Assembly (NCBI GenBank): GCA_029953675.1
Contig: JAMWBK010000007.1
Location: 434,001-498,000 of the forward strand
Origin: Rhodosorus marinus CCMP1338
Taxonomy: Eukaryota > Plantae > Rhodophyta
Length of the DNA: 64,000 nucleotides
Direction: 5' to 3'
Both the position numbers and the translations under genes were made by a program. Within the stretch, counting starts at the first letter, position 1. Each line of letters starts with the position of its first letter. Below are positions 1 to 64,000 of this stretch, in pieces. The notes below the pieces were generated by a model. The model did no database searches. It had not been told where the DNA came from and saw only the letters and a program-made list of their open reading frames with translations.

Positions 1-1139
1 CCTCAACGGCTGTTTATGTGCTCTGTGGAAGACCGTCTGAGTCGAGACAATCTCCAAACCTGATGGTTGGTCCCAAATCTATCAGCGGACGCAGTCTACG
101 GGCAGGTGCCATCTCCAAACTCATCAAGGCCATGATTACTCGACCTCATCGCTCGCATGTTCTTACCTCCTTTGATCAATCCCTCATATAGTCGTTCCGA
201 ATGAATGGCATCGTAGATAAAAAACGCCGATGCAACTTGGCTTCCTTCTACAAGAGCGTCATGCGCGGCCCTCGCAAACCCCACGATATCAACTGAACTC
301 TCAAAATGGGCCAGGAGCTTCTCTTTGCGGGTGGGAGGGGACCTTGAATTGATGTCCCGGTAGAACGGAGGATTACATAGAACAACATCCATTTTGCCCT
401 GTACAATTTGTGAGATATCGCCCGCTATCAGGACTTAGCCGAAAATCGATTTCTTCGCTACGACACGGACGCCTACCTCTATACTTGATGGAAGGCCGTG
501 AGCTAGGTCATGGCAGACCACCGTGCTTCTGGGTACGAGACCATTCAAGGCGAGATTTCGGTCAGCTCGAGCAGCCAGGTCCGCTTGCAGTTCTACAAGT
601 TCCATATTCGCTCCTTGGTTATGGTTTCCGTATAATACTGATACGAGTGCATTTCCAGCGCCGAGGTCGAGAGCTCGGTGCTCCGAATCCCCTGAAAGTC
701 CTACAAACACGAGCCAGAGTACGGCGTCAGACGCTCTACCAAGCAGCTGGCATGATCTACATGCTAGCCTCCAGAAGGCCTGTCTCCAAATTCGGAAGGT
801 ACCTCGAGCTTCCCTTCTCCTAGTTGCGAAATAGGCTAGACTTTGGGAGTCAGTGTTTGCTCGGTAACCTCTTCTTGACTGTAGCAGGAGTACTTTCTTT
901 CGAAGAAAAAGGTCCAAGGTTTCTCCTTCGTCGGGTCTTAATTCAGTAGGCAACCTTTCTAAATCGCCTTCTGACCACCGGTCCCTTTTTCTTCTTGTAT
1001 ACCACTGTTTACTCCGTGCGTCGACGGTCATCGCGATGGGGTTCCCTCTTGGACCTCGTGGTTCACATACCGCTGGTTTCAACCATTGCGCATTCTCGCG
1101 AGAAGCCCTAGACACGCAGTCCACAAAAAAAACGCTCAT
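1..1139 (-). CDS. TrmN6/YfiC-like (tRNA adenine-N6) methyltransferase, multi-exon, probably runs off the window start
   Basis: ATG at 1139. Contains QSRRGYRANTDS (resembles the TrmN6 N-terminal motif), LDLGAGNA (SAM-binding motif I), ELQADLAARADRNLALN, and after an intron DVVLCNPPFY (NPPF amino-methyltransferase motif). A further piece TVFHRAHKQPLR reads to the window edge. Confidence 0.75.
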
Positions 1140-1969
1140 GTAGACCCTGTCTCAAAACGAAAATCCGCTGACGGCTTTCGCCTCCAACTCCAGACACTCT
1201 TGCCCACGCCGCCGGAACCGCGGGCGACAAAACTCGTTAAGAATTCAACCGGAACCCAACCCTTCGCAAGTGTCTCAGGTATAACCCAAGGAACTTCATA
1301 AAGCGGAGAGAACGCTCTATATCCCCAGATCTTAGCAGCTGGAGAGGGTGAGGGCCGGCTTCATCCAAAGCACCGACAAGCACCGAGGTGCACAACCTCG
1401 TCAAAGGGCATGGGCTAGGATTCGGCCAGCACGGCCTTTGTCAAGCCGCCTAACTTACAGGTACGGAGTGTTGATTCGTGAAATAACAGTGAAAGACGAC
1501 ACTTGAATCTTTCAGAATGTGTAGGTAGGCCTGAGATGTCACTGCATGACAGCCGTCAAAAGCAAGACCTAGCCCACCCTAAAGCATCGACTGGCGAGTT
1601 GCAACTGTTCGCAAACGAACCGGCGTGTTGTGCATAAATATCTTTTTCAATATCCCAACTTAATCCAATGGAAAGTTCTATTATAATGTAAGTTGAAAAT
1701 TATCAGTTATTATTGGACTATTGTTAGGATATTTGAAAGGATATTTAAAATAGGTCGTTTTATTATGGAAAACAGTTCCTCTCAAAATAAAAAGTCACCA
1801 GTAAACGGCCCTTCGCAAAGTGCTGCTTGGACGTGAGTGGCAGCGATGTGGAGCGTTTCGGTCAACACGGGCTGAAGGTTTGAATGAGGATCTGGTAGGT
1901 TTTCCTTTCGCCAAGAATTTCCGGAAATTTTCAACCAGTCTGAATCGTTTCAGGAGTGATTTGAATAGA

Positions 1970-3350
1970 ATGGAGAACGGTGTCCTTCGGATCGCGCATT
2001 TAGGTTCCGGCATATTTGCGAAGGAGGGGCACGCTCCAGTATTCATCGAGCTGCAGAAAGCGGGCCTTGTGGAAACAAGCGTTTGCTGGAGCAGGAGCAT
2101 CGAATCTGCTAGAGGTCTAGCGGATGTGTACGAGAAGGGTTTGGGGACAGGTAGGCTCGTAGCAATTTCGAAGTGGACAGCGTGTTGCTTACCTTTGAGC
2201 GATTCCTCCTCGTCTTCAAATGTGACCAGCCCCGAAGGTACTGTCAGGAGAGGAGGGATTACAGACTATCCTGGACAGAAGCGATATATCGGCAGTCACA
2301 GTGGTGCTTCCCATCTATCTCCAAGCAGTATACTCGTTGAGAGCAATCGACGCTGGCAAGCATGGTACTTGCGCACTAGAAGACTTCCTCGCACATGCAG
2401 GAGTTGCTAAACGCATTCTCATATCATTTTTCGGTACCAGTTCTTTCCGAAAAGCCGATCGCTGCTTCCACAGAGGAGGCAGCTTCCGTCATAAGCAGGT
2501 GGAAAGAAAGCAGCAGGAAGGTTCACTACTGTATCGCAGAAAACTACAGGTTTGAGAAAGCATTTCGTGAAGCAGCATCAGGAGTGAGAGATGTTTGTGG
2601 AGCGGTTATCTCAGCTAGCATGACCGCGTTCGTGCCCTTTCCAGAAGGCAGCAAATATGAATCAACCCAATGGTAGGGATATCTCTAGTTGTTTCACGGT
2701 GCTCTCATTATAGGGCTGACCTTTTTATCAGCATGCAGGAGGAGAGACTCGAAGCACCTCGGCGGGGTCCTTCTGGATAGCGCTGTCCATTTCATGGCGG
2801 GACTGAGATTCGTCTTGGGAGCGGAAGCTACTGAAGTTTTCTCAGTGAACTCGAAAAGGACTGCACATATGCCACAGGTAACTGTCCCATCTGATGACAA
2901 CCAAGTTGGCGTGTTTACGGACGACCATACGTTTTCTAAGAAAGTTAATATGGGTAAAATGGACAGGTGGACACGTTCAATGCAATCCTGCGGTTTGGAG
3001 ATAAGTTTAACGCTTCTGCGACTGTCACGTACGCAACGAGCAGCCGTAGATTCAATCTCCTAGTTGTAGGAACAGACGGGGAGGTCATCGTTGAGCGAGT
3101 TGGCGGAGGATATAAGGTAACGAAAAGGCGAGGGAATGACGAACCTTCCACTGTCGCTCATGGATTCTGCGGAGTCGAAAATGAAATAGCCGCCTTTGTT
3201 CGACTCTGCTTGGAGAAAGACCCGATTGACCCGTCAGATCCGGACCTTCTGGACCCGATGCACGGATTCTCAGATCTTGCCATGATAGAGGGCATAATGA
3301 CATGCCAGGAAAGCTTTGTGCCAGTCAAATCTCCTCCCCGAATCTCTTGA
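1970..3350 (+). CDS. Gfo/Idh/MocA family NAD(P)-dependent oxidoreductase, multi-exon
   Basis: MENGVLRIAHLGSGIFAKEGH (Rossmann fold), VLSEKPIA, AENYRFE, GGVLLDSAVHF motifs distributed over ORFs 1820-2410, 2395-2676, 2689-3063 and 2967-3350, joined by GT-AG introns. Confidence 0.9.
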
Positions 3351-4215
3351 ACCGGGACGAGCAATGTTGAAATCAGTAAGCGCCCCGGAACATTTACGCC
3401 GTCTATCGGAACAATCTAGAAGGTCCATGATAAATCTTGAGTCTGCATAGAGTTCATGACCTTAGAAAATTTGCGATCGTGAGCCACTGGGAGACAGATC
3501 GAGTCTGGCTTTCGCTCCACACTATACAGCCGATTTGCAACATTGGTGAAGTCTTCTAAGTACTCATTGCTAATCTCTAAACCAATGGATCAATCAAAGA
3601 ATATCTGACCGGAACGTAATCCTTCCAAGTTGTTTCAGAAACACTCTAATTTATCTAAAAACCTTTTCAATCAACATATAGATAGTTGTTACGGTAGAAA
3701 CAACGTAGCGCTAAACCTTCTTTAAAAACACCAATAAACAAAATTATGGACCCTCATGTTTTAATATTAACGCTACATATACTTTTTTTATCGATATACT
3801 ATCGACAAAACACAAACGGACCAAATCCATTAACTTTTATTCTCTACCCATAAAACAAGTGCAACATACCCTCTAGAACTCTATAAAACAATAGTATCCC
3901 CCGATACCCCCCCTAAAGTCATCCTCAAAATTATTGTATTGAAAAAACAATAAAAAATTTATAAACTCAATCATACTTTATTAACCAATAAAGAATAGCA
4001 TCTTATTGTAATGATTAGAATACTCATGTAATTTGGAAATTAATAGAATTTGATCAATCAATAATATTTTCATTGAAAAAAAAGAATTTGGAGTGATATG
4101 TTGTATTTTTTTGTTTTATTTGTATTTTGAAGATGATGAAAGAGGTGGTTTTTTTGAAGACTAATTTGAAGGAAAAAGAAAGCAGTTGGGTAGATGGGAG
4201 ACAAAGGCTCTTGAG

Positions 4216-4240
4216 GAGAGAGAGAGAGAGAGAGAGAGAG
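4216..4240. repeat. (AG)12 microsatellite upstream of the USP7-like gene
   Basis: Direct reading of the gagagagag run. Confidence 0.9.
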
Positions 4241-4558
4241 GTAGGGAGAGAGGAGAGGAGGAGGAACAGGGAGAGAGTTTGGTTTGTTGTGAGGGGATTT
4301 GTAAGGTGTGATAGTTTTGGTTAATGGAAGACAGGAAGCAGATGACGTTTGGCTTTTGGTTACTGAGGTGTGCTTGAATTGATCCATTTTGTTTGGAAGG
4401 TTGGAAAGCCGGAAAATTTTGTTTTGGATAAATATGGGGACGTTTTGGGGGTGATTTCTTTGTTTTTTTTTGGGGGGGGCGTGGGACTGGTTGGTGAGAC
4501 GGATTTTGGAGGTAGTGTGCAAGGGGTAGTTTTCGGGAAGTCCACTGCTCCCGGAGCG

Positions 4559-7500
4559 ATGGAGATGGAGGAAGTCCCGGAGGCGTCTGCTGAGCTGGAC
4601 CCCAAGGTCGAGGTATAGAATGATCAAGTCAGGATGGAGCGGTTTTTCGGCAGGCTTCTAAGATTTTTTTTTTTTTCCAACAGATCGTCGACGTCTATCG
4701 CCCCGAAGCCGATCCTGAGCTTCGCGAGTTTTATGTAGCTATTCCCGACTTTGAAAGCTTGACTGAAGAAAAGCGACGAAGCGAGGTTCACGAGATTGCT
4801 GGATACAAGTGGAGGCTTCTCTTGTTCCCCAAAGGCAATGACACAAAAAACTCTTTGAGTCTCTACCTGGAGTGTGAGGGACCTGTTAATACGGATGAGC
4901 AGTACCCGATTAGAAAATGGTTAGTATCGGAAGCATGATCGGGTATGCGCCGGGGGGGGTGAGTCGCTGCTGACATGTCGTACCCACTCTTCGTTTCTTT
5001 TTAGGAGGTTTCCGGCTTCGTTCAAGCTGATTGTCTGCAGTCAGGGGCCGGAATCTGTTGATATCGTGCAAGAAACCCGGCACATCTTCTCACACAATGA
5101 TACAGACTGGGGATTTCGTGAAATCGTCTCGTTCGACATCCTTTACTCTGAGAACGAATCATACATAGTTAACGGAGCGTTGAAACTCGGTTCGTCAATT
5201 TCCATCGAGAATTCTGAAGAATATGATTCCAGGAAAGAGACCGGCTTCAACGGAATCAAGAACTTGGTAATGCCAGCCTCTCCCTGGTCGTGGACATCAC
5301 AGTACTTTCTTTGTAGAAACGATCGGAGCTTACCGCTCTCAATGCTGGGGAATCAATTCTTATCTCGAATGCTGTTGAATCTTCTGCTAATGCAAATTCA
5401 CAATAGGGAGCGACGTGCTACTTGAACTCTCTGCTGCAAGTTCTTTTCACTCTCGGAGATTTTCGAAAATCGGTTTTCGGAATGGAATTGCCTGCGGACG
5501 ACGACGACGACAAAATTCCGTTTGCATTACAAAAAGTCTTCTACGAACTGCAGAATGGGGCTGCTCCCGTGAAGACTAAGAGGTTAACCAAGAGCTTTGG
5601 CTGGGACAGTTCCGATGCTTTTACTCAACAGGATTTGCATGAGCTGAACCGGCTACTGTGCAGCCATCTGGAGGAGGCGATGAAGAAGCAGAATGCGAAA
5701 AACAAGATCAGCGAGTTGTTTGAGGGCAAGCTTGTCAACTTTATCCAGTGCGTGAACATAGATTATACCAGCACCCGGGACGAAGCTTTTTTTGACCTCA
5801 ACTTGACCGTTCAAGGCAGCAAGACCATCTACGAATCCTTTGACAAGTATCTTGAGGTGGAAATGCTGGATGGGGACAACAAATATAGGGCGGAAGGGTA
5901 CGAAGATCTTCAGGACGCGAAGAGAGGGGTCAAGTTCAGTACGCTCCCTCCAGTCTTGCAACTCCACCTAAAGCGCTTCGAGTTTGATTACGTGCGAGGC
6001 ATCAACGTGAAGATCAACGACCGACTCGAGTTTCCCGGAGAACTAGATTTGCGAAACTACGTCGAGAAAAGCAGTGGCAACGAGGTTTACTCGCTGCACT
6101 CAGTGCTGGTCCACGTCGGCGATGTGCACGCCGGCCACTATTATGTGTATATTCGGCCTTTTGCTGAAACCAATCAATGGTACAAGTTCGACGATGAAAC
6201 AGTCACACTCGTAAACGAGAAGGAGGCTATTGATGAGAATTTCGGGTAACTGCGGGCAACATCTCCATTGTCAGCAACATTCCCTTCTTCTAACTTTCGA
6301 TCGAAACTCCTTCGCTTGCTCTTGCTGAAGGTCTCCGACTCCCCGCAAACTCTCGAATGCGTATATGCTTCAATACGTACAGAAGGACAAGGCAAAGTCA
6401 CTTCTGAAGAAGGTGAGAAGGAGGCTGGCTTCCGTCCAAAAAAAGGGGCTACGTCTGAACAATGTCTTTTCTGGCTCATGTCCGCTGGGATCTCATCTAC
6501 GCCTCTTCAGGTAGAAACGGTGGATGTGCCAAAGGCGTTGGAGGAAAGAATACTGCTGGACGCAGAAGAAGAAGAGAACAGGAGACGAGAACGAGACGAC
6601 TTCCACCTGTTTATGGACGTGGCGATTGTACGAGAGGAGTCACTGCTCTCTCACAACGGAGTCGACCTTATACCCTGGGACTCAGCGGAAAGATTGGACC
6701 GGCGCTTGATACGAAAATCTATGTTGTTCAGGGAGTTGGCTGAGTTAGTGACTGGGCATCTTGGCCTGGACTCGCACCAGACTCTCCGAGTTTGGAGGCT
6801 GTGCCAGAGGCAAAACTCCACAATTAGGCCCGACAGGTGCGTATCGCAGACCTGACATTCGCCCAGTGACTTGGATTAGGTGCCGTCTGTTTCCCATCGT
6901 TGAACGCACGGCTATGTGCGTCTGTGGTTTTCTAGATTGTTGACTTCTGGCGATGACGATGTCCCCCTCTCGAAACTATCTGGCTTGGGTTCCGAGCTGC
7001 AGCTTCTACTTCAGACCGTACCAAAGTCTGAGGTGGAGGCAATGGAGACGGATGAGGTGCTACAATTTTTCAAGGTTTTCGCCCCCAAGCCCATTCCAAT
7101 CCTCGCATGTATCGGAAGCCTGGCGTGCAACAGGTCCGCAACAGTGAAGCACTCCATCCAACAGCTGATGAAGCTCAAGCCAGTGCCGCGGGAGTTGGTG
7201 CTGGCGGTGCAAGCAGGAAATATCACTGTTTTCGAAGAGGTATGTTTGTGCGAAGACGTTGAAGAACTGAAATCGTTTGATGGCTGAAGTTCCTCCTGTC
7301 CCGGCCGCTGTCTAGGATACACCGCAGCCAGTCAAACCAATAGACATTGAGAAGACGCATGATGAACTGGGGCTAGGGACAGGTGATATTATCGTCATTC
7401 AACTTCCACCCAGTGTTTTGCTAGAGTCGTTACCACCTAGTATCCTTGAGAAGCGATCAACGCCATTGCAGGGAATGCATGACGTGAAGACCGCGAGCGA

Positions 7501-8906
7501 CTATTTCATGTACCTCCGAAATCGAATACATGTCGAGTTTCGTGACCTTCAGAAGCCTGCTGAGAGTGGGTACGCGGTGACATCCAAAGCTCTTGCTAGG
7601 GCTATGGGCTAATCTTTTGTTCCGCTACTTCTCCAGAATCATGCTCGAACTCCTCAAGACAGACACGTACGGCCAGACTCGAAAGGCTCTTTCACACGCA
7701 CTTGGCGTGGGCTCTAGTCCGGACAAGATCCGACTATATCCCTTCGATATTGTTACCAATGGACCAAGGCAGGATAGCCTGTCCCTGGCGCAGTTGAATT
7801 CGTAAGTCGGCTGCTCAGCTCGTAGTCAACCCCATCGTTTCCGCTGATGTGCGGACTTTTGAATTTTGTCCTGTTCAACACAGTCGAGGAGATTCACTGG
7901 AAAACATGTTAGAGATGGATTATCGACCGGGTGGATATACTACCATGGAGTCGAAGATATTTTGGTATGAGTACATTGATTACGACTTGGAAGAATTTGA
8001 GAATAAGGAAGAAGTGAGAATTACCTGGCGCTACGACGGCGGGACGTACATCCAGGGAGCGAGCACAGGTATTCCCGAAATCAAGGATAGGTGGATGAGG
8101 ACCAAGGTACGATAGTCTGGGGTTCAGACCCGTGGCTTTGAGAGCGTTGCGTACCGGCCTGGAGGGAAGGTTGGCTGAAGAGCTGTCCTCGATAAATTCC
8201 GTAGGTTCTCTCCGTCCTGGTTCCGTTCCACACTTCTACTTACGAGGATGTAACGAGAGAGATGAAAAAGAAACTCGGTATTCCATCGGAGATTCCAATA
8301 AGGGTGGTAGAAGTGAAATCCAGCTATGTTTGCAGAGTCGTGCCTCTGTCGGAGCTCGTGCCTCACGTTGTTCACCTACCGTCAACTGGCGCACAGCTTG
8401 ACTACGAACTGAGGGCTGAACCCGACGTGCTGGACGATGTGGACCGTCATCATTTGGGGAGGTAAGGCCTTTCTCTATTCGAGTGTAGCTGTGGTAAGCA
8501 AGACGCTGATCTCTGGGCTCTTTTGTTCCCGTATCGTTCCGTCCCTAGAGGGGAATATTCATGGGTGTCCGTACTGCACATACCGAGGGGGAACTATTTG
8601 GCATCTAGAGGATACTTTGGAGATCCCTTTCTGCTCCCAGTGAAGGCCGAGGGTGAGAAAGTTGGCGTACTGCGGGAACGTATCCGCATAAAAGTGCGCG
8701 TGAAGGAGGAAGAATTTGATAATTGGGCCCTGTTTTCCATCACAGTCTCATCTACAGATGCTCTCGACGACGTCGAGAGCACGTGGTCCGTGGGTTCTGA
8801 TGAGATTGGTAGCACTTCGCTAGCAATCGAACATACTCGCCGAGTCCCCCCAAAGAGGACCTACGGGCTTATGAAATATGACAAGCCCCTTGTGATTAAA
8901 AGCTAA
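4559..8906 (+). CDS. USP7: USP7/UBP12-13-like ubiquitin-specific protease (MATH + USP + UBL-like C-terminus), many exons
   Basis: MATH domain (GYKWRLLLFPKGN...LSLYLEC; DWGF), Cys box split by an intron (GIKNL|GATCYLNSLLQ), QQDLHELNR, His box (LVHVGDVHAGHYYVYIR, WYKFDDE), later YFMYLRNR and C-terminal KPLVIKS*. Start codon and exon bounds are approximate. Confidence 0.92.
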
Positions 8907-9435
8907 GCAATCATATTTGTACCAATCTCACTGCCCGTCATCGGCCTCCCGTTTGTACACCGCCAAAGTTCCGATCCAGAATTGCCACACGAAGACCACT
9001 CTAGTAGAGGAACTCTACGAACTTACGAGTTCAACAGTCGTAGCTGATTGCGAGAGCAAGCGGTTTCCTTTGTCATGTGGAAGGGGATTAAAAGGATACC
9101 TTTCGATGTTGGAGCCGACCGCAACATCTCTACGTACGAATCGAGCGGTTGTCTCATAACCGACCAGGACAGGCTGTCCCTGTCAAGTCTTTCGGTAGGG
9201 TGTGGAAGTCACCCGTGAGAACGTTCCGTCCGTGTGTCAAGACAGCCAGTTAGATCTGCTTAGTGTGCAGGTATGCGTGCCTAGATGTCTTGAGAGCCGC
9301 ACATTCTATCCGGCTTTCTTCTGATATGTAATCAGTCGACACGGTTGAGGTCAAGGACAAGTAGGAGATGTGATCTGGACCAGTTTTCGTCTGACATTGC
9401 GGGAGGTCATGTTCAGGAATAATCTTTTTTAAGTT

Positions 9436-10271
9436 ATGGCACTTTTGTTCGTGATTTCACCGCTGCATCGAATCAGTGGGTGGGAGCAGAAGGCAAGGTC
9501 GAGATGCGCTAGTCAAACCACGAGGGTGGCGATGGGACCCCGCCAGCGCCTGCTGGAGCTTGGTCAGAAGACTGGAAGAGGAGTAGCCGCGACTCTGGTG
9601 AGATTTTCGATACCATTTGTCCGGTTGGAGTGTAGTCTGACCTCCCAATTCAATGACGCAGGAGGACAAGGCGAACGCAGAGGAAGTAGTTGCGGAGTTG
9701 ATTGCGGACAAGAACGCCAACAAGGGTACAGTTGAAGAGACGGCTCGACCACTTGACAGTGATCTTTTCCGGGGAAAGTGGGACCTAAGATACAGTACAG
9801 AGGACACCCTGGTTGGCTTGATGAGAAGTGGCCTACCACCACTGTTGAGCAAAGCCGAAGCTGTGTACCAGACTTTGGAAGGAGGAATCGTGGAGGCGAC
9901 TTCAAATCCTTCGCCAGGATTGATCCAAGTACGCAGAACAGAACTTTCAGGGACTTGAAATGGTAGATGAACTGACTGATCAATCGGTACTTTAGAATGT
10001 GATCGAGTTTCCACGGCCGAAGGGCACGCTTCGGCTGGTCGTGAAGGTGGACTTTCAAGCGGAAAACGGAGGCACACGGTGCAGATTCGTCTTCAACGCG
10101 ACCGAGCTCCAGTTTCCGGGGAAAACCATCCGCTTGCCCTTCGCGTTCGGTAGAGGATTCTTCGATGTCCTCTACTTCGACGGACAGATGCGAATCGACC
10201 GCGATCAAAACGGATGGCTGAACGTGTACTCTTACGCAGGGCCGTCAGTCCAATGCTCTGCATACGATTGA
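9436..10271 (+). CDS. PAP/fibrillin family plastid lipid-associated protein, 3 exons
   Basis: Transit-peptide-like N-terminus, GKWDLRYST, and C-terminal GFFDVLYFDGQMRIDRDQNG typical of PAP_fibrillin. GT-AG introns near 9595-9661 and after LIQ. Confidence 0.85.
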
Positions 10272-11185
10272 ACTGTTCAACAGCGGTCCACCGAGAGACC
10301 TCTCCTGTTCTTATGGACGTCCCAGAAGCCCCGGAGTATTTCCAGAGGATGTACTCCACAACCCAGCGTACCGACCAATTCATTCGTAGAGCTAATTACC
10401 TTCACAATTTTAAACAAAAACATCCGAAATCGTGATATATCATTGGCGTTGCTCTACCTTTAGTAAAAGAAAAATATCATACAATCCATTTAGTTTTGAT
10501 AAACAATTTAAGCCGATACCTAATTCCGAAAATAGTTCAGTTATTCAATATAATCACTCAGCTTCCTGATTGGTAAATCACAGCCACCGCCAATCTCTTC
10601 AATGGCGTAAATCTACACAAGTACATAAAAGCATTATAAAAACATATAATCCAGAACCCACCTACGACTCCAGTTTCCAATTAGAGAGACTTTCATTAAC
10701 TTTGATTCGTACAAGACACGTGTCAGTTAAAAAGAATCATAATATCAGTATCTAAGTAATTATATTCTTTTTATTGATAATATTTTATATTATTAAAAGT
10801 AGTTATTTACCATAATATACTTTAAAAAATAAAATATCATAAATGCTTCAAGTAACAAGGAAATTAGATAGATATTGAAATATGTATTTTATTGATTAAT
10901 TAAATATGTGTAGACGATTTTTTATTATGTTGGGATCGGATTTAGTGGAATTCGAGCTCGTTGGTATCTGTTTTTCTTTGGAGATCCACGTCGATATTTT
11001 TCAGTTGATGAGGATGAAGTTTATATACGATTGAGATTGAGGGCATTTCTTGGGGAATGGGAATAGTGAGATTGGTAGCTGTTCATTGAAGATTTAGAGG
11101 GGAGGACAAGCTGTGGTTTTGGGGGTGGGGTGGGGGGAGGGTTGGGGTCTGTGGGATTAGGAATTTTTGTTTGTGTTGCTATTTA

Positions 11186-12457
11186 ATGATGGCGTTCCTA
11201 TCGTTGGTCTCTGGTTTTGCTGGTTCCCGCGCAGGCCTTTCTGGATGTCGAGGTACAGCGCGGGGGTTTGGAAGCGCTGGCGCTGTACGCATGGTTCAGG
11301 CCTCTTCGGAAAGCTCAACGCGATACACAAAGGAAGATAATTGGGATGGGTTATGCAGGAACGCGGGGATCTGGGAGGGAAACCAGGCAAGCTACGACAA
11401 GGACGCGGTAGAGAAGAAGCGTGTGGCGTCCAGCGTGTACATTCACACGAGTGGAGAGCGCGAGGATGGGAAACCAGGACCTAGTGATGTTTGGGTTCAC
11501 TTGATTAGGGAAGGGTCTCAGAGATACTCGCAGGTGTATTTCTCCCGTGACAACTTTTTTGCTAGGGGAATGTTCATGTCGCCCCATGGAGATATGGATA
11601 GCGGCTTCCGGACAGCTGTTAGGTACGTCCTACCGCGCGAAATGCCAAGGTCAACTATATCCGTCCCGCTGATCGGTTTGCTTGTCACCCCTCCCCGCGA
11701 CCTTGTGCAGAGAAAATGGGACAATTATTGAACAGGTAATCTCGATGGATGGGGAGGATGACAAATGCGTTGGGAGGGTACGAATAGTACACAAGGGAGC
11801 TCGGAACGAAGAAGGATTTTCGACATGGATTGTTTTCAGGGAGAGGAGATCTCCTGAAGCACTTCCTAATTACAACTCCGAGATTCCGCAGTCAAGAAAG
11901 CATCCTGACGAGATCCGTGAAACCAACTATCCGTGGGATTTGAATACAAGTAAGTAGTGGATCATCAACGACCACGGCAGATGTGTGCGCTAGGAGATTC
12001 CACTCGTATGCCGAGCCTCTCTCTGAAACACTGCTGCTGTGGACTTTTTTGAGCAGAGGCTGAAGGCTCAACCTTTGAGCAGCTCCGAGGATCATGGAAG
12101 GGAGTTAAGCGCGCAATCGGCGCTAAGGACAGCGCTCTACGGGAGAGCGAGTATTCATTTGATGTTTCGTATAAGGATGGCAAGATGGACGTCAAGTATC
12201 TCTTCAATCACACAAATGAGTCGTTAGAACTCAAAGGGGAGCGCGTGACAGATAGGATGATTCGCTTTCCGAATGGCCAAGAGCTCAGGGATCTGGGAGG
12301 CGGCGTCACTGTGCTAACTCCGTCAAGCATCCCAGAAAGTGGAAATGTAGTGGTAGAAATGGCATGGGTGCTAGGTAATACGCGGAAACGTGTCTCTCGA
12401 ACCTACAAGGAAGGAGCGTGGCTGTCCAGCGCATACTTCATCGAAACGAGGGTGTAA
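11186..12457 (+). CDS. DUF3598 (BFA1-like) plastid protein, multi-exon
   Basis: MMAFLSLVSG transit-peptide-like start, NAGIWEGNQASYD, and C-terminal LGGGVTVLTPSSIP...VEMAWVLGNTRKRVSRTYKEGAW resembling the cyanobacterial DUF3598 ends. Confidence 0.65.
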
Positions 12458-12633
12458 AGACAAACGTAACCCTCCAAATATCGTCCGACCAACACAAGAG
12501 GGAAAACCACCAGCTTGCTCTACACAACTATTCCTCCAGAAGATAAGAAACCCAATACAAAATCAGCACATACCTATCATACCGTACAAGTTAGGTCAAT
12601 CAGGCTACCTCATCCCGCTCTAGGTCACTTTCT

Positions 12634-12779
12634 TGTTCAGGAAAGAGCGAGAAAGAGAGAAGGAGAGGAAGAAGAAGAAGAGGTATAGATCTGCTCTCAT
12701 ACCAAGAACGCAGCTCAAGTCCAACCCATAAATTTATATATATATGTCTCCGCTTCCGAATAAGGAAAAATCTGCAACA
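12634..12779 (-). mobile_element. Candidate 3' LTR of the gypsy element (146 bp)
   Basis: Minus strand reads TGTTGCAG...CTGAACA with an internal TATATATAAA and lies at the end of the integrase. No partner LTR in the window and only a weak polypurine tract. Confidence 0.4.
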
Positions 12780-12814
12780 TCTACTGCTGATGCCGGATAA
12801 GCCTTCATGACCGA

Positions 12815-15800
12815 GTCATAGGCTCGAACCACAACTTCTGGGAGATCGTTACCGGTCACCCATCTGCAGCCTCTGCGCCCTACAGATGGAAGCTTATACT
12901 CGCGACCTACCTCCGTATCTAGATGCCCCTTGATAGCCTCAGTAGTCTACGACTATCCGGAAAAACTCCGTCTCTAGGATCACCAGTCTCCTCAAACCGC
13001 TCATCCCACGCTCGTAACCGATTTACGTGCACCCTAGCGATCTTTGCCGGGTCCTGTTCCCCTTCCAGAAGATAACGGACATTTCCAAGTCTTCGCTGTA
13101 CTCGGTACGGACCTAGCCACGGCGTGCTCAGTTTTCTCCCAACTCCGAGGACGTCCGGCGGGTAGAAGACGTTCACTCGGTCTCCGGGTTTGAACTCTAC
13201 CTCACTGACCGCTTTATCATAACATTTCTTTTCCGTCTCCTTCGCCTTCCAGCTGTGTTTCGTCCGCTCTTCGTGAAGTTCCTTCACGTGCTCCGCCAGA
13301 TCCTCTCGCGTAGGGTCTGATTCCTGTCGAAACCTCAGGTTGTAGTCAACTCCGAAATCAAACGCCTGAACTCCGAACATTGCCCGAAATGGAGAACATT
13401 TCGTCGCCGAATGAACAGCAGAATTATAGCGATAACTTGCCAAAGCAACTTGGTCGTCCCAGAAAAAAAAAAAAGAATCGTAACGCAAACGCTCGGATGT
13501 CCTTACACAGTGTACTGTTGAACTTCTCGACAGCTCCATTGGTCTGCGGATGAAACGCGCTTGTCAGGATCCTTCGAATCCCCATCTTTCTGCAGATGTC
13601 TTGCAGAACGTTGGATAGAAAACTCGTTCCCCGGCCGCTCAGAAACCCCTCTGGAGGACCGAACAATAAGAACCATCGTTCCAAAATGATCTTCGCAATC
13701 ACCTCCTTTGTCTCCTCCTTAATCGGTACCGCTACCACGAATCTTGTCAACAGGTCCATCATAACTGACACCTTTCCATTTCCGGTGGCCGCTTTTGGGG
13801 AAATCTCTACAACATCAGAGCTACGATCTCAAAACGCCTGGTCACCTGGTCCAACTGAAAACGCCCTTGCTTTCTGTCTCTCGCCAGTTTATCAGTTGCA
13901 CAGGTTACACATCCCCGTACGAACCGTGATACGTCACTCGCCATTGTCCCACCAAAAATGCCTTCTGAGTTTACTCAGAGTCCTTGCTACTCCCAGATGT
14001 CCGCATGCAGGGGCTCCGTGAAAATGTCGTAGAATCCCCGATCGTAAATTCTCTGGAGCATAAACCAATGGAACCCCATTCACGATTCTTACGACCAACC
14101 CCTCATTAATAGCATATTTCCCATCCTGATCGTTCACAAATTTCTCCAAGTCACCAAGGTCTTGCATTTGCTCAGTCTTCATCTCCACGTCGTCCGGTAA
14201 ATCCCATCCCGGGTCTCCGTCTACCACAACCGCTACCGACTCACCATGTGTATCGCCACCCTCCAGGTCGTACACCCTCGATAGTGCGTCTGCCGAAGCC
14301 ATGATCGGACTAACACCAGACCGGTGTTCCATCTGAAAATCATACTCTTGAATGTCAAGCATCCATCGCAACAACCTCCCCCTCGGCTCGCGTAGACTCA
14401 TTAGCCACTTCAGTGCTTCGTGATCTGATATGATTTTGAGCTTTTCTCCTAAAACGTACGTCCGGAACTTTCTTAACCCGAAAACTACCGCCAAGCATTC
14501 CTTTTCAGAGACCGTATAACGCTGCTCCGCCGCCTTGAATTTCCTGACGCAAAACGTAAGGGCCTCAGTCGCCCTTCCTCGTCTGCAATAGAACCACACC
14601 AACTCCGACTTCGCTGGCATCTGACGCCAAAATCTTCTCAGCCTTCGCCGAAAATGTCGCCAGGATGCAAGGATTAGACAGCTCTGCGCGCAAATCCAAG
14701 AATGCCTCCCGTTGACGTTGTCTCCATTTCGAATTCCATTCCGGAATCACAACTGTGACAGCCTTCCGTTTTTTCTTATTCCAGTTGGTCCCAACCAGGA
14801 CCTCGTAAAAAAACGAGGCTGAATCCGTCTAGCCAGGTCCGGTAGAAAAGCCTCGAAAAACCTGCAAATACCGATGAACCGGAGAAGTGAGTTGCCATCA
14901 CTCGGTTCTGGATATTTTTAACGGCAGCGAGGTGAACCTCATTGGGTTGTAAACCCTTGGCGGCCACTCTATGCCCCAAAATATCCACACTCCTTCTCCC
15001 GAAGCAACATTTTGATAACTTCAACTTGACGCCTCTTTCCCGAAGTCTTTGAAAACCTCCCTCAGATCCCGCAAGTGTCCCCATGCATCCTCTGATCCGA
15101 CAGTGAGATCATCCATGTAGGCAAACGCCGGTCTACCCTTCAAATCTCCTAAGGTAGCGTTTATGACTCTTTGTAGCGTCGCCGGTGAATTCTTGAGTCC
15201 CTGTGGCATTCGGGTGTACTGGTACAGTCCCGGAGGAGTCCTAATCGCAGTCAACGGACGGGACTCTTCTGCAGAACAATCTGGAAAAACGAGTCACGCA
15301 TGTCCAAAGTAGATAACTCGCTTCTCCTAACCAATCAAGTACCGCTTTCATGTCCGCCAATGGGAAGGTATCCGCTTCAGTTAGGCTATTCAGCTTCCGG
15401 AAATCCGTTGTCAAGCGGTAGCCCCCGCTCGCCTTCGGCACCAAAACGTTATACGTCGCCATGGGGATATACACGGCTCGAGCACTCCCTTCTGGATCCA
15501 TTCCTCTATAAACGCCCGTTCCTGGTCTAGAGCCCTCCTCCGTAGGGGAGCACAATAAAGTTCCACGGTTTCCGGTACCTCGATCCGATGCAATACCCCT
15601 TCTACTTTACCCAAACCCATGAACAAATCCGCGAATTCAAACAGCAGGTCTCGTAACCTTTCTTGATCCTGCTTCACAACCGAAAATTCAGACAAGTCTT
15701 GCTCCTTTATCGACGACTGGATGTCCTCTTCTCCCTCTTCACAGACCGCTACTAGATGGTCACTTCCAACCTCCATCCCCAAAGCTCGAACCTCAAATCG

Positions 15801-16256
15801 ACCGCTTCTATGGGATAGGCTAAGCGTCAGCCATCCTCTCTTCCAATCCAACGTAGCATCTGTTTTCCTAAGAAAATCCAACCCCAGCAGAATCCCTGCT
15901 GGCACCTTCCGCATGACTATCACATTCACCTTGAACTTGTTTCGGCAATTCTTACGGCAATTCTTCCTTCACCAGCAGCCTCCACTGGTCTCCCATCTAC
16001 CCCTTCAGCCTGAACATCTGTATGCGCCAACTGACACCCAGACTTAATGGAAAATGGAGAAATCTATCCAGTTGGAAGATGCTCCGGTGTCCACAACAGC
16101 GGTCAAGGACCCATAGCCTTCCACCTCCACTGCGACCTTCAAGCATGAGACCCGTTGCTCTCGGTCTCCGGAATCCGACACCCAACCCACCGACCCTACC
16201 TCTCCGGCGCCGAGCCCAGGTTTTGTCATTCCGCCAATTACTTGTTTTGTGGACAC
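12815..16256 (-). pseudogene. Gypsy pol (protease, RT, RNase H, integrase), multiply frameshifted
   Basis: AVVDTGAS (protease), ILLGLDFL, YRLTTDFRKLN, RMPQGLKNSPATLQR and YMDD (RT), SDASEVGVG and YTVSEKECLAVVFGLRKFRTY (RNase H), GHLGVARTLSKLRRHFWW, AFHPQTNGAVEKFNSTL, WLGPYRV (integrase), spread over at least 8 ORFs in changing frames. Confidence 0.92.
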
Positions 16257-16588
16257 TCTCGTGTCATATGTCCAATTTTATGACATGTAAAACATCTCCG
16301 TTGCTTGAGATCGGTCGTCCGAACATCCTTCCCAGACGCCTGATTGCGCACATCCCCTTCAACCACCCAGTGAACCCTTTCTATCGGCCTCCGAAACAGT
16401 TTCGCAAGTATTATCGCTTTCGATACATGTTCAGAAAATGTTCCCGTCCAACCAGCCGAGTGTGGATGGAAATCTCTCGGCAGGCCTTGGATGAATCGGT
16501 AAGTCAAAGCCTCCTCCGACACAGACTCAGGCAACGTGTCAGAGAGCTGCCTAAGCCGCTCCGCGAACAGTTCAACTGTCTCCCTAGC
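16238..16588 (-). pseudogene. Truncated gypsy gag with CCHC zinc knuckle
   Basis: RETVELFAERLRQLSDTL...YRFIQGLP (gag-like) and CFTCHKIGHMTREC (Cx2Cx4Hx4C). The N-terminal gag part is replaced by unrelated AT-rich DNA. Confidence 0.85.
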
Positions 16589-17922
16589 TAAAACATAACA
16601 TAAATTTATATGTATATATATGAACCATGTCCCAATCCTCAACCTGTCCCATCCCCTAAGTATGTCCCATAAATCCAATAGACAGACTGTCCATTTTTAA
16701 TTTTCTGGTTGGACGGGAACATTTTCTGAACATGTATCGAAAGCGATAATACTTGCGAAACAGTTTCGCAAGTATTATCGCTTTCGATACATGTTCAGAA
16801 AATGTTCCCGTCCAACCAGCCGAGTGTGGATGGAAATCTCTCGGCAGGCCTTGGATGAATCGGTAAGTCAAAGCCTCCTCCGACACAGACTCAGGCAACG
16901 TGTCAGAGAGCTGCCTAAGCCGCTCCGCGAACTTAAAAATGGACAGTCTGTCTATTGGATTTATGGGACATACTTAGGGGATGGGACAGGTTGAGGATTG
17001 GGACATGGTTCATATATATACATATAAATTTATGTTATGTTTTAGCTAGGGAGACAGTTGAACTGTTCGCGGAGCGGCTTAGGCAGCTCTCTGACACGTT
17101 GCCTGAGTCTGTGTCGGAGGAGGCTTTGACTTACCGATTCATCCAAGGCCTGCCGAGAGATTTCCATCCACACTCGGCTGGTTGGACGGGAACATTTTCT
17201 GAACATGTATCGAAAGCGATAATACTTGCGAAACAGTTTCGCAATTAGCGGAGCGAGGCAACCGCATCGTGCTGGAAGTCGTGAGAACGGTGCTGGCCTC
17301 ACCGGAGCTACCCGCCGCACTCTGGGCGGAACTTGCTAATGCGGCGGTTTCTTACGTAATCGCGTGGCAAGAAGAGTTTGCCTGAGTCTGTGTCGGAGGA
17401 GGCTTTGACTTACCGATTCATCCAAGGCCTGCCGAGAGATTTCCATCCACACTCGGCTGGTTGGACGGGAACATTTTCTGAACATGTATCGAAAGCGATA
17501 ATACTTGCGAAACAGTTTCGCGAAACAGTTTCGCGGCGGGTAGCTCCGGTGAGGCCAGCACCGTTCTCACGACTTCCAGCACGATGCGGTTGCCTCGCTC
17601 CGCTAATTGCGAAACAGTTTCGCAAGTATTATCGCTTTCGATACATGTTCAGAAAATGTTCCCGTCCAACCAGCCGAGTGTGGATGGAAATCTCTCGGCA
17701 GGCCTTGGATGAATCGGTAAGTCAAAGCCTCCTCCGACACAGACTCAGGCAACGTGTCAGAGAGCTGCCTAAGCCGCTCCGCGAACAGTTCAACTGTCTC
17801 CCTAGCTAAAACATAACATAAATTTATATGTATATATATGAACCATGTCCCAATCCTCAACCTGTCCCATCCCCTAAGTATGTCCCATAAATCCAATAGA
17901 CAGACTGTCCATTTTTAATTTT
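16392..17922. repeat. Mosaic of direct and inverted duplications of a gag fragment and its flank
   Basis: 16392-16704 = 17610-17922 (313-bp direct repeat). 16933-17318 and 17533-17918 form a 386-bp inverted repeat. 16705-16760 and 16764-16819 form a palindrome with 56-bp arms. Identity judged by eye. Confidence 0.92.
17245..17377 (+). mobile_element. Ty1/copia-type integrase fragment (partial inverted copy at 17533-17606)
   Basis: Translates LAERGNRIVLEVVRTVLASPELPAALWAELANAAV, then after a 1-nt shift LRNRVARR. This matches the copia integrase consensus AERxNRTLxExxRxML...LWAEA..TAxYLxNR. Confidence 0.8.
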
Positions 17923-18489
17923 ACAGTCTGTCATTCCTCTAAAAGACGGACAGTCTGTCTTTATTTTCACGGCGCCGTCGGAGATTAGGTTTGAATTTTA
18001 TTTAATTTTGTGAAGTTTTTAAGATGTTCCTTTTTGGCGTTGATGAGAGCATTGATTCTGTTGTTGTGATTTGAGGTGGTGGGGAAGGTGGTGAACGTTT
18101 TGGTCTGCGAGGGAGGAAGGTGTTTGTTTTGGATTGTTTTGAAGGGAGGTATTGTTTGTAAAGGAAGAGTTTGGGTTTCTGTGCAGAAGTTGGAGAGCTT
18201 GACGGTAAGGCGCATCCATCTTCTCTTCTTTTTTTCTGCCACTTTTTTTGCCACTTCCCGCGGTTTTGGTTGCTTTTTTTTTGGAGGGGGGTTTGGTAGG
18301 GTTGGAGGACGTGTTGGGGTTGGGTTGGGCCTATGAAACTTTGGATTGGAGTTGGAGTTGTTGATCTCGGTGTTTGAGAGCGGATTTACTAGATATTTTT
18401 TGGCTTTTGGTGATGCTTTTTGTACCTTCTGCTGAATCTATCGTGTTTTGTGGTTTTGGGGGGGCTTTTGCTTTCGCTTGGGTGTAGAG

Positions 18490-18745
18490 ATGGCGAAGAG
18501 TAAGAATCATACGGCGCATAATCAGTCCTACAAAGCGCATAGGAACGGAATTAAGAAGCCGCTGAGGCACCGACATCCGTCAAGAAAATGCGTAAGTAAC
18601 TCTAGCATGTTTTGAAGAGGACTGCCGATTCGTTTGTTATCGGCATGCTGAACTTGGCCCTGCTATGATTCTATGCTTGATGCAGATGGACGCGAAGTTT
18701 CTTCGAAATCAGAAGTTTGCAGTTAAGGGCAACAAGAGGAGCTGA
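18490..18745 (+). CDS. RPL29: 60S ribosomal protein L29 (eL29), 53 aa; exons 18490-18591 and 18686-18745
   Basis: [34 protein letters not shown]|[19 protein letters not shown], with a phase-0 GTAAGT...TGCAG intron. Not in the ORF track. Confidence 0.97.
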
Positions 18746-19926
18746 GTAGACATCCTAAACGATGAATTAAATTACATTTTCTTGAAACGTGTTTCGCCTT
18801 CCGGTTACAAGTTGATGAGGCGAATCGTTCGGCTCTCGAGCGGCGGTGGCCGTAGTTCGAGTGAATCTCCGATCGAGCAAGATTTTCCTTTCTCAATTGA
18901 TGCTCGAGACTGGTCTCGAGCATCCATGTGGTCCGATGGTGATGTCCAGGGCGGATAGCTGATCTTCATCGGTGGTTCGCGGTGCTGCCGGATTAAAATC
19001 CCCTACCTGCTGACGAGAGGACAGCCACCAAAACAATGGAACAAATTTCTTCATGAGCATGTCCTGCAGTACGTAGTTGAGCTCGCTACCCTCATCCTAC
19101 GTCGTTCTAGCAATTGGAGCTAGACTACAAAACCCTAGACCAGCTCCTCCAGTGCAGGAGTAGATCTTCTCAACTATCAAATCCGGAATTTGGACTGGGG
19201 TTCACATGTCTGCTCTTTATTCTGTCTGGAAATGATCAGATGAACAAGCCATAAACTTTACCTAGGTTCTCTCAGCCCACGCTGTCCTCATTCAGGAATC
19301 GGCGTCTGAGACGTAAATTCAGTCCATAACACAACAGACAGGCGAATCGGATAACAGAGACCTAGTCATAGTTCTGTCCAGGGGGGTGAAGGAGGGTATA
19401 GAAACTCGTCCAAGCTTGTCAATCTCGCATTCTACTGTTTCATTACAACTCCTCAGACACCGAATCCTGCCCTTTGCCTTGTCCATTCAAAGAGGACCGC
19501 AACAACAGAGATCTGGTCTCCGTTCAGCGCTGAGAGCTCAGAGATGTGAAATATCCCACAAAGTCTCTTCTCTATGTTCTAAGCGTTTAGTCAACGAACG
19601 AGAAAAGTACTCCGGATAGTCCGATCTCAGGGTCCAGAACATCTACATCAGCAGTCTACTGATCAAGAGAGTCCACTGACAACGACTGATGGAGACCCTC
19701 CTCCTCACCGGTTCGGAATGGTGAACAAGGCGGAAGGTGTGGGTATTCAACAGAAATTTGGGGAATGCTTTTCTCTTTATTCAAACTGCTCTGGAACAAA
19801 GGAAATCCTGTCTTTAGACGAAGAACAGATTGGTATCCGAACGGTATTGATACCTCTGGATCCTGTTTTGTGGGAACTGGGGTTGGGTGGGTTTTGGTTT
19901 CGATTCTTGAAGTGATCCAAGTCGGG

Positions 19927-21212
19927 ATGGACGGATGTTTTGTAGGGGTTGGTCGGCTGCTGAGAGGCTTGTCTGACACGAAAGGAAGCTTAACAGATCG
20001 ATGTCATGGTCTTGAATTCCCTCCGAAGAGGGATTTGAGGTCGAGGGCAAGGCTGGAGGTGGTGGAGCAGTGGATGAGCTTGGGTCGGCACGATCATATT
20101 GAGGAGGAAGTTATGGGAGAGCTGGAAGGCGTCGAGAGTGAACTGACTGAGACTCGAGCTGAAACAGCAAAGTTTATTAGGTGCCCGGAATGTGGTCTTG
20201 CGTACTCTGTGTACCCTTCGGAACTTGCGCCGGTTGAAGGTAAGTAGACCTCCATATATGGCGCATGTATGGCTTGCTAGATGATACTCAGACCCTTCAC
20301 CTGCCTTGGTTCGATCACCCGCGCCCCGCAGAGGATCCTCGAGTCGTTGAGTGTGGAGAATGTCTTCATATGTGGTTTGCTGTGATAGATGATCTGGTAC
20401 CCGCCGATCAGTTCAGTGATGACGATGCGCCACACCGAGTAGCAGCTAGAAAGAGGAAGAAGCGATGCGCTCAGCTGATACCTTCCGAACCGGCTACCTT
20501 ACGGGCCAGCAATCTCTCCTTTCGTACAACCGCGAGCATCCTCAAGAAAGTCTTCGCGGCGTATGGACGTGTGCTAAGATGCGAGTTAATACCTTCCATG
20601 GGTCCACATGAACGACCCACAGGCCTAGTCGAGATGGCTTCCTATGAAGAAGCTCAAGAAGCCATTCATGGCCTAAGAGGTAACTTCAAACCACTCTCTT
20701 CTGGTCGATTCGGAAAGTCCAGAAATGTTGACATCTTTTTTGTCGGAACAGAAACGAACATCTTTGGAGCAGATATGTTTGTCGAAATGGCTGAACCCAA
20801 TGCGTTTAGAGAGGTGATATCACCTGATATATCACTCTTCGATGACTACGGCGATATCGATGACTTTGTAGTTGACCTCGAAGGAGGTCCAGATGTTGAC
20901 CTCGATGACGCTGATCCGAGAGGTGATCCTCCTCGAACGGGATCATCCTCTCCAAGAAATCGGAGTTCAAAGTGTCGTCAGAACTCTATGTACAATCGAG
21001 GCTCAGGCAGCGCTGCTAGTGGTAGCGGATCTCCTCGATCTCAACGTTTTCCAAAAGCCAGCAGCGGCAATGGTCGTGCTGATCAAGCCGGTGGTGCGGA
21101 TGGTTCATCAGGAAACAAGTCTTCCGACAACCGCCGTGGGCGCCTTGATGGAAGAAGCGGACGAGCCCGTGGAAAGGGAGGTCGGCGCGGACCAAACACT
21201 GATCCAAAGTAA
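19927..21212 (+). CDS. MJ0042-like zinc-ribbon + RRM protein, likely organelle-targeted; intron 20240-20331
   Basis: MDGCFVGVG start, IRCPECGLAYSV|EDPRVVECGECLHMWF (two CxxC), RRM (LRASNLSFRTT...TGLVEMASYEEAQEAIHGL), and an acidic then G/R/S-rich tail. Confidence 0.75.
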
Positions 21213-22567
21213 GAGGATAGAGAAAACGTTATTTTCCAGTAGAACCTTCGGAAGCCCTGCCACCACCGTCAAAGACGAGGTGGGGCGCCTGGAGTCGTCC
21301 GCGTGAAGATGCAGGTGTGCTGGCTGAGAGGCGCTCTTAAGTTATTTTGATCGATTATTCGACTTCGCCGTCGAGTCAGCATCTTCAAGTTATCATTCCG
21401 CGTCTTGTTGAAATAGGAGAACTCTCACATCGATCGAACTTGGACTGCTTAGTCTTCTGGTACTCCTTTTCTCGCTGATTCTGAAGGGTAAGATAAACGC
21501 GTCTGTCCCTCTATGCTGATAACGAGTCCGTCTCGGAGAGATGTAGCTGTGGTCGAAGGAGCCCTCCGTTGAGCTTGGCGCGACGAACATCCAGCTTTGT
21601 AGACGATGTGAACCTGAATTCATGTTGACCTCAGATAGACGCAGGGACGGGTGCGGCCGTCCTAACTTCTGGTGAACGCTCTCACTTTGATCGTGAAGGG
21701 TAGGATAAACGCATGTTTCTCGATCTTGGGGAGGTTGACAATCAACGTCGACGAGCGTCTGTTTGGATCCAAGACGGAAGGATCTGGGAAGCCGTTCGTC
21801 AAGGCTTCATCCCACGCGGAGTCTTCCTCTTGCGGTGGAAACTGTTAGGATATATTTGTCGTCATCACTCTATGGTGAACGCATCTGAATAGGAGTAACC
21901 TAGCAGAATCGATCACGGAGATAGATAACCTTTCCCTGATCCCCAGCTCTTTGTAGATTCGAGGTTCCCATCGGCAAGTCGTTCAAGACGTTCAGGTCAG
22001 GAACACGGGATGATGTAGCTGTCCTCACTAGTATGGATGCGACAGACGGATATAAATTTCTGGAACTCAACGAGCTCATGCTTGGGAACATAGTGGCTAG
22101 AGATTCCTTAATCCAAACTAAGCCTTGTGGCCGTTGAGTAGAGGTGGTCATGTTCCAAATCTCAGGACAGGCCAAGGTATGTTGGTCCTCACTGTGGCGA
22201 TCATTGCCAGATGAAGAAGAGCTTGTTGAAGAGAATGCAGCAGCTTGGAAGTAGATGCCCAATATGTTGATTCGGTCTTTTTGAGGATGCCGTGCAGAAG
22301 ACTAGGCTAGAACACAGAGGACTCAGGTTGAGCAATCGATCTGAGCTATTGAACTGAGAGACGATCCTTTTGTTCGGATCGTTGGCTGTAGTCAGATTCT
22401 TGGTGGGGGGACTTTGCTTTCTCTTTTGTGACGAAATGAGAGCGCCAAGTTCTTCAAAGGCTGAGAGGTTCCACATTTAGTTTCCTGGACGGAAACAAGG
22501 ATGTGAGCTGAGCTTTTTTGTCTGTTTTCGGGGGTAAGAACAGAACAAATTTGTTTTGAGGCGGCCG

Positions 22568-23704
22568 ATGGGTGCATGTGGTGAGCTCGGAGGGCTTTGG
22601 TTCGGCTTTGTTCAGCAATCAATTGTTCGCTCTCATCATGAGAGAACCGCTCCCAATCGACAGGTCGTCTGTTCGAGATTGAGTGTTGGAGGACTTGAGG
22701 ACAGCCATGACCGTGTCTATCTCCCAGGGCTAAGAACCGCGGTTGCCAAGTGTCTGGTGGATGTTGAGGAGTCGAAGCACTTCAAGTCGAGGCGAATTTC
22801 TAGCGGCAAGAAGGTTGAACTTTTTGATGGCCTCGGCCGCGTCAACAAGGCCGAGTTCATCGGGTTTGAGAAAAACCGAGCGGAGGTTCTTGTAGGGGAC
22901 ACAGTCAAGACGAAAACTCCTCCGATCGACCTCACTGCGGCTATTGCATTCCCGAAAGGAGCAAGAGCAGACTGGATGGTAGAGAAGCTCACCGAGCTTG
23001 GAGTCAGTACAATCATCACCCTGAAGACTGAAAGATCCGAAGGCCAGGTAGCTCGGAATCACAAGCACAGGTCTTCTGAATGCATGGACGCGAGAAGAAG
23101 TAGATCCCCTGAAATTGTACACGAAGTCCCTATTGGGGTATTGACGCTTATTTTGGCAACGTTTTGGCTCAGGTGTCACCTTCCAAGCTTGAGAGGTGGA
23201 GGCGGCTTGCAGTCTCTGCTTGCAAGCAATGTAGACGAGACTTTTTGCCGACGATACACACGGAGGAAACCAGTATCCCCCAGCTTGCTGAACGAATACG
23301 TGCGAAGGAGTGGTCGGTATCCATTGTCGCTGCATTTGGAGGCTTGCCGCTAAACCAAGTGGAGCGTCGAAGTTCAAAGTGCCCGGTCATCATTGTGGGG
23401 CCGGAGGGTGGGTTAACCACATCGGAAGAGGAGCAGTTGTTGAGGTATCAGATAACCGCATTCTAGATGTTCGCCGATAGTCACGATAGGACTCCCTACG
23501 GAGTACTTGGTGAGGAGGAAAACCCGCCGGAAGAGTGAAGCGGGCGATAAGGCTTTTGTCACTGTGTTCGCTCTTGTGTCTAGCAGGTCTGGTTGTCAAC
23601 CTGTTAGCCTTGGACAGAACAGACTTCGAGTGGAAACGGCGTCAATCGGTCTCGCCGCATCTCTTTTGATCGCGTTCGACGAAAGCGGCTCACAAGCTTC
23701 ATGA
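22568..23704 (+). CDS. rsmE: RsmE-family 16S rRNA m3U1498 methyltransferase (SPOUT), multi-exon
   Basis: KGARADWMVEKLTELGV, ERWRRLAVSACKQCRR, IIVGPEGGLTTSEE, SLGQNRLRVETA. Confidence 0.9.
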
Positions 23705-23761
23705 AACGTGATCGACGGAGTTGGTAGAAAAAGTTTTATTAGCGAGCAAAGGCGCCCGGGT

Positions 23762-25818
23762 TCATACTTTCTGTTCTCGCTGGCGTTTCAGGTCGAGTAA
23801 ATAATAGTAAAGGCTTTCTAGAGTTCTATTCCCAGGGAGTAGACGATCAAACCTGGCGATGTCGAAAACCTGACGTGGCTCCTTAAGTTTGTGTAGGGTT
23901 ACCGGCAAATCGTCGGATAGGAAAGGGTTGTCTTTCTCGCCAATATTCTCCGGCTTGGCGTACCTGTTTCGGATGTTTTGGGTTTTCCAGTGGAGGAAAG
24001 CGAAACCACAAAAAAAGGCTTGGTTCAGTTGACAATTTCAAGGCGGGTACAAGTCGGCGAAAGCGGAACCTATTCTATCGCCGACGGTCGAGGGTCTGGT
24101 CAACTTGACGTAGCACGTGGTTTTGCCAAGTAGCATGGTTCATGCAACAGCTTGGAGACTTGTAAAACAATTACGTACAAGTCCAAAGCCTTGAATATGA
24201 TGGTTCCGAAAATATTTTTGCGTCCTTTCATAGCTAGCTTTCGATTATTCTTGTTGGTGATCCTATGCCAACAAAGAGAGGTTTGTATGTCGCCGCCCCA
24301 ACATGTGTGAAATTCTGAAATGCACTCCGCAACCCGAGACCTGATCTGCTTCTTGCGAAAAAGGTTTGCGTTAATCAGTAGTGGCTACTCCTAACCCATG
24401 CTGGAGCTTGAAAAGCGCGTAAGTAACCCACCAGGGCTGTACTGGCATGATTCATCAAAATGCCAGATCCACCGTGCGCAAATGGGGGACTTTCCTTGAG
24501 GACCCTGTCGAAACAACCTCTAGTAGGTTTCGGGACTCCGAAGAATCTTCCAATGTACACAGGCTTCTGAATGGGAAGCAAAAACATAGGCCTCAATTCA
24601 GCGCCCAGACAGGCGCGTCAAGGGCAAAGCTCTCCTTCGTATCGCTTCCCGAACTAAGCGAACTCGTCTTAAACTCACCTTGTCCTCTTGTGGAAGTCGT
24701 CGCTCTAGAAGGTTCGTGGCTAGGTTGTCCAGGAGCACGTAGGTATCATCATCCACCATAAGATAGTGCTTCTTGTCCGGGAACATGTCGTACATTAACG
24801 CAAACCCGGGAAGATTTTTGTCCTTGTCTCCCTCCCAGCCGCCTCCGAAGGTCTTCTCAAACAGTCCTCCTTCCGGTACATTTGCCACTCCTTTCAGCAG
24901 TTCTTTACTATACTCCTCCATACTGTGGATATAGTTGGTGTTCGACGTCTCTGCAATATACATAAGACATGGCACTATCCACACCGAAATACCAGCAGAG
25001 AAAACATCAAAAACGAAACAGCTCTTAGACAGACAAACCCCTACGGTGCCTCCAGCAACTCGGGAGTGCTGAAACGCTTCCTCTGTGTTGGATGAGACTA
25101 TTCGTACTCTTTCTCCCTGCCAACCAGGTTTTGTTAACCCATTCCAACCTCTCCTCGTACACATCCTGTCCTGTTTTTATAGCGATTACGACATCGTTCG
25201 AGATTTTATCCCAATCGCCATCTGTTCTTCCTCCAGACAGGATCCTATTTCCAGTTATATCCATCATTAGTTGCTACACGAGCTCACACATTGGCTCTTT
25301 GTGCGTGCATTTGCTTGCTGGTACTGCTTACTGGTCCTTAAGGTGGTCAAGCAACGGTCGATAGGACTCGAATTCTTTCCCAGCTGGATGATACGCAGCA
25401 CGCTCATGAGTTGTTGTCTGATCCGCCAGACTCCCAACGGATACCCCGTGAATCTCAGTGTCCGCAACCTGTAGCGTCGCACCACCTTTTCGTTAACAGA
25501 AGACACTCAGGGGTCAAGAATGAACGAGGTGCAAACCTTAATTGCTGCCTCCGCTTCATGAGCCTGCTCCTTCTCAGCTTTATCCTCTGCGTAGACATCG
25601 TGCAATGCCCTGTTACTCCTGGCGTGATTTAATGAATCGTAAACAAGGCCACTGAGAAGAACTTGACTCCAGATGGCGAGAACCGCGATACTCAGCAAAA
25701 CAACGCCCCGGCGTCCACACAACCCACCAGACTCATTCTCCCTATCTTTGCGAGAAAATAAACCCGATTTACCAAACCGGCGCAGAGTTTTCTTCCATTC
25801 TTTCGACGCAGGAGTCAT
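23762..25818 (-). CDS. Fringe-like/GT31 glycosyltransferase, type II membrane protein, multi-exon
   Basis: N-terminal transmembrane segment (VVLLSIAVLAIWSQVLLSGLVY), VVIAIKTGQD, YLMVDDDTYV (DxD), PVYIGR, FAHGGSGILM, CWGGDIQTSLCW, LPVTLHK. The 3' exons were read by eye, with the stop at 23762-23764. Confidence 0.82.
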
Positions 25819-26479
25819 TCTCTACGCTCGAGCCGGTCTTCCAAGTCTATCCTCCAGATTCAGTACCTTCATTAGTCCCCTTCAATCGAACCGGGTAAAC
25901 GAGTCATACAGAGATTATCCATCCTTGGGCGAAGCACGATGACCAGTGACCAGACTTTGAAGCTTGACTGGTTTGCAAACCCATTTAGGTTCGCAATGCA
26001 TGTTTGCCGTGGTTTTTGGGCATAGCTTGTGTTTCTCTGAAGAAGAGGACTCCAGATTTAGCTCTCATGTTGTTTTCTAGACGCGGGCGCGGATTGAATC
26101 CAGCCGGTGCCACTGCTGACCAGCGCGGCGAAGAAGTACGTACGGTTTTACTTTTTTTTGTGGGTGGAATGCAGCCTACTGTTCCGTTGGCCTTCAGCTA
26201 TGTGTTTAACGCAATTCATTGCTCAGAAAAAAAGAACATACTGGTCAAGTCTTTCCGCTAAAGGGCTACGGACTCCTCTCGTTCCAACCTCAGGCTAAGC
26301 TCAGGTCGACTTTCCACAGAGCATCGACTGCTTCCCCTTAAGAACTGGTCTCATCGCGAAAAAAAGGCGAAAGGAGAACTAAGGGAAGGAAAGGGAGAGA
26401 ACCAGGAGCCGACTTCATAATGGCAACATTTGCGATTCCTCAAGGGCTTCCGCGATCATCGAATGGTTTGCCAACGACC

Positions 26480-26812
26480 TTGGAATCGCTAGACGACTTC
26501 GAGCAGGCGCTGTGTGCACAGTTCCAGCCGCATGATCACGTGGAACGTGTACGGGCGAAACTCCGCAGAAACCCCGCAAGATTTTCCCGCTTAAAAGATT
26601 TTCCCGAGATGACCGAGGTGTTCCGAGACAATTTACCAGATAACAGGGACGAACATGACCGATTACCACCGGGTAAAAGAATTCGATCCGCTGCGCTACT
26701 TTCTCGTAGGTGCTGCATCGCTTTTCCGTTGTGTTGAATGCTCGCGACATATACGCTACATTTACCCGATGAAATGCGGGTACACCCGACATTTCATGTT
26801 TCCTTACTGAAG
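26480..26812 (+). mobile_element. Small Ty3/gypsy relic: gag fragment plus integrase C-terminal fragment
   Basis: LESLDDFEQALCAQFQPHDHVERVRAKLRR (gag-like) at 26480, and TYTLHLPDEMRVHPTFHVSLLK at 26747-26812 (gypsy integrase HPxFHVSLLK motif). Confidence 0.75.
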
Positions 26813-27692
26813 AGCGCAATGCATGGTGGGATGCTGCGAGCCTGACTCACGGACGACATCCCTCGTCTGGAGTCTCTCAGTTTTCCTGAATGCGAGATAG
26901 TCTCCAACTCTCCCTGAAGATAGGCCAGTCGCTGAGGGCAGACGTAAAGGTGCAATTTTTTGACTGAATAATCAATCCATTATGAAAACTGATTGATGAA
27001 ATTCTATTGTATTGAAATAAAATAAAACAGTTGGCTAATTCCTCCGACTCGAATATCCCCTCAAAAGCTACTGTGGATATAAATACTCTCTAATAAAAGT
27101 AATTTATTCTCATATATAACACTTTTCTTGCTGGAATACTAGGGGTATACTTTTCTCTGAGAAAAAAGGTCGAAAACCATTTTTACGCAAATTATGATTG
27201 GATAAAAACAGCTATTTCCTTTCTATTATCCAATTAAGTTACGTTTTAATTCTTTAATACTCACCAATAAAAATTCTTAAGAGGTCGTTATTGATTACTA
27301 CGACGTCATATTATCTAATTAAAATATATTCAATAAAATATGACCAATAATAGTGCCTTATTCGTTAGTAATGACCAATTATTGTTTTCTATGCGCGTAT
27401 GACTACCAAGGACATTTCTTAAGTATTTTCTTATTTTTGACGTTTGAAAATTGTGACCCTGAAGAACTTTGTCAAATGGAATTGGGGGATGAAGAGGGTG
27501 CAGTGGCGGAGCGTCGTTTGATGAAGAGGGTGAAGGCTGAGTGTCGTTCGATGCAGAGGTCTTCAGACTTCTTGGCTTTCTGGTTTCATGGGATCTGGAA
27601 CGAGCATTGTAATCTGCACTAGAAAACACGGTATACAGAGGTTTTTGGCTTTTTTGTTTTTCAAGGAATTTTGACCTTAGTTTGTTGGTTTT

Positions 27693-30600
27693 ATGTCTCT
27701 GATGGAGCTGGGAGAACTTTTGGAACGATCGGAAGCTCTGATCGTGAGGGAGCGGAGTGATGATTACCGGGATGGAATTCCTCGGTTAAAGAGATCCCTT
27801 GCGCAGATCGAGGTTGATGCGCAGAAGGTATCGGCTGCAAGAGGTGCTGTGGGAAGGAATGCGGTGAGTCCATATCGTTGTTTAGATAATCCACTACGGC
27901 GTTGATATTGATGTCGATCCATCCACCGTGGCGTTCCCGGACAATGCTCTTCTTATTAGGTGAACGAGGCGAGGGCAGTTCGACTCCTTGCAGAGTATGG
28001 ATTTGAGACGAGTACCTTCAACAGAAAATTCAAACTCGCGAATCTGGATGGATTGGTCGAGAGCTATACGGATTTTGTCACTTACGTTGACCTGCCAAGT
28101 TTCCTAGAGAGGAACGTAAGCCCTCCACTGATCGCACGTTAAGGATCAAGCACTTGGCGCTTGGCAACTGAGACTGATAGAAACACCATGGATTTTTTTT
28201 TCTCGCAACTTTTCAAGTTTGAAGAAGGCGCAAGTGAGGCAAAGACAAAAGCTGAGAGCACTGCTCAAAACCTGTACAGAAAAGCTTTGGAATCCCGTCT
28301 GGAGAAAGACCTTTCTAGTGCACGATCTGGGCTTTGGAACGACATTCAGCAGACGCTTCAGCACAGCTCGAGCAAGCTGGACAACTTCAAGGCGATTCGA
28401 ATAAAGCAGCAGGCTGTGGTCTCGATCGATCCCGATTACTTCAATGTTATCCGCTCCTTCGTCACCTCAGGGGTGAATACGAACGTGCACAATCCGGCGG
28501 ACGCACTACAACGCGCTGTACACGATTCCGACCCTCACGTTGCTGCTTGTTATGACCTGGTAGCAATTCTCGCCGATGAGTCGTCCCGAAACAGAAATCT
28601 AATCCCTGCTGCGAGACGGATCCTTGAAAAGCAGTTCAGGGCTAGACTGGAAGCGAAAAATCCTGCCATGGGATCCTTGCGGGATTCAGTTGCACTGTTT
28701 CTACGGACGGAGACACCAGAGCTTGCTGATGATGACGCAGCGAGTGGTGTGGGAGGGAGTGTTGCCCTGTGGCCACAGGTAGGAACAATCTCTGCTGATG
28801 CCCAAACAGCGGTATATCGTCCCAAGGCCCTGAGAACGGAGGTTGTTCGTTCTCCTGTCAAAGCAAGGTCTTTTTCCTGTTGCGCTGTGGGGCCGCTAGA
28901 GAGGCTCTTGAGCTTCTAGATCAGAACTACGAGGACGGAGGTCACTATTCCGGATTTCTAAGAAACTTTGTAGAGAACGAGGAGAGTCTTGAGGAGGAAA
29001 CTCTGAAAGAGCTGATTCAGGAGTACTCCCTCACGGTTGTTCGCGGTTCAGATACTTACCAGAAAGCGTGTTATGTACTGCTGGCGAGAATTGATCCGCT
29101 CGGAGAGCCATACCTGAGCAGTGAAGATGTGCATAGGCTCAGCAAGTCCGTGGAGGACTACTTGTGGTTGATGATGTTGTAAGTGGTAGACCGCCTTCGC
29201 TCACATTGATGAAACCAATTTTCCGGTTGCTTGAAGACAAACTGTTCGCACATGGCGAACAGTTTGTCACAGAGCCGCTTCTTCTGCTTTTTCGAGGCTT
29301 TGATTGTTAGCTTAGCGGCTCGATGTTTGTTCCATGCAACCCACAGCTGTATTTGCACAGATGAGGAGCGATCATCGGTTCCCCAGGATCTGCAAAGTCA
29401 TCAGCTTCTCTTGGCTGATCTGCAGGCACAGATTCGTGGTCTTGGAGCACAGCATTTTGATCCGGAAGGGCGCAGGCCCTTTCTGTTTGTCTGGGTCCTG
29501 CTCTTGACAGGTCAATTCGCTTCATCCTTGGAGTACCTCCTTGCAAATGGTGAGTTTCTCTCCTCTTTTCGCTGTCTAGTTTCCTGAGACCGACCGGAAC
29601 GCAAGCGCTGCATGCTCGCTTCGACCATGGTGACCCGCATCGAAGCCTCTTCTGCACAAAGTTGAGGGGGGGAAGAGCGCCCGACTTCTCTTTCTCGTTG
29701 AGCGGGAGCATGGGCTAGGGCGACCTTTCTGACCTCGGAATGCTCCTCGATATGTGACTAGGTGATGTTGTGAACTCGGTGCACTTGGGGTTGCCACTAT
29801 TTTATTCCAAGTTACTGCAGACAGAAAGGCACGTGGTTGGTCCCAGCCGAGTAGAAGCCAAGCTTTTCGATTACGAGCTTCTGCTTGACGAGTACGCAAG
29901 CGGGTTGGCCCTGGCGTACCCGGCGGAGGCTGTGTACTATGCGTTTCTGATAGAAAATCGAACTAAGAGGTACGACGTTTGGGAAGCCTTTGATTCTCCG
30001 TCCGTAGTGACCCGCGGATAGCAAATTGACAGGATGCTTGCTTGCTCCGTTCAGGGAGGAGCTTCTGCTGAAGATTCTCGTGGAAGTGAAGGATGTCGGA
30101 GTCTTCCTCGGAAGGATCAACGAGGAAAACGTGAAGGTTCCGGGACAGCTTGAAGAGCTGGCCACGGAGAGGCCCGAGTTGAAGTTGGATGTAGCCAAGC
30201 TTGCATCTGCGGCAGCAGAGAAGATTGCACGCTCAGGTGATCTATATACAGCGCTTGAAATGTACTTCGTTGAAGGTAATGATGCAGCAGCGCTCGACCT
30301 TCTATTGCCCCGTATGAGCCTGGAGCTTTTCACCCAAGCCAGCTTCGATCGGGAGCAGGTGCTTTCGTACTCAAGAAGACTCTTAGGGTTGACGAAGGGA
30401 AAGCATTCGGACCAGACCAGAGGAGAAGAGCTGTTCATGAGGAAGAGGCGATCTTTAGATGTGCTAGTCAAGGTTGCACAGTTTCTGGATCTGCACAGAA
30501 GAAACGACAAAGTTAGGGCGTGGAAGGCATTGATAGAAATGGAGATTCTGCCCATACATCGAGAAGAGCTCAGCAATCGAGTTAAGGACATGGCTTTAGA

Positions 30601-30844
30601 CGGCAGTCTCCGCTTCGATAGGCATGTGACGAATGTTGGCGGTGAAATATTCGCCGTAGCCATGGACTCGCTGCGTACGTTGCTGCTCAAAGAGCAGGTT
30701 GAGGCCCGGAAGAGTCAGGACAATGCTGCGCGACTACGCTTACAGGAACTGGAAGGTGTTGCAAAGACCATGATATGCTTCGGAAGCATAATGAAATACG
30801 ATGGAGCGGAGGTCTACTCTTTGCCAGTGCTCTTAGGTACCTAA
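27693..30844 (+). CDS. NUP93: Nucleoporin Nup93/Nic96, many exons
   Basis: N-terminal IPRLKRSLAQIE, WPQV...FFLLRCGAAREAL, DTYQKACYVLLARID, SVEDYLWLML, FVWVLLLTGQFASSLEYL, HLGLPLFYSKLL, all matching Nic96 family motifs. Confidence 0.88.
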
Positions 30845-31802
30845 CTCCGTATCGGGCTTCTCTATCAACGCCAATGTCGCTGGGCACCTCCTAGATTCTC
30901 AGCGGCTCGAATCAAACTGCAAATACAACTCGTCAGCTGTTCTCAACATCTGTTCGTAGTGTACAGTTCTTTCCACCTTGTCAATATAGTAAAAAAGTAT
31001 ATCAACCAGTGTCACCTTTGCATCTGATTCTCCTGTACACATACGAGAAATTTTCTTCACTTTTAAAATGAATAAAAGAAGAAATATTGAAGATAAGCAT
31101 GAAAATAAGCTAATACATCCTTAAAATATTGTATTTTAGAAATAATTTCCTCGGGTATCGTAGCGGGTTAATATATTGAAAAACTTAGGTAGGCTCCACC
31201 TCCACTAGTAGAAGAGGGGGTTGCTCAGTTCTGCGCCTCAGTTGGCCGTGCGTGAAAGCGACCTTCGAGAGGTCAGCAAGGAAAATTCGACATTTCATTT
31301 GCTCCTTCCGTTCAGAATGCTGAGCTCTCCAAGGTCGTTTTCCGCTCGAGGAAGGCACACGGTCAACTGTTGCGCAAAAAAAAAGACGATGTCCCGTGTA
31401 CCAGTCATGTTTTGCTCGCCCGGTACCGTACGTACATTCTACTACCCAACGTGAAGGGTGACATCGGTGGATAACCTTGGAGCAATGTATGGACTTGTTA
31501 CGGCTACACAGAGAAAGAAGCACTCTTCGGTAGAAGGCATCTTGAGGGCCAACTGCTGTTCTTATCCGCCCGGCAAACACTTTTCGGGAATGCGATGCAG
31601 GATGACTCAGACTTCGAATCAAAAATTTGGTTTTACACTGTACATGAACGACTTTTCTATTGACGAAAAGTCAGCATCGATATTGTCTTCGATCACCGCC
31701 GTCTGCCTGGGTGGAAGTCCTCCCAAAGGGAAGTTTTACCTAGCGCCCGTGGTGGTCAGTAGTTCAGCTGATTCCTCGCCACTGGGCACACCCTGTGCAC
31801 CG

Positions 31803-34800
31803 TCAACTAGCCGAGTTGTTCGTTGGTGTCAGTTGACTGCACGTTCGATCTGTTTCTCGATCACTGGAGACCTCAGCTGATACCTCAGATGGGCCATGCT
31901 TGACTGCCTCCTGCTTAGAATCGCCGGATGAATCGATAGGAACTTCCCTCGGCATCAACGTTTCGTCTTCGGAATAGACTGCGGGCGTTGGAGGTTGGCC
32001 ATCAACTATTGTCTCAGTCATTGCCTGACCGATGGATTTCTCATTCATTTGCATTCCTAACATATCTGCTTGTGCTTGCTCGTCGGGGGACACGACGGAT
32101 TCATGCTGAGATCTTTCCACTCGAGTTCCTTCAGGAGGGGAAGAACCTTCAGCTTCCTTCTCAATGGAGCTCCCATCCTTCTCTTTTGGAATCTCTGGTT
32201 CTCGCTCCAACGATGGCTGGTCCGTTTCGTGGTCAACTGACCTCCCGCCCGTATCCTTTTCGTTGGACGTTTCCGGTTCTCTCTCCAACGATGGCTCTTC
32301 CGTTTCGTTGTCAACTAACTTCTCCTTCGACGTTTCCGGTTCTCCCTCCAACGACGGCTCTCCCGTTTCGTTGTCAACTGACCTTCTGTCCGTATTCGTC
32401 TCGTTTGACATCTCCGGTTGTCTCTCCGACGATGGCTCTTCCGTTTCCTTCTCAGGAACATATGTCTCCCGTTCCATAACAAACGAAGGTTCTTCCGCCT
32501 CCTCCTCAGCGGGAAGCGGTTCAGCTTCCTTCACTTCAGACGGCTCTGATACTGACTTCTCTACGACGGACTCCCCAACTTCTTCGCTAAAAGGCAAACT
32601 CGCTGTAGGTTTCTTGGATACAGATTTCTCGTGTTCCCTGTCGCGCATAATTTCCTCCGGTTCTTTCAAATCACCAAAAACTTCCGCTATCGCTTTCTCA
32701 AAGTCAGACTCGGTCGGCTCACTCCCTGCAGGCTCAGATGATTCCCTCTGAGCCGAGTTTTCAGCAGATGGCTCGTCTGGATCAATGTCAAACGACATCT
32801 CAGCTGGATCAATTTCCATAAGCACATCAGGTGGTTCGATATCGACAGGAGCACGAGCTCTTGTTCGCGGTCGACTTCCTCCAGTCACGGAACTTGGCAA
32901 TACACGGCTAGCAGCAGGAGTAGAGGGTGTTTCCGTGCTCTCACCGCAGGTCCCCAAATTTCCAACCCTGCTCTGTGAAGCCTCTTCACCGGAGTTAAGT
33001 GGAATCGTTGCGGTTTCAACACTCCCTTCCCTCCCCATAGACTGCAGCAGCTGAAGCCGCATTCTGTCCCGATTCAGTCTATTGAAGGTAGCCGACAAGT
33101 GGGGACTTATCCGAGGTGTCACCGGGACTTCATCGTCATCGTTATCCGTGAGGTCGATTGTTACCACGGATTTTCTGCGCTTTACAGACCTCGGGGTCCA
33201 GGCTGGCGTGGTGAATGACCTAGCCCCCACTGATGAGAGCGGCTGGTCACTTTCGAGATCAATCTCCTGCGCAACTTGACCATTGTCAACGCTGGTTTGC
33301 GGTGTTGGCAGGCTCAGCTTTCCATCTGGGTGCAGTTCAACTTCGTCAGCATGGGGAAATTCTTTCAGGGCCTCTTCGTTGAGCGGGCATATATACAGTT
33401 GCTGAATGCTTGCAGTCTTCTGGTTACACACTGGGCACTGCGATCGAAACAAGCAAGGCGCACTCAAAATTAGCGGATGCCCACAATCTTGCCGGTGGCT
33501 TAAACGCTGGCTTTCGGGGACAAACCTCGTCGCTCTTCCTAGTTGTTTCCATTGTTAAATATGTTTCCAGATTGAAGCACTGCACGTGATTGCATTCTCT
33601 CCCTTTCACCGGAATATCAATTCTGCCTTGCGACAAAGGGCATTTCATGGAAAAGCTAATAGAACTGCGAAGTACGAAGGGCAGGACATGAACACGAAGT
33701 AGTTGGCTAATGAGTGACGGGCACACTCTTTCCGCGAGAAAGTACGTGCCACTGGCTCTGCGTTTTAAATAGCATACTCCACTTTGATGTCGTCAGGACC
33801 AGCTGAAAACTTGGTCAGTTCTTTCCGACGGGCCTTTTCCAGGGGCAAAATTCGTGTTGTTTGCTGCCTAGCAGCAGTGACCCGATCCTGACCACGTTCC
33901 TCCTGAAGTTCGTCAAGACGGACCACTCCCTTTTCATCGGGAGGTTTATAGGCCTCAAAATACTCAACAGTGGACGTTCTCACCATCCGAACTAAATCTT
34001 CCCTATCCTTCACGGTCACCTACATAACAAAAGGTTCCAAGGAAGCGAATGAGGCTGAGGAGTACTCTAATGGAGGGACGGTGAGGGAGTTTCTTTGTTA
34101 CCGTTTGTGCCAACACGCAGTGAAGAGCATTCTGTCTTAGACGCGAGTAGTCAATACCCTTTATCTCGACGGTGTTCATCGCATGCGAACTCCCGCGTTT
34201 CTTCTTCAGAAAGGGGGTTAAATCCAGGAAATATTCTGCTTGAAACGAGAGACACCTATCCGCCTGTTTTTCGGTATGAAGAAAGAGAGCATCAGTGGTT
34301 TGCTCGCAGAAGACGGGGTCTGCCTTGTCGGCATACGTGCAACTGATCCTTTGGGAGGAAAACTGTTAAACTGTTTACGTCGAATGACCAGTTCTTCGGG
34401 CAGAAACTAGTCGTCCTAATCCCTCCTCTGTAGTTTTCGACCCTTAGGAACCTGATTAACGCAACAATTTCGGTTTGAGTTGTTGAAAACAGTTTTTTTC
34501 AACGGCGCATTTCGTGCTATGCTGGACTTTGCCGGCGGTGAACCGCACCTCAAGTGGACACGCAGGTTTTTCGGGCGTCTAAACTGCAGTGTCTCGGGCG
34601 TTGCGAAATGGATCCTCAAAGCACCTACTCGAAGCAAAAAAGACTCCTTTTCAACATGACGGCGAGACTAAGCGGCCTAGTTGACACGCGTCCGACTTTT
34701 CAGCAAATACCTTTCCGCCATTCGTTAAAAGTTTGGCACAAGAATCGGGGCTTCCCGAGCGGTGCATCGAAAGCTTGAAATCTAGGATCAAGACTTTTCA

Positions 34801-35730
34801 AGGGCTCCAATTCCGGAAGCAGTCTGTCCACCTCATCAACCCCAATTACATGGGATAGTCTGAAGTTCATGCGTCTCTGTCCCTCCAACGGAACCATGTG
34901 AAGTGTCCTGCACAGAGATTTAGATTACATCTCTCGCTCAGTAAAAGGTCGAAGATTCTCCCAAAACGTGCGCTGGATTTTGAAACTCCTTTTGATGGTT
35001 TAACCGTACAAATGCTGCGAAGCTGCTTCAGCTTCCCAGTTTGAGTTGACAAACCTAACCGTGGAGCAGAAAGTAAATAATCAGTTCATTCGTTTGGGCA
35101 ACAAATTCTCTTTCAACGCCAAAAACTCATGGAAGAAATTCTTCTCTGGCGGCGAGGTCACTTACAATGGGTCTTTGTCGGTGCGATTGAGCATCGTCGG
35201 GTAATACCCATCGCCGTCAAAGCTCAACAAGAAATCAACGATTCTGAGGGGGGGAGAGGTGGGGCAGCAAAGAGCCTCTGGTCAGTGACGGTTCTCCGGG
35301 TGTTGCTTTCAAGCGGACGAAGTTAGACAGAAAATCTACAGAACGTACATTCTGGCGAGGTCATCTTTCGTACATTTCCAGGCAGGCGCGCCGCAGCGAG
35401 TCACAAGATCCTCCAAGTCCCGTTTATACAACGATTTAAGCTTTCGCTGCATTTGGTTAACAGGGAGGTGTCCTATTACATGAACAACCACGCAACGATA
35501 GCACACTTTATTGTGAGATTAAGCGACTCCGAAACCCTGAAGGGAATGATCTACTCACGTTTCTCAGCCTCGGAGAACCCTTTAAAGTTCCGAAGAGATT
35601 CGGCATTCGACACCCACGCACCGTAATGCCCTGCCATCCCCAACACTTCCACAAGAACCTTCTGCTGCGTGGGCGTCAACGGCAACCCACGCTCTTGTTG
35701 AAGAAGATCATCAAGCGTAGGACCTGACAT
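31803..35730 (-). CDS. SIZ/PIAS-like SP-RING SUMO E3 ligase with a long acidic C-terminus
   Basis: ATG at 35730 (MSGPTLDDLL). SAP-like LKSLYKRDLEDLV...TKDDL, then SP-RING KCPLSQGRIDIPVKGRECNHVQCFNLETYL...SDE|CPVC, a SIM-like VVTIDLTDNDDDE, and a 554-codon acidic exon. The 3' end may extend to about 31620. Confidence 0.8.
32200..32460 (-). repeat. Coding tandem repeat (about 4 units of 20-25 aa) in the SIZ-like tail
   Basis: VDNETGEPSLEGEPETSKEK / VDNETEEPSLEREPETSNEK / VDHETDQPSLEREPEIPKEK. Confidence 0.85.
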
Positions 35731-38700
35731 CTCTCCCTAAACCCACCGCTCCAAACATATAACTCTCTCTATGTATATGTAGAGATATATGTGAACTGTT
35801 CTTTTCACAAATGCCAACTAGTTTCTCCCAAAACCATCCCCAGCCCACGAACTAACCTTCCCATCAGTCTCTTTCTGTCAACTGATGATCACGCTTCTTC
35901 TGACCAAAAACGGCGTTGTGTGTCCTAACTTAAACGTGCTGCTCCCTCCTCCCCAGCGACTTTCAAGACCAGGAAGCCGCCTTGCCTCTCTGACAACCCT
36001 TGTTCCTCCCTCCTCCTCAACAACTTTGCCCCGTCAAAGCCCAAGAAACCTCGCCTTCCGCCTCTAATCACACGTCCTGCTCACGCCCCTCCAACCGCTT
36101 TCTGCTTTCAAGGCCAAGGAACCGCTTTATGCGTCCCTAACCACACCGAGTTGCTCCTTCCTCATCAACAATTTTCTACTTCAAGACCAAGAAGCCACCT
36201 TTCCGTCTCGTAACCACGACGATTTGCTCCCTCCTCCGCAACGGCTTTCTGGGCTTCCAAAAAAAACAGGACGCCAGCCTTATGTCCCAAACTACGCAGA
36301 CTCACTCCTTCCTCCTCAACAAAATTCTTCGTCAAGAGCAAAAAAATTTCTCATTTATCAACCTGTCAGCTCTCTTCTATCTTTCGTTCTCAACAGCTTC
36401 AGCTCGAGAGGAGAAGACCACCAGTCATTCCGACCTCGGAGACCCTCTCGACTTCCAGTATCGCTTTCTTGTCTTGCGGTTCGTTTGGTTGGCTGGACGG
36501 AAGTATTCTTGTCTTTAACATCGACTTCATCTAGATCCTACCTACCCTGACAATCGTGAAAAAGCAGACGCAGATGGCACGTATCCAACAACCAAAAGCA
36601 CGGTCAGACCGTCAGTGAAGGTCACAAAGGCAGCTCCGCGAAGACTATCAACAGGAACTGAGTCTCGTAGGAAAGTGACACAGAAGTAAAACTAAAAGCT
36701 CTACGCAGACCAGAGGGTATTGAACAAACAGACAAGGGAACGACGAAAGGCGAAACGTAAAGAGTGCGTCATCGTCCCAGCGTTCTGTGACTGTTTTCAA
36801 GCAACTGCATTGAACTAGCTTCAGAATCACGATCGCGGCGTGTATGACGAGGAGCTTCTCCGTCTTCTTCGTGACGAACATCGAGGCGAGCTAAATTGGG
36901 CGAGGGAGGGAGTGGTTGGGAGGGCGGAGGGGGACGGAGAAGGGTTGTCGAGTTTACTCTTAGGTACTTCAGCTGTGGTGATGTTTTTGCAAGACCGATT
37001 TTTGGGACGATGGAGTTGTGACTGAAGTGGTGGGTTTGAGAGTATGGTTTTCCCTCCCAGCGCGTTCATGAAGGTGGAGTTGTAAATATCTTGGTGTGTT
37101 TTGAATGGGTTAGGAAGGAGAAAAGGGGGGAGGGATTGTGGGTTTTTCTTGAGTACTTTCAGAAGAGTGAGATCGAGGGGATGGCTTCTATTGGCTCCAA
37201 AGTCAATTTTCAATATCGTTGTTCGCGTTCGGAGGAGTTGTGTAACCGAACGGTTGCGTTTGAGAATCCTGGGTGAGAGGAACCATGGACTTTTCGTGGG
37301 TACTTTAGAACCCGTGATGCTGGTCCAGCTTAATTGCCGTGAAGGCGGAGTTGTAGCTGAAGTGGTATTTAGGAGACCATGATTTGAGACAGAGACGGTG
37401 GAGCGTGGGACGCAATGATATCGAGGCGTAAAAAATGAGCCAGGAAGTGAGACACTGTGTTCGGGTTTCCTTGTTGTTTCGGAACCCGTGATGTTGGTCA
37501 ATGTGTCTCGACAAGATTGGTGCAACCGAAGCCTTTTCTTTGGTACTTCAGGACTCGTGGTCTTGATGGGAGAGATATCGAAGAACTCTTTCCCTCGGAC
37601 CGCCATGAGGAAGCGAGACTCAGCATTTATTCCACTGCACGTTCCCCTCATCTCTACCTGAAGATTAAATGTTTGCTCGAATCCAATTCAACGCGGCAGA
37701 CCACCGACGCCATCCCCAATGACCAACCACAGCCGTAGAGAGTCATCTTCGCTCCAACTCCCGCTACACCTGATCCTGGAAAACTTCTGCCATAATACCA
37801 ACCATGTGTGGTCCATAGTAATCTAAGGCAGTAAAGACTCGAAAAGCCTTCAGAGAAGCTACTCCCCCACCTAAACAGCACTCACCAGTCCCGCATCGCT
37901 AAGCGCTAAAGGTTCACACCAACCTAAACAAGAAAATGCACCGAACTTTTGCAAAAGGGCACAACAAGTTCAATCATAATAACAATCATTTTAAGATATT
38001 GAATATTTAAATATATCTCAAACCCGAGATCCAAGTGTCAGACAGCGGACACAACAACCCCTTGCAGAGAAACGGGTGGAAACGCTTTAATCCATGTTTC
38101 TTGTAATATAAAATAAAAGGATGGTTTGCTATGAAAGGTGGGGAACGTACCTAACCCCTGTCCTGAAGCAACTTTGTGGGGCTTTTGTCAACTCGCCGTG
38201 ATGTTTGGTCTAGTTTTGGCTCTCGCATAGGGTTGTCGTCTCTGAACAAGGCGAGTTGCGGACCTTTGCGATCACTAATGATGAAGTCTGTAGGAGCACA
38301 CCGGTAGGTGATTTCAGCATCCCCAAGCATCTTGACACTCTCCCTCCTCCTCTCCACGATGGGGAGCCACTGCCGCTATCAGGGCGCACCCTTCGACACT
38401 AACGCGCCGTTGGAAAGCTAGAGCCAACAAAGCTCAACGAGGAGACCAAACCCGAGGCTTCTGCAGCGGGATCACGAAAACAGTCTTGGTGCTAAGGTGC
38501 GCCTAAACTCTCAACGAAAGCGACTAACTTCAATGACTAGCGGGACAAACCGGTGTGCACTGCCGACACCAGACCGGTCATCCCGGACACGCTAACAAAA
38601 AATTCTTAACTCTCTACCATGGCACCTCTCTAAATTTACACCACACACCCCTAATTAAACCAGTATTTATTCCTATTATTCAATGATATATCTTACATCT

Positions 38701-39316
38701 AGACTAATCAACCTAGTTACCTTTTTTTACGCTGTGGACTGTCATCCTAAAATCTATCTATTTGAGAATATCTTTCTAAATTATACCTACCACTTAAAAA
38801 TCCCCCCCCCCACCCGCTTTCAAAAAGTCCAACCCACTTCGAGAATGTCTACGTTAATTAACAACAATTATTGCCCAGAAGAAAATTAATTTTATGATTA
38901 TTCTATATAAATATGCTAAATGTATCTTAAATTTCTAGTTATGGTTTTTTTGGGGTTGGTTATGACGGTCATGGGCGAAGCTTTTAGTTCACCGTTTCTT
39001 GGTTGGGTTTCTGGAAGGTTTGAAGAAATGCCCTTTTTTGGAGGGTTTTTCGAAGGTGGATAAGAAGGGAAGTTGGGTTTGGGAGTTTTGGTGGAAGGAA
39101 AGGGGGAGGAGGAAGAGGGAGGGATGGCGGATTGGTAGAGGTTGGACAGACATGGTGTTGTGAGCTCTAGTAGCTTTTTGCCTTCTGTTGGTCCGTTTTT
39201 CTTTGGTAGTGAGGGTATTTGTACTTGTTTTGTACCTGAGGAGGTAGCTGGAGGATTGTGTTTTTGGTCCGTGTCTGTTGAAGGAGGGGATTGGTCTTGG
39301 AGTGTTTCGGTTGGAG

Positions 39317-39787
39317 ATGGCTTGTTTTGTAGGGAGTGGATTCGGGTACGGGAGTGTGAGCAAGCGAAGGCGGGTTTTTAAATGTGGGAGGATGCGTATG
39401 GCTGGGAATGATATGGATGATCAGAAGCTGAACGCGGAGTTGCAGAGGAGAGTAAGGGAGCTGTTTGGGAGCGCCCAGGGGGAGAGTCTGAACGGTGTTC
39501 CGGATAGGAAAGAGGGGGAGTACAGTTTCGAGCCGCAGAATTCTGGGGACCCTTTGAGCGCGCCCTCCAGAGGAAGTAGACAGGATGCTCTGTTTACGCT
39601 CACGTCGATTGCCGTTATGTCCGTGATTGCGGGAATACTTTTCACGTTCCTTTTTGAGTCGGGTTACATCCATGACGCGTCCCAAGATCGTCCGTACTAT
39701 AACATGCCTACGTATGGTACAACCTCTTACATCGAACCAGTTGAGCTTCTCACAAAAGAATTCGGAGCAATGGAGAAAGGCGAATGA
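39317..39787 (+). CDS. Hypothetical single-transmembrane protein with plastid-type presequence
   Basis: MACFVGSGFG start after a G/T-rich leader, hydrophobic ALFTLTSIAVMSVIAGILFTFLF, intronless open frame. Confidence 0.7.
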   Translation: MACFVGSGFGYGSVSKRRRVFKCGRMRMAGNDMDDQKLNAELQRRVRELFGSAQGESLNGVPDRKEGEYSFEPQNSGDPLSAPSRGSRQDALFTLTSIAVMSVIAGILFTFLFESGYIHDASQDRPYYNMPTYGTTSYIEPVELLTKEFGAMEKGE

Positions 39788-40327
39788 GAAGGTCTCGGAG
39801 TAGAAAGTTGGATTGGGGGGCACTGCTGAGTGAACCCAGGGTAGATGGGAAGGGATTGGGAATAGGACCTTTGGGGAAAAGGCGAAAAAACTGGCTTCTT
39901 CTTCTTGTCTTTGTGGTTGAGAGCTGTAGTGGTCGGACTTCGTGTCTCTCCTGAGGATCCTCCACTAGCATTGACTCAACGAACTGTATAGAAGAATAAA
40001 TTTTGCTTGCAGGGCAGACCGCTTAGGTCGTCCCTGACTTCACAGACTTTCTTGAATTTGCTGCTACGGTGTTGTTTTTTTTTAATGTTTGATCGAAGCT
40101 GTGGAGCCTGTGCTTGGCACAAGTGCTGCTGCTTGACGACTTAAGAATTCTTTTTTTCGGTTCCTATATGCATACCCGACACATCGAGAATTCGTTCACT
40201 AAAGGACACGGAATCTGCGCAGAAAGTTTCCAGTCTGTTCCTCTTTTGGGGGTTGCAGTTCACATTTGATAAGTGTTTACTCCCGCTTACGGTATATATA
40301 GGCGAAGTACGCTTTCGAGAAAAGCCT

Positions 40328-41779
40328 TCAGCGAACTGGAGTGCACGCCTTCAAAAGTCCGCTAACCTCTTCAAAATCTATAGAGTCCAAGCGCGCGTCG
40401 AAAAGCCTTCCAGGTTGCCGCATGGCAATATCTGGCGATATGCCCATCCCATTAATCTCGTTTCCCTTTGGTGTTAAATACTTGGCAACAGTGAGCACGA
40501 CCGCAGACCCATCAGAAAGACCGAATACCCCTAAGGAGCGAGTAACATCAGTGAGAGCTCAGATCTTGTCCCCGCTCACAGACCCTTGTTAACATAGACG
40601 AATGGACCCCAAAGCGTACCTTGGATAACGCCCTTGCCGTAGGTAGTTTGGCCCACCGACACGGCTCTACAATTCTCTCTCAGCGCTGAGAGAAGCACCT
40701 CGCTCGCGCTTGCACTATACTTGTCAGTTATCACTACCATCGGCTCGCGTATGAGGTCATGTTTGCCTACTTCCTTGGCGAAAAGAGTGCTCTGATGCCC
40801 AGTCTTGTCTGTTACCTTTATGGCCGGGACGTTGCTGTCCATGAAAAGACCCGCGACATCAAGGGCCCCCTCGACAACCCCGCCCAAGTTTGATCTGAGA
40901 TCCAGAGCATAGTAATCGGGCTTCTCCTTCTCAAGTTCCTGAATCGCATCTCTAACGCCGAGGTTGCTGGCTGCATTGAATTCCTTCATACGTATGTACC
41001 CAACGCGCTTTCCGTTCACTTCCTGGTTGCGAGGAGGATGCACGCGTTCAGTCGATTCTGGCAGACTTCGGTCAGGAAAGCAAACGCCTGGAACGTACCT
41101 TCATTTTGTACTTTACAGGATTCTCGACCGTACTTTTCCTCACAAGCGTCACCTCACGGGCAGGTTGATCCGCGGTCTTCAAAAGTAAGGTAACCGAGGA
41201 TCCTTCTTCCCCTTGCAACATCTCCAGAGCACTCGCGGGGGTCAAGTGGCTGCTTGGGATTCCGGCAATTGCTTCTACAACATCCCCGCGACGCACAGAC
41301 TCCTGCGCAGCGGAAGTGTCTGGACGCGGAGTGGATGCAACAATGAACCGTCCTAGCTGATCTGATGAAAGCAGCAGGCCCAAGCCAGTGATGTCGTACT
41401 TGGCGAGCTTATTGAAGTCTTCCGGTGTCAAAAAGCGCGCATACTTGTCCTCCAGAGACTTCATCATGCGTCGAATTGTAGCGTACGCCTCATCCCTCTC
41501 CTTAGGCTGATCCTTTGTAGATTGAAGAAGCACAGCATCGAGGTCAATACCAGCGATGTTGAGAGAATTCCTCTTTACAAGCTCCGCAGCTTCCCTCACT
41601 ATATCGTTGTTGATATCAGCCGAGACAACGCCTGCGGGGCCGCCGGCAGCAAGCGCGAATCCAAGCATGGCTCCAGCAGCACCAGCCCGGACACACCTTC
41701 CCCAGTTCAATCTGCATACCACCGCCGTCCTACCAGCCCGGCCAGACCCTCCAACTCCTACACCAGCAATAAACCCCAT
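40328..41779 (-). CDS. ctpA: C-terminal processing peptidase (S41, CtpA family), multi-exon
   Basis: MMKSLEDKYARFLTP, PDZ (ITGLGLLL...RRGDVVEAIAG), VGYIRMKEFN, LDLRSNLGG, SASASEVL, TYGKGVIQ, DGSAVVLTVAKYLTPKGNEINGMGISPD. Confidence 0.92.
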
Positions 41780-43841
41780 CGCTTCAAAGCTTTCTATCCC
41801 AAACCTCCCATTTGTAAAAACAGACAACAAGAAAACTTGCTAAAGCTGAATCCCACAAACTGAACACAGACCCTACTCCAGTCGATCCTTCAAGATCGGG
41901 TCCCCCCCTCTTTAAGAAGGCAAAAAAAAAAAATTAGCTCCCACTCCCAAGCCCTGGAATCCAGTCCCCCAAAATTCTCACTTCACGCTGACTCCTAACT
42001 CACCCAGATCAATCTCCAGCAAACTTCGTCATCAAAAACCTTTGGCTCGGTTGCACACTATCCTATATAGAAAAAAGAGCTTTCCAGCCTTCCACACGTC
42101 GTCCTCACGAAAGGTCCACCATCATTCTCCACCACGGTCATCAGTGATTGTTTCCAATCTCCAAGCCCTCCCACGAGCCGCCCCCCTTTTTCATCATCCC
42201 GTACCCCTTACCTTTTTCCAACATTTATGAATAAAACTTAAAAAACCATATATCCTCTATGTTATTTCACTATTCATATATTTAAAATCAAATTATATAT
42301 TGACGCGTGGCGTTGATTTATTTATATTAATATTCATTACATATTATCCAATTATTTAATATCCACGTGTCTATAAGAGGATTTTTCACGATATAAATTG
42401 GGTAAGAATAGTATTGGTTTTATTTTATGAATTAGATGTATTTTTAAACGAATTAAGTTCTAACGCGTGGCCTTATGTCCGAATTTTTATCACTATATCT
42501 TCTATTTAATTCAATTGTCTATATCCACGCGTCCTAAAAGTTAGTCTCGAATTTGGATTGGATAAACGTGTTTATTTGTGAAAAATAAGGTTCGCGCTTT
42601 TTTTGGATGGTCGTTGGCTTACTGAGAGAGCGCGAGTTAGGACTGTTCGGGGTCCTGTGGGAGCTGACTTTGGAGAGGTGCTGAACAGAATGTACTGCCT
42701 TTTGCATAAGTTTATCATGTTTTTAAGAATCTATGGTCTTGTATTTCTCTTGAATGTGAAGGCGCTGCTCGTCGGTTTGAGCATTTCCGCTGAGATGACC
42801 AAAAGCATAGGATGTAGATGAGTTACAGACAAGGACATTAATGGATGCATATCAGTTGCACGGAAGAAAACTACTGTGGTCCGTAAAATCTAGGATGCAA
42901 GTTAGTTATAGACAGGATTGTTGCTGTTATCATGATAAAGACGTGACGCAGATGTTGGACAGCCAGTGGATAGCTTCTAGGCGAAGGAACGGTCAATCTC
43001 AAGTCGCTTCTAGCGCAGCACAATTCTGCTCTCGTGGACCGTGACGATCGAGTATCGGATCACTTATAAATACTAGCGGATTACTTACACATGGAGTTTT
43101 TGACTTCTGTCAAAGCGCAACCAACGGATGAATGACAAGCTTGAGCCAGACTCGTGTCTGTGAGAGATGATTTAGCTCCGCTGGAACTGTTCCGAGTTCA
43201 TCTAAAATTTCTTGCAGTAATTTCGAGGCTTATGATTCTGAAGTATTTCGAGAGTTTCCCTGACCCACCCCCGAAGTCGCCTCAGTACACTACCACATCA
43301 GCCCGTCTTCGCCGATTCAGCTTTAATGTCAAAACTGTTTTTACGGAACGCTCTCTACTGATCACCAGGACAAGAACTTACAGCAGACCATCCAAAAATT
43401 CCAGAACGGAAAAGCCGTTGATAACCGAATCCACTTCGTCCTAATGAAAGTAGACCCGTTCCTACCATTCGCTCTATTGGCATGGTGGAAATGGTCCGGA
43501 AACTGGCCGCTCGTTGGCCGGTCAAGGTTTTGGTCCCCAAACGACGTCTCCAATTCCAAGCGAACAGACTGCTAGTGCCTTGCCAGACGAAACGTTGGAA
43601 CGAATCAGCCAGAGCTTGTAACTGAATCTACAGGACTTCAGAAGCCCTGTTGAAAACCTCAAAAGCTGTAGAACAGAATCGACATCTAAAGCAAAAACCC
43701 GATGTTCATCCTCGTGAGTAGCAACCGACACGCTCCGACAGTACCGCGAAGGTGGGCAGGATGTTTGAAGCTGTTTGCTGGAGTGTTGGGGAAGTATGCT
43801 GGAGAGCTTTCCAGAGTCTTTATAGGGCAGAAGATTAAATT

Positions 43842-45177
43842 ATGCCCGGCTTCAACATCAAGAAGAAGAAGCAGTACGGTTTGGTCGCAGGGGGTTCGAA
43901 GAAACCTTTGTTTGGTGGCGGTTCTGGGGATGATGGAGAGAGTGACGATGAAGATGATATCGCGGCTTCGATTGCGCGGGAGTCGGCGATCAAGAAGGCA
44001 AAGGCTGAACGTGAGAGAGCTGAGAAGCTGGTAGAGGATGATCCCAACCTATACGACTACGATGGGGCCTATGATGCGCTTCAGAAGGAGAGGAAGTAAG
44101 TATCTTGATCGCCGCTTGTTTTACGGGAAGCGGGAGACGAGAGATTTGGTGATGGCTAAGCGTATGTTCGGGTTTCACAACCATTTAATGATGCTTTTGA
44201 TAGAGCTCAGAAGGATTCGAAGAAGAATGCTCCGAGAGAAAGCAAGTACATCTCAAAGCTGAAGGCGACAGCAGAAGATAGACAGGAAGAACACGAACGA
44301 GTTATGGAGAGAAAGATCCAGCGTGAACAAGAAGAAGATGTGAGCATCTGCCAAAGAAACTCCGTTTCATCAGATTTTTTGCCTGACCTCCTTCAGACTT
44401 GGTATTGCAATTCTCTAGGCGCATCTCTACGGTGATAAGGAGAAGTTCGTCACCCGGGCGTACAAAGAGAAGCTTGATGAGAGAAAACAAAAAGATGCAG
44501 AACGCGAAGCAAAGGAGAAAGCGGAGGAAGCCTCTGATTCAGCTGGAAGGAAGAACATGACGTCGTTCTATTACAATATGCTCAATCGAGAGCAGCCAGC
44601 TGAGGGCAAGGTATCAAACCTCACACATAGTGAACAGGCAAACGTCTACCCAATAGTAGACTCCTGAACCGCTTCGTCTTCATCGTACTCCTTCCCACGG
44701 CAGACGAAAGACGCTGATCAGACTCTCAACGCCGCAGAAGAAGATGATCACCGCGCAGCCCGTGGCATGTCGCTGTCTCTCAAGAATGCAGATCCGAAGT
44801 TTGAAGAAGCACAGCACTCCTCCCAGCCTAGGAGAGGAGATTCAGACAGAACTAATGATGAACAAGGTTCCCGGCCAGGTAAGGCTGCTGAGCAGAGAGG
44901 GAAAGATATTCCGGATACTTGATGGGCTAAAGACCATCATTTGGGATGTCCTAGATCTTGGCGTCACTCATGTAAAAGGATTTCTTACCCCTTTACTCTT
45001 GCTGAGATAGGTGCGACCGAAGCTCAACCCGAGGCTAAGAAAGAAACCAAGCGCGAGCGCGCCGTTCGGCTCAACAAGAGAAGAAACGACGATGCCGCGA
45101 TTGAAGCGGCAAGACAAAGGTATTTTAAGCGAGTTGCTGAGAAGGAGGAAAAGACGGCGGAAGGAGCTAGGACGTGA
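43842..45177 (+). CDS. NSRP1: NSRP1/CCDC55 (DUF2040) splicing regulator, multi-exon
   Basis: DPNLYDYDGAYDALQ, ERKIQREQEED, YGDKEKFVTRAYKEKL, IEAARQRYFKR. Confidence 0.85.
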
Positions 45178-47184
45178 CTCTCCGGGGTACGAAGTAAGCA
45201 GAGGCAACTGGCTTCTTCGCCAAATATTGTGGACTTCAGCGATGCCTCCAGCAGCGGGTTCTCGCCTGACAGTGGAGAAACTATCACTTGAAAAGATCTT
45301 CTACATGCTATGCACAGCGCTTCTCTGGTAATCCGCTCGTGTCTTCACGGCGAGTATTGCTTGGAGGACGCCAGAACGTGGTTCTATTTAAATAGACAAA
45401 TGCCGGAGAGAGCCGGTTCCTCATTCTCCCCCGGCTTGGGAGAACACCGAATGTACTGGCTATTATGACAACTGAATAGTACAACAGACGTCCCGCCAAT
45501 GCAGGATGTTCGTCCAATCCTAGGAGCCCCGGAGCGCGCACATCGAGGATTGATCAAGGATTGATCGAAAGGTTTGGCAACCAGAAACCTATACGATACG
45601 GTCGCCAATCGAAAAGATCTATTGACGGCAAAAGTGGCCACAAAGCGTCTGAGTTGCTTACGCACTCTTAGCTATAGAAACAATCGCATTGGTAGTACAG
45701 GAGGGTACTAGATGACTACCAAACCGCGATGCCACAGAGAGCTTTGTCAGCCATGTACAAAAACAAGGAATTCACCGCATTTGTACATATACCTGCCTCT
45801 ACAGAAGAAGACGCATCACTCTGTTCCAGACGAAGCAGGGTAAAGTATGCCTATAGAGGGGTTGGAAGGAGGGTCTTTGTCTTGACCCTCCTCTACACAG
45901 GCCCACCACCGATGAGGATGCCATACCCGGTTCGTTTCGTTATGCAGGGGGACAGGAGCGGTTCAAGTTGCTAATCTTCCAGTACGCCTTTTGGACGACC
46001 TGAGATGTGTACAGGGAGTAGATCATAACATCCAAGACCGTCCAAAGCGTCTGAGCAGAGGACTCTGTCCACCGATCCTAATAGACATAAGATCCTTGAT
46101 TGGACAAGAGTATCAATATGAACCTTGGCGCGTACCTGATTGGCTAAATCGATATATCAATTCAGTACAAGTCAATCGCCGATCTTCAATCTAATTTTTT
46201 CCGAAAATATGCTTTGACGAATCTCGGTGAGGAATGGACTTTCTGAAGCAATGCTTCGCACCCTGGCAAGAACCTTTGCGATGGGTTAAGGGAGAGCTGC
46301 GTGTAGAAAGGCCAAGCCAGGTCATATCAATGGACGAAGCTGGTGTGCGTCATAGATCTGTGAGGGAGGACAATAGCCTCGAAGAGTAGAAGATCATAGT
46401 TCATGAATCGACGGTCTACAGGTGTATTGAGCAGCCGGCTCAACTATTTTTTTGTTTTTGTTTGCACCTGACTCGATCCTGGGGGAGGTGATCACCACAA
46501 CCTGATCAGTTGAAGAGTAGAATTGACATCTTCCAGCTTATGCTTGTCTTTTGAACGATTTTCGCAAGTTCAAAGAATTCCTTTCAAGCGCTAAAATCTT
46601 AAGCTGCGCCACTCCAATATCCACAGCATTGTTCACTCATATCTGCTCTTCAGATCAACAGGTACTAGACAACAATTGGGATAGCGGCCAGGCAATGATG
46701 TGAAGTAACACCTAGAGCAGAACAATCGAATATAGACGTTCTAGAGCGCAATCTGCACTCTCAGCCGAGGAGTCGGCACAGTGTCTTGCTTCTATTCACA
46801 CAGGAAATCAGATGACGGCTCTGGGCAAATGATACCGCGACGGGACGGACCGGAGAAAGTCAGCCGATCCGGATAAATTCTTCATATCCCGAGAAGCAAT
46901 GATCAAGAACATCCGTACCATGTTCGATCCTCTTCATTGTCTGTAAGTTATTAGGGATACTTGCAAAGTTTCAATACTGACGCGCCCAGATGCCCCCGTA
47001 GTAATACTAGGCATCTTCGCTTGGATGTCGCTACGGATCCGGATGGGGACGGTGATCCAGAGCCGTTGGAGTCGGAGCGGGAACGGCATCTCACTGTGTT
47101 CATGGGTAATGTCTTATCAGACAGACATTGTTGCTTATTGAGTTTCGTCGTTGTCGTAGCGGTGAAGCTCACGCGATTCCACTA

Positions 47185-48195
47185 ATGTTGGGGTTTGTGC
47201 CTGGACTCGGTGGGGTTCCGAAGGGGCGATCCTGCTCAGTACTGAGAGTCGAGGCAGCTCCAGCGTCTAGGAAAGGGCTAGATTTGAAAGGAGTCGCGTG
47301 GAAGGGTTTAATTGGGATAGTGAGGGCGAAGATAATAAGGGATGCGGAGCAGAAGCATAGAATACCATGGACGAAGTCCGTGCAATGGGTTCGGGATCAG
47401 AAGGCAGTGCTTGAGAAGGAGGAGGAGGCTCTAACGAATCCAGACGTTGACTATCCTGAGTACTTTCTACGAAAGTTTCATTCATATGAAGATGGAAACC
47501 TTGATGTCATGGCGGTTGAAGAACTCGATCCGGCTACAAGTGCTCTTGCGTGCCGGCTTTACGAACCAGAAATCGTGTCCGGAGATTGGGAGTATCAAGA
47601 GGCTGCTACAGAATTGAGGAACCAATTCCTTGAGCAAATTGGGAGCTACCAAAGTCTCTACGGAGGGAATGTTGAGCCTCGCCGTATTCTAGACATAGGT
47701 GGTTCAGCAATACACAGCACAGAGCCCATTGCAGACTACTTTCCAACTGCTAAGGTAACTGTTGTGGACCTCAGCCCAAAGTATCTTGCACTCGGCGTCG
47801 TACGTGGGCGCCAGAAGGGACTACTCGACAGAATAGATTTCCTCCACGCAAACGCGGAGTACCTGGATCAGTTCATTCCGAATGGGTCTGTGGATTTAGT
47901 TTGCGCGAGCTTCTTGCTGCACGAGCTTCCCACCACGGCCACAACGGAAGTGCTAAAGCAGGTACTACAGGCTCTAAAGCCCGGCGCGGGATTGGCGATT
48001 ACTGACAACGACCCGGTGCACGATGCCAAGATCCCAAAGCTCGTATTGGGCATGCACTACCTTACAGAGCCATGGAAGGGACAGTACTCAAAGCTTGACG
48101 TACAGGCTTTGCTAGAAGAGCTAGGCTTCGTCGACGTAGTCATCAACCAGATCAACAGGAAACATAGAGCGATTCTGGCGAGAAAACCCGACTAA
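47185..48195 (+). CDS. Class I SAM-dependent methyltransferase of cyanobacterial/plastid type, intronless
   Basis: MLGFVPG start, YPEYFLRKFHSYEDGNL, RRILDIGGS, VDLSPKYL, HANAEYL, FLLHELP, LKPGAGLAITD. Confidence 0.88.
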   Translation: MLGFVPGLGGVPKGRSCSVLRVEAAPASRKGLDLKGVAWKGLIGIVRAKIIRDAEQKHRIPWTKSVQWVRDQKAVLEKEEEALTNPDVDYPEYFLRKFHSYEDGNLDVMAVEELDPATSALACRLYEPEIVSGDWEYQEAATELRNQFLEQIGSYQSLYGGNVEPRRILDIGGSAIHSTEPIADYFPTAKVTVVDLSPKYLALGVVRGRQKGLLDRIDFLHANAEYLDQFIPNGSVDLVCASFLLHELPTTATTEVLKQVLQALKPGAGLAITDNDPVHDAKIPKLVLGMHYLTEPWKGQYSKLDVQALLEELGFVDVVINQINRKHRAILARKPD

Positions 48196-48354
48196 AGCCG
48201 TTGCTGGAGTGAGCGGCCAACTGAACAAATGAAAGCCAAATTTCACGCTTAAAAATATTGGGGCAAAGACGTCTGAAGGCTCCTGTTACAGGCAACGTCC
48301 TCCGCCAACTTCTTCTTTCCGAAATTTCTGAATAAAATTTCTGGGCCAAAAGTA

Positions 48355-48585
48355 GATGGCCGTTGATACCAGGTGTCTCCGGTCAGACATACAAAGCCAT
48401 CGGGTATCCTGGTCCTGGAGATCCAAGGTGGAGCCATTTTACGTTGAAACCATCGGGCCGAGTAAAGACACTATGAAGATGGCGGTTGATACCTGATGTC
48501 TCTCGTCGGACATACAACGCCAACATTCTCCTGGGACAGGAGATCGAAAGTAAGACTATATTACATTAAAACCATCGGGCCGAGT
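48355..48585. repeat. Degenerate tandem duplication with about 123-bp period; more diverged copies to about 48925
   Basis: GATGG(C/G)CGTTGATACC...AAACCATCGGGCCGAGT at 48355-48463 and 48478-48585. Confidence 0.8.
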
Positions 48586-50361
48586 TGAATGGCAATGTCA
48601 TTGCCTTAAAAAAAGGGGCCAGATATTTGGCCTTTTGTACAGGACGCAGGGCCTGCGAGCATGGCCACTGCTGCAATGACGTCTTCCAGCGATTTCTAAT
48701 AAAACTACCAGGCTAAAGTTCAGGCCGTTGCTACCCCAACATCGCCCGTCAGACCCGCAACGCCATTGCCGTCTCAGCTTCGAGGTCGACACGGTCGAAA
48801 TACAATTGGCAAAAGAAACCATCGCGGCGGGGTTGATCGCCCATGTTCCATTTGCTTCCTCGCCAAAGTAGAATTCTGAGTCCGTTGTAGTATCGTACCG
48901 GGCCAGAGACTTGGCCGCTGATACTTACGACAAAGGCTTCGTGGTAGAGCGGTTGAAACGCCACGGATGGCACATGTCAAAGCACTACATTGACATCTTC
49001 AGGTGTCTTGGACTCTTCAAGATACACCTCGAGGGCAACTATGGAGCCAGTATCGACGTCCTTGATCGCTTGCAGAGACTTCCGCGCAGGATCGATCTCC
49101 TGCAGTTTGGAGTTGAGATTGTTCTTTTTTGGTCAGCAATGAAGCTATGATCTGACACCTGCCTTGTAGAGAATGTTTTAACCGTACGCGAGTTTCTGTC
49201 CCCGCTGCTGCAGCCCAAGATTGTCCGAGTGGGACACCCGAGGTGAACATGACCATGTCCCACGTTACCGTATCCAGTGGAGGAGTACTTCGTCTCAAGT
49301 TCATGAGCCGCGCCAGCGCTCCTCGGAGGTGCACTTCGAGGTCCTTCACTTGTGTTTCATTGAGCTTGCGAGTGGGAGATCTTATGCCTCTGAGGAGGAA
49401 GACGTAATTCCGCATCACCGAGCCCCTAGAGCGCTCGAGTATCGGGATTACGAACTTTTCGACTTTTCCCTTCGGTTGAAACAAGAATAATTCCCAACGT
49501 ATTAAAAACCGGCTCTGGGTTAGATCGGAAATCTATGCTACGGTTTCCGCCTCACCTCTTCGAACCATTTCCTTGCCTCAGTAAGGTGGTCCCGTACGTA
49601 GGAGCATACATCCGGATGTCGACACACCGAGACAGCAATTCCAAACTTCCTGTTCCTTTCAAACAAATCTGAGCGTGCGCTCATTAACTCAGAACTCTAG
49701 CAACACGAACTTGCGATTCCGCTACCATGGATGGAATCCTGATTCGGAAGTTGTTCGCGGCCATTTACCTGCTGGATAGACACCTTCAATGAACAGCACC
49801 ACCTGCACAGCAACGAAGAGAAATTCCAGCACGAGATCTATAGGCTTCCATGATCCTTCCATGTGGTTTATGGATGCTCATCAGCTGCAAGGTTCTGTTT
49901 TCATTTTTCCCTCAAAACGTGATCAGCGGGCGTCCCCGCAAGATAAAAGCTTGTTCACAAAATTTTCCGCTTGCGAAAGAGCAATCCATGAACTTCTTCC
50001 GCCCCACTAGTCTAGCGAAACTGCAAGGTGGTCTGAATGATCTTGGAGGAGTCGAAGCGTATACCAGTGCAGCGGCTTATAGCTCAGCTTCAACCTATGC
50101 GCTTCGGGTGAGTTGTTGATTAATCCAGTTCTGACTTGTTACGTTGTGAAACAGCAACCAGATGCCTGAGCGTGTCAGGAAGGGATGTGCAGGAGATGAC
50201 TACATTCACCATCACCTTTACAAGCTAATGAAATGGGCAATGGGTCCGCATCGATTTCCAAAAGGGAGTACGACATCCAACCCGCTATAAGACATGATGG
50301 ACAAAAACACATGGCCTATCGACACTGTTGATTTAAATTCATGTGCCTATTAGGGATTCTT

Positions 50362-51919
50362 TTAGAACGGATTGGTACCACCACCCGCCGCACCACCGCC
50401 ACCAAGTCCAATATCGAGGTTTCCAAACCCTGCTAATATGTCATCGTCGTTTCCTGCAGGGACACCACCCATGGGTGGGCTGGCTCCAAGACCAACAGGG
50501 GCCGCTTGAGGCTGTGGAGGAGCAAGACCGGCCCCAGCTCCACCGAGCCCACCGCCAAGTCCGGCTCCCGCACCTCCGAGGCCACCGAGTCCCCCAAGTC
50601 CACCATCAAGACCTCCTCCAAGTCCTCCAAATCCACCAAGTCCACCGAGTCCACCAAGACCTACAGCTCCACCTGCCAATCCAGGTCCTCCCATGCCCAT
50701 GCCTGTTCGTAGAAAAACGGAGCCAAAAACAAGACTACGGGGTTAAAGACAAAACAGTTGAAACCTATTGCCGCAAATTTAAAATGTGCTTACCAGCTGC
50801 GGGGTTTGGAGGAGGTGCTGGCAAAGCAAGCGGAGCAGGGGGAAGAGCTGCCATTCCAGCGTTACCCATTGGATTCATTCCCACCCCTGCCATTGGGTTC
50901 ATCATGGGATTCATCCCCATTCCACCGTTCATCATCGGGTTCATTCCAGGATTCATTCCGGCCATTCCCGCGTTCATTGCAGGATTCATCCCAGCCATTC
51001 CCGGGTTCATACCGGCCATTGCTGGGTTCATCATTGCGGGATTCTGCATTCCTGGAGCCATGCCGGGCATACCACCCATTCCAGGATTCATCCCAGCCAT
51101 CCCAGGATTCATTCCCGCCATGGCCGGGTTCATTCCTCCCATAGCGGGATTCATTCCCATTCCCATGCCTAATTTTAAGGAAAAGCGGACCATTAGCAAC
51201 AGCACGCCAGATAAACCCAAGCCTCAGAGCTAGCACCTACCTGCTGCAGCTGGGTTCATGCCTCCCATCATTGGATTCTGCATAGCAGGATTCATAGCCG
51301 GATTCATCCCCATGCCCATGGCAGCCATGTTGGGGTTGATTCCCATTGCGGCTAGTGTAGCTGCGGTGATGTCTGCCGTTGGAATAAGTGAAAAGGTAAA
51401 GTACGCTCAGCTATCAGACATTGCGAACGACAACTTTTGCTCATCGCGAGTAATCTCACCTGCTTGACTAGCCTTTTTCTTAGACTTCGACTTCTTCTTC
51501 TTCTTCTTCTCGGAGGAGCTATCGGAATCTTCATCGGAGTCACCTTCGTCCGAGTCATATTCTGAATCATCATCAGAATCTCTTCTCTTCTTCTTCTTCG
51601 ACTTCTTCTTCCTAGTTCTTCTATCATCATTGTCCCTTCGATCATGATACCTGTCATCGTACCTTCCTCCGTAACGATCACGACCGCCATCGCGTCCATA
51701 CCGATCCGGAGGTCCATACCGATCCCCACCATACCGATCCGGAGCACCGTACCTCCCACCACCTCGGTCACCACCTCGGTCACCACCTCGGTCACCACCA
51801 CCACGGTAATCATCCCGTCGATAGTCACGAGACACACCCACACCACCACGGTCATAGTAATCGTCCCGTGGAGGTGGTTCGCGATACCCTCCACGGGTTT
51901 CATAATCGTACCTACTCAT
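50362..51919 (-). CDS. Low-complexity protein (RD/RG-rich, K/S/D-rich, GMNP repeats, C-terminal NPF), about 4 exons
   Basis: ATG at 51919 (MSRYDYE). In-frame GT-AG joins link ORFs 51407-51919, a short middle exon, 50765-51220 and 50362-50700, ending DDDILAGFGNLDI...TNPF*. Confidence 0.8.
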
Positions 51920-54041
51920 CTTCCTTAGTTCAAATCTACAAACCCATCAACCTCTGCAACCTCCAATTCCTTCTGCCACCAAACTCCCTCAAAGCCCAAG
52001 CTTCCGTCTTCACTTCCCAAACCCCTCTGTCCTCCCTCAATAAGTCCTAAAGCAATCTTTTTCCAGTGAAAGACCAACTTTCACCCTTTGGCCCCAAAAG
52101 AAAGAAGAAGAAGAAAAACACACGACCAAAAGGGGTTGGAAAAACAAAACAAAAAAAGGGCATACCGCTGCTGACCTAGTTTTTAACCCCCCTCTACAGA
52201 AATCAAATTGTAGAAAAGCTACGAAACTACACCTGCTAAGTGAGAATGCAACTGCTAAACAGTAATGACTTTTGGAACCAACCTCTGAAGTTAACAGAAT
52301 CGGAGAATATGAAATCTGCAACTATCAGCACAGGGGGGGGTAGAGATTCATAATTGTCCTATTCGTCTGTAGAATTTCTCCGTGGTAAATCAGTTGATTC
52401 GGACAAGCTGTCTAAAACAAGACCTTAAGAGGGGGAAAAAAACCCAACGTTCATGCCCGCGCCGATATGATGGGGTTCCGATACCTTCCCTTCCGAAAAA
52501 CTGATCAAGTAGATTTTCCTGAATTATGATGTTATCCAGGGTATACATGTTTTTCTAAGGGGTTGCCTGTCAGATACTCAGAGTCACTAAAAACAATGCT
52601 CGGAATGTACGGGGGGGGGGAAATAAATGACACCCATGGTTCCCCAGAAAGGAAATCTGCCTGGGGTGTAGGGGGGATGGAATCGGCCGGGAGGCCTTTC
52701 ACTGAATTCCTGGTTCCGCGTGTTGTTCAGGGAAATTAATAATGATTGAATCAATCTATATTTTGGATTTTCAGACTTTTCAGAATACAATTGTCTCCAT
52801 CGTTCCGCAAGAACCTGTGTTCCATTCATATTTCCTCAGGGGGGTTAGGAACGCTGAATAGGGATGAAAATTATCGATTAACGAAAATTGTCGAGTATAT
52901 TTGCACGGCAAAAAGCCTTCACAATGCCCTAAGCATAGTTAGCAACTAGAAGATGGACAATCGGTTAGGACGATTTTTTCTCTAGAACATGAGATTATTG
53001 GAACATGGTTACTTTAAAAAAGGATGTCCTTTTTGTATTTTTGAATTATATTCTAGGTGAAGGGTACAAATATAGAACAAAATAAAGCATTTGCAGGTGG
53101 ATCGGAAACGGAGTTTCTGGAATGAAATTGGGAAGGTTTAGGGTTTTTACATGAGTTGTGTCTTGGCTTGGGTTGGCTCTGTCGCAACGTCGTCTTTGCT
53201 CTTCACAATGAGCCCATGTGATTCTTTCGTTTCTCGGTTTGCGGAGGGTCTTCGGATGACGTACGTTCCGCTTATCTGGCTCTGAGAGGCTGTCCAGTCG
53301 TGTTCGCAATTGACCTTGATAAGATCATATATCTTAACATGGTGGATGTGTAACGTTCTCTCCAACGTCAAGATGCGATTCTGCTCATTCCAAGTGCTAG
53401 TTTGCCCGTGGGGTTTCGAGTGTTGGACTGGTTCAGTCAGATCCTGCTTTCGAAATCTGTGCCTGTTTCTATAAGAGAATGCAGGTCTCTGACTACAACA
53501 GCCCGCACAACACACAACAGACCCATCAGCTTGAATTCTGAGTTCTCGAAAAGTCGAAGTCAGCAAAAGCTTTGCCCTCCGGCAATGAGCTAGTGTTTAC
53601 TAGTACACTCGCAGCACACTAAGATCCTACTGAAAATTCACACAGCTTCTGGTGACGACTTTGACAATCGATTTCGACCGTATGGAACAATCGATTCCAT
53701 GCAATGGGAAGATGGTCTGTCCTGGGGGGCTAACGAACCTTAAACACCGCAATGTACCTTTGTTCGCCGCTTTACCAAAACGCGTAAGAAACGTCTTTGG
53801 GCTACGTTAGGGACTACACCAAGCATGGCTGGTCTCAAACTAGTCTCGCGGTCAGATGACCGTCGCGAATCATCCGCACAGATTGCTAGCGCTGCTCACA
53901 CCTGCCCGGCTAGATTTGCGTAGCATAGCCAATGCTGTGAAGCTAATTTTCCAGACCAAACGAACACACAGCCAACGCTAAGGACCTAATTTTCCTGGCC
54001 AAGTCAACATAGACATTGTTCTTCCGGGCCGCAGATGAACC

Positions 54042-54323
54042 GTGGCCAATGTTACAACCTAGATTTCCCAGCCGGATGAGCATGACCACTGCTACAACCC
54101 TAGATTTCCCGGGCAGGTGAGCGTGGCCAATGTTACAACCCTAGGTTTCCCGGATACTTGAGCATGGCCAATGTTACAACCCTAGGTTTCCTGGCCAGAT
54201 GAGCAGGCCAATGGTACAACCTACATTTCCTGGCCAGATGAGCATGGTGTGGTTACAACCTTACACTTCCTGGCCAGATGAGCAGGCCAATGTTACAATC
54301 CTAGCATCCCTGGCCAGATGAAA
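54042..54323. repeat. 39-41 bp minisatellite, 7 clear units plus degenerate flanking units (about 53927-54370)
   Basis: Consensus ATGGCCAATGTTACAACCCTAGGTTTCCTGGCCAGATGAGC. Units start at 54042, 54082, 54123, 54164, 54205, 54244, 54284. Confidence 0.92.
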
Positions 54324-54648
54324 AGTTCCAACGTTACCCGCCCAATTTTTCTGGCCAAAAACAAAATGGTCATCAGTGCCTCTTTGGGTGAAAGATCTTA
54401 GTGTCCCATTGACCGGCTTCAGGCGGGTTTGCAGGAACGCGAGAAGCGGGGAGGACCTAAGCAATCATGGACAAGATTCACCTCGTCTAAAAGGGTTTAA
54501 TCTTACAATAGTATGGAACTCCACTAAGGCTCGTTGTCAGGACAATAATCCTTTGAAAACTGCTGGGAACTCGGGTTGCAAGCCGACGGCGTTGGTTTTT
54601 GGTGGGGAGGTGGGGTGCCAGTTTAGCTGTAGCGGCCGGGAATTCGTG

Positions 54649-55268
54649 ATGGAGTCTACATCCATAAATACCAGTGTTATGACGGCCAGAGAGACTCTGA
54701 AGAGATTCAGGGATGCGCTGACCGTCGCGTTGCAGAGAGCGGTAAGATTGACGTGCACCTCGTCTAGAACGGGAAACCCGCGGATGAGGACAAAGCGAGT
54801 TGACGATTGACAACCTGTTCTTGTCTTACGCTGGTTTGAAACAATCAAGAATGCTACTGACAGGGATAAGCCTGCAGAAACGCTGGAAGCTGCTCAGAGT
54901 TTGTCGTCGGAAAACGTTAAGGTTCTGATTATTTACCTCGAGAAACTAAAGGACGACGTTGGGGCTGTTGAGAAACAGGCTGAAGCTCAGCAGAAGGACA
55001 TCGCAGAAAGAAATGCGCAGGAAACTGCTCACCAGAGCTGGAAAGACATGCAAGCCCGAAAGCTTGCCCTCCAAAAGGTAGTGTACAAGTCCGAGCCGAC
55101 TCACAATCCCAACAGCTGGCTACTCTTCCTAACCCGTTTATGCATTGTCATCCTCGCCCACAGGAGGTACGGAGCAAAAACGTTGCACTCAAGCAACGTA
55201 TAGATAATCTGAGAACGCTTCGAAGCGATTTGTGGACGTTGAGCCCGCCAGATGATGCAGAAGACTAG
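54649..55268 (+). CDS. 141-aa coiled-coil protein, Mediator Med30-like; exons 54649-54741, 54850-55077, 55164-55268
   Basis: Two phase-0 GT-AG introns give an uninterrupted frame. C-terminus EVRSKNVALKQRIDNLRTLRSDLWTLSP resembles the Med30 C-terminal helix (recalled pattern KNxxLKxxIDxLRxLxxD). Confidence 0.65.
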
Positions 55269-55651
55269 CTAACCAGCCCGACAAGAAGAATGTGGAATAA
55301 TAGGATCGCGCTGCTTTTGAGAATCAAACGCCGCTTTCATTGCAGCTCTAGGGGCATGAGGAGAGCAAGATACAATCCAACGGCCATCAAAACGACAATG
55401 ATGGAACGCCCAAACTCGAAACTGGAGGACAATGTGGCTGCGCTTCCATAGATGCAGCAGGGAAGCATCTGTTCCATTCGTGCGCACTGTGACTGATTTT
55501 CGGTTTCTACTTTGTTATAGACAGCTTCGCCCCGTGCCTATGAGGTTTTTGCAAGGCATTGTAGGCCCGCGTTTTTAGAAATTCGTACTATATTAAGCCT
55601 TTACTTATCATCGTTTGCGAAGGACCAATGACTTGTTTTCGGGACTTATAC

Positions 55652-55954
55652 TCATTTTGGGTCCAGATCCCTCTCATCAAACATTCCGTCCGGTTTCTCG
55701 TTCCAATAGTACCACCAGCACCTGTAGCCCAGAGTGGCAGCAAAGATGGTCATGAAGGCCGAAGTTGCAATGGCACTCCTGATCGAATAGAAAGAAAGAA
55801 TGTGGATTTCAGAATCGCAGAGGAACAGGATGGAAAGAATCTTTCTCAGAATTTTTCGACAATGCATCCATGAGACATGAACAGAGTCAATGCGAAGAGT
55901 GATCACAGAAGCTCACATTCGTGAATTCCGACTTAATTTCCTTATCTTGCCCAT
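55652..55954 (-). CDS. Candidate 54-aa membrane microprotein; exons 55954-55917 and 55778-55652
   Basis: MGKIRKLSRNSRM|SAIATSAFMTIFAATLGYRCWWYYWNEKPDGMFDERDLDPK* using a GTGAGC...TCAG intron that keeps the frame. Confidence 0.5.
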
Positions 55955-56975
55955 TTGTGGATGATCGAAGGGCTAGTTGGCGGATGACGGCACAAAAAGC
56001 ACAAAACAAAAAAAAAGCGAGAAGACAACGTTCAGAACAGGACTCGGTCAAGACCAAACTTCAGTTTCTTCGAACGTGGAGGATGTGTGCAATCGGTGTC
56101 CCTCATCATTGAACTTACGGGCCTCTCAAACGGCAACGGCTGACTCATGCTTTCGTTTCTGAAGGCCGACCAAACCTTCTCTGCTCACTTCAATTCAAAC
56201 TGTAGATCGTATCTTTCTCCAGCTCAATTAAGAAACAATAGCTCCCATGGATGCCTCCTCAGCCCCAAGTGTTATCCACTACCACTTTCGAGGAGTAGAT
56301 TCCAGTCTTTTCCCGAGGTCATTAGATTCCAAGGAAGATGGTCTGGTCGCCAATGAGCTGTGAGTGTGTTAAGTATCACTTATGGAACGGAGAATTTGAA
56401 GAGAGAGAGTGTCAACATGGAGCAGCTCTTAATGTAGTGTTCCAGACTCGGACGTGCCATTCCATGAGTACCGCAGCTAGGACGCTCTTGGAAGCAGTCT
56501 GGTGGGCACCACACCTAAAGATTGATTTGTGATTGCTAGGACGCTACTAGTAGTAGTAGTATCAGATTCCAGAGGACGATTGAGTCTGACCACAAAAGTG
56601 GGTACATTTAAAACGGACCTGTCGACGAAGGTTCTAACAGATGTGACGGGTTCTCTAGAGCGGAATTCGTAATCACACTTGTGACCTAGCAGGAAAGTAG
56701 AGAGTTCTTGTGGCAAGCAGATCTTATGGCGTTTCCTGCTGAATAGAGTTCAAAAACCCAGCTTACCCAGCTTCACCGCAATTATATGGAGAAAGTGCGA
56801 ATCACAAACAGAGGCCTCAATTTACCAGGCGGTATGGCCTTGACTGAGTGAGTTAGGCAAAGTAGTTCGCCGATCATCTCTTGCTTCGATGGGGTCGGCT
56901 GGATCAATGTGCAGCAAGTTAGACAGCAGCGGTTCGCTTAAATAGACTGTTTTTCGTTGGGTTGAATCTCCCTGA

Positions 56976-59900
56976 TCACACAGTTCCGTACTCATAGCTC
57001 TCCAGTCTCGGGATTAAGCCCTCCAGGCTTTTTCTAAACCCGACAGAGTATTGGACATCGCCCACCATCTGCTTACACCGCGCAATGATCCGGGCTCGTC
57101 GCTCCCTGAAATGCTTCCTGACCAGTTCTTCGAAGTCCCTCGAGTGACCCCCAGGTTGATAGCAGCTCAGAGCGTGACGAAGCGTAAGGAGGACGGTGCT
57201 CTCGTTGTATAATCTAGAGACAATGCCAGTGAGCGATCATGTCCAATCAGAACTTCAAATCTGAAACTGGTTCCACATTCGAGGGCGAGTCTATTCAGCA
57301 TGCTTACCTCGATTTATTGTCACCCTCGGAGGATCCCACCTGAGTCTCAAATCCAGCCTCGTTGTAATAAGGCTTCTCAGTGAAGACCATAGCTTGAATT
57401 GAAAGCAGGACCCTAAGAATGTTCGACGTTTGTGGGTTCCAGCGCTCCACCTCATCTCCTTCCCATGTACCGAGGATGCTGAGACAGACTTTTCCATCCT
57501 CGTACAAGTTCGGGTTCAACCGACGCCCGTGTGAATAAAAATAAACGTGAGGGGGCCTATTTGGGTACGACTCGGACAGCTGGAGGTCGAAGAAAAACAG
57601 ACAGTCTTCGTACGGAGTCCCTTCGGGCCCGACAATGGCTATGCGAAGGAGGTCCAGCCTTGACTCGTACGCTACAACGTGAATTCCATCCACTTTGGAA
57701 TTCGTGAGCTGTTCCCATTCTCTCCGAACGATAGGCCCCAGTCTGTGCAGGTTTTCCCCAAACTGTGACAGAAAATGGTGGCCCTCTGGTTGATCTTCCA
57801 ACACAGTGAGCTTAGGAAACAGCTTTTGACTCGGCTTGGAAACATCTGGATCTGATGCTGTGCAAGCGATGGAGACATGTTCAACTATCCCAGCATAGAT
57901 AACCTTCTGTTCAGATAATCCCGCTCGAACAATTCTTACCTCTTCGCGATATTAAAAGGCCGTCTTCAGAATCCGTCTTACCCTCATTCTCCGACTCAGC
58001 ACCACGTAAATCCGTTTCGACTTCCATAGGCGTTTCCGCACTGTGGATTTCGGGAGTTGCCGTCTGTGCAGGTTCACTCTGTGGGACTGGTACAGAGCCA
58101 ACCGATGCTCTACCGCGCACTGCAGAGCGAACTGCGCTCATTACCCGCAGAATTTTGCTGAACACTCCTACCGAAGACGTGTCAACCTGATCATCAAAAT
58201 GAGAATCGGAATAAGACAAAGAACAATCCCTAGCTCTCAATCTGACTCGCATGTTAGATCTCACCTCAGTTGATGTTCTCCCTTCGTCTGCGTCGCGGGT
58301 ATCCGCATGACTAGAATCCATGTTGTTGCTGTGCTCCTCGGTTTGCTCATCGCCACTTGCACGCCCTGAATCATAGCTATACGACGCAATCATCTCAGTC
58401 GTAAATAGGCGAAACGCCACCCAGCACAAACAGGAAACCTTCAACTTACCCAAGGTCGAAACTATGCCTATCATCCTCTTCCATATGTTCATACTCTACA
58501 CCATCCATTTCATCGTACTCAAACTCATCCTCCTCCATGACGTCATCTCTGTAGAGCACAATAAGCGAATCTGGTTTCTCGCGCGTCCTCGTGTTATCAT
58601 TCCAGACTACTTCGATTGTACCCAGCCCAGTCCAAGCTATCTCTCCAACCCATCCCTTATTCACATCCTCGTTGTCTTTAAATATTCTCACCACGAGGTC
58701 ACCTATGTTCAAATCGTAATCCAAGTTGAGCGTGAGGTCATAAACGCTCACGTCTTCAAAAGTCTTCTTGAGACCTTTTCCATGTGGCTTCTCCCAAACT
58801 ACTGATGCGGTTCGATCCTAGCCATGTTGAACAAGAACGCAGGTGAAGAAAAAGATTGAAAGGGACATACAACAGCTTGTTATTGTTCATCTCACGCGTT
58901 TCCTTCGCTCTGAAAACCGCGGAACCCTTTAGACTACGATTCCGTACCGTCTGGTTTACGCTCTTCACGACACCGCAGATGGTCTCCTTTTGGTCGTTGG
59001 ACTCCTCGTTCGTTCTCCTGACAAAGCGTCCGGGGAAAAAGTCATGAGCTCCGAGTTGAGGAATCGGAAAGACATTGACCGAGGGGACGCATTTCGACTT
59101 AGTTCCATCTTGCCAGAGCAGGTCGACGGTAGTTCGAGTGGACATGATTTCAACAACATCCAACGAACCAGTCTCGCGAATAACAGCCTCAGCAGATTCG
59201 ATTCGACGTTCATTGTGCGGCTTGATCCTTCGGTACGCGCGAAGGAATCTCCCTGATGCGTTGTTAGAAACATCCATAGAACCAGGTGGACTCTGACAGG
59301 ATGCAACATGAGATAGTGAGTATTTCAGCGCTCCTTTCCGAGGCCTTTGGTTCGCTTCGAACGTACTTGACCGGAACTAGAATATTCTCCTTCAAAATAC
59401 CCCCCTTCCAGTTTTACCGATCCCCTTTCTTGTTCTGGAGTGCTCTGGTCCTTTACCGGGGAACGAGCGTTCCTGATGCAGCCCCTGTCACCGGCTTTCC
59501 ACCACCACCTGAACGAAGAGTGGAATGTCAGCTCGCTGGATTAACATATACTCCACTCGTTCAATTCGTTCTCGTTTGTTCTGGTCACCTGTAGGCGCCG
59601 AGCATACTCAGATCCTCTTTCTTGCTGTAATCAGTTGGCATTGTCGTTTCCCTTCCATTCGCTGCCGTTGCAACCCATTTTACGTTGACGTTTGAGATGT
59701 TGACACCCTTGACTACGGCAGTGGAACTACTAGAGTACCCACGAGCCCAGAACATCTCTTTCAATGCGAAACTGGGCAGGTTAACCCTCTGGCCAGGGTA
59801 ATAGGTACCCTGCATTTTAGCAGTGCCTATGGCAAGCGCGACCACGGATGAGAACTCAGCCGACACCCCTATATTCGCCGATTGCTTACCTCTTCGATTG

Positions 59901-60559
59901 CTTGGAATGACATTATCACTATCGACTGTAAGAATGCCGACAGCTCCGTCATCGAACTCAAGAGTTAGTTTCTCGTCAAAATCGCTCACATAGCCTAGCC
60001 AGTTTTCCTTGAAAACAAGCGATCCGAGGAGTAGGCCCCCTATATATGAAAGCTGCTTGAAGTCTATTTCGAAGGGCGGTCCCGTAAGCTCGTCGTTTCT
60101 GAGTCTACGAACTGTTAAGATGACACTGACATCGCAAACGACAGCTTGTTGTTGCGTGGTGCTCGAGACGATGTCGCCATGCACCAGACGGCGATCAACA
60201 AGCTTGAGCCCGGATATAGGAAGAATGGCCTGCGAGTTGGAGGCGGTAAAGTTCAGCCGTCCCCCCTCGGGTCCTCACAGCAAAAGGAGTGAAAAACTTA
60301 CTGTGTCCTCAAATCTTGAGCTCGACACAAAAGAAAGCTTGGCTACAAACCTCTCGACGTAGGCCTGTTCCTGAAATCCAATTCCGGCAGGGCTCCTCTC
60401 CCCCCATTCGTACAGATTCTCATCGTCCGGCCCTGTCTCCCCTCCAGAGTCCAAGTCTCCACGCCGCCATCCAATCTCAACTACAAACGCTAACCTCCCA
60501 GGATCTCCCAACACTTCCACTAGATCCTCAACCTCAAGCCCAACTGTCTCTGGCTCCAT
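56976..60559 (-). CDS. UBE2O: UBE2O/UBC23-24-like large E2 ubiquitin-conjugating enzyme, many exons
   Basis: Long N-terminal region (LNIGDLVVR, VDLLWQDGT, HDFFPGRFV) and a C-terminal UBC domain: LLRIAIVGPEGTPYEDCLFFFD, RLNPNLYEDGKVCLSILGTW, NILRVLLSIQAMV, LYNESTVLLTLR. Confidence 0.9.
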
Positions 60560-61998
60560 CCTCTTCTCTTCATCACAAAAGTGACTTTCTCATAGAACCA
60601 TACAACCCACTCCGTCACCTGCAGCCCTCCCAACTCTTCCCAGCCCCTTTTGTCTTCCCCAACACCAATCCCCTCCTCAAAGGGGAAAGAACTCGAGCTT
60701 ACCCACTGTGTGGAGAACATTGGCCAGTAGCATTTGGCCTGGAAAGTACGACAGTATGTGTTGGATAGAACATTGGTCAGTGTCATTTTGGCCGCGAAAA
60801 TATTTGTGCTAGTCATCCTCGATCTTGCTTATGAGCGAGACTGTGGTAGAACATTGGACGACGATACCCTGGCCAAGTGATAAAAAGAAAGAAAAGAAAA
60901 AAGCGCAAAACAATTCCAGAGGTGTCATTTACCGACATAAAACGCTCTCAATTACGCTATTTAATACAAAACCGATTGAAGAGAAATTAGTAATTTATAT
61001 AATACACGTTGCTTATATCTGTCCAATAATGTCTCTTTTTGTAAATAATTTGATTGTATAGGACACGTGGAAACTGATAATATGATTATGTCGTAATCAC
61101 TATTTTGGTTCATTAATTATTCAATACTATTGTGTGGTATTCATTTTTTTTTAGATGCATATTTGTATTCTTTAGGATACAAATTAGATAGAAAACAGCT
61201 CATGCTTTTTTGCATAATTTCGTAATGTATGGCGAGCTCGACATCGCGAATCTTGAGCCCAGTGTTGGTATCGGGGAATTCTGGAATAGAATACAGGCGT
61301 TCCTGATTATAGCCCGCTGAAAACGAGATGTAAAAGAATCCTCATTGATCCATGTAGCGGAGCAGCAACTCTTAGAAATCAAAACTCCGCTGTACAAGCC
61401 TGAAGCCGCCACCTGCGTCCTATCAACTTTACAGGTAGACAAAGCACTTCCAACATGATAACATCTGTCACCAACAAGCGAAAAGTTTTCCCATTGTGTC
61501 TATCTTTCAAGAATATCGTTCCCTGTACTCCACTCCGCAAAGCAGTAAACGGAACAGGTCTACCCAGCGTCTTTTTACGCTTATGTGAATAAAACTTGAT
61601 GGGTTCTCCAGCTGGAGATCACATAAAGTGACAATTACAAAGTCTAAATGCCCTCACTAGATGAAACATAGTACATTGACCTCCTAGTTGCTCCCTGAGG
61701 AGCCGGCCAAGCATGGCTAACTCATCCAACATTCCCCGAGTGCAACGGCCATTCCCTCTCGGGATATTATCCAAATATATTATAGCACGTGTCCAATATT
61801 TATTTATTAACCAATTATAAAATGCCAATAGTCATTTAAATGAACCGATACTAGTGAAGAATTTTATGTATCGCCGTGCACGCTGCGGGTAATAAAGACT
61901 TATCAGGGTTTGGTCCTGGGATGTACTAGTGCTAGTTGGCGGAGGAGGGGAGGAGGGGGGGATTGGCTCTAGCGATGTGTATTCAGGAGAACTACGCC

Positions 61999-64000
61999 AT
62001 GGATGGTGATCAGGATGGAAGCAGTAAGGATTTGGACAAGCGAACGCTGTTGGTTAGCCGGCTGCCGAAGAGCGTAACCCATGAAGATCTGGAAAGGGCG
62101 TTCTCTGAGGTTGGGGCGGTGAGGCACTGTATTGTAGTCACTGAAAAAGGTAGTCAAGAATCTCGAGGGTTCGGGTTCGTATCGTTCTCTCTCCCAGAGG
62201 ATGCAGAGCTTGCGCTGAAGGAACTGCAGGGCAGCTCCATTAAGGGACAGGATATCCGGTTGTCTTACGCAAATCGTCGAGAGAGGAGTACGTGCTTGTC
62301 AAATTGAAGGAGTTCTCATCTTCTGCGGTTCTGATTTTCTTTTTCTGTGTGTGTTTTTTCGTGTTGAATGGTCTTTAGAATCCCGTGGTTCCGAAGACGC
62401 TAACCAAGAAGCGAAGAAACCACGCATCAAGGCGTACAGAGTAGACCAAGGTGATTTGCCGAAGGCTTCTCGGCAGACCACCCCCATCGTGGTGGTGGAG
62501 AACACCACCGTTGATGCTGTCAATTCTGTTCTACAAGGCTTGAAGAAAGTAGTGAAGGTTGAGGAGCAGGATGGAGCCGTTGTGGTCGTTTTCAACCGGT
62601 TTAAAACTGCTCGAGCGAAGATATCGAAACTTCACGGCGTGAAGTCTGACTGCGGGATATCGCACGCGTTCTTCCAGTCGGAAGCGAGGAGAAGGGAACG
62701 GCTCATCGTGAGAAATCTACCATTTTCTGCTGAGGAGAAGGAGTTGAAAGAGGTTTTCGGAAGGTACGGACCTCTGAGAGAAGTACATGTTCCAAAGAAA
62801 CCTGATGGAAAGGTAAAGGAAAAAGCACATCTGATGCCACCACACACAGATGGGGGGGGAAACTACAATGCTGACATCTGCTGTTGACGCACTTGCGCCC
62901 ATGCTACTCAGGCGAGAGGGTTTGCGTTTGTTGAATACTTTCACGGTGTGGATGCGATGTCTGCTGTTAAGACCGCTAACGGAGCCAAACTAGGAAGTAG
63001 AACGTTGGCGGTAGATATCGCTGTTGCGAAGAATAAGTACCAGGTCCTTCAGGACGAAGCTGTGCCCGTTGAGGACGAGCAGGACCAACCGGGTACTGCA
63101 GATATCAAACAAAACGAGCGGGAGGATGACGATGAGGACGCAGAGCCTGAATCCTCCGAGGAGGGTGACGCAGAAGGAGACGAGGAGGAATCAGAGAAGA
63201 ATAAGAGGCATACGGAGCCGCAGAGGTAAATAGGGATATTCAATTCCGGCATCGTCGACCGATGAGATTTGTTCGCTCAATAATCGGGTGCTGTCTACAG
63301 GGCTGAGAGCACAGATGAAGAAATACTACGAACAGTGTTCGTCAGGAATGTTCTACTGGAAACGACGGCGAATGAACTTCGTCTGGAGCTGACGACTTTT
63401 GGTGACGTGGAACACTGCGTGCTGGTGAAAGACAAAGCAACAGGAAGGTCCAGAGGTTCTGCGTTCGTACGCTTTAGGGACCAGAGCTCCGTACCAAAAA
63501 TTCTGAAGGAGTCCGGCTACGATACAGCTGCAGGTATGCCGACGGCGAAGCAGGGACGGAAATTCTGGCTACTGCAGAAAGCTCAAAGTGGTAGTGGGTC
63601 GTCAACGGCTTTTGGTAATGACTGCATAGGTCGACAGGTACTAGAGGAAAGCGATGTTGGAATAACGGTCGGAGGGCGAAGACTGTTGGTGGTCCCTGCG
63701 GTCAGCAAGACAACGGCAAAAGATTTTGTCCCTGAGTCTGCCAATTTGGGTGGCACAATGAAGAAGCGCGAGGTCAGCAAAGAGGATAAAAGGAATTTAT
63801 GGCTGGCTCATGAGGGTCGAATTGCCGAGGGCGATCCTGCGGCCAGAGGTTGGTTGAGTCTAACAATGTTGGAGACGAGAAGGATTCGCTAACCGTTCTC
63901 CATCCGTTGAAAATCTGAATTCCTAGGACTTTCTCCGATGGATCTGGAAAAGCGAAGAAAAGCCGAGAAGGAAAAGATCAAGAAGCTCACGAGCAATCCG
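61999..64000 (+). CDS. RBM28: RBM28/Nop4 multi-RRM nucleolar protein, 3' end beyond window
   Basis: RRM1 (SRGFGFVSF), RRM2 (LIVRNLPF...RGFAFVEY), acidic linker, RRM3 (TVFVRNV...RSRGSAFVRF), DKRNLWLAHEGRI. Confidence 0.9.

Follow-up and report, generated by a model that had tools for sequence, protein, structure and literature searches.

We analysed a 64-kb stretch of the nuclear genome of the red alga Rhodosorus marinus CCMP1338 (hereafter the window, in whose coordinates all positions are given), which corresponds to approximately positions 434,001–498,000 of contig JAMWBK010000007.1 in assembly GCA_029953675.1. On its minus strand the window carries the remains of a Ty3/gypsy-type retroelement, whose truncated gag gene borders on a rearranged cluster of short sequence copies (16392–17922); beyond the cluster lie an intergenic flank and the gene for ribosomal protein L29e. 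The contig that holds the cluster is 2.2 Mb long (2.21 Mb).

The pol region of the element (12919–16256, minus strand) is broken, with Pfam matches to RVT_1, RT_RNaseH, Integrase_H2C2, rve and Integrase_p58_C falling on separate open reading frame (ORF) pieces, and a protease motif can be read in the ORF at 16044–16256. A 5′-truncated gag of the same element (16238–16588, minus strand) gives weak Pfam matches to the C-terminal part of Retrotrans_gag and to the zf-CCHC zinc knuckle, so that gag, protease, reverse transcriptase, RNase H and integrase follow one another on the minus strand in the order typical of Ty3/gypsy elements. No long terminal repeats were found in the window, the sole match between the element ends being a 19-bp AT-rich low-complexity sequence. 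Between consecutive ORF pieces we counted six frame changes, including that from gag to pol, which is possibly programmed, and two same-frame interruptions, in agreement with a preliminary description of this DNA in which pol was said to be full of frameshifts. These breaks are probably real, because the ORF encoding RNase H and integrase stands alone in its cluster when the protein collection is grouped at 90% identity, and short-read polishing of the element body should therefore be unambiguous. Related pol hits are named as R. marinus in UniRef.

Protein searches with gag returned only two relatives, both of them transcripts, at 72–85% identity. The closer, a JGI transcript contig (P0001/L001; the P0001 cluster also contains the MMETSP transcript P0003), is 72% identical in amino acids and 77% in nucleotides; its alignment runs collinearly from 16583 to 16110, and another 137 nt of its gag ORF lie upstream of the homologous part. 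The 116 bp that adjoin the truncated gag (16589–16704) have no homology to the related gag.

On the other side of the cluster, the native flank (17923–18489) is intergenic sequence upstream of the ribosomal protein gene and contains short palindromes of the form GACAG-N-CTGTC. The L29e gene itself (18490–18745, plus strand) has two exons, the first with a Pfam match to Ribosomal_L29e (E = 3.9e-16) and the second, with the stop codon, read from the sequence; it is a host neighbour and lies outside the rearrangement.

Composition of the rearranged cluster

A greedy exact parse divides 16392–17922 into 12 segments, each an exact forward or inverted copy of one of two units, U or X, with 0 substitutions and 0 untemplated bases over the whole interval; this structure, all 11 junctions included, is read from the assembled sequence. 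Unit U (16392–16704, 313 bp) consists of 197 bp of gag and the 116 bp of flank that belong neither to gag nor to the element, and the joint between gag and flank is present in three copies. The extra DNA amounts to 1,218 bp (~1.2 kb) and is made up wholly of U or X copies. The preliminary description had reported six gag pieces in alternating orientation, all of which we recovered with the same positions and orientations. It had taken the repeated fragment to be gag only, up to 190 bp in length, and had missed the flank as part of the unit, together with the foreign piece X and its inverted partial copy.

Read from left to right, the first copy of U (U1–313, 16392–16704, plus strand) is continued on its left, in the native arrangement, by the remainder of gag, its gag part lying antisense on the plus strand. 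It is followed, across a junction at 16704/16705 with 0 nt shared, by inverted U64–8 (16705–16761), from which the sequence turns at the centre of a short hairpin, with 6 nt shared, into forward U7–177 (16762–16932). After a second junction with 0 nt shared (16932/16933) comes inverted U309–8 (16933–17234), and a second turn-around, again at the hairpin centre, leads into a forward patch of 10 nt, U7–16 (17235–17244). Here the 136-bp piece X enters in forward orientation (17244–17379, or 17245–17379 in the parse), with ~1 nt shared at its entry and 2 nt at its exit. It gives way to inverted U141–8 (17380–17513 in the exact parse; U144–8 with the shared bases counted), to a third turn-around and to two short forward patches, U7–14 (17514–17521) and U2–14 (17522–17534). 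The inverted partial copy of X, X73–1 (17535–17607; 73–77 bp, from 17533 with the shared bases), shares 2 nt (GC) at its entry and is succeeded by an 8-nt inverted patch, U15–8 (17608–17615), that leads to the fourth turn-around; from there forward U7–313 (17616–17922) runs natively into the flank at 17923.

In outline, the cluster is an inverted triplication of U (16392–16704), inverted U (16933–17234) and U (17616–17922); the extra pieces, all of them templated filler, lie exactly at its two turning points (16705–16932 and 17235–17615). The second and third segments together form a perfect palindrome at 16705–16819, which as single-stranded DNA is predicted to fold with an energy of -69.8 kcal/mol (z = -24.9); the perfect arms noted earlier at this place were thus real, and they measure 57 nt around one central base rather than 56. 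A longer inverted repeat of 386 bp pairs 16933–17318 with 17533–17918 and owes its length to the fact that X and its inverted partial copy, with the junction from U to X mirrored, belong to the structure. The presence of this U-to-X junction twice, in mirror image, implies that newly formed sequence itself served as a template. Elsewhere in the 64 kb, we found no long repeats or inverted repeats above 95% identity.

By its protein matches, X is a piece of a Ty1/copia-type integrase gene, from the end of the catalytic core, that appears to have been copied from elsewhere. In a phmmer search over 1.84 billion representative sequences, X matched 54 entries with E ≤ 1e-3, the strongest match having E = 2.3e-10 and 89% identity. 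These entries represent copia-type polyproteins or pieces thereof, in which the domains rve, RVT_2, gag_pre-integrs, Retrotran_gag_2 and SH3_retrovirus occur. At the nucleotide level, the closest sequence found, ~94% identical over the full length of X with one frame change, is a JGI transcript contig (L003) of unverified provenance; the donor copy in this genome was not located. Apart from the inverted partial copy, X occurs at full length once in the window. Searched alone, X yielded nothing useful from a word-index protein search, Pfam or the PDB; a PDB match to an unrelated dioxygenase (E = 0.098) was set aside.

Junction types and the 13-bp palindrome

The hairpin at which the sequence turns is formed by the palindrome CGAAACAGTTTCG (CGAAAC-A-GTTTCG), which occurs six times, at 16392, 16756, 17229, 17508, 17521 and 17610, where 0.12 occurrences are expected by chance. 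All six sites had been recognised in the preliminary description, along with the 13-bp tandem duplication of the palindrome at 17507–17534, which the two short forward patches jointly produce. At four of the 11 junctions the strand turns around exactly at the palindrome centre, sharing the 6-nt arm each time. The other seven lie away from the hairpin and share 0, 0, ~1, 2, 1, 2 and 1 nt, so that repeated fold-back or template switching at one hairpin, as originally proposed, fits the four turn-arounds and accounts for only part of the structure. At the two junctions on the far side of U (16704/16705 and 16932/16933), where no base is shared, a nearby GACAGACTGT/ACAGTCTGTC repeat was left unused.

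Read on the plus strand, the central base is A in each of the six palindromes, in forward and inverted copies alike. It follows that the inverted pieces all break off at the centre, where forward-sense sequence takes over. Plain inversions, which would turn the central base into T, can be rejected, since it never flips. The turn-arounds also have a uniform polarity: the same side of the palindrome was extended in four of four cases, and the side toward the remaining gag was never extended.

We found little that would set this hairpin apart. As single-stranded DNA the native form is weak, with predicted energies of -2.7 and -3.4 kcal/mol for the two strands (z = -0.7 and -1.1), within the range of shuffled sequences, and 20 other palindromes of the same class (6-nt arms, 1-nt centre) lie unrearranged in the window. 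On these two grounds a special hairpin was rejected as an explanation. The related gag (L001), whose alignment is collinear across the site, lacks the palindrome, and of the transcript contigs related to these elements, L001, L003 and L004, none showed any palindromic structure. The suggestion that other gag copies might be broken at the same hairpin thus found no example among the two relatives. The palindrome looks like an ordinary microhomology that chanced to be used, and once its arms had been extended to 57 nt, re-use of the same site would have been favoured.

Routes to the rearrangement

Structures of this kind have been described at repaired breaks in yeast, where inverted pairs copied from one locus join at 2–11 bp (median 6), outer joints share 0–4 bp, pieces measure ~50–150 bp and distant templated inserts occur (PMC11724301). 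The R. marinus cluster is similar in that same-locus inverted copies are joined at 6 nt, outer joints share 0–2 nt, no untemplated bases are present, the pieces range from tens to a few hundred bp and one of them was templated at a distance. It differs in having 11 junctions and six copies, compared with one or two pieces in yeast, in the length of its largest pieces (302–313 bp) and in its setting, a red alga without a known break or mutant background.

Serial switches with little or no homology, a gain in copy number and templated insertions are likewise the marks of fork stalling and template switching or microhomology-mediated break-induced replication (FoSTeS/MMBIR). The Ripley model of quasi-palindrome correction offers a further likeness, as the imperfect native palindrome with its 6-nt arms has become perfect and longer in each new copy. 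The cluster differs in that two of its joints have no shared base, and because the models are defined by outcome, the sequence cannot reveal which polymerase or fork structure was at work.

The inverted triplication at the core of the cluster also recalls the amplicons of the tandem-inversion-duplication (TID) and ODIRA models, in which inverted triplications turn at short inverted repeats and their palindromic junctions are later remodelled (PMC4689423). Shared features are the interstitial position of the triplication, its inverted middle copy, a turn at a pre-existing inverted repeat that is short and interrupted and retains its spacer, and palindromic junctions that were subsequently remodelled. 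In contrast to TID/ODIRA, a native inverted repeat is present at only one of the two turning points, the hairpin side; the unit is 313 bp and not kilobases long, which makes an included origin improbable; and the filler comes partly from another locus. Since TID/ODIRA fails at the far-side turn, where there is neither an inverted repeat nor a shared base, we assign the cluster to the broader class of fold-back and template-switch (FoSTeS/MMBIR-type) complex rearrangements with end-joined filler, which is a known kind and opens no new class of mechanism.

We consider it probable that the cluster is a real chromosomal rearrangement at the DNA level in the sequenced culture, produced by iterative fold-back or template-switching synthesis together with end joining. 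The last copy of U passes seamlessly into the host flank upstream of the L29e gene, and the unamplified Nanopore reads, selected at 6 kb, were long enough to span the 1.5-kb cluster; both observations favour this reading. Other observations fit it less well: with its 11 junctions and with pieces as long as 313 bp the cluster exceeds typical yeast events in number and size, the two junctions without a shared base are at odds with pure microhomology priming, the perfect identity of the copies may partly be a product of Pilon, and the stability of the native hairpin, which does not exceed chance, offers no reason for the choice of site.

Such an event may have begun with a break or stalled fork at the border between the truncated, decayed gypsy-type element and its flank; the break, like the enzymes involved, we infer. 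A 3′ end would then have been extended briefly, released and annealed anew, several times over. On four occasions the strand copying U backwards would have reached the palindrome and switched strands through the 6-nt microhomology of its arms, and by this switching the 6+1+6 palindrome would have gained arms reaching 57 nt and beyond. On one occasion a copia-type integrase gene at another genomic site would have served as template for 136 bp, and part of the new X piece would later have been re-copied in reverse. The remaining joints, with 0–2 nt shared, could reflect end joining or priming with minimal homology. The structure would be completed when the strand returned, at the arm, to the native U and was extended into the flank, and this fits the central base being the only mismatch in the 386-bp repeat.

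A stepwise history is possible, if unlikely. In this scenario an inverted triplication would have formed first, by TID or ODIRA, and its two unstable palindromes would then have been broken centrally and patched with templated filler. The triplicated outline, the confinement of all complexity to exactly the two turning points and the mirrored U-to-X junction, which requires at least two ordered steps, would all be expected under it, and the palindromic junctions of yeast amplicons are known to undergo secondary remodelling (PMC4689423). Against it stand the turn on the far side of U, which unlike those of TID/ODIRA has no pre-existing inverted repeat or shared bases, and the need of ODIRA for a replication origin, which is unlikely to lie within a 313-bp unit. 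There is also no divergence between copies to mark separate dates, though polishing could hide such divergence.

It is about as unlikely that the cluster is an artefact of sequencing or assembly, absent from the chromosome, whether from chimeric or fold-back Nanopore reads, from NextDenovo correction or consensus, or from local reassembly by Pilon. A k-mer graph is probably not at fault, as a 13-bp palindrome should be too short to make it fold back. The portion of the methods text available for the CCMP1338 nuclear genome describes Oxford Nanopore GridION reads with 6-kb size selection, assembly with NextDenovo 2.5.0 and three rounds of Pilon polishing with Illumina 100-bp paired reads (PMC10250338). 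The assembly is therefore built from Nanopore reads only, the polishing short reads could not resolve a 1.5-kb cluster of identical repeats, and perfect identity between copies is the expected output of a polisher. The locus was also not found in independent data: neither a 143-aa ORF that crosses a junction nor the ORF of native gag had a matching record in exact look-ups, and a scan of the JGI contig collection gave no match to a 29-nt core of U.

Fold-back reads are a known artefact of Nanopore sequencing of genomic DNA, affecting ~0.55–0.6% of reads, but those described are near-symmetric about the midpoint of the read, have kilobase-scale arms and rarely recur at a site (PMC12870357). The cluster instead has arms of 8–386 bp, 11 junctions and a piece from another locus, lies in a 2.2-Mb contig and is the only inverted duplication in the 64 kb. 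A whole-genome-amplification chimera, earlier put forward as the main alternative, is unlikely because the same portion of the methods text describes no amplification step (PMC10250338), which argues against an artefact more generally.

Template switching comes easily to reverse transcriptases, hairpins can serve them for self-priming, and broken chromosomes can take up cDNA of retroelements. It nevertheless seems very improbable that the cluster is a captured cDNA, made by a reverse transcriptase that primed itself on the hairpin and moved between gypsy and copia RNAs packaged together: both identifiable sources are indeed retroelement genes (gypsy gag and copia integrase), but the unit includes 116 bp of non-gag flank in seamless continuity with host DNA upstream of L29e, the preformed truncation joint between gag and flank was copied three times, so that copying acted on the chromosomal arrangement, and the element's own pol is broken.

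For the fold-back and template-switching event that we favour, the relative date is firmer than the absolute one. Since the joint between gag and flank was copied along with the rest, gag had lost its 5′ end before the amplification took place, and the earlier statement that the rearrangement is younger than the element accordingly holds. The further argument that the copies are identical and hence very young is weaker, since Pilon, working with multi-mapping 100-bp reads, could have made the six copies uniform.

Implications and a predicted hairpin RNA

Should reads confirm the structure, the cluster would document a natural series of template switches with unusual clarity, with 12 exact segments, four turns at a single 13-bp palindrome and a distant retroelement piece that was copied and then re-copied in reverse. 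We know of no work on such repair in the Stylonematophyceae, the class of red algae concerned. Confirmation would extend to red algae the 'fold-back plus end-joining' signature seen in yeast and in human tumours, and would show how a trivial palindrome can become a long repeat, potentially unstable or able to form an RNA hairpin, beside a housekeeping gene.

The RNA of 16930–17921 is predicted to fold, from either strand, into a near-perfect stem of ~386 bp with a single mismatch at the palindrome centre (-877 kcal/mol, z = -82). If transcribed from either side, the cluster would yield a double-stranded RNA of ~386 bp spanning gypsy gag and copia integrase, and this could be a source of small RNAs for silencing the two families of retrotransposons. 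A natural parallel is Mu killer of maize, a partial inverted duplication of a transposon that gives rise to a hairpin RNA (PMC3440606); the likeness, which lies in a piece of a transposon gene being duplicated in inverted orientation beside a host gene, is structural only. That the cluster is a retained, functional hairpin-RNA locus and not a mere scar, and so a red-algal counterpart of Mu killer born of a fold-back repair accident, is a highly speculative reading drawn from this analogy, to which we give very little credence. The cluster lies ~570 bp upstream of the ribosomal protein gene.

Relatives of the gypsy-type element and of the foreign integrase fragment

The broken Ty3/gypsy-type retrotransposon occupies 12919–16588 on the minus strand, with no LTRs detectable within the window, and, judged by protein clusters, the collection contains no second copy of this kind. 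The relatives closest to the element are MMETSP/JGI transcripts, at 69–72% on the amino acid level, and the pol matches among these are named Rhodosorus marinus by UniRef, indicating that a diverged member of the element's family is expressed.

For piece X, the foreign Ty1/copia-type integrase gene fragment, no candidate was reported when 17245–17379 was used as the query in the word-index protein search. This negative was obtained despite the presence in the larger library of a protein relative, P0004, that is 89% identical to X and has long exact words in common with it, showing that short-query negatives from the word-index search are untrustworthy.

Native flank and the neighbouring L29e gene

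The short palindrome GACAG-N-CTGTC recurs several times in the native flank (16683–16694, 17897–17908, 17923–17932 and 17949–17960); this motif may represent a binding site or the relic of a small element. Among these copies is a 10-bp inverted pair with one member on either side of the point where unit U, the 313-bp repeated unit of the rearranged cluster, ends; no turn of the rearrangement occurs at this pair. Only ~570 bp separate the cluster from the start codon of a two-exon ribosomal protein L29e gene (18490–18745, plus strand; Pfam E-value 3.9e-16 for exon 1).

Other features of the window

Diverged tandem direct repeats (78–88% identity) were located at 54031–54337, 48354–48585 and 32194–32454, the last sitting within an acidic, repeat-rich ORF of 554 amino acids. 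A long ORF at 50343–51233 (plus strand), whose translation is highly repetitive, hydrophobic and rich in G, F, I and P, is possibly low-complexity repeat sequence rather than a gene. Two host gene fragments encode a ubiquitin C-terminal hydrolase domain (5422–6249, plus strand) and an apparent C-terminal processing protease containing PDZ (41072–41830, minus strand), both consistent with an intron-bearing photosynthetic eukaryote.
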